The notes under the pieces are model-generated. The model ran no database searches. It had not been told where the DNA came from and saw only the letters and a program-made list of their open reading frames with translations. Position numbers and translations under genes: made by a program. DNA of 64,000 bases from Dictyostelium discoideum (taxonomy: Eukaryota). Below are positions 1 through 64,000 of this stretch, piece by piece; position 1 is the stretch's first letter, and each line of letters starts with the position of its first letter. The DNA is taken from positions 3,968,001 through 4,032,000 of the forward strand of contig CM000150.2 of NCBI GenBank assembly GCA_000004695.1. The letters run 5' to 3'.

Positions 1-3000
1 CACTACCAAAAGTATATTCAATATCAATTTCACACAATGGAAACTCTTTTAATAATTGATTAAATTTCTCTAAAACATTATTTGATGAATGAAATGTGGT
101 TCCATTGTAATCTGCAAAACCGCTTGAAAAATCTAATATTCTAAATACCATTTTTTCATTTACAAATGGTACAAGTGATTGCTTAATAATTGTACCTACT
201 AAAATATCATTTTGTCCTTTTTCTTGTTGGTAAAGTGATTCGAATGTTTGTGGTGGTAAAATTAATGAATCCTTTGATTGAAGGTAGGTGGAATATAATT
301 CATTTGTTGGTGCTTCAATTTTTAATGAATCTTGAATTGGTGTTAATGAAGTACATGCTGCATTATCGATTTCAATTAATACAGTACCATCTTCTAACAT
401 TACTACAATAGATGCAAAGTAAGAATCACCCATTTTTGCATTTAATGATGAATAAACATATACGTTTGTATGTTGATCCCTTGCTGATGGTATATTTGAT
501 GAATATAGATTAAAACCTTCAATTCTATCGAAAACCAATTGACAATGTTCATCAACTAAACCAATCATACCATGTAAACAACAATCTAAAATTGAAGAGT
601 TGAAAAATGACTTTTGATCTGGTAAATGTTTTGGAAGTTCTAATGAAACCACTGATAATGAACAATTATCACCTAAATAACACATCGATACAGCTTGAAA
701 CATTCCACTATATGTTAAACCAGTTTTTAACTTTATGTGGTCATATAAATCTTCTTTTGTCAATTTGGTTAAATTGCAACGTTTTTCAATCAAATCTTTA
801 ATATTGTATTTTTGATTGAATATTTTTAAAGACTTTTCACCATTGTGTTTAAATAATTGAAAATTACCAAACGATGATTGAATCCATTCATTCTTTTTTT
901 GATCTTTAAAATGGAATAATACTTTATATTCTGTTTTTCCAGTTGGATAAATGTTTGTTTGTAAACAATGATTTACTGAATCATCTGTAAAAATAAATGG
1001 AGTACTAAATTCCAATGTACTAATAGTTATATCTTGTGATGGATAAATTTTTAATAAATTATCAATATAACCACAACCTGGGAAATAGAATTTCCCTTTT
1101 ACAACATGACCTTTTAGATATTGGAATGGTTTTCTCTTTATGTTTATAAATGTTTGATAAGATTTTACAAATGGTGAATCAGTAATTGAATTACCTAATA
1201 TATCAATTGGTGGACCTGTTAAATAATAATTCTCATAGAGTGAATTAATTTTCCAAAATTGTTTTTCATCCCATTGGTATAGTGGTAATTTATGAGTTGG
1301 TACTATTGATCTATTTATATTTTCAAATTGACATTTAAAGTTTATATTATACCCATTCTGACAATATAATTGAGAAATGGTTTGTCTTATCTCTTTAACA
1401 TCATTCTTTTTCTTGTGAAGTGGTGAATAAATTGAAATACTATCACCTTTTCCAAAGTAACTTGAATCTTTTGGTATCATTTGTTTTAAATAAAATTGTA
1501 AAGTTGGATGAGGAGCCAATTCAATAAAAACAATATCAGTTCCCAGTTGATTATTTTCTATATGTTTGTATAGATTTTCAATTGTTTGAGTAAAGTTCAC
1601 TGATTTTAAAATATTTTCATAAGTATATTTTGGTGAATATGGAGTAGTTTTATAATCAAATAAATTTGTTGTTACTGTAGAAAATATTGGTATTTCCGAT
1701 TCTTTGGATTTATAGTCCAATGAAAGGATATATTCTTTAATTGCTTTTTGACTTGATGTATGGAAAGATGATAATGAACCTAACATTGATGTAAATTCAC
1801 CTTTACTTTTTAATTCTTCTGAAATTTTATTTAGTTGATCCTCTTTTCCTCCAATTACAATTGATGTTGGTGAATTATAACATGAAATTTCTACATCAGG
1901 ATATCTTGATGAAAATTGTTCAATAAACTTTTCAGGTGAAATATTAATTGATAACATTCTACCACAACCTGTTGTTGTACTCTGGGCTATTGATCTATGA
2001 TAAATTAAATAACATTCAGTTTCTAAATCAATCATACCTGAACAATAAGCGGCAGTAACTTCACCAAGACTATGACCAACTATAAATGTTGGTTTAATAC
2101 CCCAGTGTTTATATAATTCGAATAGTGAAATTTGTACCATACAAATTGCAGGTTGTGCTAATGCTGGATTATGAATTGATTTCATATCATCTACCGGAAT
2201 GGATCTTAATTTCTCTAATATCGAGAAACCATAATATTTTGATAATTTATTATCCAACATATCCATAGTTTTTCTAAATATTGGTTCATTTTTATATAAT
2301 TCCAATGCCATTGTATTATATTGTGAACCTTGACCACAAAATACCATAATAATAATTGGATTCTTTGATTTTATTGAAATGTTTGATGATGTTGTTTTGA
2401 TTGTTTTAATATTATTATTAGTTGATATTAAATTATCTTTAAAATCATTCCAATTTGAACCTAAAATAACTGAACGTTGGTATAATGAATTTGATTTACT
2501 CATTATTTGTTCCTTTACAAAATCATTAAACTCCATAGTTTCTTGATTAAAATTTGAAATTAAAGATTGATATTGTTCTAATGATTTAGTTGAATTTGCT
2601 GAAAATGGAATTAAATATTCAATATTGTTCTGATGTTGTTGTTGTTTTAAATTTATTGTATTATTATTATCACTGCTACTATTATGATTATAATTGAAAT
2701 CTTTTAAAATAATACAAACGTTTGAACCTGTAACTCCAAAATTATTAACAGCCATGGTAATTTCTTTTTTTGGGAATGGAGTTGGTTCTACCACTACTTT
2801 TAAATTCCATTCATTAAATTTTATTAATGGATTTGGTGTTTTAAAATGTAAATTTGGTATAAAGTATCTATTTTTAAACATTAAACAGCATTTAACCAAT
2901 GATGCAATACCAGAAGATGCTTCACAATGACCAATCATTGATTTAAACGAACCTATTAATAATGGATTTTCTTTTGAATGATTGTCTTTGAAAATACTTG

Positions 3001-3369
3001 AAATACCTTCTACTTCAATTGGATCACCAACTGGAGTACCTGTACCATGTGCTTCAACATAGTCTACATCTTTTGCATTGATATTACCAGATGATAATGC
3101 CATTTTAATATTTTCAGCTTGTGATTGTGCTGATGGTGAATAGAAATTTGATTTATCACTATATCCATTACCATCAACATTTGAACTTGTACCTTTAATA
3201 ACACAATAAACTCTATCACCATCAATAATTGCTTGGTTTAAATCTTTTAATAATAATACCCCAATACATTCACTTTTTACATAACCATCTGCATTTGCAT
3301 CAAAACTTTTACATCTTCCGTCTTTACTTAACATATTCATATATGAAAATGATTTTGGGGTATTTGCAT
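1..3369 (-). CDS. Type I polyketide synthase, exon 2 (partial; runs off the window 5' edge). Encodes the rest of the KS domain, then an acyltransferase domain and downstream linker.
   Basis: Minus-strand frame is open across the whole region. AG acceptor at 3370-3371, phase 1, joins exon 1. KS sequence ...[43 protein letters not shown] active-site motif [14 protein letters not shown] at ~2040-2100 on the minus strand. Confidence 0.85.
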
Positions 3370-3374
3370 CTATT

Positions 3375-3407
<33 letters not shown>

Positions 3408-3462
3408 TTTATTTTAATTAATATATGTTCCATTATTTTTTTTTTTTTTTTTTTCTACTTAC

Positions 3463-4087
3463 CAAAAATTAAACTTGTACCACCAACAATTGACATTTTA
3501 GAGTTTCCTTCAATGATAGATTTACAACCTAAAACCACAGCATTTGATGATGACGAACAAGCTGTATCTATTGTTATTGATGGACCATGAAAATCAAAAA
3601 TGTTTGAGACACGATTTGATGATGAATGTGATGATGATGAAAATATGTTGGTTTGAATTGAATCGATAGTTCTATTTAAATCTCTATATTCGTGAGTTGT
3701 ATTCCCAATGAAAACAGAGGTATTTGAACCGCGTAAATTAATTGGATCAATCATTGCATCTTCAATGGCTTCCCATGTACATTTTAAAAGTAAACGTTGT
3801 TGTGGATCTATTGCAGTTGCCTCTGGTGGACTTATACCAAAGAATAAAGGATCGAATGATTTAACTTCATCCATTGGTAATAAACCACCATATCTATTAT
3901 TAATCTCGCCCAATTTGTTGAAATTATCACTCCATCTTTCATTAGTTTCAATAATACCATCATAACCATTAACTAATTCTTTCCAAAGTTCACTTGGATT
4001 ACCTAAACTCTTGCCACTACCACCACCTGGTAATCTAAACCCAATTCCAATAATCCCAATACCATTATTTTCTTCTTTTAAAATCAT
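3463..4087 (-). CDS. Type I polyketide synthase, exon 1 (N-terminus, start of ketosynthase domain).
   Basis: ORF-track minus [25 protein letters not shown]... with the DTACSSS KS active-site Cys. Ends at a GTAAGT donor (phase 1). Intron 3370-3462 is a poly-A/T tract. Confidence 0.85.
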
Positions 4088-4236
4088 AATTTATTTTTTA
4101 AATTAATAACTATAAATGATTTATTGGATAATATATGTTAATAATTATATAATTAATTAATTTTTTTTTTTTTTTTTTTTTCATTTTATATGAAAAAATA
4201 AAAATAAAAAATTAAAAATATTTTATATCACCAGAC

Positions 4237-4330
4237 AGACAGATAGGTAGGTAGGTAGGTAGGTAGGTAGGTAGGTAGGTAGGCAGACAGGTAGGTAGGT
4301 AGGTAGGCAGACAGGTAGGTAGGTAGGCAG
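4237..4330. repeat. (TAGG)n tetranucleotide microsatellite, ~20 units, interrupted twice by CAGACAGG.
   Basis: Direct reading: taggtaggtagg... between the PKS start and the TBC gene 3' end. Confidence 0.9.
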
Positions 4331-4661
4331 ACACATTCATTAAAATCTATTTAAATAAAACAATCTAAGATGTTTATAATATTAAACTGTAAAAAAAAAA
4401 AAGTTTGGAAAAAAAAAAAAATAAAAAATAAAAGAGAACAGATTATGGTGTTTAGGAGCATTCTTCGAAGGATAAAAAAAAAATAATAATAATAGAGAAC
4501 AGATTATTTAATAAACATTTTTTCTAATAAAAAAAAAAAAAATAAAAAGAGAACAGATAAAATTTTAAATCCAAAAAATCTCAAAAAAAAAACAAAAAAA
4601 AAAAAAAAAAAACAATTTCTCCCGAAATTAATTTTTAATTGTTGTTATTAACAAACAATCC

Positions 4662-4693
<32 letters not shown>

Positions 4694-4851
4694 TATATAT
4701 TTTATTGTTCTTTTTCTTTATTCTCTCTTTAATTGTTTCTACTTTATTTTTTTTTTTTATTTTTTTTTTTTTTTTAATTTTTTTTTTTTTTTTTGTTTTT
4801 TTTTTTTTTTTTTTCTTGGTAGGGAAATAAAAAAAAAAATTATTAAAAATA

Positions 4852-5532
4852 TTACTTTTTAATAATATTATTATTTAAATTTATATTATTACTTTTTAAA
4901 TGTGATTGAGCTTCTTCATATAATGATCTATAATAGAAAGCAGTAGAGAATAAACTTTCAATATCACGTTCTTCCCAATTTTGAGTTGGAGGTTTTTGAA
5001 GGAAAATCATAATGTCAGGGAAATCTCTTTGCTTCAATTCATCAGACCATAAAACCAAGAAAGCGGCACAAACATAAACATGAAAAACACTAAATCCCTC
5101 CTTTTCACTTAGATAAGTATCCCACATACGTATTACCAATGGAAAAGGTATCTCTCTCATGAGTAAACAATTCATCCAACGAAATGCAAACGTAATGAAT
5201 TGAGCGTCTTGATCGGCCAAATGGGCACATAAACTATTGTTAATCTTCTCTAGTAATCCTTTTAAACTTGCCAACATTCTTTGTATACCAGGTTGAGCAA
5301 ATGTATAATGATCTTGAATACCATCCAATAATTTCGTTAAACACCAATAACTATCTGCTTCAACCATTGCCAATATGGTCGAATCAATTTGATCCACTTG
5401 ACAATTGGCAACATCTTCAACATACTCTGATAAAAATACCCAAATAAATGGTGTTGCTAAATCATTAATACCTTGAACATATCCTGTTGATGGATGCCTA
5501 ATACCCCATAAATATAAAATTCTTTCTAAAAT
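4852..5532 (-). CDS. TBC-domain Rab GTPase-activating protein, exon 3 (C-terminal half of the TBC domain).
   Basis: Minus frame reads ILERILYLWGIRHPSTGYVQGINDLATPF...MDQIDSTILAMVEADSYWC..., i.e. the Rab-GAP YxQ-type motif region. Phase-0 acceptor at 5533-5534. Confidence 0.8.
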   Translation of the reverse strand: MLERILYLWGIRHPSTGYVQGINDLATPFIWVFLSEYVEDVANCQVDQIDSTILAMVEADSYWCLTKLLDGIQDHYTFAQPGIQRMLASLKGLLEKINNSLCAHLADQDAQFITFAFRWMNCLLMREIPFPLVIRMWDTYLSEKEGFSVFHVYVCAAFLVLWSDELKQRDFPDIMIFLQKPPTQNWEERDIESLFSTAFYYRSLYEEAQSHLKSNNINLNNNIIKK

Positions 5533-5564
5533 CTAATAATAATTATAATTAATATTTTTAAAGA

Positions 5565-5671
<107 letters not shown>

Positions 5672-5689
5672 AATTATAATAATACAAAC

Positions 5690-6517
5690 ATCTTGAATTA
5701 AAGGTTGTTGAAAAAATGGTACACCAGGATTTGTTCTTGGTACATCCATTTGAATTTGTTTTAAAGTTCTTCTATCGGATTCACCTCTTTTCTCATCGGA
5801 AGTATAATATTGTGGTAAACCATCACGATATTCTTTTCTTTTTCTCTCTAAATGTTCATCTCTTCTTTCACAATTTGAGGGTAAATAACCTAATAGTATC
5901 TTCCAAGACATTGGTCTATATCTATCTGGTATACCACGCCATCCTAACGTTTTTAAACTTTCCATATCTACATGTATACCTGTATTTAATAATTTCTCAA
6001 ATTTCTTTATTCTATTACTATTTATATTTTGTATATTATTTTGTTGTTGTTGCTGTTGCTGTTGCTGCTGTAATGATGATGATGATGATGATGTATCAAT
6101 ACCACCATTACTTGAATTTAATGATGATGATAATGAATTTGAATTCGATGCTGATAAATGTGTACTACTATTACTATGACCAATTACTGATGTATTTATT
6201 GATGATGATGATAATGATAAATGTGATAAATTATTCTCTAATGTATTTAAATTTGATGCTGATGATGATGTTGTCATCTTTGATGTAGTTGTAGTTGTGG
6301 TGGTTGTTTGATTGTTATTATTATTATTATTGTTATTGTTATTGTTATTATTGTTATTGTTATTATTGTTATTATTGTTACTATCTATATTTGTTGTCGT
6401 TATTTGGGTTTGTGAATTTACAGTTGATAAATAAGGTGAGGTTGATGATGATGAAAATTGACCATGATTAAATATAACACTACTATCATAATCTTTTTTC
6501 CTATTTGGTATCATATT
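5690..6517 (-). CDS. TBC-domain RabGAP, exon 2: N/Q/T/S-rich low-complexity region, then the TBC N-terminal arginine-finger region.
   Basis: ORF-track 5558..6514 minus protein carries ...GWRGIPDRYRPMSWKILLGYLP...IQMDVPRTNP (RxxxW and IxxDxxR TBC motifs). Donor GTTTGT follows ...PLIQD (phase 0). Acceptor ATAATAG|AAATATG at 6518-6519. Confidence 0.8.
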
Positions 6518-6608
6518 TCTATTATTTTTTTTTTTTTTTTTTTTTTTATTAATATATTTATTTTTAAAATAACCCTCTGTAACTAATAATGAAAATTATA
6601 ACTCTTAC

Positions 6609-6734
6609 CCATTAAATTTTTCAAATCTAGTTGGATGTATATTGTTTACAGGTTTTGCTATACCTGGAGATTTTCTAGAAAATCTCCAAAATGCTTCTTT
6701 TACTGGACTATTTGTATCACTATGGTTACTCATT
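6609..6734 (-). CDS. TBC-domain RabGAP, exon 1 (MSNHSDTNSPVKEAFWRFSRKSPGIAKPVNNIHPTRFEKFNG).
   Basis: ATG at 6734, GTAAGA donor after ...AATGG (phase 2). Joining to exon 2 restores the frame (GG+A = Gly). Confidence 0.6.
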
Positions 6735-6837
6735 ATTGATTTTCTTACTTTTTTTTTTTTGTATATATTTATTTTTATTTGTTGATAAATTTGATTATTT
6801 TATTTATGACACTCTTTTTTTTTTTAGGTGAAGAAAA

Positions 6838-6870
<33 letters not shown>

Positions 6871-8380
6871 AAAAAGAAAAAACTTTTATATATATATGTG
6901 ATGTTATTTATTATTTCAAAAACAAAAAAAAAAAAAAAATATAAACAAAAAATAAAAAACAAAAAAACAAAAATAAAAAAAAGATAAAAAAAATAAAAAA
7001 CAAGAAAAAAAAAAAAAAACTAGTTTGTAAAATCTACTTTGTAAATAAATTTATATTTTCTTTTTTTGAAAAATGTAACATATGTGCAAAGTGTTGTGTA
7101 TTTTTTTTTTTTTAAAAAAAAAAAAATTTTGATTGTTATTTTGTTTTATTTTATTTTTTCCCTTCCTTATTACCTAAATTATAATTATCTGTAAAAAACA
7201 GCGTGCCTTTTTAAAAATATTGTTAGGCAGTTTGTTTGGTGTGCAAACAAAAAAAAAAAAAAAATAAAAAAAAATAAAAAAAAAAAAAATAAAAAAAAAA
7301 AATTAATTTTTTTCAAAATATCCTTTTTTTTTTTTTAAAACTTAAATTTTTTTTGTTCTATTTTTATTTTTAAATTCTATTTTTATTTTTAATTAATTAT
7401 AATAAATAAAATAATTTAAATTATTATGTAAAAGATTATGGATAATTATTTTAAATTTATTTATGAAAAAAAAAAAATAAAAAAAATAATAAAAATAAAA
7501 AAAATTAAAAAAAATTAAAAAAAAAAATTGTGGGAAATTTGGTGGTTCAAAAATAAGCATTAATATTTTAAAAAATTAAATTTTAATTTGCAATTTAGTA
7601 AATGAATCAATTAATTAATCAATTAATGAATGATTGAGTGGATGAATTAATTAATTAATTAATTATATATCGTTATAATTTACTGATGATGATAAATTCG
7701 TATCGATTTTTAATGGATATGTTACACCTTTTTTCATAGTTTTATATTTATAAATTAATATACCACTCTCTCCTCTATCTCTCTCTTTATCTATATCTAT
7801 ATTATTCTTAATAAAATCCTATTCTAATTAATTTTTTTTTTTTTTTTAAAAAATTAAATTGCACCACACATATAAAAAAAAACATCAAAAAAAAAAAAAG
7901 ATCTCTTTTGAATTATTTTTTTTATTTTAACTTTCATTTTTTATTTTTATTTTTTTTATTACTCATCTTTATATTCATTAATTGTATGTATACATAGTTG
8001 ATGTGGGGAAATTTCAAAAAAATTACACTACAACAAATAACTTACCTTGGTGATTCTAGGTGGATCAAATGGAATATATTCATCCGTTGTTTTTCTTCAA
8101 AAATAAAAAAATAATTACAAAGTAATTAAATTTTTTTATTTTTTTTATTTTTTTTTTTAAACAATAATTTAAATTTATTAATTCTTAATATGTATAGATA
8201 AATAGAGCACTCAAAAATACTCAAAATGATATAAAAATTAAAAAAAATGAATGTAATCATTCTGTTTTTTTGAATTTTTTTTTTTTTTTTCAAATCAAAA
8301 TAAATTTTATTTTTTTTTTTATTTTTTGGTCTAAACTAGTTGGCATGAGGAGTTTTAAATATATTGAAATACTGATGATT

Positions 8381-8770
8381 TTAATCTTTGTAATAAACTT
8401 CAGATATTTGTAAATATTTTAAACTTGATATAATATAAAAATTATCAAAAGGACAGTTTGAAAAACTTTGAGTGATTTGACTTTTATAATAATTTAGATC
8501 ACCTGCAAATTGAATAGTTTTTATATAAAAATTATTAAAAATTAAATTTGTTAAGGTATTTGGTAACCATTTAATTTTTTCAATTACTCCACCAATTATA
8601 TTTAAATAATAGGTTTGATAATCTAAAACTAAATTAATTAGATATAATGGTAAACAATTAAATGCAATTAATGGTTGGTAAAATTTAAATGGTTCTATAC
8701 CTTGATAACCTAAAATTTTTAATGTAGTAATTGGATTTGGTAAAAATAATAATGGTTGATTTAACATCAT
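8381..8770 (-). CDS. Hypothetical 129-aa protein (MMLNQPLLFLPNPITTLKILGYQGIEPFKFYQPLIAFNCLPLYLINL...).
   Basis: A 390-nt open frame in ~80% AT DNA is unlikely by chance. I see no recognisable domain. The frame stays open ~40 codons upstream without an ATG. Confidence 0.3.
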   Translation of the reverse strand: MMLNQPLLFLPNPITTLKILGYQGIEPFKFYQPLIAFNCLPLYLINLVLDYQTYYLNIIGGVIEKIKWLPNTLTNLIFNNFYIKTIQFAGDLNYYKSQITQSFSNCPFDNFYIISSLKYLQISEVYYKD

Positions 8771-8963
8771 ACCAAAAAATACTAATTTTTTTAAATTTTC
8801 TGGGAAAAAAAAGGAATATAGATTCAGATCTGAAATTTAATTATTAAATCTAATATCTTTGATCAAAAAAAGTTGAAAATGGAATTCGATGAACAAATTG
8901 AAATAATTTTTTTTAATGTTCATAAAAGGAAATTATAAAAATAAAAAATAATAAAATTTTAAC

Positions 8964-9001
<38 letters not shown>

Positions 9002-9025
9002 CTACAATTTTTTTATTATTTTTCT

Positions 9026-9056
<31 letters not shown>

Positions 9057-9367
9057 AATTTAAAATGATTTTATAGTAATGGACAGGTTTTTTTTTTTTA
9101 ATTTTTTTTAATTTTTTTTTTTTTTCAACTGTTTTATTTTATTTTTATTTTTAAAATGATTAAAAAGAACTTAAAAAATATAAATAAATGTGTATTTTTG
9201 AGTCCTCTATTTTTATACACTAAATTGAATTTTTAAAAATTAAAAATAAAAAAAAAAAAAAAAAAAAAAAAAATGAAATCCGATATAAATTAATATGGGG
9301 AAAATACAAAAAAACATAAAAAACTGAAAAATTATGTTTTTGGATTTTGTTTCTTTTAAAATGCACA

Positions 9368-9412
<45 letters not shown>

Positions 9413-9473
9413 AAAAACCGAAAATTTTTTTTCATTTTGGTTAATACAAATATTCTCAACAATACCTAAAAAA

Positions 9474-10485
9474 ATGTTTAGGTTATTAAATAAGAGTGAA
9501 TTAATAAAACCATTTATAAATAATAGTAGTAGTAGTATTAGTAATAATAATGTTAATAATTTAATTAATAAAACCATTATATTTCCAACATTTCAATCAT
9601 TAATATTAAATGAAAAATTTTATTCATTTAATAAAAAAAGTAATATTAGTTTTGTTGCACCATTAAAAAAGTCAAATGATAAAAATTTTTATAATCGTGG
9701 TGGTGGTGGAGGTGAAAATAAAAGTGATCAACAAAATAGTAGTGGTGGTGGTAAAAGAGCAAAATTTTTGAGAGCAAAAGAGGAATTAAGAAAAGAATCG
9801 TCAAGTAAAGTATCATCAAATTCACTTTATGGTAGTGGTTTAGCATCAACTGAAAATTTTAAAAAACCAAAACCAAGAACAACAACAATTGGTGATTATA
9901 ATCCACAAAAATATTTTTACCATCCAGCAAATAGAATTCATCAAGATTCACCAGAATATAAACTTAGAGAATCATTAAAACAAAAAAGAGAAAGTATAAA
10001 AATGGCAGTTGAGAAAAAGCGTTCTATAATATTCGAAAAAAGGGATCACAACGTTACAATGGAACAATTGGATAATCAAACAATACATATACATAATAAA
10101 TCGAAATATTTCGATAATCTCGATCCAAATGCAATTGGAACTGGTATTGCATTTTCAAGACTTGGTATTAAAAAAAATTTAGTTGAATCTTTAAAAAAAC
10201 ATTTTAACATTACAATTCCATCATTAATTCAGCAATTAGCAATACCTCCAATCCTTTCAAATTCAAAAGATGTTTTATTCGTTTCACAAACAGGTACTGG
10301 TAAAACTTTAACTTATCTCTTACCAATCATTCAAAATATTAAAAAATCTGAAGAACAAGAATTAAAAGAAATTAAAGAAAATATTAAATTAGAAAATAAT
10401 AATGAAAAAGAAGAAGAACAAGAGGAGGAAATAGTAGAAAAGGAAGAAGAAGAAGAAGAACAAGAAGATGAAAATATTGAAAAAG

Positions 10486-10528
<43 letters not shown>

Positions 10529-11864
10529 AGAAATTACAAATGAAGAAAAAGAAAACTCAAGATTATTATTAAAGAGAGCACCAAGAAGACCAAAAGCAAT
10601 TATTTTAGTACCAACTAGAGAATTAGCAATACAAGTTATGAAAGTTGCTAAAAAGATTTCATTTGAAGTTAAATTTAGTTGTACAGCAATTTCAAGTGGC
10701 GGTGGTGATCTTAATAAGTATTTAAAAACTTTTAAGAATTTACCAATTGATATATTAATTTCAACACCAGGTTCATTAATTAAATTAATTGAACAAAAAA
10801 AGATATTCTTTAGTAAATTACGTCATTTAGTTATTGATGAAGCAGATTCAATGTTTACAATTGGTAAAGGTTTTGAACAAGATATCGATAAAATCGTTCA
10901 ACCATTTAAATATCGTTTACAAAATAAACAAGAGATTGGTTCAGAAAACGCAATCAATGCCACAATTTGTAGTGCAACCTTAACAGAACAACTCATGAAA
11001 CAAATTAATCAATCTTTTCCATCCATTGAAAAATTATCAACTCCAACAATTCATAAATCATTAAATACATTAGAACAACGTTTCTTTTATATTCCGCCAG
11101 GTTTAAATGGTGGTGATAAACATGGTGCATTAATGAAAGCAATTGAAAGTGTTGTTCTTAATAAAAATGAAAATAAAAATAAAAATAAAAATGAAAATGA
11201 AAATGAAAATAATGAAAATGAAAATGAAAATAATGAAAATGAAAATGAAAATGAAAATGAAAATGGAAATGAAAATGAAAATGAAAATGAAAATGAAAAT
11301 GAAAATGAAAATAAAAATGAAAATGAAAATCAAGAAGATAAAGTGGAAACTACAACTACTACTACAACAAAAACTACTACTGATGGTAATAAAATTGCTA
11401 AGCAACAAAAGAGAAAAACATTAATTTTCTGTAATAAACCAGATTCATGTAGATCAACAGAATACTTTTTAACAGAGAATGGTATAAATGCAACATCATT
11501 ACATGGTGAAATGCCACCACATAGAAGATCAGAAAATTGGAAATCATTTTTAAATGGTGATAAAGAATTTTTAGTTGCAACTGATATAGCTTCAAGAGGT
11601 ATTGATATAGGTTTAATTGATCATGTAATTTTATTTGATTTCCCTTCAAATCCAATCGATTATTTACACCGTATTGGTAGAACAGCTAGAGCCGGTAATA
11701 GAGGTTTAGTCACTTGTTTAATCACTCATAAAGATAGATATTTAGCTGATGAAATTAAAGAATCAATTAGAAAAGGTTATACTTTAGAAAATATTTCAAA
11801 TAATAATTATAATAATAAGAATAATAATAATAATAATAATAATAGAAAAAAGTCATTTAAATAA
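9474..11864 (+). CDS. DEAD-box ATP-dependent RNA helicase, single exon, 796 aa. Carries E-rich and (N-E)n low-complexity insertions and a basic N-terminus (likely organellar or nucleolar).
   Basis: Motif I SQTGTGKTLTYLLP, motif II VIDEAD, motif III CSATL, motif V ATDIASRGIDI, motif VI HRIGRTARAG. Confidence 0.9.
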
Positions 11865-11901
11865 AATAAAATAAAATAAATTACACTATTAATTTTATTT
11901 T

Positions 11902-12801
11902 TTAATTATTATATTTTGAAGCGATTCTTGCTAAATTAAAACCAAATTCATTAATTAAATTTGTTTTTTCTTGATTTGCTAAAACTGAAACTACAATGTT
12001 TTCTTGAGGTATCATTACTAATACAGTACTACCACCAACTGCATTACCAGTGTGATAGATTATATCGGTATTATTTTTTGAAGAAGGTTGTTTAAACCAA
12101 CCAGTGCAATAGTTCATGGTATTCTTTCCAGTTAATGGTGGATTTGGTTTAAAGAGATGATCAATTGTGGATTGCTTTAAAAGTCGACCACCTAAAACGG
12201 TTGAACCAAGTTTACAAAGATCTTCAGCAGTTGAGATGAAACCACCACCTGGCCATTTATAACTGGAATTTGTGAATTCAGCATTACATAATGAGACTCT
12301 AGCTTCGTCGTATCCATTTGCTGAGATCTCTTGTTGAGTTCTTGGTGTGAATTTTAGAGCATACTGTTTTGATCTACCTGGAATTAAAGAATCATGTTCA
12401 TCAGGTTGAGTATCAAACATACCGCATGGTCTGAAAACTGAATCTCTCATAAATGTTGTAAAACTTTTACCAGATGCTGATTCAATTACTAAACCTAATA
12501 AAGTGTAACCAAAAGTTGAATAATTAAAATAATGACCTGGTTTAGTTTTCTCTAAATCTTTTACCCATGGATTCTCTTTAAACATTTCTAAAGGATTTCT
12601 ATGACCCCATGGATTATATTCTTTATCAGTTTTAAATTTCTCTACACTATAAAATTCTGCTTTTCTATTTAACCCATAATGTCTAATACCTCCTAAATGT
12701 GATGCAACATGATTAATAGTTAAAACATCATCTGGAAAATTTGGACTATTCTTCCATTCTGGTACATGTTTTTGAATTGAATCTGAAAATTTAATTTTCC
12801 C
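11902..12801 (-). CDS. Serine beta-lactamase-like protein (LACTB/penicillin-binding-protein-like esterase), exon 2.
   Basis: C-terminal family signature ...YHTGNAVGGSTVLVMIPQENIVVSVLANQ. Acceptor AAAG|GGGAAAATT, phase 0, joins exon 1 giving ...GVLFEQ|GKIKFSDSIQKHVPEW... Confidence 0.8.
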   Translation of the reverse strand, partial: GKIKFSDSIQKHVPEWKNSPNFPDDVLTINHVASHLGGIRHYGLNRKAEFYSVEKFKTDKEYNPWGHRNPLEMFKENPWVKDLEKTKPGHYFNYSTFGYTLLGLVIESASGKSFTTFMRDSVFRPCGMFDTQPDEHDSLIPGRSKQYALKFTPRTQQEISANGYDEARVSLCNAEFTNSSYKWPGGGFISTAEDLCKLGSTVLGGRLLKQSTIDHLFKPNPPLTGKNTMNYCTGWFKQPSSKNNTDIIYHTGNAVGGSTVLVMIPQENIVVSVLANQEKTNLINEFGFNLARIASKYNN

Positions 12802-12883
12802 CTTTAATTATTAATTAAATTGGATTAATATTTTTTTTTTTTTATTATTTATTATTTATTATTTATTATTATTATTAACTTAC

Positions 12884-13306
12884 TTGTTCAAATAATACAC
12901 CTAAACCAATTGAAGTTAAAGCTTTTGAAATACTCGCAACTCTTAATTTACTTGAAGTTTCCATTGGAATTACATTTTCGACATCAGCAAAACCAAATGC
13001 TTCTTTGTATATTGTTTCACCATTTGATTGAATACAAACACTTATTCCTGGTACACAATTTCCTTCTTTCCATGATAAAATCTCTTTTTTTAATTCTCTA
13101 TTCATATTTTTTTTATTTTTAATTATTATTGGTGATAATGTTGAACTATTAACAATACATTGAGTTGGTGATTTACAACATACACTATTATTTGTTAAAG
13201 TTGTTGTTTTTGTTGTTGTTGTTGGTTTATCTTCACAATTTAAAATTGTTGAAAATCCACTAATACCAACAAATAATAATGATGTTCCTTTTATTAATGA
13301 GTTCAT
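12884..13306 (-). CDS. Serine beta-lactamase-like protein, exon 1 (signal/TM, Thr-rich linker, S-x-x-K active site).
   Basis: MNSLIKGTSLLFVGISGF... then ...LRVASISKALTSIGLG, which holds the SxxK motif. GTAAGT donor at 12883. Confidence 0.8.
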
Positions 13307-13457
13307 CTTAAATACAAAGTGTTTAACAATAATATCAAAAAAAAAAAAATAAAAAAATAAAAATTAAAAAAAATAAAAATGAAAATAAAAAAAAGATTGA
13401 TGGTAAAACCACCAAATAAAAAAATAAAAATTTAATCAAAATAAAAATTGGGAAATC

Positions 13458-13502
<45 letters not shown>

Positions 13503-13528
13503 AACAATTTACAATTTATTAAAATAAA

Positions 13529-15295
13529 TTAAACTCCAAATGAAGTAATATCTAAACCAAAAATATTACATTTATTTATTGGATCAAAGAAAGTACTATT
13601 TTGATGGATTGGTTTATTTCGAATGGTTGATCGTTTAATATGAAAATTTATAAATATACCATTAATATACATAACATAAAGATTAATACTAAATGCTAAT
13701 GGATTATTTTTAACATAATTCTTTACAACTGATAAACCAACTATTAATCCTGGTCCACCTGATGGTGGTGATAAAACTGATTCTAAAAACATATTTGTTT
13801 CTGGTTCATTTAAATTATTATCATTATTTTCATTATTATTATTTTCATTATTATTAATATTATTATTTAATGGTATTTGTTTAACAATACGATATAGTGA
13901 AATTAAACGAGCAGGACCTTGAGATGCAGCAATAACTAAAGATAATTCTGGAACAACTTCAAGGAATGCTATTCTATCAATTTGAGTTTGTATAATTGGA
14001 AAACTTGTTGGTATGGCATTATTCATTGTTAATAATAAATCCATTTCAACATCACTAAGATATAGGTTTTGGTAGGTTGAAAACACCACATTACTTGGTA
14101 ATTTATTTTTATCAAGTGGAACTTTGGAATTGATTCTATTATTTTCTATTCTTTGTTGATTTATTGCATCTTCCAATTTTTTTATTGAATTTATTATAGT
14201 TGTTGTTGTCGTAGTTGTTGTTGCTATGGTACCTTGATTATTTTCATTTTCAGTGCCATCTTCTTGCTCCTCTTGACCTTCTTGACCTTCTTCTTCAATC
14301 TCTTGATTTTGTTGTTGTTGCTGCTGATGTTGGTTTATAGGTGGCAAACCACCATCAAATATTATATCATCTTCATTTGTAAAAACACCATTTTGAATTA
14401 TTAGATCATCGTCATCATCAACACCATCATTAGCTTCATTAAGAAATTCAGTATTTTCTTCATTCTCTTCATTATCATCATTCTCTTGAAATATTTCATC
14501 ATCATTATCAACTTGATTAACTTCTTCTTCTTCTTCCTCCTCCTCTTCTTCAGGCATTGGTTCAACTTCTTGATTATTCTCAACCAATTGTTGTTCTTCA
14601 TGTTGTGTTAAACCTCTCCATGATTTATCAATTATTATACCACCACCACCATTATTATTACTATTACTATTATTATTATTATTATCTCTGCTATTACTAC
14701 TATTATTATAATATTGATATAATTGGTCCTCTTTTGTTGTTAAATCAATCCATCTACAAGCCCAACACCATTGAGCTAAAGTTTGAATTCTTAAGAGTTG
14801 TCTTTTATTTACATCCCAAATTCTAATGTTTTTATCGATCGAAACTGATACTAAATAATTACCACATGGACTGAAATCAATACTTGGTATATTATGTTTA
14901 TGTTTTGGTAGAAGGAATTTGGTTTCTTGTGGATTCTCATCATCTAAATTCCAAATTGTAATCTTGTGACTATTTGAACTCACCGCTATCAATGGTTTAC
15001 TTGGACATATTGCAATACCCCATGTAGATACACCATGATTATATAATCGAATTACCTCTCTCTCAAAATCATTTACAAATATAATCCTAACGAAACCACC
15101 TTCATCCACTGATACTAAAACTTCTTCACCATCTAATATTCCTAATCGAATTTGATTAATTGTCATCTCCATAGTATCCATTGCAAATGTTTTAATTATT
15201 ATATTTGGATTATCAATATTTCTAACATTAATTACATCTGATTCTGCTGTAAATATAAATTTTGAATTATAACTAACTGCCATTAAATTTAATTT
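13529..15295 (-). CDS. WD40-repeat protein, main exon. About 4 WD repeats, then a long acidic/Q-rich disordered insert and a conserved C-terminal domain.
   Basis: WD-repeat dipeptides ...HKITIWNLDD..., ...KNIRIWDVNK... Acidic tract EEEEEEEEEVNQVDNDDE. Confidence 0.75.
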   Translation of the reverse strand, partial: KLNLMAVSYNSKFIFTAESDVINVRNIDNPNIIIKTFAMDTMEMTINQIRLGILDGEEVLVSVDEGGFVRIIFVNDFEREVIRLYNHGVSTWGIAICPSKPLIAVSSNSHKITIWNLDDENPQETKFLLPKHKHNIPSIDFSPCGNYLVSVSIDKNIRIWDVNKRQLLRIQTLAQWCWACRWIDLTTKEDQLYQYYNNSSNSRDNNNNNSNSNNNGGGGIIIDKSWRGLTQHEEQQLVENNQEVEPMPEEEEEEEEEEVNQVDNDDEIFQENDDNEENEENTEFLNEANDGVDDDDDLIIQNGVFTNEDDIIFDGGLPPINQHQQQQQQNQEIEEEGQEGQEEQEDGTENENNQGTIATTTTTTTTIINSIKKLEDAINQQRIENNRINSKVPLDKNKLPSNVVFSTYQNLYLSDVEMDLLLTMNNAIPTSFPIIQTQIDRIAFLEVVPELSLVIAASQGPARLISLYRIVKQIPLNNNINNNENNNNENNDNNLNEPETNMFLESVLSPPSGGPGLIVGLSVVKNYVKNNPLAFSINLYVMYINGIFINFHIKRSTIRNKPIHQNSTFFDPINKCNIFGLDITSFGV

Positions 15296-15302
15296 CTTTT
15301 AT

Positions 15303-15365
<63 letters not shown>

Positions 15366-15420
15366 ATTAATATGTTAAATAAAAAAAAAAAATAAGATTT
15401 ATATATATATATTAACTTAC

Positions 15421-15657
15421 CCATGCTAGTATATGTATTGTATTAATTCTAATACTTTGCAAATCTTCTGATTTTAATGGTACTAATGTTGAAGATACCC
15501 TTTTATGTTGTTTATTTTCATAGGATTTAAAGGAATTTGTATAATATTTCATATGTTTTGATTCTTGTAAACCATCATAATATAATTTAAATTCATCATT
15601 GATTTCTTCTACCTCTTCATTTGATTGGTTATTGTTATTTACATTTGTCTCATTCAT
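15421..15657 (-). CDS. WD40-repeat protein, putative exon 1 (MNETNVNNNNQSNEEVEE...SIRINTIHILAW).
   Basis: Ends at GCATGG|GTAAGT (phase 0). The acceptor ATAAAAG|AAATTAAATTTAATGGCAG at 15296-15297 keeps the frame into the WD exon. Confidence 0.5.
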
Positions 15658-15949
15658 CTCTTTTTTTTTTTAAAAAATTAAATAAAAAAAAAAATGAAAA
15701 AAAAAAAAAAAAGTGAAAAAAGCAACAAATGAAAAAATAAAAAAAAATAAAAAAAAATAAAAATAAAAATAAAATTTTACTAAAATTGGTAATTTCGTTT
15801 AAAACAAGAAAAAAAAATAAAAAAATAAAAAAAATAAAAAAATAAATAATTCTTTACATATATATATATATATTTTTTATTAATATTATTATTATTACAT
15901 TATCGTTTTTCTTTTTTTTTTTTAATTTTTTTTTTTTTTTTTTTTTTTT

Positions 15950-16164
15950 TTATACATTATCTTTTTTAATTGGTTGGTCATGTTTTAAAGAAGAATAATT
16001 TTGAATACTTTCTAATTGAACTTGATCTAAATGACCTCTTTGAATTATTTCGTCAAGGTATAAAATAAATTTTGGAATTTGTTCTATGAAATTTTGTTCT
16101 GTTACACCCTTTTTTTTACAAATATCTTTTAATGATTCAATAATTGGAAAAAAAACATCTGATA
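15950..16164 (-). CDS. copZ: Coatomer zeta subunit (zeta-COP; AP-sigma/zeta longin-fold family), exon 3.
   Basis: Hand-spliced; absent from the ORF track. ...SDVFFPIIESLKDICKKKGVTEQNFIEQIPKFILYLDEIIQRGHLDQVQLESIQNYSSLKHDQPIKKDNV* aligns with the zeta-COP C-terminus (..[35 protein letters not shown]). Confidence 0.7.
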
Positions 16165-16280
16165 CTAGTGTGGGGTTGTTTTTTTTTTTTTATTTTTTTT
16201 TAAAAAGAAAAAAAAAATTTATTTATTTAATAAATATAGATATTTTCATTTTATTTTTAATTTTATTTGAAAAACTTACA

Positions 16281-16359
16281 AGCTAATTCATCCATTTCTT
16301 CAGATCCACATAAAAATAACATTAAATCTCCTACATTAGTAAAAACTGTAATATATCCA
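16281..16359 (-). CDS. copZ: Coatomer zeta subunit, exon 2 (GYITVFTNVGDLMLFLCGSEEMDELA).
   Basis: Flanked by AG (16360-16361) and GTAAGT. Phase 2 in, phase 1 out, consistent with exons 1 and 3. Similar to zeta-COP NELMLMAVLNCLFDSL. Confidence 0.65.
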
Positions 16360-16455
16360 CTTTAGTGATTATTATTATTATTATTATAACAATTGATATA
16401 AACAATTAGTTTAAAATTAAAAATAGAATATTTTAAATTAAAATATTAAACATAC

Positions 16456-16625
16456 CTGAATTCAGTAACTAAATGTTTTTCATTTTTTGAATTTACCCAC
16501 TCATCCTTGGTGAATTGATATAATAACTTTTCATATTCACTCTGTTTCTCGTCATTTATATTACTATAATATTTTGAAAAAACTATATTACCATTGTTAT
16601 TGGTAATTAACAAACTATTGATCAT
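16456..16625 (-). CDS. copZ: Coatomer zeta subunit, exon 1 (MINSLLITNNNGNIVFSKYYSNINDEKQSEYEKLLYQFTKDEWVNSKNEKHLVTEF).
   Basis: ATG at 16625, GTATGT donor at 16455. Matches the zeta-COP N-terminus [18 protein letters not shown]...[14 protein letters not shown]. Confidence 0.7.
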
Positions 16626-16859
16626 ATTTGAGGGTTCAATAATTAAAAAAAAAAAAAAAATAAAAAAAAAAAATAAAAAAATTGAAAATAAAAAAAAAAA
16701 TAAAATTAAAAAAAAAAAAAAAAAAAATTATATTTAATTTTAAAAATAAAAATCCCACATTTTTTTTTTTTTTTTCTATTCTTTTCCATTCCAAAAAAAA
16801 AAAAAAAACATATACTAAACTATCTCTTTTTTTTTTCAAACCTATTTTATTTTACAATA

Positions 16860-16861
16860 TT

Positions 16862-16935
<74 letters not shown>
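16860..16935. repeat. (ATA)n/(AAT)n microsatellite, ~25 units, intergenic.
   Basis: Direct reading. Confidence 0.9.
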
Positions 16936-16938
<3 letters not shown>

Positions 16939-17000
16939 TTATTTCATAAACAGTCAATAAAAAATTAAATAAAAAAGAAAAAAAAAGAAAAAACTCAATA

Positions 17001-17343
17001 ATGAGTGAAGAATTAAAAATGAAAGAATATGATTATTCATTAAATGATAGTGAAGATGAAGACGATAGCGATAGTGATAGTGATAGTGGTAGTTATGATA
17101 ACGATGGTCAATTCGATTTAGATCAATTTGACCCAACTAAATCATTCGAATTATCATTAGTAAAGAGTAAAACTACATCACCAAAAAAGAATAAAAAATC
17201 AAAAACTTCCGATGAAGCATTCAGAGTTAAAATTAACCCATACTCTGCAAATTTAAAAAATATCATTGGACAATTGGAAAGTGATTCTACAACCCTATCG
17301 GATTTACATAAAAAGTTCTCTGAACAATTATATCGTTTAAAGG
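17001..17343 (+). CDS. Hypothetical small acidic protein, exon 1. MSEELKMKEYDYSLNDSEDEDDSDSDSDSGSYDNDG..., a casein-kinase-type acidic Ser cluster.
   Basis: ORF-track ORF. GTAAAC donor after ...LYRLK (phase 0). Confidence 0.6.
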
Positions 17344-17426
17344 TAAACATTTATTTATTTAATTTATAGTCTATTTAAATTTTATTTACTAATTATCTTT
17401 TTTTTTGTTATTATAATAATAACTAG

Positions 17427-17504
17427 GTTGAAGAAGCACTTTTAGAAAAACTACAACAAGATTTAAATAATAAAAACAATGGCAATGATGGAAATACAAA
17501 CTAA
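17427..17504 (+). CDS. Hypothetical small acidic protein, exon 2 (VEEALLEKLQQDLNNKNNGNDGNTN*).
   Basis: AG acceptor at 17425-17426 keeps the frame; stop at 17502-17504. Confidence 0.5.
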   Translation, partial: VEEALLEKLQQDLNNKNNGNDGNTN

Positions 17505-18056
17505 TGTAAATAGTATTTTTTCGAGTATTCGATTGAGTTGGAAAGATAATAATAGAATTTAAAAGCACCAGTTTAAAATGCTCAATTCAATTATTTATAA
17601 ATATTTTGAAAGATAACAAAAAAAATCAATCAATCTCTTTATTATTTTCAAAAAGAATTATTTCAATAGTAAAGTAAAATTAAGAATTTAAAATCAATTG
17701 GAATAAAGTAATAAACTAATAGTGTTTATTAATATCACACAAATACAAATACAAATACAAATAAATAATTATTAAATTAATAAAATATTTTATTTTATTT
17801 CTTTATAAATTTATTTCATTATTTATTTTTTTTTATTTGTATACCTCTTTTGAATTTTTTAATTAATGACATAGTTTTTAATTAAATCAATAAAAATGGG
17901 TATTTTTTTTTTTTTTTCCTATTAATGGATCCCGTTAAACCTGCCAATTATAGTTAAAAAATTTCATTTTATATAATAATTTTAATAAATAAAAATATAA
18001 TTATTATTTCCAAATTTAAATTATTTTAATTTTTTTTTTTTTTTTTTTCAAATTAA

Positions 18057-18087
<31 letters not shown>

Positions 18088-18133
18088 AAAATATTTTTTC
18101 ATTTTAAACAAAAAAAAAAGTACAAATAAAACA

Positions 18134-18440
18134 ATGAGTAATGAAAATGAAAAATCAATAGTTGAATATTTTTATATTGGAGAAAGAGTTAAAGGTGATG
18201 ATGGTAGTGTTGGTACAATAAGATATCAAGGTAAAGTTGATGGATTCGAAGGTAATTGGTATGGTATAGAATGGGATGACCCAAAGAGAGGTAAACATCA
18301 AGGTACAGTTAAAGGTAAACAATATTTTAAATGTATTAATAAAGGTAGTGGTTCTTTCATGAAATATGAAAAACTAATAAAAGGTGAAACATTCATGAAA
18401 TCAATATCTGATAAATTTCATCAAAAGATTGATAACTATG
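18134..18440 (+). CDS. tbcE: Tubulin-folding cofactor E, exon 1 (CAP-Gly domain).
   Basis: GIEWDDPKRGKHQGTVKGKQYFKCINKGSGSFMKYEKL matches the TBCE CAP-Gly sequence [30 protein letters not shown] donor. Confidence 0.85.
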
Positions 18441-18488
18441 GTATGTATATTATAATGAAATAATTATATATTATTATTATTATTATTA

Positions 18489-18520
<32 letters not shown>

Positions 18521-18586
18521 TATTAACACTCCCTATCCATTATATTTAATAAATATTGATCACATTATGACTATAGATGATTTATA

Positions 18587-18750
18587 TGTTGACTCTACAA
18601 AAGAAGATATTAAAATTCAAATTCAAATGATTGGTATGAATCAAACTAGAGAAAATCAAAAGAAATTCATTGCGCAAACCTTATTATCAGCAAGTTATTT
18701 ACCAATATCTGAAATTGATGAATCTCCATTAATATATAATAATTTTAAAA
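18587..18750 (+). CDS. tbcE: Tubulin-folding cofactor E, exon 2 (linker between CAP-Gly and LRR).
   Basis: Acceptor GACTATAG|AT (phase 1) and donor AAAA|GTAAGT (phase 1). DDLYVDSTKEDIKIQIQMIGMNQTRENQKKFIAQTLL... Confidence 0.7.
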
Positions 18751-18879
18751 GTAAGTGTTTGTTTATAAACAATATTACTAAATATTAATATTATGGTGGT
18801 GGTAGAGGTGGACGTACCCTCTCGTGTCCTCACAATTGTGTGAAATGCGCTAATAATACTTAATATTTAATTTTTTTAG

Positions 18880-19976
18880 ATTTAATTGAATTAAATTTAT
18901 CAAATTGTTTATTAAATAGTTGGACTCAAATTGTAAAATTATTGAAACAATTACCAAATTTAAATAGATTACATCTTTGTAATAATAGATTATCTTTTAA
19001 TATCGATGAATTTAAAAAAGAGGTAAATAGCAATAATGAATATGGTAATAGTATTGATGATTGTAATGTTAAAGATTTAATTTTAGTCAATTCAAATTTA
19101 TCAAATTGGTCAATCGTATCATCAATTTGTAAATATTTATTTAAAAATATTGAATCAATTTGTTTATCCTCAAATTCAATTGAAAATATAAATTTATTTA
19201 AATCAATACTTAATAATGATAATGAAAATGAAAATGAAAATGAAAATGAAATAGTAGAACAACAACAACAACAACAACCTCAATATTTATTCCCAACTTT
19301 AAAATCATTAGATTTAGCAAATAATAATATTAAAAGTTTTAATGATATTTTATCATCATTAGGTAATTTACCTCAATTAACTGAATTAAATTTAAATAAT
19401 AACCAAATCACCGATATCGAATTCAATGGTGATGTCGATGATGGTAATAAAAGTAATAATGGGAAAACTAACCAATTTAAAAATTTAAAAAGAATATATC
19501 TATCAAATAATAAAATCAATGATTGGAAATATCTTGACAAACTTGATGAATTACAATCTTTAGATGAATTATCATTTAGAAATAATCCAATCGTTGATTC
19601 TTTATTAATATCCAATAGCAATAATAGCAATACAAATGAAAATGAAATTGAAAATGATATTGAAAATAATAATAATAATATAAAAAAAGATAATAATAAT
19701 AATAATAAGAATAATAAGAATAATAAGAATAATAAAACTATTTTTTTAAATAGATTAAATATTATACCAAGATTATCAAATTTAAAGAAATTAAATTTAT
19801 CAGATATTACTTTACTTGAAAGAAAGGATGCAGAATTATATTTTCTTTATGAAAATTATAATTCAATTGATAAATTTAAAAACAATAAAAAATTGAATTA
19901 TTTAATTTCAATTCATGGTGAACCAGTTTATACGAAAATGTCATTACAATTGGAAAAGGAAGAAAATGGAAAGTAA
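18880..19976 (+). CDS. tbcE: Tubulin-folding cofactor E, exon 3 (leucine-rich repeats to C-terminus).
   Basis: LIELNLSNCLLNSWTQIVKLLKQLPNLNRLHLCNNRL... parallels human TBCE ...[34 protein letters not shown]. Multiple LxxLxLxxNxI repeats. Confidence 0.75.
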
Positions 19977-20411
19977 ATTAAAATAAAAAAACTATTTTTA
20001 GAAAAAAAAAAATAAAATAATTAAAAATGGAAAAATAAAATTAAAATAAAAAAAATTAAAATTGAGAAAAAACCCACTCAAAAATTTTATTTTTTTTTTA
20101 TTTTTTTATTTTTTTTTTTTTTTGCCTGTCTTACCCTTTTGTTTTTTTTAATTTTTTTATTTAAATAATCTGTTGTTTTTTTTTTTTTTTTTTTAAAAAT
20201 ATATTATTAATATTTATATATTATATATAAATTTATTTAACATTACATTTATTATCATTATTCAGTAAAAAAAATAAAATAAAAAAATAAAATAAAAAAA
20301 AAAAATAAAATAAAATAAAATAAAACTCAACAATAAATATTTCTGTATTTATAACAATATATATAAACCATTGTTTTTTTTAGAAGAAAACAATAACTAA
20401 ATAATAATAAA

Positions 20412-20496
20412 ATGATGGAGAATCTATTTGGTGATGAAGTTGAAGTACCTTTATTAGTTCAATTATGTACTCAAAGAATTAAAGATTCATTAGAGA
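20412..20496 (+). CDS. Elongin-A (RNA Pol II elongation factor SIII subunit A) C-terminal-domain homolog, exon 1.
   Basis: MMENLFGDEVEVPLLVQLCTQRIKDSLE; GTAAGA donor, phase 1. Confidence 0.6.
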
Positions 20497-20585
20497 GTAA
20501 GAAAAAAAAAAATTATCACCTGAATGCAAATACTAATACTCGTTTTTTTTTTTTTTTTTTTTTCTTTTTTTTTTATATATTATAG

Positions 20586-20680
20586 CTTGCAAAGATTTAG
20601 GTAAAATACCAGATGAACTCCTTATACCAATCCTTGATAAATGTACTGCTCAACAATTAGCAACTGTTGAAAGTAGAATT
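20586..20680 (+). CDS. Elongin-A homolog, exon 2 (F-box-like/BC-box region).
   Basis: TCKDLGKIPDELLIPILDKCTAQQLATVESRI resembles Elongin A [25 protein letters not shown]. Confidence 0.65.
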
Positions 20681-20815
20681 GTAAGTGTTATTAAAAAAAA
20701 AAAAAAAAAAATTAAACAAAAAAAAAAAAATTAAACAAATAAAAAACAATAACATTAACACTATTTTATTTTATTTTATTTTATTTTTATTTTTATTTTA
20801 TTTATTAATTTATAG

Positions 20816-21286
20816 GGTAGATATGTTGATACAGAGGAATTGTGGAAAAGACACTGTCATATAATATCACCAGAGAAAAGACATACATTAAAGGATGACG
20901 AAAGTTGGAGAGATTTATTTACAATTTTAGAGAGAGAATATCAAAATAAAACCAAGAAAACTGGTGAAGCATTAAGAAAGATTTATAATAATGCTGCAAA
21001 TAATAAGAAATCAAAACAAATTAAAGTTTTAAACGATGTTGTGACTCCAACCGCTTCAAAGAGATGGAGTGGCACAGTTAGTAAAACTCCATCCTATAAA
21101 CAAAGCGGTAGTTCTTCACCTGGCAAATATAGTAATGGTAGTCCAATAAGTAGAAGTGAATCAAGCAGCAGTGGTAGCGGTGGTGGTGGTAGTGGTAGTT
21201 ATGGTAATGTTTTTAAACCCTCTGCTTCAAATCAACCAAAATTAATGGCAAAAGTTTTAAAAGAACATAATAGGAAATTTAAATAA
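20816..21286 (+). CDS. Elongin-A homolog, exon 3.
   Basis: GRYVDTEELWKRHCH...ESWRDLF...KLMAKVLKEHNRKFK* parallels Elongin A QLWKVHCH..ESWREMY..PMMAKTIKAFKNRFSRR. Confidence 0.7.
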   Translation, partial: GRYVDTEELWKRHCHIISPEKRHTLKDDESWRDLFTILEREYQNKTKKTGEALRKIYNNAANNKKSKQIKVLNDVVTPTASKRWSGTVSKTPSYKQSGSSSPGKYSNGSPISRSESSSSGSGGGGSGSYGNVFKPSASNQPKLMAKVLKEHNRKFK

Positions 21287-21907
21287 TTTTAAATACAAAA
21301 AAATAATACAAAAAAATAATACAAAAAAAATACAAAAAAAATACAAAAAAAAAAAAAAAAGAGAGATAGAAATATTTAAATCCATATTTATTATTATTTA
21401 TTATTATTTTTATTTTCATTTTTTTTAATTTTTTTTTTTTTTTGCTAAAACCATAAACACACACTCTCAATACACATTGTAAATAATTAAAAATAAAATA
21501 AAATAAAAAATCTTTTTTATCATCCAAGAAATCAAACCATTTATTTATTTTTATAAAAAATAAAGAATAATATTTTAAAAAAATTATGATGAAGTTCACA
21601 AAAAATTAAAATAAAAAATAATCAATCAAAAAAAAAAAATAAAAAAAAATAAAAAAAAATTAAAAACCATAACAAAAACCAAAATAGAAAAAAAGTTTGT
21701 TTTTTTTTTTTTAAAAATACACAATTTTTATTCTTTATTTTGTGTTTAAGAATTGAGATGAAATAGTAGGGGATACATACACATATTTTGTGATGCTGTT
21801 TGTATTTTTTTTTTTTTTTTTTTTTGTTTTTTTTTTTTGTTTGTTTTTTTTTTTGTTTTTTTTTTTTTTTTTTTATATCAAAAAAAAAAAAAGAGATACT
21901 TGACTGT

Positions 21908-22396
21908 TTAGTTTCCACCTTTATCTTCACACCATTCATTTTCTTTTCTGATTTGTTCTTCTTCTTCTGGAGTAAAGTCGTTCTTGATGTTGAAGATTTT
22001 TCTGATTTCTTCTGGGGTTTTACCTCTGATCATATTGGCAACAGTTTTACAGGTAACATCTAATAATGGTTTGATATCCAAATAATTGGCTGCCAAGATT
22101 AATTCGAATAAGGTTGGTTGATCGACTTTACAGAAATCTCTATCATATGGTGGGATATCATCTAATCTCTTTTCATCCTTTTTATCGTCACCTTGTGGTG
22201 ATGGATGTTGATGGTGATGTCTGCAATAGTCAAGAACTTTCTCTAAAATAGTGCTAGTAACATTTGGTAATGGAATTGGACTATCTGATTCACCAATATC
22301 TTCAATCATATTCTTGATTGTAACTGACATACAAGCGATTTCTTTTTCAATTTCAAAGACTTTTTCATCTGAAGATTCTAATTTAACTAAAGACAT
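21908..22396 (-). CDS. Skp1 (SCF ubiquitin-ligase subunit; glycoprotein FP21), single exon, 162 aa. This is the Ser39 isoform. Dictyostelium has two near-identical Skp1 genes (fpaA/fpaB); which one this is cannot be decided from sequence.
   Basis: [162 protein letters not shown] matches Dictyostelium Skp1 as I recall it. Confidence 0.95.
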
Positions 22397-22787
22397 TTTT
22401 TCTATATTTTTTTTTTACCTTTTTCTTTTCTTTCTAAATTTAAATTGTTATTACTGATAAAAAAAACAAAACAAAACAAAACAAAAAAAAGATATTATTT
22501 ATTTATTTGAGTGTGGGTGTGTGGTTGTAAAAATAAAAAAAAGAAAAATAAAAAAAAAAAATTTTTAAAATTGAAAAAAATTTAAGAAAAAAAATTTTAA
22601 AAAAAAAAAAAAAAATTATTAAAAAAAAAAAAAAAAATAGAAAAAAAAAAAATAGAAAAAAAAAAAAAAATAAAAAAAACTTTATTTATTTATCAAGATC
22701 TCTATCTTTTAAAAGCCAAGAAAAAAAAAAAAGTTTTCAACTAGAAACTTGTATTCCAAAAAAAAAAATAAAAATTAAAAAATAAAA

Positions 22788-22824
<37 letters not shown>

Positions 22825-22837
22825 CTAAAAGCAAACT

Positions 22838-23296
22838 ATGGGCGACACATATTCTTTAGTTTTGGTCGCAGGTTACCTATCAATTTTTTTATTCATTGGA
22901 GCAATAGGTTATTTTTATTTAAGTAAACCAAGAATACCCTCTTCAAATGTAAATGAACAACAACAACAACAACAACAGCAACAACAACAACAACAACAAC
23001 CTCAGATTAATATAGAAGATGAACCTCAACAACGTGGGGGTATTGGTCGTATGAATTTAAGAAATAGAAGACAACCAATTATTAATCAAAGAGATGAAGA
23101 TACAGAATCTAGTGGAAGTGATAGTGATAATAGTACCAATAGCGATAATTATGACGATGACAATGGTCAAGAGGGTGAGGGTGAGGATATTGGTGTAGTT
23201 GCACCAGGTATTGTATCAAATCGTTCAGGTAAGAAAATTGGTAAAAAGAAATTAGAGAAATTAAAATTAAAAGATGAAAAAAGAAAAGCAAGAGAG
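22838..23296 (+). CDS. DDRGK domain-containing protein 1 (UFM1-system ER adaptor, UFBP1) homolog, exon 1 (TM anchor, poly-Q, acidic region).
   Basis: N-terminal hydrophobic segment LVLVAGYLSIFLFIGAIGYFYL, then low complexity. GAG|GTAAGA donor, phase 0. Confidence 0.7.
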
Positions 23297-23431
23297 GTAA
23301 GAATTTATTATTTTTTATTTTTTATTTTTTTTTTAATTTCGCCAATGAATTTAGACCATTTTTTAATTTAAAATACTTATTATAATTCATTTTTATTATT
23401 AAAATAATAATATAATATACTAAATTAATAG

Positions 23432-23746
23432 TATCAAGAATATTTAAGAGAAGAAAAAAAGAAAACAGATTTAGAAAAAGAAGAAGCATTAAAAGAAAAA
23501 AGATTAGAAGAAAAAGAGAATGAAAAATTAAGAAAGGAAGAAGAGGAAAGAATTCGAATAGAAAAAGAGAGAAAAGAAGATGAAGAATATAATTTATTAA
23601 AAAGTCAAATTTCATTACAAGAATCTGGAATCACTAAAAATGAAGATTATGATAAATCATTATTACAATTATTTATCAAATATTTAAAAGAACATAAAAT
23701 TTGTTTATTAGAAGATATTGCTATTGAATTTAATATAAAAACTAAT
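23432..23746 (+). CDS. DDRGK1 homolog, exon 2 (charged coiled-coil, PCI/winged-helix start).
   Basis: YQEYLREEKKKTDLEKEEALKEKRLEEKENEKLRKEEEERIRIEKERKEDEEYNLL...; AAT|GTAAAT donor, phase 0. Confidence 0.7.
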
Positions 23747-23837
23747 GTAAATAATTTAAATTATTATAATAATAATTTCCAAAAAAAAATAAAATAAAAT
23801 TAACTTTTTTATTTATTTATTTTTTATTTTATTTTAG

Positions 23838-24071
23838 GAAGTAATTGACCGTATTAAGACATTGGATAAACAAGGTTTAATTTCGGGTGTAATTGATGAT
23901 AGAGGAAAATTTATTTATATCACTAAAGAGGAAATGGAAGCTGTTGCAAAATTTGTAAACAAAAAGGGAAGAGTCAACATTGAACAAATTGCATTGGAAA
24001 GTAATAGATTAATTGATTTTTCAAAAAAGGTTGTTGACAATAATGATCAAGATCCAGTGGACACAAACTAA
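23838..24071 (+). CDS. DDRGK1 homolog, exon 3, containing the eponymous DDRGK motif.
   Basis: ...[44 protein letters not shown]... matches human DDRGK1 [43 protein letters not shown]. Confidence 0.85.
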
Positions 24072-24421
24072 CCAACCAACTAACCAGCCATCAACCAATC
24101 AACTAACCAACACCTTCAAAACTAATCAAAAAAAAAAAAACAATTTTTATTTTTATTTTTATTATTTTATTTATTTTTAATTTTTTTGAATTTTAATTAA
24201 AATTAATTTTTTAATTTAGGAACAAAATGGGAAATAAATTTTCAGTTTTTTCCACTTTTTTTTTATTTTTTTTATTTTTTTTTTATTTTTTTTTTATTTT
24301 TTTTTTTAAAACTTTTTTTTTATTTTTATTTTTTATTTTTTTTTTGTATAACTTCCAAACATAAACTTATTTATTTATTTATTTATTCATTTATTTATTT
24401 TCATTTTACATTTAATAAAAA

Positions 24422-25146
24422 ATGAGCAGTCCAACACCTACTCCAAACAAATATAGAAATAATAGAAATAATAATAATAATAATAATTGTGACAATAAAA
24501 ATAATAATAATAGAAATAATAATAGAAATAATAATAAAAATAATAATAATGAAAGAGGAGGAGGGGGAAGAGGAAGAAGAAACAATAACCAACTACAACA
24601 ACAACAATATAATGATGATAATGATCCAGAATTATTATTAGCATTTGAAATTAGTAAAGCAGAGTATGAATTGGAACAAGAAAAACAAAAGAAAATTAAA
24701 GATGCAAATGATTTTTCAATTCCTTTATCAAAGAGTAGTTCAGAATTTATACCTTCATCTACTACAACAACAACTACAACAACCACTACAACCACAACTA
24801 CAGATACTGGAACTGTCAACACTACCACTAATAATAATAATAATAATAATATTAATAATAATAATATAAATGCAACCAAAAAAAAGAAAAAAGATCAAAT
24901 TGATATGACACATTTATTAAATAAAACACCACAACAGAATAATCAATATCAAAGACGTTATAACAACAACAACAACAACAATAATAATAATAATAATAAT
25001 AGTAATAATAATAACAATCATAATAATCATAATAAAAGGAGACCTAATAACTATAATAGTAATAGTAATTATAATTATAGCTATCACAGTAATAATAATT
25101 ATAATTATAGGAATGATTTCAGAGATAATTCATTTTTACAAGCAAA
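24422..25146 (+). CDS. RNF10-like RING E3 ligase, exon 1 (Asn-rich and Thr-rich low-complexity N-terminus).
   Basis: ORF-track ORF. The downstream RING exon has no in-frame ATG, so it needs an upstream exon. Donor CAAGCAAA|GTAAGT (phase 2) and acceptor ATTAG|T at 25304-25305 restore the frame (AA+T = Asn). Confidence 0.55.
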
Positions 25147-25305
25147 GTAAGTTAAGAATAAGCAGAATCTAATTAAGAATAGTTTCTATATAAAAATATA
25201 TATATAGGTTCTTTTTTTTTTATATGTTTTAATTTTTAAAAATAAATTTCGATGATATTAATACTATTATTAAATAATTAATTATTTATAATAAACATTA
25301 ATTAG

Positions 25306-26114
25306 TTATTTATTTAAAATTAATCCATATGGTAATTATACATCAGCATTAAAAGAAGCTGATAATTTTGTGGCATGGAATAAAGTTGAACAAGTAATTT
25401 ATTTAATTAATGAATCCCATTCAATTCAATGTCCAATTTGTTTAGAGAAACCAATAGCACCAAAGATTACAAAATGTGGCCATATCTTATGTTATACATG
25501 TATACTTCGTCTCTTATCACATTCAAGCAAATGTCCATTATGTTTTCAAATCATTCAATCTAAATCCGATTTAAAAAGTTTAATATTCAAAAATACTAAA
25601 AAATTTAATGAAAATGATTCAATCACTTTTCAATTATTAAAATTTCAAGAAGGTTCAATCGTACCATTTTTGGTTAATAATAATAATAATATTATTAATA
25701 ATAATAATAATAATAATTTAATACCAACAAAGATATCATTTCCAAATCAAGGTGATGAAAATCAATTATTTTCAAAGTTTTCAATAGTTACAGATATTGA
25801 TGATATTATTGAAGTTGAATTAAGGGAAATTTTAAAGAGTAGAGAAACAGAATTATCAGAGTCTGGTGGTGATTCTGAAACATTGGTTTTCTTAACTAAT
25901 GCAATGTCAGATATTGAAGATAGAAGGGAACAATATAAAACAATGACTGAAACTAGACATTTAATTGATGAAAAGAATTTCATTACATTAATTAATCAAA
26001 ATAATCAAACTAAAAATGAAAAGAAATTTGATTATTATACTTGTAGTAATAATTTTGAAATTAGAATGGCTTTAGAGGATTATTTAAATTCTAAAAATAA
26101 TGGTATTGATTATT

Positions 26115-26152
<38 letters not shown>

Positions 26153-27058
26153 GAAGAAGAGGAAGAAGAAGAAGAAACAGATAAAAAAAATAATAAACAA
26201 AAAAAATTAATAAATGAAAAAGAAAAAGAGGAAAAAGAAAAAGAAGAAAAAATTAATAAAGAAATTAAAGAATTAAAAATTACAACAACAACTACAACAA
26301 CTACAACAACAACAACAACTACAACAATTGAACCAGTTGTTGAAGTTTTACAATCAGAACAACAACAACAACAATTACAACAACAATTACAACAACAATT
26401 ACAACAACAACAACAACAATTATCATTATTACCAAAATTAAAAATTTCATATGAAAATCAACCATATAATGGTGTTTATTATTTATATCAATCAAATGAT
26501 GGACAAAAGATTTATTTACATCCATTGGATATGAAAATTATTGAATTTGAATTCAAGGATAAATCGATCAATGATATTCCATCAACTATTAAATCAAGAA
26601 TCATAGAGTTAGAGACTTACCAAGTTACAGAGCAATCAAGAAAGAAATTTAAATCATTAAATGTATTGGCTTTAACAACTAGTATTTTATTTGCAGAGAT
26701 TGATTTACATTCAATTGTATCAAAAGAAACTTTATCACATTTCAATAATGAACTTAGGGCAAGAAAAGATATTAGAAATCAAAAGAAAAGAAAAGAACAA
26801 AAATTACAAAGATCAAAAGAATTGGAAAGAGCAAAAGATATTGAAAGAGCTCAAGAATTGAAAGAAATTTATCTAAAAGAAAAAGAAATATCTTTACAAT
26901 TAGAAAGAGAACGTCTAGAAGAAGAAAGATTAGAATATGAAGAGAAATTAAAAAATGGTGAAATTAAAATTTCAAAGAAATTAGGTTTCTTAGATGCAAT
27001 TCAATCACATAATAATATTGATTCTTTAAATGATTTCCCTGAACTTTCTAAAAAATAA
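25306..27058 (+). CDS. RNF10-like RING E3 ligase, exon 2 (C3HC4 RING, conserved RNF10 C-terminal domain, charged coiled coil).
   Basis: CPICLEKPIAPKITKCGHILCYTCILRLLSHSSKCPLCFQIIQSKSDLKSL matches human RNF10 [31 protein letters not shown]...KCPICYSSVHKKDLKSV. Confidence 0.8.
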
Positions 27059-27582
27059 AAAATATAAAATATTAAAAAAATAATAACACATGATATCAAT
27101 CATCAGTTAATTAAAAAAAAAAAAAAAAAAAATAAAATAAAATTGTAACTAAAAATAAATTAAAAAAAATTAAAAAATAATTTATAAATAATAATTTTAT
27201 TAAAATTTCATTAAAAATAAAATAAAAAATAAAAAATAAAACAATGGATGTGTTAAAGATAATTTAATAATAATAATAAAAATAAATAGGGGGGGAGGGG
27301 GTTGTTTGTTTTATTTTTTTTATTTTTATTTTTTTGTTTTTTATTTTAATTTTTAATTTTTTTTTTGGGTTTATAAATAGAAAAATAATAATAAAAATTC
27401 ATTGTAAATCTATTAATAGAATTGGAAAAAAATGGAATTTATAAAATTATTATTTAAGTATGTAAAAAATATATATAATTCTTTTTTTTTTTTAAACAAA
27501 AAATATTTAAAATTAAAAAAAAAAAAAAAGAGAATCAATTGATTATTTTATATATAGAGCAAGAGATGAAAATTTATATAGA

Positions 27583-30500
27583 ATGTTATACTTTCCATTA
27601 GTATATGGTAGTGCATATGCAATTGGTAGTGTATTTGTAGTAGTTGGTATATTTGAAAGATTTTTTAGACCATTTGAAATTTATTGGATGTTAAATTTTA
27701 CAGTTTGGGCAATGATATCAAGTCATAATTATGTATCAATTATAAAGAATTCAATTAGAATTTCAATTTCAGTTATAATTGGTGCAATTGTATCATATGG
27801 ATCATTATCAATAGTTGGTGAAAGTGTTTGGCCGAATGGTTTCATATTTTTTGTATTTTTATTTTTAGCATCTGGTATAATGATGTCATCAAAGTTATTA
27901 CCATTTACATTTGGTAAATTTATGTTTATTTCATATTATTTCTTAACTTTTACAGAAGTGAAATATAGAGTACCATTTTATTCACCAATTACACATTTAA
28001 AATATTGTTTGGGAACAATCATATCAATTGGTATTTGTTTAATTACATGTACCCTTTATAGAATGAAATTTTCAAATGATTTATTCATTAGAATTACGTT
28101 TAATATATTTAGTGAAATTAAAGATTATATTAGAACATCACAAAAAATACTTCATCAAAAAATTAATTTACATAAAAAAAATAAAAATAAAAATAAAAAA
28201 GTTGAAGTACAAGTAGAAGAAAAAGAAAAAGAAAAAGTACAAGTAGAAGAAGAAGAAAATAATAAAATTTTATTTTTTAATAAAAAATTAACATTTAAAA
28301 AAAGATTAGATTTTCATTTTTATGAATATTCTAGATTATTAAATGGATTAAATTCATATTTAAATGAATGTAAAAAAGAATTTCAGTCAAATAAAGATTT
28401 AATATTTCATTTTGAAAAAGTTCAAGTTATTTTAGAAAGAAATCATAAGAAATTATATGCAATTGGGTTTGGTTTAACTCAATCATTTTCAATTGAATAT
28501 TTAAGTCAAATTCAACCAATAATTCCATTAATTGATAAATTAATTACAGAGACTGAATGTATTTTTAATATTATGGAAAAACAATTAAGAAAAAAGTATA
28601 TTCATTATGATAATCATGAATATGTTAAATGGTTTTTAAAATTACATAGTTTAGATGTAACAAATCAAAAATTATATGAAGAAGCAAATAAACAATATTT
28701 TCATACTTATCCATTTTTAATTGATGATATGAATATAATTTTAAATGATTTATTACCAAAATTAAAAAATAATAAAAATATAAGTGGTATTGGTAGTGGA
28801 ATTGGTATTGGTGGTGGTATAGGTAGTAGTAGTGGTGGTAGTGGTAGTAGTAGAGGAAGTGGTGATGGTAGTGGTAGTGGTGATGGTAGTGGTAGTAATG
28901 GTAGTAGTGGTAATTGTGGTGAAAATCCATTTAGAATTAATTCATTAGAATTTTATCAATTTGAAATTAATGAATCATTTAAAAGAGTTGATAAAATTAC
29001 AAAGAATTTAGAAGAAGAATTTACATCAATTTTTAAAGATAAAAAACCATTTAATCCAAATGATGATAATATTTTAACAAAAATTAGTTTTAGTGTTGAA
29101 GGTTTTGCTTTATTTATACAAGAACAAAAGTATTTATCTAAACAAGTATTTTTAATATCATATCATTTATCATTAAAAAAGTATAGACCAAGGGAAATTC
29201 TATATTTACAATCATTTTTTTATAAATTAAAAAAATGTTTTTTAATATTAAATGAAAGAAAAGTATTAAATGAAATTGAGAATGAAAAACTACTAAATAG
29301 AATTTATAAATTAAATTACACATTTATTAAAAAAGTTAAAATATTTTTAAAATATTTAATTTTTAAAAGAATTTTGTATGATTGGATATTTTCATTAAAA
29401 TATTCAATAGTGATTACATGTGGTGCTGTAGGAATTTACGAAATTAATAAAAATTCGGATTTTATATTATTTGAAAAATTGTCATGGGCTTTGGATACGT
29501 TTATAGTGATTTCTCAACCTGATATTGGCGCAATTGGATTCGTCAGTGCTACACGTATAGTTGGTACAATGATTGGAGGTTTCAGTGGATTCGCATGTGT
29601 AGTACTAAGTAAGTTAGGTCAATCAGAAGTTGCAGCCGCTTTTATTTATAGTGGTTTTTCATTTTTTATAATTACTTTAATTGCATTTTTAATTCAAGAA
29701 CAACCATTTGAAAATATGATTCAAATTATAATTTTCACATATTCAACAATATCTGTACCACAATTTGAACAAAGAAAAGAGTCAATAATATATGCATTAT
29801 TTAAAATTGCTCATGTCACATTTGGTGTAATCGTTGTATTATTAGTTGCAATGATTTCACCCTATTTCGATTTCAAACAATTAGAAAAGAATCTTTATAA
29901 AATACCAGAAGCAATAATTGATATGCTTGATTTTTTATTATATTATAGTTTTACATTAAATCCACCAAATAAAAATATTGATAAAGAAATTTCATTAATT
30001 ATTCCAGAAAATAATTCAACAAAAACTATAAATGGTTCAAAAAATGAAAATGAAAATGAAAATGAAAAAGAAAATGAAGAAATTAATAATTTAAAAGATG
30101 ATATTGAAAATAATATTAAATCAATTAATAAATTAACATTTAGAGAATATCGTATATTAATTGGTAAAAAGTATATTAAATTAAGAAGAGTTTTCCCACT
30201 ACAAAGGCAATTGTTGATTGATTCTGGTTTTGAGTTATTTTTTAATTTTAAAAAGTATGAAAGAATTAAAAGTATTTTATACTCAATTCAAAAATTACAT
30301 AATTTATTCGGTGCTTTGGAATTCATGATTATCGAGGCAAATTATCAACAATATATAAGATCAATTGGGTCATTATCAATTGAACTAAATCAATCATTAA
30401 TGAATGATCTTTTAAAAACTTCAAGTGATTTGGCAAATTTATTACCAGTGAAAAATAAAAATATTAATTTTACAAAGAAAACTTCAAAACAATTATCATT

Positions 30501-30696
30501 GGCAGTTGATAAAGATAATAGTATTCAATTATGTAATCAATTAATTAAACATATTGATTTATTAATTGATAGTTTTAATTTTCCATTAGTTCCATATCAT
30601 AGAGTTAATGCAATTTTATATGCATTATTTTGTTTTGTAAATCAATATAATATAGTTTATAATAAATTAATTTTATATAAAAATATTTCAATTAAA

Positions 30697-30741
<45 letters not shown>

Positions 30742-30774
30742 GAAAGTGATCAAATTTTAAATATTAAAAATTAA
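27583..30774 (+). CDS. Large polytopic membrane protein (1063 aa) resembling the FUSC/ArAE (fusaric-acid-resistance/aromatic-acid exporter, ALMT-like) family. Two hydrophobic blocks separated by a long hydrophilic loop.
   Basis: N-terminal ~6 TM helices (residues 1-160). Second TM block ...SIVITCGAVGIYEI...ISQPDIGAIGFVSATRIVGTMIGGFSGFACVVLS.... G/S-rich linker. Single exon. Confidence 0.55.
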
Positions 30775-31183
30775 AAAAAATAAAATATATTATGTTTAGT
30801 TCTTTTTAAAAAATTATTTTCCAACTCCATTAATTTTTTTTTAAAATATCTGAACACCAAATTAATAATTATTATTATTTTTTTCTTTTTTTTTTTTTAT
30901 TTTTTTAAAAATGAAATAATAAATTTTTTTTTTTATTTATTTTTGATCTATACAAAATAACCCCCACCTTTTTAATTTTTCCTTTTTTTTATTTTCATTT
31001 AAATTATTTTTTTTTATATTTTATTTTTTTTTTTATGTATAATGAAAGCACACATCAAAATAAAAAAAAAAAAAAAAAAAAAATTTAATAGCATATTCTT
31101 ATAAAAAAAGAAGCACAACACAAATAAATAAATAATTTAAGAAACAATTTATAAATAAAAGAAATAGTTGGAAAAAAAAAAGA

Positions 31184-31485
31184 ATGTTTTCAAGAGTGAA
31201 ATATATAAACATTTTAATATCATCAATTATTTTATTCATTGTCTTTAATTTTGTTGAATGTTCGAATAAATTAAAAGAAGATAATAATAATAATTTTAAT
31301 AATAATTATAGTAATGAATATTATAGCAATAAACAATTAAATTTTAAAAAACCAATTAAACAAAATAATCAAAGTGATGGATTACATTTATCAGAGAATG
31401 ATAGGACATATAGTTTCGATTCAAATTATTGTTTAAATGAATTTATTTTAGATAAAATAGAAAACGATTTAACTTTATTTCAAAA
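31184..31485 (+). CDS. Transmembrane RING E3 ligase with luminal MRH-like domain, exon 1 (signal peptide plus N-rich region).
   Basis: MFSRVKYINILISSIILFIVFNFVECS... signal peptide. Donor AA|GTAATT, phase 2. Confidence 0.6.
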
Positions 31486-31504
31486 GTAATTAATTTTTTT
31501 AATG

Positions 31505-31550
<46 letters not shown>

Positions 31551-31575
31551 TAATAATTTTTTTAAAAATAAATAG

Positions 31576-31976
31576 TACTATTTATAAAATTAATTTTAAT
31601 AAAACATTTGATATATTTGTTAATTTATGTTTAATTAATAAGACAACAACACCTTGTAAAACAGATGAATCAGTATGTATGGTTAATTCAAATACAGGAT
31701 TGGAGATTGAAAATTTAGGTTATTTCAATACATTGGAATACGCCAATAACAATGCATTGGGTGTAGATTTCTCATTTGTTGGTGGTCAATGTTTAAATTT
31801 TGGACATGGAGGATTCGGTAGTGATAGTAGTGGTGATTCAATCTATTATAAAACAAATATTAGTTTAATTTGTGGTTCAAATGATAATGAAACAATGATC
31901 TCATTTTTAAATCCTTGTCATTTATCAATTATTATTAAAACAACTAATAATTGTGTAGTTTCAAGTCAATCAATTA
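31576..31976 (+). CDS. Transmembrane RING E3 ligase, exon 2 (Cys-containing luminal domain with mannose-6-phosphate-receptor-homology-like pattern).
   Basis: ...TTTPCKTDESVCMVNS...GQCLNFGHGGFGSDSSGDSIYYKTNISLICGSNDNETMISFLNPCHLSIIIKTTNNC.... Acceptor AATAG|T supplies the third base of Asn. Donor A|GTATGT, phase 1. Confidence 0.6.
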
Positions 31977-32075
31977 GTATGTATACTTTATTCATTTTCA
32001 TTTTCATTTTTTAATTATATATTATATATTATTGCTATTTACAATAATTTTTTTTTTTTTTTTATAAAAATTTAG

Positions 32076-32349
32076 ATTCAGTTTTAAAAATTTTTGTTAT
32101 TTTATTTGCAGTTATTATAGCATTCGCTTTTATTATTGGGTTAAGTGTATTATGTAGAGAGAAATTAAAAAAAATTTGTTGTTGCTTTGGTCAAAACAGA
32201 AATAGTTTAAATAATTTAAATCAAAATAATATAAATATAAATGATGATTCTCTAAATAATATTCAACAACCAAATGAAAATACACATTTATTAAATAATA
32301 ATAATAATAATGGTATAAGTCTAATTAATAATAACAATAACAATAGCCA

Positions 32350-32432
<83 letters not shown>

Positions 32433-32647
32433 GTAATAGTAATAGTGGAAACGTATTTAATCATAATGTACTCCAGGGTGAAACACCAGAATCAGATTGT
32501 TGCACAATTTGTTTTGATTCAAAAATCAATGCAGTTTTGTTAAAATGTGGACATTGTGCAGTATGCTTGCAGTGCACTAGAAAAATTAGTATTTGTCCAA
32601 TTTGTAGACAAAAAATTGATTCTGTAGTTCAAATGTATCAAGTTTAA
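32076..32647 (+). CDS. Transmembrane RING E3 ligase, exon 3 (TM helix, poly-N, C-terminal RING-HC of the XIAP/MUL1 type).
   Basis: SVLKIFVILFAVIIAFAFIIGLSVLC (TM), then ...ESDCCTICFDSKINAVLLKCGHCAVCLQCTRKISICPICRQKIDSVVQMYQV*. Confidence 0.75.
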
Positions 32648-33178
32648 TTGATGCATATATATAAAAAAAAAGTAGACATAATTCTTAAAAATGAAAAAAT
32701 AAATTATGATCAATTTAATTTAATCCTTTTATCATTTTAATTTTAATAAAATTTTGTTCAACAAATATATATATATTTTTTTTTTTTTAACATTATTAAA
32801 AAAGTTTTTTTTTTATTTCTAAATAAAATCAAATACACTATAAATTATATTAATAAACTGTAAAGTTAAATTTATTATGAAAAGTAAAAAATACTGTATA
32901 TTTCAAATTCATTATTTTTATTATTATCTACTACATTGAAATTTTTTTTTTTTTTTAAAAAAAATAAAATTATATATGTATCTTTTAAATATAAATTAAT
33001 CATTACAATAAAATTTGTAAAAACCCCGCTTTTTTTTCTTTTTTTTCATTTCCAAATTTATTTAATTTTTAATTTTTTTTATATTTTATTTTATATTTTT
33101 TTTTAAACTTAATTTAAATTTGTTTTTATTGTTTTTCAGTTTATTATTATTAACAATGAAAAACCAATAAAAAAAAGA

Positions 33179-34462
<1,284 letters not shown>

Positions 34463-34802
34463 TAAAAAAACAAAAATAATAATTGATTATTACCAACACA
34501 TGTCAAAAGAATGAATCAAATAAAAAGATAATTTTTTTTTTTTTTTTTTTCTTATTTTTTTTTCATTTTTTTCTTAAATTTTTAATGCTTTTGTAATTTA
34601 ATTATTGTGAAAAATTAATACAATAAAAAAATGATTTAAAAAAAAAAAACCGGAGATTTTTTTATTTTTTTAGAGAATTTGATTCATTGAAAGGGTTTGT
34701 AGATCTAGATATTTTTTTTAAAATTTTTTTTATTTGGTTGGAACTTGTTTTTTTTTTTTAAATAATTTCACATCATAATACATTTAAATAAATATTAAAA
34801 AA

Positions 34803-37041
34803 ATGATTAATAAATCATTTTTATTGATATCAATTTTATTACTTTTAAATAATAGTAAAATTATAGATTCTACATCATCATGTCCAGCAGGTACAAATAA
34901 TATGGCAAATGGTGGTTGTCCAACTGTTATGTATCCTGATCTAAATTGTGAATGTGATAATGGACAATGTTTTGCATGTTTAGATATTGATGAATGTATA
35001 AGTGGTCATAATTGTGTAGCACCAGCATACTGTGTGAATGATTATGCAACATTTTCTTGTAAATGTCCACCAAATGGTTATACTCCAAATGGAACTGGTT
35101 GTGATGATATTAATGAATGTAGTTTAGGAAGTCATGATTGTGTAACACCTGCATACTGTGTGAATAAAATTGGTTCATTTACATGCGAGTGTCTAAATGG
35201 TTATACATTATCTTCAAATAGTAAATCATGTGATGATGTCGATGAATGTACTACTACTCCAACTATTTGTGGTTCTGCAACATGTATGAATACACAAGGA
35301 GGTTATAAATGTAATTGTCAAGAAGGTTATATCTATAGTCCGATAACAAGTAGTTGTTTAGATATTGACGAATGTACTAATCCATCCATTTGCGGTTCTG
35401 CAATTTGTAATAATTCACCTGGTAGTTTCTTTTGTCAATGTCTAAATGGGTATTCATATAATTCAGTATCAAAAGCATGCGATGATGTAAATGAATGTAT
35501 TGACACACCAACCGTTTGTGGTTCTGCAAAATGCACAAATATAGATGGTGGTTATATTTGTAATTGTGACATTGGTCTCAGTTATGATTCATCAACAAAG
35601 AGTTGTTTAGATTATAATGAGTGTAGTATGGGTACTCATAATTGTGTTTCACCTGCAACTTGTGTAAACACTCATGCTTCATTTACTTGTGAATGTATTA
35701 ATCAACCAGGATATACTCTTTCAAATAATGGAACAAATTGTATCGATATTGATGAATGTAGTTTAGATACTGATGATTGTATTTCACCTGCCTATTGTGT
35801 AAATGAGCCAGCTGGTTCATTTACATGTGTATGTAATGACGGTTATACTCTATCAGGTGATGCAAAAAGTTGTATTGACATTGATGAATGTAGTTCAAGT
35901 ACTCATGATTGTGTTTCACCTGCGACTTGCGTAAACAATGATGGTTCATTTTCTTGTATTTGCAAAGATGTACCAGGTTATTCTTTATCAAGTAATGGAA
36001 AAAGTTGTTCAAAAAATAATATTTCAATTTCATCAGTTATACCATCATTTACCAATGGAGGTGAAGCAAGTTTTATTGGTGTATTTGGAAATACATTTAA
36101 AGATTTATCATTGTTAATCGGTTCAAATAATTGTTCAATAATAGCCAACTCATCAAATTTAATAAAATGTACAGCCCCTCCAGGTCAAGGTGTCCATTCT
36201 GTTATATTAAATATAGATGGTGAACAATATATTGCAAATCAAATCTATCAATATCAAAATCAAATTCTTCAATGTCCAAATGATTGTTTATCAAAATTAA
36301 ATCAAGGTATATGTGATTCAAAAACAGGTCAATGTAAATGTAATACAGGTTTCAATTCATATGATTGTAGTGGTATTATAATTTTAGATGATACAAAGAG
36401 TAATGGTGGAATTAAATTTGATAATCATACCAATTCATTTACAACTGATGATAATAATGTTAAATTTTTGATTTATTATAAACTATTAAAAGAAGTTGGA
36501 TTTGATGGTCAGGTTTATAAAACTTACCCATTGAAAAAAGAATGGATTTTAAATAGTACTTTTGAAAATGAAATGATATTTGAACAAACCATTTCACATG
36601 ATTCAAATTGTAAAATTATTACTCACTTTCAAGAAATAAAAGATGAAAAAAAAGCATTTCAATTTGCAAATGAACAATTTTATTTGGAAAAAGGGTCAAT
36701 TAAAGTTACAATTAAAGTTACAAAATATGATTATATAAATAATTTAAATACCTTGGAATTGGAATTAATTTCATCAATTGAAGAACAAGATCAAAATAGA
36801 AATGATTGTAATAGTAAAGATATCGATATTGAAGATATTAATAGTCCAGCATCTTCAAAATTTAGTTTTATTAAAATTTCAAAAGATAATAAAATATTTT
36901 CTGGTAGATTTTTAAATAAATTATTATCAGATAATAGAGAAACCTTTTTTTCAACTGAAAATATTAAAGATTTGGAATCAAATTCAATTACAACTTTATT
37001 AAAATTACCACATTTTAATAATGAATGTATTATTGATCCTG
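34803..37041 (+). CDS. Type I membrane protein with ~9 tandem calcium-binding EGF-like domains, an IPT/TIG domain and a laminin-type EGF, exon 1 (extracellular part).
   Basis: Signal peptide MINKSFLLISILLLLNNSKI. Repeated D-[IV]-[DN]-EC-x(6-10)-C-x-N-x(4)-F-x-C-x-C consensus (cbEGF). IPT-like ...ISSVIPSFTNGGEASFIGVFGNTF...CSIIANSSNLIKCTAPPGQGVHSVILNIDGEQY. Donor G|GTATGT, phase 1. Confidence 0.85.
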
Positions 37042-37117
37042 GTATGTTTATTATTACTTAAACAAACATTATTTTATTATTATTTTAAATACTAATAAAA
37101 AAGTTTGTTAACTTTAG

Positions 37118-37323
37118 ATTTTTCTGTATTATTATCAACTGATTTCAAAGAAAATTGTAAAGAGGATAATAGAAAATGGGTAATACCGGTTTCAATTGTA
37201 ATTCCAGTTGTATTCGTAGCTTCTGCCATAATTTTTATTTCAATAATTTATAAAAAATCAACAACAGTTAAAATTGGTTTAAAAAAATTTAAATCAATAA
37301 AATTAAATTCAATGAAAGGTTAA
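37118..37323 (+). CDS. cbEGF/IPT membrane protein, exon 2 (TM helix and short cytoplasmic tail).
   Basis: ...WVIPVSIVIPVVFVASAIIFISIIYKKSTTVKIGLKKFK...*. Acceptor TTTAG|AT completes GAT. Confidence 0.75.
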
Positions 37324-37378
37324 GCACAATAAATAAAGTTAAAAAAAAAAAAAAAAAAATTGAAATTATTAATTTGTT

Positions 37379-40300
37379 TCTTTTTTTTTTATAAATCAAC
37401 CAATAATGATAAAATAATTTTCAAAACAATAGGTTAAAAATCATAAACACTAGAAACCATTGTAACTTATGTTGTTTTTGAATCAAAAACCATTAGAATA
37501 CTCATAAATACCATAAACAAATATATTAACATTAATATTATTAAAAATTTCTCATAATAAAAGAAATAATTATTTTTAAAAAACAAAGAATTTATTATTG
37601 TTTTGTAATTGTAGAAAATTTTACTATTTATTATAGAGTGGCTAGTTTGGAAGTACTGTGCTTGGTAAACAATAGTCTTTTATAATTTGATTTTTAAATA
37701 TTTTCAATTTGTTTGATGTATTCTGTTTTGTTACAAATTGAGAGTGTTTTGATAATGATAGTTTATAGTTTTTAACTTTGTTTATGCAATCCAAGTTTGC
37801 GGTACCATTTACTCTATTTATAGGTAGATATCCAAAAAATCTTTAAAGTTCGATTCCAGGTTTAAAGATTTTTTGTTTTTTTTTTGATATAAATAAACTA
37901 TTGTAGTATACAATTAGTATGTTATTTTTTATTTATTTATTTTAGGTTTTTTAGTTTTTGTGAATTTAAAATAGTATGTTATTTTAGATTAGGTAATTAA
38001 TAATTAATTGGTGGTGTAATTGTTGGAATTGGTTCATTTGTGTTTATGCTCCATTCTTTTTTAAATTTTTTGATGGTTTCGGACCATTGGGTTTCTTTTT
38101 GAGTTTTTGTGAGGTTGTTTTTAATTGAGTATTGGTTAAAGTTTGATAAAGTTCTTGAATATTCCAATCTTATTAGCTTGTGCCATTTTGATTTTAATAT
38201 ATCATAATCTAGTGTTGTGTTGTTTATTTGGTTGTTCCAATTATCAATTGATTGAGTTATATTGATGTCAAATAATGATTTGCATAACCATATCCATATT
38301 TGGTGAATAACTAATGAGATTATGTTCCAATATGCATGTGTTCTGACTAGATCAAGATTTGTGTTTATATAATTCCAGTTGAACCTGTATTTTTTATATT
38401 GTGCGTTTTCTGCAAAATGAAAATTAATATTGATAGTTGGATCTGGTTTAAATGCTTTGTTGTTTGTTTGTGGTTTATAAATGAGTGTGTATAATTTTGT
38501 TGTTTGGTTTTTTGTTAGTGACCAGTTTTTGTTTCCATTGCAATTTTTATAAATAAAATATTTTAATTTGTCGTGGTTTATGAAGTTGAATGTGTGCTGA
38601 CAATTGAAAAACAAATGACCATAGGGATCATTATTCATTTCATTGTTGCAAATGGGGCAAACTTTGTTGTGTAGATGATTAATCGGAAGACATCTAGCAT
38701 GGAATCTTTGCATTGTATCACGGCCTTTTGGATCTTTTAATTTTTGAATTTTGACAAATAGTTGGTCGTATGTGTATTTCCATAATAGTTGTATTGATTG
38801 TTGGTGCGAAGTAAGAAGTAGATCTGAATATTTCTTGCCAATATAGTCTTTTGATTTACATTGGTGATTGTTTAGTATTGTCGAGTAGATTTCTTTGAGT
38901 GTTGGTGGTAATGGAATATTATTTGTGTTTAATGTTTGAGAGGTTTGATTTTTTATTAATATTGGTTGTAGGATTTGAACTTTATCTTTTAGATATCCAA
39001 TTTGAGTTGCATAGTTTTCCCATTCTTTTTTGATTTTTATAAGGTATGGAGAAGAGATTGATTTGTTGATGATTTGATCCATCCAACTTATCATGTATAT
39101 TGAATTTTTTGCAGATTTATGCATTTGTAAAAATCTGTTGTATATCCAAATCTTTTGAGCAACTTGTCGTAATTGTATATTCCACATACCCCAACCACCT
39201 TCTTTTAATGGTTTTAATGATCTATCATAACACATCGAAGGTATTTTTGCACGTGAATGGATGGTTGATGTGTTGTTTTCAATGGAATTGGTATTGAGAG
39301 TTGGTGATTCAGAATTTGCGGGAGAATTCATAAACCATGAGATTAATTTATTAATTTGAATTTCTTCATCTTTTGTAAATTCTTCAAGGTATGATAAATA
39401 TGTTATTGGTGATAGTGAGTAGGTGTTTATGATGGTTGTTTTTGTTTTTAAAATGTTGTGCCACTAGTTTTCCATAGTACTAATGATTTATTCAACGTTT
39501 TCATTGTTTCTGGTAATTTCCTATGTAAACCTTTATGATTAAAGAAATAGCCAAGGACTCTTTCAGATTGATCTTTTTTGGTTATTGGTATTCTTTTTGA
39601 TTGTGAAATATTGTTTATTATGTGTTTATCAGTGATTTTGTGGGGTTGATTTCTATTATTGCACTTTTGTCAAAATTTAATGATGATGATGTTGAAGCGC
39701 AGAAATTATCGAAATGTTTGATTGATTGTTGTTGTTGTTCGTAGTTGATGTTGTATGTTGTAGAGTCGTCTGCAAATTGGGTAAATTTGATTTTAATTTG
39801 TGGATTGGGTGAAATTGGTAATCCAATTATTGAATTGTCTGCATTGTTCTTGCTTATATTTCAATTACAATTACAAATAAAGTGGCTGAGATTGGGTCAC
39901 CTTGTTTTACACCTCTTTTAATATCGAATTTTCTGGTCGTTTTACCATTAATTGAAATTTTTGCTTGTGAGTCAGATAATAGCTTGTGGATTAAATTTAT
40001 TAATTTTATTGGTATACCAATATGAATTAATGTTCTTTTAATACTATCGTGAGAGATAGAATCAAATGCTTTAAAGAAGTCAATAGTGTGATGATACCAG
40101 GGAGGTTTTTAGATTTGAGGTAGTTGATTAATTCATTGATGTTGATGTTGTCTATGATGAATCTGTGGGGTACGAAACCAGTTTGGTTGTTATTTATGAT
40201 GAAAGGAAGTATTCTTAGAAGACGTGCATTGATTACTTTTGAGAGGATCTTGTAATCAGTGTTTAGAAGTGTAATGGGACGACGATTTGATATGAGTAAG

Positions 40301-41345
40301 GGGTTGCCTTTCTTGTATATTGTGTGTATAAGACCTTCGGTGAATTCTGTTGTGATGTGGTGAGGATTTTCTAGTATATCGTTGAATAATGCAGTGAGAA
40401 TTGGTTTAACTTGGTTTAAATGATTAATGTAGAAAGCATTTGCAACGCCATCTGGACCGGGTGATTTGTTGGGGTTACAGGTTTTAATTGCAGCTTCAAC
40501 TTCATCTTGTATAAATGGTGAGTCTAAACCATTACAATATTCATTTTTTATGATGGGCCATGTGTTTAGCATGAGCTGGTGAGTAATTGGACAACATATT
40601 TGTAAGCTATATAGATTTGTGTAGAATTCAACAAATGCATTTTCAATTTGGTCGGATGTAATGATGTTACCATATTGGATTGATTCAATTTTTGCATCTT
40701 TTGATCTTTTGTTTAGTATTGCTGATAGATACTTGATAGGTATTTCTCCATTTATATGTTTTTTTAATATGTTTGTGTGGTTTTGATGTAATTTGTTTTT
40801 GTTACATATAATATTGTATTCGGCGATGCATTGTTCTTCAAGATGTTTGAATTTTGCTGCTTTTTCTAATAGTATTTGTTTTGCACGTTGAGTTTGTTTG
40901 TCTTTGTTATATTGATAGTTTTTTAGAGTTTTAATAATTTTTGATTTTACTTTTGACCAGTTTGTAAATTGATTGATTGATGTGTTATTGTGATTAGTTA
41001 TTAAATGATTGATAATATTGATTGCTTCATGGTCATTTGCAGTACCAGGTGATAATATCCATCTTTTCTTATGTTTATTTATTTGAAAAGGTGAAGAAAT
41101 TGTTGTTGATATTGGATTATGATCTGATAATGAAGATGGAATTTGGTGGACTTGTGTATATATATTTTCAGGGTCTATTCTATTGTATTGAGTATATATT
41201 CTATCTAATCTGTTGCCATGTGTATGAGTTGGAGTGTTTTTAAATTCACCTTGATCAATTAAATGGTGTTGGTATGTGTAGGATTGGATAATATCATCTA
41301 ATAGTGAATTGTCGTTGTGGATACAGTTGAAATCTCCTGCGATAA
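37379..41345 (-). mobile_element. 5'-truncated, frameshifted non-LTR (LINE-type) retrotransposon of the tRNA-gene-targeted TRE family. Most likely TRE3-type, since it lies downstream of a tRNA gene. ORF2 keeps the C-terminal part of the APE endonuclease, the reverse transcriptase and a C-terminal CCHC-like zinc knuckle. Ends are approximate.
   Basis: Minus-strand translation gives APE motifs ...ISAGDFNCIH...SDHNPI. RT motifs: KSPGPDGVANAFY (RT N-terminus), FVPHRFI, DFFKAFDSISHD (only after a frameshift), QFADDSTTY (YxDD box). Zinc knuckle CPICNNEMNNDPYGHLFFNCQH. Several frameshifts and stops between 39330 and 40030. The 3' end was put at the T-run near 37379-37392. The 5' end lies ~70 bp from the tRNA-Tyr 3' end. 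Confidence 0.8.
37997..40572 (-). pseudogene. Disrupted ORF2 (endonuclease, reverse transcriptase, Zn-knuckle) of the TRE-like retrotransposon.
   Basis: ORF-track fragments 37997..39331 and 40027..40572 (minus) are pieces of one pol-like ORF. They are separated by frameshifts and stops, and the FADD box falls in the gap. Confidence 0.75.
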
Positions 41346-41414
41346 TAGATACATGTTGGGATTGGTTTTGTTTCTGGAATCGAACATGCGTCTGTTGACA
41401 TCACGAAAGAAAAG

Positions 41415-41497
41415 TCCGGCTTGCCAGATTCGAACTAGCAACCGATTGATCACTTTCTATACTACAGTCAATCGCGCTACCATTGCGCCAAAGCCGG
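41415..41497 (-). tRNA. tRNA-Tyr (anticodon GUA) with an ~11 nt intron 3' of the anticodon.
   Basis: Minus-strand sequence CCGGCTT-TG-GCGC-AATGGTA-GCGC-G-ATTGA-CTGTAG[TATAGAAAGTG]A-TCAAT-CGGTT-GCTAG-TTCGAAT-CTGGC-AAGCCGG-A. It has a 7-bp acceptor stem, a 4-bp D stem, and a 5-bp anticodon stem formed across the intron. The T-loop is TTCGAAT and the discriminator is A. It is followed by a T-run terminator (TTTTCTTTCG). Confidence 0.85.
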
Positions 41498-41789
41498 ATG
41501 ATGAAAATAAAATTATTTTTACCAATTAAGGTTCGTTTTTTTTTCAATTTTTATTAAAATTGTCAGAGAATACCCTTAAACTGGCACCAAATAACTCAAT
41601 GTCGGTATCTACAGCAAATTCACCTAGATATCCATATGATTTTATGGAGCTGTATATTTAATAGGAATTGGATGATTGTTGATAAAAGAATAAAATTAAA
41701 TAAAAATACTTTTTTTTTTTTTGATGTAAATCAAAAACGAGTTTTTTAAATAGAAATAATTTATTGTTATAATTTAGAAAAAAAAAATT

Positions 41790-42233
41790 TTAAACTTTAC
41801 TTAAAGTAAGTTTATATTGGTAATTGTATGTACTACCCATGATAGCAAAACCACCACTATAAGATTTTACAATTTTGGAACTAGTTGGAATTTGATCTTT
41901 ACTGGTGCAATCTTCGCTATAGAAAACACCACTATAACCTTTAGTTATTTTATATTCAACATGGAGATTTTCACCAGAATTGTAAACACTAACTTTATTT
42001 GGATCACTGAAAAATGTTGATCCAATACCCTTTGAAAATGTATGATTATATGAACTAAAAACAATATTATTTTGTAATAATTGAGCCAACAAGAATATAC
42101 TTTGTGAACCATTATCCAAAGTTTGAGGAATTTCTGGTAATTTACATTTACTACCAAACATTTGAGCATTTGATACTAAACATAATGAAACTAAGAATAA
42201 TAAAAAAAAGGTAAAACTATTAGAAATTTTCAT
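41790..42233 (-). CDS. Small secreted protein, tandem-family copy 1 (147 aa). Signal peptide plus a ~125-aa domain with two conserved Cys.
   Basis: MKISNSFTFFLLFLVSLCLVSNAQ|MFGSKCKLPEIPQTLDNGSQS...EDCTSKDQIPTSS...; 70-80% identical to copy 2. Confidence 0.7.
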   Translation of the reverse strand: MKISNSFTFFLLFLVSLCLVSNAQMFGSKCKLPEIPQTLDNGSQSIFLLAQLLQNNIVFSSYNHTFSKGIGSTFFSDPNKVSVYNSGENLHVEYKITKGYSGVFYSEDCTSKDQIPTSSKIVKSYSGGFAIMGSTYNYQYKLTLSKV

Positions 42234-43449
42234 ATTTTTATTTTTATTTATTTAAAGAATTAAAGTTTAATATATAGAAAACAAATTAAAAAAAAAAAGG
42301 GTATAAATAGATTTTTTTTATCCTTTTTTTTTTTTAATTTTTAAAAATTAAATATTTCAATTTCAAAAACAACCCCAGAAAATTTAAGATAACTTAAATT
42401 TTTAAAAACTATTTCTAATTTAAAAAAATATTAAACAATTTTTTTAACTTAAAATTAAAAATTACCATCTTTGCAAATAAAAATAATTAAAGATATATTT
42501 ATAGTTATTTTTATTTTAAAAAATATTAAAGAAGTACGATTTTTATTGGATATTATTAAATTTAAAAACAGTTAAAATTTTAAATTTGAAAAATCATACT
42601 AAAAATTTTTTGAATTTTTCTTTTAATAGGAAAATGAAAAGGTTTTGGGGAATGTTTAAAAAATAAATTTTTATTTTTTTTATTTTTAAATTTTAACTTC
42701 TAAAAAAAAAAAACAAAAAAAAGAAATGAATAATAGAAATCTGATTAATGATAATCCTACATAATCAAATTATTCAAAACTGACCAACATAAACACCAAC
42801 GCCATCGAAAACATTAACAGATCCAATGAGAGTTTTAACCAATCAAAATGATGTAACTTTAGAATGTTTCGATCAAGAACATCAATCATAAATTTCGATA
42901 ATTGTATTAAATTTACCGCTCATTAAAACAAATTGGAGATAAGGTAATACTTCTTTAAAATCCAAATTGATGATCATTCGAACTATGGTGGATTCATTAA
43001 TGAGCAATCATCAATTCAAAAGCATCATCAACTGAAAACCACAATTCAAATATTATCAATATCACTATCATTAATTTGTATTTCAATACCAAATTATAAA
43101 CAATCAATAATCCTGATCCTTCAGTACTAATATATACTTATCTATCATTGGTTTCCATTTCTTTTGCTGCTAAATTTATTGCCAGACAGTTATTTTGGTG
43201 TCCCTCCAAATTACATAAACAGTTTTTAGGATAATATTTAACTCATTATTCTCTTTGACAATTCTATTAGCATCTTCAAATGATGAACTTTCTATTTCAT
43301 TTTATAATAAGACATTTAAAAATTATAATTCCATTTTGGGAAAAGGAGCCATTTTGTAAAACTTTAATAAAAATACATTTTTTTTATGTAAATCATAAAC
43401 AAGTTTTCTAAACAGAAATAATTTATTTTTTTTTTTATAAAAAATAGTT

Positions 43450-43893
43450 TTAAACTTTAGTTAAGATAAATTTATATTGGTAATAATATGTACTACCCAT
43501 GGTAACAGAGCCACCACTATAAATTACTACACTATAGGAATCAGATGGAATTTGACCTTTACTTGTGCAATCTTCGTTATAATAAACTCCACTATAACCG
43601 CTAACTATTTTATATTCAATATGGAAATTTTCACCAGAATTGTAAACACTAACTTTATTTGAATCACTGAAAAATGTTGATCCAGTACCTTTTGGAAATG
43701 TATGATTATATGAACTAATAACAACATTATTTTGCATTAATTGAGCCAACATGAATACACTGTGTGAACCATTATCCAAAGTTTGAGGGATTTCTGGTAA
43801 ATTACATTTTTTACCAGACATTTGAGCATTTGATACTGCACATAACGAAACAAAGAATAGTAAAAAAAAGGTAAAACTATTAGGAATTTTCAT
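43450..43893 (-). CDS. Small secreted protein, tandem-family copy 2 (147 aa).
   Basis: MKIPNSFTFFLLFFVSLCAVSNAQ|MSGKKCNLPEIPQTLDNGSHS...; intact ORF. Confidence 0.7.
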   Translation of the reverse strand: MKIPNSFTFFLLFFVSLCAVSNAQMSGKKCNLPEIPQTLDNGSHSVFMLAQLMQNNVVISSYNHTFPKGTGSTFFSDSNKVSVYNSGENFHIEYKIVSGYSGVYYNEDCTSKGQIPSDSYSVVIYSGGSVTMGSTYYYQYKFILTKV

Positions 43894-45336
43894 GTTTTTA
43901 TTTTTATTTATTTTAAAGAATTAAAGTTTATATAGAAAATAAATGAAAAATAAAAATGAGAAAAAATAAATGTTTAAAATAGATTTTTATTTTTCTTATC
44001 CCTTTTTTTTTTTTTTTTTATTTTTAATTTTTAAAAATTAAATATTTCAATTTCAAAACCTACCTCAGAAAATATTAAATTTCAGATAACTTTAATTTTT
44101 GAAAAACTAACTCAATTAAAAAAATAAGTTTAATGAAAAAAATAAAAACAATTCTATTTGACCCTAAAAATAAAAATTCCCATCTTAAGCAATATTGTTT
44201 TTTTTTTTATTTTTTTTTTATTTTTTTAAAATAAAAGAAGTATGATTTTTAATTGAATATTTATAAAACCGGATACAATTTTCAATTTGAAGTATTATTC
44301 TGAATACTTTTTTTTCTTTTAATACATTTTAAAATAATTATTTTAATTAAAAAAAAAATTAAAAAATAATAATAAAATAATAACAATTTTTTAATTTGTT
44401 AATTAATAAAATTATTGGTTGAAAATTAAAAAGTTTTGGGGGGTGTGAAAAATAAATTTTTTTTTTTTATTTTTTAAACCCCAAAACTTCTGGAAAAAAA
44501 AAAAAAAAAACAAAAAAGAATTGAATAATCCTATGGAATCAAATTATTCAAAACGGACATTAACACTAACACCACCAAATCAGATTAATGGTTATCCTAT
44601 GGAATCAAATTTTTCAAAAACATAAACAGACCAAATGACAGGTTTAACCAATCAAAATGATATTAATAATAGATATTAAATTTACAAACTGAAATGTAAA
44701 TATATATAAATTAATTGTTACATACATATACATACATACATACACACACATATATATTATATACTATCGCAATAATTAAATTAAAAAAGTTTGTTCTTTA
44801 CAAGTACACATTCAAAGTGATCCAAACTCAGCAAATACATCAACAACCAATAATATTATTATAAAATTAGAATGGTTCAATCAAGCAACCATTCAATTTG
44901 CTAATAGCTAGTATTAAATACTTCTCATTAAAACAATTTGGAGATAAATAGCAATAATCGATTCAAAACCATCATCAATTGAAAATCAATAATTAGATTC
45001 AAAAATGAACTCAATTCAAACATTATCAATATTGCAATGATTCATTGGTAATGTAATACCCAATAATAGATAGCTATCTATTAATACTATAAACAATCAA
45101 TAATCATGACTTTACAGTATTAATAGATAGCTATCTATTATTGGGTTCCATTTCCTTTGCTGCTGTTGGTGTCCCTCAAGTTTACATTCAAAAAGTTTTA
45201 AGGATATTATTTAACTCATTATTCTCTCTGACAATCTTCTAATGATGAACTTTCTTTTTCAATTTAAAATAAAGTATTAAATAATTATAAGGCCATTTTG
45301 GTAAAAGGAGAATAAAACATTGTAAAACTCTTATAT

Positions 45337-45373
<37 letters not shown>

Positions 45374-45406
45374 ATGATATACAGAAATAATTTATTGTTT
45401 TATAAT

Positions 45407-45838
45407 TTAAACTTTACTTAAATTAAGTTTATATTTGTATGAGTGTGTACTACCCATGATAACAAAACCACCATCATAATATCTTAGAATATCGGAACTA
45501 GTTGGAATTTGATCTTTACTTGTGCAATCTTCGTTATAAAAAACACCACTATAACCCTTAACTTTTTTATATTCAACATGGAAATTTTCACCAGAATTGT
45601 AAACACTAACTTTATTTGAATCACTGAAAAATGATGATCCAGTACCTTTTGGAAATGTATGATTATATGAACTAATAACAACATTATTTTGCATTAATTG
45701 AGCTAACAAGAATACACTTTGTGAACCATTATCCAAAGTTTGAGGAATTAATGGTAAATTACATTTTTTACCAGACTTTTGAGCATTTGATACTACACAT
45801 AATGAAACAAAGAATATTAAAAAAAAAGGTAAAACTTA
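45407..45838 (-). pseudogene. Small secreted protein, tandem-family copy 3. The N-terminal (signal peptide) region is frameshifted relative to the ATG at 45836-45838.
   Basis: The downstream frame encodes ...SNAQKSGKKCNLPLIPQTLDNGSQSVF... colinear with copies 1-2. Compared with copy 2 there is a 2-bp loss (cctaaTAgtttt to tctaagtttt) and a T9 run where copy 2 has T8. This puts ATGAAAATTTCTAAG out of frame, with a stop after 11 codons. It could instead be a homopolymer sequencing error. Confidence 0.5.
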
Positions 45839-46518
45839 GAAATTTTCATATTTTTATTTTTATTAATATAAAGAATTAAAGTTTAATATATATAGAAAAT
45901 AAATGAAAAATAATTATTAAAAAAAAGTGTTTAAATAGATTTGTTTTTTTAATCCTTTTTTTTTTTTTGTTATTTAAATTTTTAAAAAAATTAAATATTT
46001 CCATTTCAAAACTAACCCCATCGAAATTTAAAATTTCAGACATATTATCTAAAAAAAAACTAATGCTAATAAAAAAAAAAAATAAGTTTTATAAAAGAAA
46101 AAAAATTCTATTTGACTAAAAATAATTCTATTTGACTAAAAATAAAATTACCATCTTGACCAATAAAAATAATTAAATATTTATTAATAGTTATTTTTTT
46201 TTTTTTTTTTAATTCAAAAATAAAAAATGGATGATTACTATTGGAAATTATTAAATTTAAAACCGTTGCAATTTTAAAATTTGTAATATCTTTATAACTT
46301 TTTTTGTTTTTTTTCTTTTTTATTAGAAAGATTAATAATAATAATAATAATAATAATAAATTAACAATAATTAAAAATAATTGGTTTATTTGTACCGAAT
46401 TTTTGGTGGAAAATGAAAAAGTTTTGGAGGGGGATATTTATAAAATAAATTTTTTTTTTTTATTTTTTTAATTTTTCTTGAAAAAAAAAAAAAAAAAAAA
46501 AAAACAAAACAAAAAAAG

Positions 46519-46675
46519 AAATGAATAATGAAAATCAGATTAATGATAATCCTATAGAATCAAATGATTCAAAACCGACACCAACACCAACACCATCGAA
46601 AACAATAACAGATCAAATGATCGGTTTAACCAACCAAAATGATGTTAATAATATATTAAATTTACAAACTGAAAT
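46519..46675 (+). CDS. KxDL-motif protein (KXD1/BORCS4, BORC/BLOC-1-related complex subunit) homolog, exon 1.
   Basis: MNNENQINDNPIESNDSKPTPTPTPSKTITDQMIGLTNQNDVNNILNLQTE; donor AT|GTAACT, phase 2. Not in the ORF track. Confidence 0.6.
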
Positions 46676-46836
46676 GTAACTTAATATTAATATTTTTATA
46701 TATATATATATATCAATAAATATATTCGTTACATATACTATATCGCAATAATTAAATTATAATAAAAGTTTTCTAACAATATATATTTTATCATTACTCA
46801 TTCTGTCTATCTCCCTCTTACTAAAACATTATTTAG

Positions 46837-46989
46837 ATTAAAAAAACAATATGAAACCAATCATATGTTATCACACTTCAATGAATATTCATCTCAAAAA
46901 TATCATCAAATGTCTAGCGATTTTGAAAAGCATACAAAAATGTTAAAAGAAATGAAAAAAGATTTAGATTATATATTTAAAAAAACAAG
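46837..46989 (+). CDS. KXD1 homolog, exon 2 (KxDL motif).
   Basis: (I)LKKQYETNHMLSHFNEYSSQKYHQMSSDFEKHTKMLKEMKKDLDYIFKKT aligns with human KXD1 [51 protein letters not shown]. Frame consistent across both introns. Confidence 0.75.
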
Positions 46990-47090
46990 GTAAATATTTA
47001 TAAATTATTCCTATTATTATTATTATTATCATTTAATTTAATAAATACTTTATTTATTATTTTATTAATTATTACTTTATTTATTTACAG

Positions 47091-47186
47091 AAATTTACAA
47101 ATATTATTAAATGAAAAATTTCAAATACCTGGCGTAACTGATCAATACAATGAAGAAGAAGATGAAGATGATGATGGTGATAATTA
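47091..47186 (+). CDS. KXD1 homolog, exon 3 (acidic C-terminus).
   Basis: (R)NLQILLNEKFQIPGVTDQYNEEEDEDDDGDN*, compare KXD1 ...SFLEEEDEDP. Confidence 0.7.
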
Positions 47187-47345
47187 AATAATAATTAAAT
47201 TGTAAAAGTAAAAATAATAATAATAATAAAATGATCATTTGTATATAAATATAGAATCAATAAAATTTTAGAAAATAAAAAAAAAAAAAACAATGTTATA
47301 TTTGGTTATGGGTATAAATGTACAATGTATTTTTCTTTTCTTTTT

Positions 47346-47377
<32 letters not shown>

Positions 47378-47408
47378 TATATATTGTTTTTTTTTTTTTT
47401 TTTTATAT

Positions 47409-47483
47409 TTATTGTTGTTGTTTTAAATTTGCTGTCCATTTTTCAACATTAAAATTTTGATATTTCTTTACAAATTCATGATT
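47409..47483 (-). CDS. mekA: MAP kinase kinase (MEK), exon 4 (C-terminal tail NHEFVKKYQNFNVEKWTANLKQQQ*).
   Basis: Phase-0 acceptor TTTAG on the minus strand. Completes kinase subdomain XI after ...PTERPTASNLL|GTATGT. The symbol is tentative, given only because D. discoideum is reported to have a single classical MEK1. Confidence 0.6.
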   Translation of the reverse strand, partial: NHEFVKKYQNFNVEKWTANLKQQQ

Positions 47484-47579
47484 CTAAAGGATAAAAATAA
47501 AAAAAAAGAAATTGGTTAATATTAAATAGTGATTATTAAATAAATTTTTTTTTTTTTTTTTTAAAAAATAAAAACATAC

Positions 47580-47779
47580 TAATAAGTTTGAAGCTGTTGG
47601 TCTTTCAGTTGGTTCTTTTTGTAAACATTCAGAAATGAATGACCTAAATTCCTTTGAAAAAGTTGATGGTAAAATTGGTACCTCTTCTTTTACGATACAA
47701 TCTAAAAGTACCCAAAATCCCATACCCTCTGGTACACTACTACCACTATCAACTAATCCACCATTGCTTATATCTAATA

Positions 47780-47848
<69 letters not shown>

Positions 47849-48647
47849 TCCTTATATTGTTATTACTATTATTTATATCTAAATTTTGAAGTTGTAATTG
47901 TAATGGTTGTTGTTGTTGTTGCTGTTGTTGTTGCTGTTGTTGTAATGGTTGTTGTTGTTGTTGCTGTTGTTGTTGCTGTTGTTGTAATGGTTGTTGTTGT
48001 TGATGTGGTAAATTAGAACCATAAGGGAATTTACCTATTGCGCATTCTAAAATTGTTAAACCTAAACTCCAAATTTCAGAATCGAAAGAATAAGACCTAC
48101 CACTTATACGTTCAGGAGACATATAGGTGACAGTACCAACCCAAGTTACAGCCTTTGAGAGAGTATGTTGTAATTGACCACTAACACCGAAATCTGCAAT
48201 CTTTGCTTCACCTTTATTGTTTACCAGAATATTTGAAGGTTTAATATCACGATGAATTAAATGTAACTTTCTGTGAAGGTAAACTAAACCTTGTAACACT
48301 TGAAATGCGATTTTACCCAAAACCGGTTCAGGAATGGTCGAAGTTTTCTTCATGATATCACTTAGTGATCCAAGTTCCATGAATTCCAATGCAATGAAAA
48401 TTGAGCCCTCTGTATAGAATGCATCATAAAATGAAACTATATATGGATAAGAGGTCTTGTGTAATGTCTTTAGCTCCAATATAATCTGTTTTCTAATATT
48501 CTCTTGAATATCCAATGTTATCACTTTCAATGCAATATATGTACCAGATGTTTCATGATATGCTAACTTTACAACACCACCTGCTCCTCTTCCTAATACT
48601 CTTATTATTTTTAAATCTTTTAAATCATATGATAAATTTGTATCATA
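47580..48647 (-). CDS. mekA: MAP kinase kinase, exon 3 (kinase domain with poly-Q/poly-N insertion).
   Basis: KYDTNLSYDLKDLKIIRVLGRGAGGVVKLAYHETSGT (GxGxxG)...HRDIKPSNILVNNKGEAKIADFGVSGQLQHTLSKAVTWVGTVTYMSPER (HRDxKPxN, DFG, SxxxS/T MAP2K activation loop). Confidence 0.85.
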
Positions 48648-48752
48648 CTTTTAAAAAATAAAGAAGGGAGAGAAAAAAAAAAAAAAAATAATTAATAAAT
48701 TATAATAAATATATATAAATATATATATATATATAAAATTTAAAATATTTAC

Positions 48753-49341
48753 ATGTGGGTGATTATTAGCACTATTATTTAAATAATTATTACTACTACC
48801 ACTACTACTTATATCAAATGAAGAATTTGATGATGATTGTAATGCATTAAAATTATTGAAATTATTATTATTACCATAATTATTGTAGTTATTAAAATTA
48901 TTAAAATTATTATTACTATTATTATAATTATTATTATTATTATTACTATTATTATTATTATTATAATTATTATAATTATTATTATTATTATAATAATTTG
49001 TAAATGTATTATTAAAAGAATGTGAAGAAGTTGGTGTTGATATTGAAATACCAGATAGTTGAGGTGAATCAATACCATTATTCATAAGATTATTAAAATT
49101 ATTAAGATTATTGTTATTATTATTATTATTGTTGTTGTTGTTGTTGTTATAAAATCCTTGATTGAAATCCATACTTTCAGAAGAAGTTGGTGAAGCTAAC
49201 AACTGTGGGTTTAAATTTGAATGAAGTGATTTATTTTTATTTCTATCATTTACTGAACTGTTTTTTGGTGATTCACCTTTAATTAATAATCCTTTTTTGT
49301 TAATTAATAAATCACCTTCTTTAAATGTACCACTTGTAGTT
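48753..49341 (-). CDS. mekA: MAP kinase kinase, exon 2 (Asn/Tyr-rich low-complexity N-terminal region).
   Basis: (L)TTSGTFKEGDLLINKKGLLIKGESPKNSSVNDRNKNKSLHSNLNPQLLASPTSSESMDF...NNHPH|GTAAAT. Confidence 0.65.
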
Positions 49342-49448
49342 CTTTTTAAATTTTTTTTATTTTTGTTTTATTTTTTTTAATTATATTTTCAATAATTAAT
49401 ATTTATTTACTTAAATTTTTAAAAAATTAAAATTATATTAATACATAC

Positions 49449-49578
49449 AATGAATAACTATTTTCATTATTTTGAACAGGTGTTTCAACTTTTAAATTCA
49501 CTTTTTTACCAGTTTTAACTCCGACCGCATTATTATTATTATTATTATTATTACTACTATTATTATTACTATTATTAC

Positions 49579-49622
<44 letters not shown>

Positions 49623-49699
49623 TTATTAGTGGTGGGTGTATTAATGATATTATTACCACTACTACTTATATTTGTATTTGTATTTGTATTTGTATTCAT
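49449..49699 (-). CDS. mekA: MAP kinase kinase, exon 1 (MNTNTNTNTNISSSGNNIINTPTTNNNN...).
   Basis: ATG at 49697-49699. Donor TCATT|GTATGT (phase 2) plus acceptor A gives Leu, in frame with exon 2. Confidence 0.55.
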
Positions 49700-49716
49700 A
49701 ATTATTATTTTTTGTT

Positions 49717-49768
<52 letters not shown>

Positions 49769-50085
49769 TAAAAATAAAAATAAAATATATATATATAAAA
49801 AATATTTTATTTTATTTTGTTCAAAAAGAAGAAAAAAAAAATCTTAAAATAAAAAAAATTTTTTCATTTTTTTTTTTTTTTTTTTTTAAAAATGTATGAT
49901 ATAATTTCAATTATTTCACAACAACTTTTTTTTTTTTTTCTTTTTGATCAAATTAAATTAAAAAAAAAAAAAGTGAGCAGTATTAATTTTAAAATATGGA
50001 TTAAAGAATATCAAAATTTTATGTTTATCTGTTTTGAAATCATTTAAAATTTTCAAATAGCAATAAATGGTAAGATAACTTTTTA

Positions 50086-50135
<50 letters not shown>

Positions 50136-50523
50136 CAAGAAAACAAAAGAGGCTTTACGACACTTTGGGTTGCAATTGCTCAAAAATTTCCGTCTAATTG
50201 TCCTAGCTATATGCTATTCTCAATAATTGTATTACTTTTATATTAAATAAATAATACTATTTTTGAGAATTGTCATTTTTGCTAAGACAATTAGATGGAA
50301 AATTTTGAAAAATTGTAATTCAAATCATTAGGTACCAACTCAAGATTCACAAGATGACCAAGTAATTGAACCAGGATGTTGATATGCCAGTAGATTGCAA
50401 TGCGATGCAGCAGATTCTGCAAAAATGAATAAAATACAAATAAATAATAAAAACTAATAATTTAATACAAAAAATAAAAAAGGTGTTTATTTTTCTTTTT
50501 ATTTATTTAATTTCTTTTTTATA

Positions 50524-50566
<43 letters not shown>

Positions 50567-50579
50567 TTCTTTATTATTT

Positions 50580-53077
50580 TTATACATCTAAATTCCAAAT
50601 TGAATTTGCTAATTCATCAATTGTTTGATAATTTCTAAGTAATGGATTATGTCTTGCAGCAGTTGTAAAAGCATCACAATGATGAATTAAAGTATATTGC
50701 ATAGCTCTTTTAATGAAATTTTGAGGATTTTCATTATAATAATCTAACCAACTCTTTTCATTTTCTTTGTTTGAATTTGGTAAAAGATATTTTGATAAGA
50801 AAGATTTTAATCTAACTTTATCCAATGCGAAGACCGAGATATAAAGTGAAACCAATTCATACCAACGATCACCAATTTTTGAGTCACCCCAATCAATTAA
50901 ATATTTTGGATCCCAAATTTTAATAGTTTTCTTTACTTCAACAAGTTTACAATCTTGATCGTCATTGTTTTTGCCTTTTTGATTTAACTGTTTTAATCTT
51001 GACGCTAAAGAATTCTTAATACCTTTTTTAGCAGATTTTGAAGTTTTATTTAATTTTTTAATTTTCTCTAATACTATTATTTCAGAGGTTGATTCAATAC
51101 CTAAAACATTTTCATCAGTTAAATCTGCATGAATAAAACATGGATCCATTGAATAATCTATTAATTCAGTTTTATCAATTGGTAAATAACTAGCCAATTG
51201 TGAACGAAGATGTGGAGGTAAACCATTCCAATTCCAATGATTTGAAATATATTTTGAATCAAGTGATAATAATTGATTTTTCCAAGGTAACCATTTATCT
51301 TTCTTATATTCATTTAATAATGATTTAATATTATCATCAATTAAAATTGATTGTTTTTCATTATTTTCAATATTATTATTATTATTATTATTATCATCAA
51401 TTTCAATTGAATGAATTAATGATACTTTTTCAACTAAGAAATCAACTAAATTGTCATCTAATACTTTAATATCTTCTTCTTCATCATCTTCGTCATTCTC
51501 ATCATCATTTTCATCTTCTTCAGGTGGTGATGGATATGGATAAGGTAATGAATCTGGTACAGGTTGAACATCTTGTAAATTTAAAGTATCTTTTAAATAT
51601 TCTGTTACAATGTACGGCCATTTCCATTCACATTGTAATTTATCACCTAATAAATCTTTAATATTACCATATGATAATAACTTTGGAAATGTTGAATTTA
51701 ATTTTGAATTCTCTTTAATCTTTGAATATAAGAATAACTCTGTTGACCATGACTTTTCACCACCCAATTCTGAACAATATAATTTAATAACATATTTTTC
51801 ATCAACAATGAAAACTGGACTTTGACCTGAATTTGGCATTTCTAAATATAATGTTGATTCTTTTGGTGGTAATTTAATTTGTTTTGATTTTACTTTTAAA
51901 TCTGAATCATCATCCTCATCCTCATCATATTTTTTACGATTTTCTTCTTTTTTTTTTAATTCTTCTTCTTCCTTTTCTTCATTTTTATTAATATTTGTTG
52001 TATTTATAAGTTCATCATTATCATTATTATTATTATTATTAATTATAATTGGTTTTTCATTAAATTTTAAATTTGAATTATTTAAAATTGATTTAATAAT
52101 TAAATCCCAATAATCTGTATCATCAAATGAATGAGTGAATTGATCATTTTTAAATTCAAATTGATTGAATTTATTTTGAAAATCAGGACGTGAAGTTAAG
52201 AGATGTTTTTTAAAATCATCATAATCTTTTTTTTGATCATTTGCTAAATCGGAACAAACTTCATCGAAATTTTGAGAATTACAAAAGTTTTGAGTTACTG
52301 CAATCGATTGTTCCATATTTAAAACCATATGCCACCAACCACCTGGTACGAATATAGTTTCACCAGGTTCTTGAATACATTCAATTGGACGATAGTCTGG
52401 TGGTAGGTAAGGGTAAACCTCTAATAGCCAAAGTAGGGATGGAGGTGAACCGTAGATTTTATCAACTACTTCGTCCGACTCTACTGTGTATGGTGTGAAA
52501 TTGGGTGGATACATTAACCAACGCTTTCTGCCAGATATTAGCGAATTCCAGGCACTCGTGCCGGCAGGGTCGATGTGCCACGAAGCACCGCTTCTCTCTG
52601 GACCGATTACAATCCATCGGAAATGGGGTCTGTGCTCTTCGCCATTATATTTAAATAAATCTTCAGGAAAGAATTTAGGTATATTATAATCGTCCAATAG
52701 TGATGGCACTTTCTCGCCAAATGCCTGATCGAATACATACAATGGCTCCTCATCAGTCTGAGTCTTCATATATTGACAATAGTCCCTAAACGTCATTTGA
52801 ATACGCTTATTATCCTGATGTGATATCTTGAATACAACATCACCACATCTCTCTATCAATCTCTCCTCTGACCATTCATTCTTCTCCATCATTGGTGTAC
52901 CTCTCTGTGCATTCTTAAATATAACCGGTATCGATGGTATCTCATACTCCCTTTGGAACTCCTCAACTGTCAACTCATCACTCTCAATATGTTTAACATG
53001 TCCGAAATCAACACCATAGTCTTTAACCTTCATATGTCTTCTTAACCATCTCGTATAAACTTCATGTGAATAGAAAT
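50580..53077 (-). CDS. F-box / JmjC (cupin, 2OG-Fe oxygenase-like) / aminoglycoside-phosphotransferase-like (APH kinase fold) tri-domain protein, exon 2.
   Basis: JmjC core ...WIVIGPERSGASWHIDPAGTSAWNSLISGRKRWLMYPP...GWWHMVLN. C-terminal APH-like block ...DPCFIHADLTDENVL...IDWGDSKIGDRWYELVSLYISVF. Same architecture as Arabidopsis At1g78280. Confidence 0.8.
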
Positions 53078-53150
53078 CTAAAGAAAATTAATTAGATTTA
53101 TTTATTAATTCATTCATTCATTCAATCAATATTTTAATGTTATAACTTAC

Positions 53151-53529
53151 CTGGAAAATGTAATGGAATATATGGTTTTTTAAATTTATTAAAAGAATTT
53201 GGATAAAGATATGATAAAGCACTAATTTTCCAATTTTCAATATATTTTACAAATTCTTTTCTACCTTTAATCTCTCTTAGGAATGCATCTTTCCAAAGTC
53301 TATCATCACCTAATAAAATATAAAATGCTGGACTAACACATTGATATTTCAATAGTTCACTACATGTGAATTCATTGAAAACAACGTTCAATAAAATTTG
53401 ATCCTCTAAAATTGATAATGCACCCAATGATTTAGTTCTAAGATCTGTTTCTCCAATTACAACTTTGACACCTTTTGAATTTATAATTTCTTGTTTTTTA
53501 TCTTTTTTATCTGGTCTTTTATAAAATTG

Positions 53530-53580
<51 letters not shown>

Positions 53581-53604
53581 TAATGTGTTTTTAAGAACTA
53601 CCAT
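53151..53604 (-). CDS. F-box/JmjC/APH protein, exon 1 (poly-N, then F-box-like motif).
   Basis: ...LGALSILEDQILLNVVFNEFTCSELLKYQCVSPAFYILLGDDRLWKD (F-box). Donor CCAG|GTAAGT (phase 1) joins TTCTTTAG|AT at 53078-53079. Confidence 0.7.
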
Positions 53605-53623
53605 TTTATTTTATTTATTATTT

Positions 53624-53656
<33 letters not shown>

Positions 53657-54200
53657 CAATTTATTTAAATTTTTATATAAAAATGAAGTTTTAAAATTAT
53701 ATAGTTTTTTTGAATTAATAAGTAAAAAAAAATAATATTCTTTTATTATTTTTATTATTTTTATTATTTAAAAAATAAAATAAAAAAAAAAAATAAAAAA
53801 ATTCTTTAAAATTTGAAATGTTCCACCTGAGAAAATGGGTCAAATTTTATTAATTTTTTTTTTTTGAAAAAAATATCTTTTAATTTTTATGATAATTAGG
53901 TTCCAACCGATTATTATGATGTATGCACAAATTTTTTAAATGTAAAAAAAAAAAAAAAAAATTAATAAAAAAAAAATAATAATAAAAAAAAATTAATTTT
54001 TTGATATTTTTTTCAAAATAAAAGTTTTTTTTTTTTTTTTTTTTTTTTTATCATTATCAATTTTATTTTCAAGTAAGTGAGAACTTTTTTATGTTAAATT
54101 TCATACTTTAATACTACTTTATAAAATATAAAAAACTAATCGATTTTCTTTAAATTTCATTTTTTTTTTTTTTTTTTTTTTTTTAATCCTATCTTTCTCT

Positions 54201-54237
<37 letters not shown>

Positions 54238-54272
54238 CTTTCTTTTAATTTTAAATTAAACTCAAATAAAGG

Positions 54273-54319
54273 ATGTCAGGTTATCCAAACCAATATCCAC
54301 ATGGTTATCCACAACAAGG
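54273..54319 (+). CDS. YPPQ-repeat/KGFK-tail small protein A, exon 1 (MSGYPNQYPHGYPQQG).
   Basis: ATG at 54273; GG|GTAAGT donor, phase 2. Not in the ORF track. Confidence 0.55.
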
Positions 54320-54379
54320 GTAAGTTTATTTATATTAATTTTTATTTATATTAATTTTATCATTTTAATTTATTAACAT

Positions 54380-54419
<40 letters not shown>

Positions 54420-54435
54420 TTTAAATAATTCTTAG

Positions 54436-54573
54436 ATACCCACCACAACAAGGTTACCCACCACAACAAGGTTATCCACCACAAGGTTATCCACCACAAC
54501 AAGGTTACCCACCACAAGGTTATCCACCACAACCAGGTTACCCAATGCAACCAGGTTATCCAATGCAACCAGG
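54436..54573 (+). CDS. YPPQ/KGFK protein A, exon 2 ((G)YPPQQGYPPQQGYPPQGYPPQQGYPPQGYPPQPGYPMQPGYPMQPG).
   Basis: Seven tandem GYPPQ(Q) units; both splice sites in phase 2; GG|GTATGT donor. Confidence 0.6.
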
Positions 54574-54716
54574 GTATGTAAATTTAAACAATTGTTTTTA
54601 TTTTATCTTATCTATCCCCCCTCTTCCCCCTCTTCCTTATCTTATTTTATTTTATTTTATTTTATTTTTTTTTTTTTTACCAATATTAATATTTATTTTA
54701 CTTTTAAATAATGTAG

Positions 54717-54909
54717 TGTTGTAGTTCAACCAAATATGTACCCACAAGGTCATCACACTGCTTATCCAGTTGGTTATGGTCATCATGGTAAATTCAAACA
54801 TAAGGGTTACAAGAAACATCACAAGAAACATAAGGGATTCAAAGGTTTCAAGAAAGGATTCAAAAAAGGATTCAAAGGTTTCAAGAAAACTTTCAAATAC
54901 AAACATTAA
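54717..54909 (+). CDS. YPPQ/KGFK protein A, exon 3 (VVVQPNMYPQGHHTAYPVGYGHHGKFKHKGYKKHHKKHKGFKGFKKGFKKGFKGFKKTFKYKH*).
   Basis: Frame continuous with exons 1-2. Basic KGFK-repeat tail also found in gene C. Confidence 0.6.
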
Positions 54910-54976
54910 GATCTCTTTTTAAAAGAAATGGGTTTTGTTTTATTCTTTTTGTATTTTAATAAATATCAATTAATCC

Positions 54977-55007
<31 letters not shown>

Positions 55008-55305
55008 ACAAACGAGATTGTATATTATCTTTTTTTTTTTAAAAAAAAAAAAAAAAACAGTTTGAATTTTTATTTTAATAAATTCCATCTTTGGAATTGT
55101 TTTTACCTTTTGATGATAAAAAAAAAAAAAAAAAACATTGAAAATTTTATTAATTTAATAACTCCATCTTTGGAATTGTTTTTACCAATCTATAATAATT
55201 AATTTTTTATTATTATATTTTTTTCATTACTTTTTTTTGTTTTTTTTTTTTGTTTTTTTTTAATATTTAAACATTCAACAAAAGATTTTAAATACTTATT
55301 TCTTT

Positions 55306-55345
<40 letters not shown>

Positions 55346-55400
55346 AAACCAAATAAATTAAATAATAGATAAATAATTAATTAAATTTTACAACATTAAA

Positions 55401-55426
55401 ATGTCAAATCCACCATCCATTCCAGT
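55401..55426 (+). CDS. YPPQ/KGFK-related small protein B, exon 1 (MSNPPSIPV).
   Basis: ATG at 55401; donor GT|GTATGT, phase 2. Confidence 0.45.
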
Positions 55427-55620
55427 GTATGTACCAAAAAAAAAAATTAAAAAATAAAAAAAAAAAAATAATTTACTAATACAAAAATTTAAATAAAAAT
55501 TATAGAAACACTGGGTTTGTTTTCAAAAAAAAAAAATTTTAAATTTAACATAATATTATTAAATAATTTAATTATTTTAACATTGTATTATTGATATAAT
55601 TTTATTTTTAAAATTAATAG

Positions 55621-55804
55621 ATTAATTACACCAGATATGTATCCTCATGGTAAACATTCAAGTACTGGATTAACAGGTTCTCACCATAATAAAGGAAAAG
55701 GAAAAGGAAAAGGAAAAATAATGGGAAAAGGTTTTAAACATAAAAGAGGTTTAAGTTTTAAACATAATCCAATCTCAAAAGGAATTAAAAAAATTTTCAA
55801 ATAA
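55621..55804 (+). CDS. Small protein B, exon 2 (LITPDMYPHGKHSSTGLTGSHHNKGKGKGKGKIMGKGFKHKRGLSFKHNPISKGIKKIFK*).
   Basis: Shares the MYP[QH]G[HK]H and basic KG-repeat tail with genes A and C. Acceptor AATAG at 55619-55620. Confidence 0.45.
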
Positions 55805-56275
55805 AGAAGTTCATCATTTTGATTTTATAAAAAATAAATAAATAAATAAATTCATTTTTTTTTACTCAATTTATAATTTTTTTTTAATTTTTTTTTAATT
55901 TTTTTTTTGTTTTTAATAATTAGTAATTAGTAATTTTAATACTCATATTTAAAATGTTTAAGATAATTAAAAAAAAAAATTAAAATAAAATAAAATAAAT
56001 TTTTATTTTATTATTGTTATTATTTAAACATAAACAATTGTAAATTTATTTTTTTTTATTTTTTTTTTTTTCAAAGAAATGACACAAAAAGGTACCTTTA
56101 GGGTTTTCAATTAATTTTTTTTTTTTTTAAATTAATTTTCTAATTTTTTTTTTTTTTTTAAATTTTTTTTATTTTTTTTTAAATTAAAAAAAAAAAAAAA
56201 AAAAAAAAGATTTTTGTACTTATTCACACAAAATTAATTTTTATTAAACTTATATATTTCAAACAATTAAATAAA

Positions 56276-56310
56276 ATGTATCCATATAATAATCAAGGTT
56301 ATCCACCAGG
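56276..56310 (+). CDS. YPPQ/KGFK protein C, exon 1 (MYPYNNQGYPPG).
   Basis: ATG at 56276; GG|GTAAGT, phase 2. Confidence 0.5.
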
Positions 56311-56404
56311 GTAAGTAAAAATTATTTTTATTTTTTTTTTTTTTTTATCTTTCTGATACAAGTTCATTTATTAATTTATTTATTCTTTCTTTCTTTAATT
56401 ATAG

Positions 56405-56434
56405 CTACATTCCACCACAAGTTGGCATGCCAGG
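56405..56434 (+). CDS. Protein C, exon 2 ((G)YIPPQVGMPG), a 30-nt micro-exon.
   Basis: AG|C...CCAGG|GTAAAT; phase 2 on both sides. Confidence 0.45.
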
Positions 56435-56517
56435 GTAAATAGCAATTATTTTTGCCTTTTTTTTTTTTATCCATTAAATCTTTATTAACACAAAGTTTAT
56501 TATTTCTTTAAATTTAG

Positions 56518-56553
56518 CTACATTCCACCTCCACCACAAATGGGTATGCCAGG
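56518..56553 (+). CDS. Protein C, exon 3 ((G)YIPPPPQMGMPG), a 36-nt micro-exon paralogous to exon 2.
   Basis: AG|C...CCAGG|GTAAAT. Introns 2 and 3 are near-duplicates (each begins GTAAATAGCAATTATTTTT). Confidence 0.45.
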
Positions 56554-56616
56554 GTAAATAGCAATTATTTTTTTTTTTTTTTTCTCTTTACTCTTAAAAC
56601 CATTTGTATTGACACA

Positions 56617-56650
<34 letters not shown>

Positions 56651-56670
56651 CTACTCTTTCTTTAATCCAG

Positions 56671-56845
56671 TTATATTCCACCACCTGTAGGTGTAGTTCC
56701 AATGCCACAAATGGGTATGCCAGGATGTCCACCAATGGTAGTTCCAATGCAACCACTTCCAGGACAATACCCAATGGGTGCTCCTTATCCATACAGTGGA
56801 GGCTATGGCTATGGTTATCGTGGTCACAAATTTAAGAAATTTAAA
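56671..56845 (+). CDS. Protein C, exon 4 ((G)YIPPPVGVVPMPQMGMPGCPPMVVPMQPLPGQYPMGAPYPYSGGYGYGYRGHKFKKFK).
   Basis: Acceptor CCAG|T completes Gly; donor AAA|GTTTGT, phase 0. Confidence 0.5.
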
Positions 56846-56959
56846 GTTTGTATTTAAAATAATAAAAAAAAAAAAAAAAATCAACAAATAGATTTTAAAA
56901 TACTAACTTTTTTTTTTTTTTTATTAAAAATAATAAAAATAATATTAAATATTAAATAG

Positions 56960-56998
56960 GGTTATAAAGGTTTCAAAAAAGGATACTATCGTTATTAG
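56960..56998 (+). CDS. Protein C, exon 5 (GYKGFKKGYYRY*).
   Basis: Acceptor AAATAG|GG; stop TAG 56996-56998. Confidence 0.45.
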   Translation, partial: GYKGFKKGYYRY

Positions 56999-57281
56999 AA
57001 TAATTAAAACTCTACTTTTTTTGTAAACATATTAATTCCTTTTTTTTTTTTTTTACATTTTCAAAACTTCAAAACTAAAATAAATTGTAAATTAACTTTA
57101 TATGACTCTTAAACTAAAAAACTATCACTTTTGTTTTGGTTTTTTTTTTTTTTTTTTTAATTTTTTTTTTTTTTTGATTTTTTTTAAAATCGAAAAAGAG
57201 GACAATATTATCGAATATATTGAAATAATCCTTTCTAATTAAAAAAAAAAAAGTATTTTTAATTATTTATCTATTTTTCCC

Positions 57282-57336
<55 letters not shown>

Positions 57337-57653
57337 ATAATAATAATAATAATAAAAAATAATAACAATAAAAAAAAAAATAAAAATGAAAATTAGTTTT
57401 TGAAATCTTTTTTTTATTTTATTTTATTATATCCTATTTTATTTTATTTTTTTATTATTATTTTAATAAAAAGAATTTTGATATCAAAATTATTATTAAA
57501 AAAATCATTAAAAAAAAAAAATCTTTTTTTTAAACTTTTTTGGTGCATATGCAATCAAAGTCCGACAGGATAGGAGTTACTTTTTTTATTTTTTTTTTTT
57601 TTTATTTTTTTTTTTTATTAATTTTTTCATTAAAATTTTTCAAAAATAAAAAA

Positions 57654-57697
<44 letters not shown>

Positions 57698-57967
57698 CCT
57701 ACAAATAAAAAGCTTTCAAATTAATTTAGGGTGTGTTGTTGTTATTAGTTTGTAACATAAATTGATAACTATTTATTTACACCACACTTATATATGATAT
57801 GTAAATAACAATAATTGTAGCAGAAAATAAAATAATAAAATAATAAAATAATAAAATAATAAAATAAAAACATAAATCAAATTTAAAAATTTATTTCTGC
57901 CCCGCTCCTATATTCCCCAGCCTACAGTTTTTTTTATTTTTTTGGTGTTTTTTTTTATTTTTTTTGG

Positions 57968-57998
<31 letters not shown>

Positions 57999-58153
57999 GT
58001 ATAAAAGTAAAAAAAAAAAAAAAAATAAAATTTAATTAATAAAAGCAAAAAAAATAAAATAAAAATAAAAATAAAAAATAGAATATAATCACATCAAAAT
58101 CACATATCGTTTAACATTTTATTTATACAAAAACTCCGCGTGTAAAATATATA

Positions 58154-58256
<103 letters not shown>

Positions 58257-58323
58257 ATATTAAATAAAAGAAAAGAAAAGAAAAAGATAAAAAAAACAAA
58301 AAACAAAAAACAAATTAAAATTT

Positions 58324-58385
58324 AATGTGCAGACCAGAAGAGTTATTCGTAGATAGAATTAGTCCACATTTTATTTGTCCGATTG
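58324..58385 (+). CDS. RING / TRAF-type zinc finger / CBM20 (starch-binding) protein, exon 1.
   Basis: MCRPEELFVDRISPHFICPIG; donor G|GTAAGT, phase 1. Confidence 0.6.
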
Positions 58386-58552
58386 GTAAGTAATAGGTTA
58401 TATAATATTTAGTGTACATTGATTATATATTCCTAATAACAATAATTTCATATTATCAACTACAACTATAAATTCAACCACAATTACAACACAAATGATA
58501 ATGATAATAATGATAATAATGATAATAATGATAATAATAACCAAATAAATAG

Positions 58553-58833
58553 GAGGAGGTGTTATTGAAGATCCAGTTGTAACACCATGTGGTCATACAT
58601 TTTGTAACCCGTGTTTAATAAAATGGTTACAATCTAGGAGACAATGTCCGACTGATAGATTACCAGTTACAGATAAACAGTTGATTCAAAATTGGTTAGT
58701 TTATTATTACACTTCCGAACTTACTGTTAGATGCGATCATTATAATAAAGGTTGTTTATGGACGGGTAAGTGGTGTGTATTAGGTAGTCATTTAACACAA
58801 TGTCAAGCTGCATTTTCAAAGATTAGATTTTGG
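58553..58833 (+). CDS. RING/TRAF-ZnF/CBM20 protein, exon 2 (rest of C3HC4 RING, then TRAF-type zinc finger).
   Basis: (G)GGVIEDPVVTPCGHTFCNPCLIKWLQSRRQCPTDRLPVTDKQLIQNWLVYYYTSELTVRCDHYNKGCLWTGKWCVLGSHLTQCQAAFSKIRFW; donor TGG|GTAAAT, phase 0. The exact acceptor (58551/52 vs 58554/55) is ambiguous but both give Gly. Confidence 0.7.
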
Positions 58834-58964
58834 GTAAATAATCATCATCATTATTAATTATTAATTATTATTTATTAATTAATTAATTAATTTAAAATAA
58901 CCAATTAAATAACTTTTTTATTTTTTATTTTTTTATTTATTTTATTATTTTTTGTATTTTTTAG

Positions 58965-59243
58965 TTAAAATATCATGTTCCATTTGGACAACAAATTAGA
59001 GTTACAGGTAATTGCGATCAATTGGGTAATTGGGACCCAAAGAAATCATTCCCATTAAAATTTTTGCAAGGTGATACATGGGAAGGTGAAATTATTTTGG
59101 CACAAAGTGGAAGAATAGAATATAAATATTGTATTAGTTATTATGATACTGGTGAATTGGTGTATTGGGAAGCTGGTCCAAATAGAGTTATTTTAATTTC
59201 TGGTTCTTCAATTTATAGAAGAGATATCTTTAAAAATCCTTAA
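58965..59243 (+). CDS. RING/TRAF-ZnF/CBM20 protein, exon 3 (family-20 carbohydrate-binding module).
   Basis: LKYHVPFGQQIRVTGNCDQLGNWDPKKSFPLKFLQGDTWEGEIILAQSGRIEYKYCISYYDTGELVYWEAGPNRVI matches the CBM20 consensus (V.F.V.....G..V.V.G....LG.W.......L........W...V.LP.G..IEYKY.......V.WE.G.NR). Confidence 0.8.
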   Translation, partial: LKYHVPFGQQIRVTGNCDQLGNWDPKKSFPLKFLQGDTWEGEIILAQSGRIEYKYCISYYDTGELVYWEAGPNRVILISGSSIYRRDIFKNP

Positions 59244-59818
59244 AAAATAATTTAATAATAATAATAATAATAAAAATAATAAAAATAATAATAATAATGA
59301 TATGCAAAAAAAAATAAAAAAAATAAAAAAAATAAAAAAAAAATCATAGTCACAAATAGTCAATTTTTATAATAATAGAATATACATATCTTAAGGATAT
59401 CATATCTTATTTGTAAAAAAATAAAAAAAAAAAAACAAATAAAATAAATAAAGATGTTTAGAAAAAAAAATAAAAAAAATAAAATAATGGGAAATACAAA
59501 CCATTCCGACTATTAAAATTATCATGCCCAGCCAATTTAGTCAAATTTTTGAAAAATTTAAAAAAATAATTTTTTATTTTTTTTTTATTTTTTTTTAAAT
59601 TTTCAAAGAAAAAAGTTGAGGAAAACCATCGGTAATTCAAAAAAAAAAAAAAACTAAATTTATGCAATGGTACTAGTAATAGGTTATTATATAATATTCT
59701 CAATTCAATTAACCAAGTATTTGGGTAAACACCTGTCACTTTTTTATTTTGTTGTTATCATGATAACAACATTAAATTTACTGATTGCCCAATCAGCCTT
59801 TTACCAAAATAAAAATTT

Positions 59819-59856
<38 letters not shown>

Positions 59857-60748
59857 GGGAACTGGGTGAACTTAAAGCCAAAAAAAGATATTATTTTATT
59901 ACTACTTTCACACTTTGGCACCACAAACATGATTATTTTAATTTTTTTTTTTTTTTTTATTTATTTTTGTTTTCAAACGTGTTTTGAAGTTTTAGACTTT
60001 TTGAGGAAAAAAACATTGTTTTTATTTGAAAAAGAAAAAAAAAAAAAAATTGAATTTTTATTTTTAGTTTTATAAAAAAAAAAAATAAAAAAAATAAAAT
60101 AGATTCATTTTCAACCTCCATCCAAATATAAGGTAATAACTTTCTCTTTCTTTCTTTTTATTTTAAAATAAAAATAATTTTATTATAATTGTTTTTCTTT
60201 TAAAAAAAAAAAAAAAACAAAATCATTTTATTTTTATTTTATTTATTTTTATTTTTGTTTTTTATTTTTTTTATTTTTTTTTTTTTTTAAATACTCATAT
60301 TTTTTTTTATTTTATTTTTTTTATATTTTCAATTATTATCTAAAATATAAAATCCTATTTCCTATCCCGACATTATAAAATTTTCAACATACAATAAATA
60401 TAAAAAGTTTTAATATACAAATTATAAATCATATAATTTGTAAAATTAACAACCCACACCACACAAAAAAAAAAAAAAAAAACAAAAAAAAACCAGACCA
60501 CTCCACTCTATTTATTTTTATAGTCTGAAATTGCCAAAATAATCAACACTTCATTATTTAATTTTTTTTATTATAATTTAATTAAATAAATATTTATATA
60601 AAATTTGTTTTTTTTTTTTTTTATTTTCCTGATATTAAAAAAAAAAAAAAGAAATTAGAAAAATCATTATATTAATAATTTAAAACGTTTAAAAAAAAAA
60701 AACAAATAAAGAAATAAAGAAATAAAAAAAAAAAAGAAACTTTAAAAA

Positions 60749-60996
60749 ATGAGCCAATCAACTGCATATATTATTTTAAATATTTTAGTTATTTTAGCTG
60801 GTTGTTTTATAACAGCATGTGGTATTTATTTATTCGTTAATGGTTTATTCCATAGTATTATTGGATTTGTACTTGGTATTTATTATCTTTTGGCTGGTGT
60901 TTGTATTGTACTCCTCGAAATCGTCTTCCCACAAAAATTAGTAAATCTTTTTGGTTTTTATACATATTGGTTTGGTAAAGGTGCTCTTATTTCTTT
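60749..60996 (+). CDS. Small 4-TM membrane protein (~140 aa), exon 1.
   Basis: MSQSTAYIILNILVILAGCFITACGIYLFVNGLFHSIIGFVLGIYYLLAGVCIVLLEIVFPQKLVNLFGFYTYWFGKGALIS; donor TT|GTAAGT, phase 2. Confidence 0.6.
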
Positions 60997-61099
60997 GTAA
61001 GTATTAAAAAAATTAAAAAAAAAATATTAATTATTAATTAAAAAAAAAAATATTATTTATTAATTAAAATTTTTTTTTTTTTTTTTTTTTATAATATAG

Positions 61100-61268
61100 A
61101 ATTGGTTTATTAATCCTTGGAAATAGTGGATTCTTTTTAGCAGCTGGTATTATTGTAATTGCCGTTGGTATTGTTTGTATGATTTTCCATTTCCTTTTAG
61201 GTTGTCCACGTCCATTAATAAATCGTAGTGTTGAAAGAAAACCAGAACCACAAGGTCAACATGCTTAA
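61100..61268 (+). CDS. Small 4-TM membrane protein, exon 2.
   Basis: (L)IGLLILGNSGFFLAAGIIVIAVGIVCMIFHFLLGCPRPLINRSVERKPEPQGQHA*. Confidence 0.55.
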
Positions 61269-61285
61269 TCAATTTTTTTAATTAC

Positions 61286-61319
<34 letters not shown>

Positions 61320-61380
61320 AACAAGTCATGTTTTGTATATATATAATAAAAAAAAAAAAAAAAAAAAAAAAAAAACTTTA

Positions 61381-62207
61381 TTATTTTAATTGTTGTTGTT
61401 GTAATTGTTCTAATTTAATTGATTTTAAATAATTTTTTGATTTTTCAGATTTTAAAAAATATTTAAATAAATTTGAAAATGGATAAAAATTTAATAATAA
61501 AAAAAAGTTTAATTCAAATGGTAAAGTTATTCTTTGTTTTCTATTTTCAATTGCAGATATGGTAGCTTTTGAAATTTGATCAATTGAAACTTTTGGTAAA
61601 TATTTTCTTATAATTGGAAATTGATCATCATTGATATTATTATTTTGGAAATAGTCAGTTTTAATTTCACCTCCAATCACTTCCAATATATTAATACCAG
61701 TACCTGATAAATCAAATTTTAAACATTGAGTCAAACCCCTAATTGCCCATTTCGAACACGAATATCCAACACAACCCCCGATTGGTACTGACGAAACTGG
61801 TGTATTGATAATCACAATGGTCCCATCACCATTAAGTAGCATTGGTTTTAGTAATGAACTTATCATATTGAATGTAATTGAATATGATGATGAAATCAAT
61901 TCATTACATTCTTTAAAAGATGTATCTTCAATATATTTCCAAGTACCTGATCCAGCACAGTTTACTAAAATTTCAACATATTGTCCAAATTTATTTGAAA
62001 TATTTTCAATTTCTTGTTTACAATTTTTAAAATCTTCTTCTTTAGTTAAATCTGAACAAATATAATAACATTTTTCATTTCCAAATTGAATTTTAATATT
62101 TTCAATAATATTTTTTAATTTATTTTCATTTCTACCAATTAAAATAACTTTACAACCTTTTTTAGCAAATTCATTTGTAATACCTAATCCAATTCCACTT
62201 TTAATTT
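61381..62207 (-). CDS. Short-chain dehydrogenase/reductase (SDR) paralog A, exon 2.
   Basis: (S)GIGLGITNEFAKKGCKVILIGRNENKL...VNCAGSGTWKYIED...GYSCSKWAIRGL (catalytic YxxxK). Confidence 0.8.
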
Positions 62208-62286
62208 TTTCAAATAATAAAATTATTAATAATTTTATTTTATTTTAATTATTTCAATAAAATTATAATAATAATAATATATATAC

Positions 62287-62378
62287 CTTGATGCACCAGT
62301 TACTACAATTAATTGATCAGATAATTTAATTTTATTATTATTACTAAAAATTAAATTTTTTAAAAAACTAAATACCAT
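62287..62378 (-). CDS. SDR paralog A, exon 1 (MVFSFLKNLIFSNNNKIKLSDQLIVVTGAS).
   Basis: ATG at 62376-62378. Donor AAG|GTATAT (phase 2) plus T of exon 2 gives Ser, completing TGASSGIG (NAD(P)-binding GxxxGxG). Confidence 0.7.
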
Positions 62379-62542
62379 TTTTTTATTTTTTAACAAAAAA
62401 AAAAACAAAAAAAAAAAAAAAAAATTAAAAAAATGATTAGGAAAAATTATTAAAAAACAGATAATTTTTAACACCTTTTTTACCCACTTTTTTTTTTTTT
62501 TTTTTTTTTTTATTATTATTTTTTTTTTTTTTTTTTTTTATT

Positions 62543-63394
62543 TTATTCTTGTTTATTATTATTTATATTATGAAATTGTTGTTGTTTTAATTTAAATTGT
62601 TGTTGTTTTAATTTAATTTCAATTAAACGATTTCTTGATTTTTCAGAGAGTAAAAGATATTTTAATAAAATTGAGAATGGGAAAAAAGCGAAATATTTTG
62701 CAACATTTAACATTAATGGTAGGATTAACTTTTGTTTTCTATTTTCAATTGCTTTGATTGTACCTTTTGCAACTTGATCAACTGTTACCTTTGGTACGAA
62801 TTTACTGAGTAATGGGAAAGAGTCATCGCCGATACCGTTGTGTTGGAAATACTCGGACTTAGTTTCACCGGGTATCACCTCCAACACATTGACACCGGTG
62901 CCACGTAAATCGATTCTCAAACATTCTGTAAACCCTTTTAAAGCCCATCTCGAGCACGCATACCCAATACAACCACCCCAAACATTCACAGAAACTGGCG
63001 AATTAATATTCACAATAGTGCCCTCGCCATGAAGTAGCATTGGCTCCAATAGCAGTCTTGTCATATTAAATGCCGCGAAATAGGGTAACGACATCATATC
63101 ATTACATTCCTTAAACGATGTCTCTTCAATGAATTTCCAATTACCTGCACCTGCACAATTAACTAATATTTCCACATATTGACCATTATCATTTGAAATT
63201 TTACCAATCTCTTTTAAACAATTATTTAAATCTTCCTCTTTTGATAAATCTGCACTTATATAATAACATTGATTATTACCATATTCAATTTTAATATTTT
63301 CAATTATTTCTTTTAATTTATTTTCATTTCTTGCAATTAATATAACTTTACTACCTTTTTTTGCTAATTCTTTTGTAATTTCTAAACCTATTCC

Positions 63395-63395
<1 letters not shown>
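62543..63395 (-). CDS. SDR paralog B, exon 2.
   Basis: (S)GIGLEITKELAKKGSKVILIARNENKLKEIIENIKIEYG...VNCAGAGNWKFIEE...GYACSRWALKGF. The catalytic-Lys position is Arg. Confidence 0.8.
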
Positions 63396-63433
<38 letters not shown>

Positions 63434-63494
63434 ATAATCAATAATTAAAAAATGAAAAAAATGAAAAAAATAAAAGGGAGTAATTAATATTTAC

Positions 63495-63581
63495 CTTGAT
63501 GCACCAGTTACAACAACTAATTTATCAAATAATATTAATTTTTTAAAACCAAAAACTAAATAATTTAATAAACTTAATACC
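63495..63581 (-). CDS. SDR paralog B, exon 1 (MVLSLLNYLVFGFKKLILFDKLVVVTGAS).
   Basis: ATG at 63579-63581. Donor AAG|GTAAAT (phase 2). Same intron position and phase as paralog A. Confidence 0.7.
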
Positions 63582-64000
63582 ATTTTTTTTATTTTTTTTA
63601 TTTACTTTAATTTTTTTATTTTTTTTTATTATTTTATTTTATTTTTTATTCTTTTTTTTTTTTTTTTTTTTTTTGTAGTAAAAAGTAGATTGTGGAATGA
63701 AAAAAAAAAAAAATAAAAAATAAAAAATAAGTAACACAAAAAAAAAAAAAAAAATAAAAAATAAAAAAAAAAAAATAAAAAATAAAATTTATGTTCAACC
63801 CAATTTATATTATACCGAAAATATCTTAGCCCATTTTTATCCAAAATTTTATTTTTGTTTAATTATGCCATCGCAAACAATTTTTTTTTTTTTTTCCCCA
63901 ACCTCCTAAAAATCATTGAATAAAATAATCAATAAAAAAAGTGTAATTATTATTATTGTTTTATTTTTATTTGTTCATTTTATTTTATTTTTTCCTTTTT

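Follow-up and report, generated by a model that had tools for sequence, protein, structure and literature searches.

The window analysed here, a stretch of 64,000 nucleotides of Dictyostelium discoideum DNA, carries on its plus strand, between positions 58325 and 59243, a three-exon gene whose predicted product, of 206 residues, matches D. discoideum DDB_G0270014 (EAL72357.1), annotated as "hypothetical protein", with 100% identity. The product joins a TRAF6-like head, composed of a RING domain and a C2HC zinc finger, to a C-terminal CBM20 module, and the features of the locus, in window coordinates, are as follows.

58325–58385, plus strand: exon 1, containing codons 1–20 and the first base of codon 21, with the ATG at 58325 and a GTAAGT donor at 58386.
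58376–58659, plus strand: RING domain (residues 18–56), spanning intron 1 and identified by Pfam zf-C3HC4_2, by alignment with TRAF6 and by a fold match.
58386–58552, plus strand: intron 1, 167 nt, GT..AG, phase 1, within the codon of Gly21.
58553–58833, plus strand: exon 2, coding for the rest of the RING, a linker helix, the TRAF6-type zinc finger 1 and β-strand 1 of the CBM20.
58732–58803, plus strand: C2HC zinc finger (residues 81–104, C81-x6-C88-x11-H100-x3-C104), equivalent by alignment to zinc finger 1 (ZF1) of TRAF6.
58819–59201, plus strand: CBM20 starch/glycogen-binding module (residues 110–193), spanning intron 2 and identified by Pfam CBM_20, by alignment with CGTase and by its fold.
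58834–58964, plus strand: intron 2, 131 nt, GT..AG, phase 0, between Trp114 and Leu115.
58965–59243, plus strand: exon 3, containing codons 115–206 and the TAA stop codon (59241–59243).

Removal of the two GT..AG introns (58386–58552 and 58834–58964) yields a coding sequence of 621 nt. The three-exon structure proposed in the initial annotation is confirmed by these introns, by the complete identity to DDB_G0270014 and by colinear orthologues of 206–209 residues in six other dictyostelids; the gene is also present where it had been placed, although its ATG lies at 58325, one base downstream of the start given at 58324, and its stop codon at 59241–59243. No RNA gene or tRNA was found in or near the locus, and the minus-strand open reading frames inside it are low-complexity AT-rich runs.

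Exon 1 codes for an invariant N-terminal MCRxEELF motif, the Cys2 codon of which occupies positions 58328–58330, and for the first RING ligand, Cys18. Intron 1, inside which a ATAATGATA repeat is present, displays 41% identity to the corresponding intron of D. firmibasis, compared with 86% for the exons, and its position is identical in that species. The use of an alternative acceptor at 58556, resulting in one Gly fewer, was rejected because the orthologues keep three residues (G-K/G-G) at that point. The possibility that Gly21, the codon of which (G|GA) is divided by the junction, is a splice-prediction artefact masking a cysteine was also rejected, since D. firmibasis shares the junction and Tieghemostelium lacteum, which is devoid of intron 1, has a transcript contig that still reads CPIGKG. 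Intron 2 falls within the first strand of the CBM20, in a position common to D. firmibasis and T. lacteum. In an RNA-derived Logan contig from T. lacteum, precisely the 60 nt of intron 2 are missing from the orthologous gene and the RING–ZF and CBM20 regions meet at the same codon as in D. discoideum, which amounts to a transcript-level fusion in this orthologue and upholds the earlier proposal that the third exon is spliced to those encoding the RING. The carbohydrate-binding module is, however, not simply the third exon, as had been supposed, because roughly its first five residues are encoded by exon 2.

The RING is recognized by the Pfam profiles zf-C3HC4_2 (E-value of 1e-11, 44.9 bits for a cut-off of 27), zf-C3HC4 (39.5 bits, cut-off 21) and zf-RING_2 (34.4 bits, cut-off 27.3), and its ligand positions are occupied by Cys18, Gly21, Cys33, His35, Cys38, Cys41, Cys52 and Asp55, the last of these being followed by Arg56. 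The Pfam U-box profile also matches (32.1 bits versus a cut-off of 21.4), and the U-box of LubX is the top sequence match in the PDB. Since the ligand positions retain six Cys/His residues and one Asp, a U-box, which is a zinc-free RING-like fold, was rejected, and the domain is predicted to be a zinc-binding RING in which the first loop resembles that of a U-box. The TRAF6 RING–ZF1 chains 3hct and 5vnz align over residues 13–108 with E-values of about 1e-10, and comparison with the Cys70–Asp108 region of TRAF6 reveals all ligands in register with the exception of Cys73, which is replaced by Gly21. Seven of the eight ligands of a C3HC4 or C3HC3D RING are thus present, position 2 being Gly21 in every orthologue, and the last ligand is an aspartate (CP-x-D), as in TRAF6. 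The earlier description of the domain as a C3HC4 RING is therefore incorrect, the second zinc ligand being a glycine and the last an aspartate.

The four ligands of the zinc finger are kept in every orthologue that covers the region. This finger had previously been assigned to the TRAF type, an assignment that stands as regards its equivalence to TRAF6 ZF1, on which its placement by alignment to the solved TRAF6 structures relies, but not as regards Pfam, the zf-TRAF profile giving no match in the 206-residue protein. The arrangement found at the N-terminus, a RING followed by a TRAF-type finger, is that of the TRAF family, with an alignment extending through residue 108 and a TM score of 0.89. 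The AlphaFold model used for the structural comparisons is a predicted structure of an 83%-identical orthologue, calculated with 86 sequences in the alignment, and has a pLDDT of 86.9 overall and of 96–98 over residues 1–100. In Foldseek searches, the N-terminal half of this model superposes on TRAF6 (3hcu_A) with that TM score and an r.m.s.d. of 1.9 Å. The terminal-Asp RING, the linker helix and the C2HC finger are shared residue for residue with the N-terminal region of TRAF6 and with TrafE-type E3 ligases, and the N-terminal extension packs on the RING in the model, as it does in TRAF6. In contrast to TRAF6, DDB_G0270014 has a CBM20 in place of the further zinc fingers, coiled coil and TRAF-C/MATH domain, and a glycine as second RING ligand, with Cys2 as a candidate substitute. 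Indeed, a TRAF domain (coiled coil and MATH) is missing: no MATH match was obtained at E-values of up to 1, and the chain stops 13 residues past the CBM20. The N-terminal half groups with TRAF-like RING–ZF proteins, some of which bear zf-TRAF domains, and its closest relatives are fused to other modules of a sugar-binding type, namely DM9 repeats and a right-handed β-helix.

The conservation of Gly21 in all orthologues raises the possibility that the RING is catalytically dead as a result of the loss of a zinc ligand, and that the protein is an adaptor heterodimerizing with active TRAF-like RINGs on glycogen, or one that caps or sequesters this polymer. TRAF RINGs do heterodimerize with one inactive partner, as in the TRAF5–TRAF6 complex (7l3l), which is among the fold matches. 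This explanation is nevertheless unlikely. The seven other ligand positions are conserved among the orthologues, as are Ile20, Trp45 and Pro53, which we take to be the usual E2-contact positions, and a basic residue (Arg/Lys) at the position of Arg56, presumably the 'linchpin' that follows the last ligand. Furthermore, a cysteine lying 14–19 residues upstream accompanies the loss of the second ligand in 25 of 30 related RINGs, compared with one of 78 canonical RINGs (Fisher p = 1.6e-18, a value calculated without correction for shared ancestry), and in the model the N-terminus is packed on the RING with a pLDDT of 96–98. The invariant Cys2 of the N-terminal extension therefore probably replaces the missing zinc ligand, as judged from these sequence comparisons. 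A dN/dS ratio of 0.21 for the RING–ZF part, measured against D. firmibasis, also argues against a dead domain.

The C-terminal module, already identified as a CBM20 in the initial annotation, matches Pfam CBM_20 (PF00686) with an E-value of 5e-18 and 65.1 bits, far above the gathering score of 23.3, over positions 3–88 of the 97 in the profile, and this identification is corroborated by fold matches of the model. It follows the zinc finger after a linker of about five residues. Trp137, Lys168, Trp182, Glu183 and Asn187 align with Trp616, Lys651, Trp662, Glu663 and Asn667 of CGTase and are predicted to form sugar-binding site 1, while Phe121, Phe147 and Trp153 are candidates for site 2. Trp153 aligns with Trp636 of CGTase, whereas Tyr633 of the latter aligns with Gly150 in a gapped loop, so that site 2 is partly canonical. 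The five site 1 residues and Trp153 are invariant in the dictyostelid orthologues that cover them, and Phe121 and Phe147 are nearly so. In Foldseek searches with the predicted structure, the module superposes on the CBM20 of STBD1 in complex with maltotetraose (8x8k) with an r.m.s.d. of 1.2 Å over 83 columns and on that of CGTase with an r.m.s.d. of 1.5 Å over 92 columns, and matches 7czj with a TM score of 0.79; further matches include GDE5 and glucoamylase, and the nearest folds are sugar-bound CBM20s. The Pfam matches, the alignment with TRAF6 and the fold superpositions agree on the presence of a RING E3-type module and a CBM20 in one polypeptide, as had been proposed.

Both halves of the protein are under purifying selection: relative to D. 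firmibasis, dN/dS is 0.19 for the whole protein and 0.13 for the CBM20, in addition to the value given above for the RING–ZF part. The synteny around DDB_G0270014 is conserved, and full-length relatives were found in Dictyostelia only, among the best 150 of 12,969 HMM matches (down to about 72 bits).

Considering the domain composition, the chances are about even that DDB_G0270014 is a glycogen-anchored RING-type E3 ligase, a proposal in which we infer glycogen binding, E3 activity, substrates and outcome alike. The 206-residue protein has no evident signal peptide and is for this reason presumably cytosolic. The CBM20 would dock it on glycogen particles via the Trp-Lys-Trp arrangement of site 1 and the aromatic site 2, the RING would recruit a charged E2, and RING dimerization similar to that of TRAF6 would add avidity. 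Ubiquitin would then be passed to lysines of particle-bound proteins, such as glycogenin, glycogen synthase, phosphorylase or debranching enzyme, or of the ligase itself, and the resulting marks on glycogen particles or their enzymes could lead to turnover or regulation. Such a role would be analogous to that of the two-protein malin–laforin pair of animals.

Malin (NHLRC1) comprises a RING and six NHL repeats, while laforin (EPM2A) consists of a CBM20 followed by a dual-specificity phosphatase. The similarity of DDB_G0270014 to this pair would lie in its functional logic, in which a RING E3 brought to glycogen by a CBM20 ubiquitinates glycogen-associated proteins. On the other hand, malin and laforin are two proteins instead of one, and the TRAF-type RING is not orthologous to that of malin. 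No NHL repeats were matched in the DDB_G0270014 product, the 206 residues of which leave no room for them, nor was a dual-specificity phosphatase domain, and the CBM20 is located at the C-terminus. The earlier suggestion that the malin–laforin logic is combined in one polypeptide thus holds for the single-chain association of RING and CBM20, while the comparison itself is an analogy between proteins that differ in their NHL and phosphatase domains. Membership of the TRAF, malin and laforin families was in each case rejected in view of the missing MATH, NHL and dual-specificity phosphatase match, respectively. STBD1 (genethonin-1), a glycophagy receptor the CBM20 of which superposes best, is likewise a small, non-enzymatic-looking CBM20 protein that ties glycogen to degradation, but it is membrane-anchored, binds ATG8-family proteins and is devoid of a RING.

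The association of a CBM20 with an E3 ligase has two other points of reference. In human cells, the induced proximity of FKBP-GFP-CBM20 and FRB-HOIL-1L was reported in 2026 to result in ubiquitination of glycogen and its delivery to lysosomes (PMC13345935). That system also relies on a CBM20 as glycogen anchor for an E3, but is artificial, dimerizer-dependent and built on a sugar-esterifying RBR ligase, whereas DDB_G0270014 is a natural covalent fusion with a RING. RNF213, a giant E3, is a natural polypeptide that contains a CBM20-fold domain, for which sugar binding has not been demonstrated (PMC11549300); a CBM20 beside an E3 module consequently need not mean targeting to glycogen. RNF213 is an AAA+/RZ-finger ligase of approximately 590 kDa with a CBM20 recognized by structure only and under positive selection, in contrast to the 206 residues, sequence-canonical CBM20 and purifying selection of DDB_G0270014. 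The list of CBM20 partners that accompanied the initial annotation (amylases, laforin, glycerophosphodiesterases and STBD1) is outdated in view of RNF213, and the combination of a CBM20 with an E3 is no longer unprecedented, given the RNF213 fold (PMC11549300) and the engineered CBM20/HOIL-1L result (PMC13345935). No paper was found on DDB_G0270014 or on a RING–ZF/CBM20 fusion of this kind, which, together with the hypothetical-protein annotation, supports the earlier view that the architecture has not been characterized experimentally; expression or localization data for the gene were not found in the main text of papers or in developmental-transcriptome supplements.

An improbable alternative to a glycogen-anchored ligase is a sensor in cell-autonomous immunity, in which the CBM20 would bind foreign α-glucans (bacterial glycogen or mycobacterial capsular glucan) following phagosome damage and the RING would build ubiquitin coats for xenophagy, in a manner analogous to RNF213 and alongside TrafE. 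This Dictyostelium TRAF-like E3 works at damaged Mycobacterium vacuoles (PMC10181826), the CBM20 fold of RNF213 has been proposed to be a pathogen receptor (PMC11549300), and the N-terminal half of DDB_G0270014 is grouped with proteins bearing zf-TRAF domains and has closest relatives joined to DM9 repeats or a right-handed β-helix. However, while the CBM20 of RNF213 displays positive selection, that of DDB_G0270014 is strongly constrained (dN/dS of 0.13) and has ligand residues that are invariant in Dictyostelia, which fits a constant endogenous ligand, i.e. glycogen, better than an arms race.

Similarly improbable is a reading in which the protein would be a single-chain 'glycogen ubiquitinator', anchored by its CBM20 and placing ubiquitin on glucose hydroxyls or on covalently bound glycogenin and thereby leading to ubiquitin-dependent glycophagy, by means of a RING with its second ligand moved to an N-terminal cysteine; if true, this would be a natural case of a pathway for which the evidence to date comes from an engineered CBM20–E3 pairing in human cells alone. 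The form in which the ligase would esterify glycogen itself instead of proteins, at glucose hydroxyls, as HOIL-1L does, and so tag it for clearance by lysosomes or autophagy, is slightly less probable. Lysine amines are the normal targets of E2~Ub, and the part of a RING is limited to activating the E2, both of which count against direct ubiquitination of glycogen, as does the sequence, which gives no hint of a catalytic Cys/His site resembling that of HOIL-1 or the RZ finger of RNF213. With so short a linker separating ZF1 from the CBM20, E2~Ub would be kept near the bound glucan, and recruitment of an E3 through a CBM20 suffices in human cells, but the HOIL-1L used for this purpose is an RBR ligase with a catalytic cysteine of its own (PMC13345935). 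Finally, it is very unlikely that the CBM20 fold serves another purpose, such as protein–protein contacts or binding of another polymer, and that the link to glycogen is spurious, for although some CBM20 folds, such as that of RNF213, have no proven sugar binding and CGTase has a site 2 tyrosine with no counterpart here, all five site 1 contact residues and Trp153 are present and invariant, the module reaches 65 bits with a profile derived from starch-binding domains and the folds closest to it are those of CBM20s with bound sugar.

Ubiquitin-dependent handling of glycogen is tied to two disorders, Lafora disease (malin/laforin) and polyglucosan body disease (HOIL-1/RBCK1), and in Dictyostelium knockouts are routine and glycogen turnover feeds development. 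DDB_G0270014, as a putative glycogen-anchored RING ligase, offers a tractable model of the way in which a cell selects glycogen for such handling. With a natural and minimal CBM20–E3 at hand, the substrates of such a ligase and the control of glycogen breakdown would become addressable. Its significance is tempered by a function that is predicted from sequence and by a family known in one clade, among the best 150 of 12,969 HMM matches. The fusion of targeting domains is also a normal route of E3 evolution. The RING variant with a probably relocated zinc ligand poses a minor structural problem of its own.

The three-exon gene proposed in the initial annotation for 58324-59243 was located correctly to within one base, since the reading frame opens with an ATG at 58325, contains two canonical GT..AG introns and ends with a TAA at 59241-59243. 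The spliced coding sequence comprises 621 nt and encodes 206 residues; the region is extremely AT-rich, three short blocks having a GC content of ~25-28% and the DNA on either side of these 8-16%. The introns are as follows.

58386-58552, + strand, intron 1 (GTAAGT...ATAG)
58834-58964, + strand, intron 2 (GTAAAT...TTAG)

The encoded protein matches D. discoideum DDB_G0270014 (GenBank EAL72357.1) with 100% identity; database labels for it do not go beyond 'hypothetical protein' and 'RING-type domain-containing protein', and the three-exon model therefore coincides with the public annotation and is no new gene.

Both introns occur in the D. firmibasis orthologue at exactly the same codon positions, and the Tieghemostelium lacteum orthologue has intron 2 only, intron 1 being absent; the position of intron 2 is kept from group 4 Dictyostelium to Tieghemostelium. 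This intron lies inside the first β-strand of the family 20 carbohydrate-binding module (CBM20), off the domain boundary, and because this strand (Lys110-Trp114) is encoded by exon 2, the module is complete only after splicing. A 1,268-nt Logan contig of T. lacteum (run ERR3252990) equals the genomic locus minus 60 nt exactly between codons Trp114 and Leu115, and carries an uninterrupted 207-codon ORF. As it lacks precisely the intron, the contig is evidently RNA-derived and indicates at transcript level that, in the T. lacteum orthologue, the RING-zinc finger and CBM20 halves are spliced into one message, supporting the junction of the third exon to the RING exons on which the initial annotation depended.

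Full-length orthologues (206-209 residues) are colinear with the DDB_G0270014 protein and gap-free at either exon junction. The relatives and their identities to it are as follows.

D. firmibasis, full-length, 83%
Polysphondylium violaceum, full-length, 77%
Tieghemostelium lacteum, full-length, 79%
Acytostelium subglobosum, full-length, 62%, with a second, partial copy
D. purpureum (P0191), a 192-residue model with the C-terminus cut short, 79%
Synstelium polycarpum, a fragment

The identical D. discoideum protein is a member of a nominal '90%' cluster (P0188/P0001) whose representative is the D. firmibasis protein, with 83% identity. A 611-residue EukProt model within the T. lacteum cluster (P0190) may be a merged gene, and the partial second Acytostelium copy (P0005) is nearer to the family consensus than the full-length one. 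Between D. discoideum and D. firmibasis, the exons are 86% identical and the introns 41-52%, with a dN/dS of 0.19; taken separately, codons 1-114 give 0.21 and the CBM20 part gives 0.13. Gene order is likewise kept: an opposite-strand JmjC gene, two small genes, the DDB_G0270014 orthologue and a COPI_assoc gene. DDB_G0270014 is a conserved and selected single polypeptide, transcribed in an orthologue.

Several Pfam RING models scored above threshold on the protein, as did the U-box model (32.1 bits versus 21.4). TRAF6 chains align to residues 13-108 (E ~1e-10), with Cys18, Cys33, His35, Cys38, Cys41, Cys52 and Asp55 opposite the C3HC3D ligands of TRAF6, Cys81, Cys88, His100 and Cys104 opposite those of its first zinc finger (ZF1), and Gly21 opposite TRAF6 Cys73. 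The C3HC4 label originally given to the RING was thus wrong, the domain being of TRAF6 type with Gly21 at the second ligand position and Asp55 at the last. Gly21 is kept in all orthologues, including the intron-less T. lacteum transcript, which rules out a splicing artefact. A Foldseek search with the N-terminal half of an AlphaFold model, built on the D. firmibasis orthologue with 86 homologues (mean pLDDT 86.9; 96-98 over residues 1-100), retrieved TRAF6 RING-ZF1 (3hcu_A; TM 0.89, r.m.s.d. 1.9 Å) as well as LNX1/2 and the RAG1 dimerization domain. The designation of the adjacent finger as TRAF-type rests on the alignment to the solved TRAF6 structure and on the predicted fold, whereas Pfam zf-TRAF gave no match on the protein.

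Comparison of related RING sequences suggests that zinc site 1 draws its second ligand from the N-terminal extension. The two positions concerned are as follows.

58328-58330, + strand, Cys2, within a conserved N-terminal motif
58385/58553-58554, + strand, Gly21, at the position of the second RING ligand

The N-terminus MCRxE(E/D)LF is kept in all full-length orthologues. The 150 top-scoring representatives of an exhaustive HMM search include 30 RINGs without the second ligand (C-x-I-G/D/N/K/Q...), of which 25 carry a cysteine 14-19 residues before their first ligand, against one of the 78 canonical C-x2-C RINGs (Fisher p 1.6e-18, a figure that ignores common ancestry); with the four orthologues left out, the counts are 21/26 and 1/78. 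This cysteine belongs to a C-[RYF]-x-[ED]-x-[LI]-F motif, the position being usually glycine in canonical relatives, including TRAF6 (GYDVEF). The TRAF-like RINGs without the second ligand include the homologues P0012, P0026, P0029, P0030, P0057, P0066, P0077, P0097, P0113, P0118, P0121, P0132 and others. With its second ligand relocated to Cys2, the domain of DDB_G0270014 would probably still be a two-zinc RING. We know of no description of a TRAF-like RING subfamily with a zinc ligand relocated upstream.

The proposed CBM20 was recovered by Pfam CBM_20 on residues 110-193 (65.1 bits, E 5e-18; cut-off 23.3), and the exon 3 peptide alone matches solved CBM20s of glucoamylase, maltotetraohydrolase, CGTase, beta-amylase and human GDE5. 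CGTase Trp616, Lys651, Trp662 and Asn667, the maltose-binding residues of site 1, lie opposite Trp137, Lys168, Trp182 and Asn187, and CGTase Trp636 lies opposite Trp153. The site 2 tyrosine of CGTase, Tyr633, is opposite Gly150 within a gapped loop, and Phe147 may take its place at this candidate site. The C-terminal half of the D. firmibasis model superposes on STBD1 with maltotetraose (r.m.s.d. 1.2 Å over 83 columns), 7czj (TM 0.79) and CGTase (r.m.s.d. 1.5 Å over 92 columns). The module displays the CBM20 membership features open to in silico checking in its profile match, predicted fold and site 1, its candidate site 2 being partly canonical, and, judged by its sequence, is a canonical, intact module of α-glucan-binding type. 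Domain matches and fold therefore agree with the original proposal of a RING E3-type head and a CBM20 in one polypeptide.

The TRAF6-like head, of E2-recruiting type, and the CBM20 are ~5 residues apart; no MATH, NHL or phosphatase domains were among the Pfam matches, and inspection by eye found no signal-peptide-like N-terminus. We see an about even chance that DDB_G0270014 is a glycogen-seated E3. The product would reside on cytosolic glycogen and ubiquitinate proteins on the particle, or itself, resulting in regulation of glycogen enzymes or particle turnover, and TRAF6-like RING dimerization would present two CBM20s with higher avidity. An inactive RING serving as an adaptor is unlikely; Ile20, Trp45 and Pro53 occupy the usual RING E2-contact positions and Arg56 (Lys in Acytostelium) the linchpin position after the last ligand, residues that, as read from the sequence, form the set expected of an active RING. 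A sensor of foreign α-glucans in xenophagy, like TrafE or RNF213, is about equally unlikely, as the CBM20 is under strong purifying selection, which speaks against it. Direct esterification of glycogen with ubiquitin is attractive in light of recent work (PMC13345935), but is unlikely too, as the chemistry described there came from an RBR ligase. A CBM20 without glucan binding is very improbable; Trp137, Lys168, Trp182, Asn187, Trp153 and Glu183 are invariant in all orthologues covering them, and Phe121 and Phe147 nearly so.

As a glycogen-seated E3, the DDB_G0270014 product would work in the manner of the malin-laforin pair, while belonging to neither family. It has its head type in common with TRAF6, but is not a TRAF because the TRAF domain is absent. 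There is precedent for an E3 with a CBM20 in RNF213, whose CBM20-fold domain has no proven function (PMC11549300), and in a 2026 induced-proximity experiment CBM20-anchored E3 activity on glycogen sufficed for ubiquitination and lysosomal delivery (PMC13345935). DDB_G0270014 would thus represent a known kind of E3, that with a targeting module, applied to ubiquitin handling of glycogen. With this putative function, it would be a small natural equivalent, accessible to genetics, of the very recent engineered CBM20-E3 system. It also has a RING in which one zinc ligand has probably been relocated. The RING and CBM20 combination is already visible in precomputed Pfam annotations of orthologues; the literature searched yielded no paper on DDB_G0270014 or a RING-CBM20 fusion, in keeping with the initial view of an uncharacterized architecture, and the protein is an unstudied hypothetical one.

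Searching 1.84 billion cluster representatives, an end-to-end match was obtained only for the dictyostelid cluster (460 bits), followed by the Synstelium fragment, multi-CBM20 proteins, a DPE2-type GH77 enzyme and TRAF-like RING-ZF proteins. Among the best 150 of 12,969 matches, with scores down to ~72 bits, the RING-ZF and CBM20 architecture is confined to one clade, Dictyostelia, with no instance outside the cluster, and word-indexed searches of 5.8 billion proteins gave nothing further with both halves. The metagenomic P0012 (264 residues) has an MCR...CSIG RING-ZF as in DDB_G0270014 followed by DM9 repeats, and P0026 (495 residues) and P0030 (580 residues) combine the head with a right-handed β-helix/NosD region; others of the nearest N-terminal relatives among the matches listed are ordinary RING and zf-TRAF proteins. 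Since the heads most similar to that of DDB_G0270014 are joined to different C-terminal modules, the CBM20 fusion looks like one case of a protist habit of placing varied recognition modules on a RING-ZF head. The modules of P0012, P0026 and P0030, of carbohydrate-binding type, suggest that glycan-directed E3s form a modular family in protists.

Upstream of DDB_G0270014, the gene at 50580-53604 (- strand), comprising an 817-residue ORF and a 154-residue ORF, contains long low-complexity stretches of Asn and of acidic residues; its syntenic D. firmibasis counterpart has 983 residues and Cupin_8/JmjC domains. Between this JmjC gene and DDB_G0270014, in GC-richer islands, three short + strand ORFs (54545-54909, 55637-55804 and 56702-56857) encode Pro/Gly/Tyr/His/Lys-rich peptides, for example MYPQGHHTAYPVGYGHHGKFKHKGYKKHHKKHKG... 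and MPQMGMPGCPPMVVPMQPLPGQYPMG..., and the syntenic place in D. firmibasis holds two small genes (126 and 112 residues) of unannotated function. A perfect-looking (AAT)n microsatellite (58154-58263; 36.7 copies, 96% matches) lies ~60 nt before the ATG and shorter TAA/AATAAA arrays (59253-59344) directly past the stop; strains are likely to differ in their copy number. The sole RNA gene found in the window is a tRNA at 41414-41497 (- strand; Rfam 57.8 bits), to which ARAGORN assigned an unusual four-base anticodon, '(gtag)', without naming an amino acid; this is probably a eukaryotic tRNA with an intron that the bacterial settings misread.
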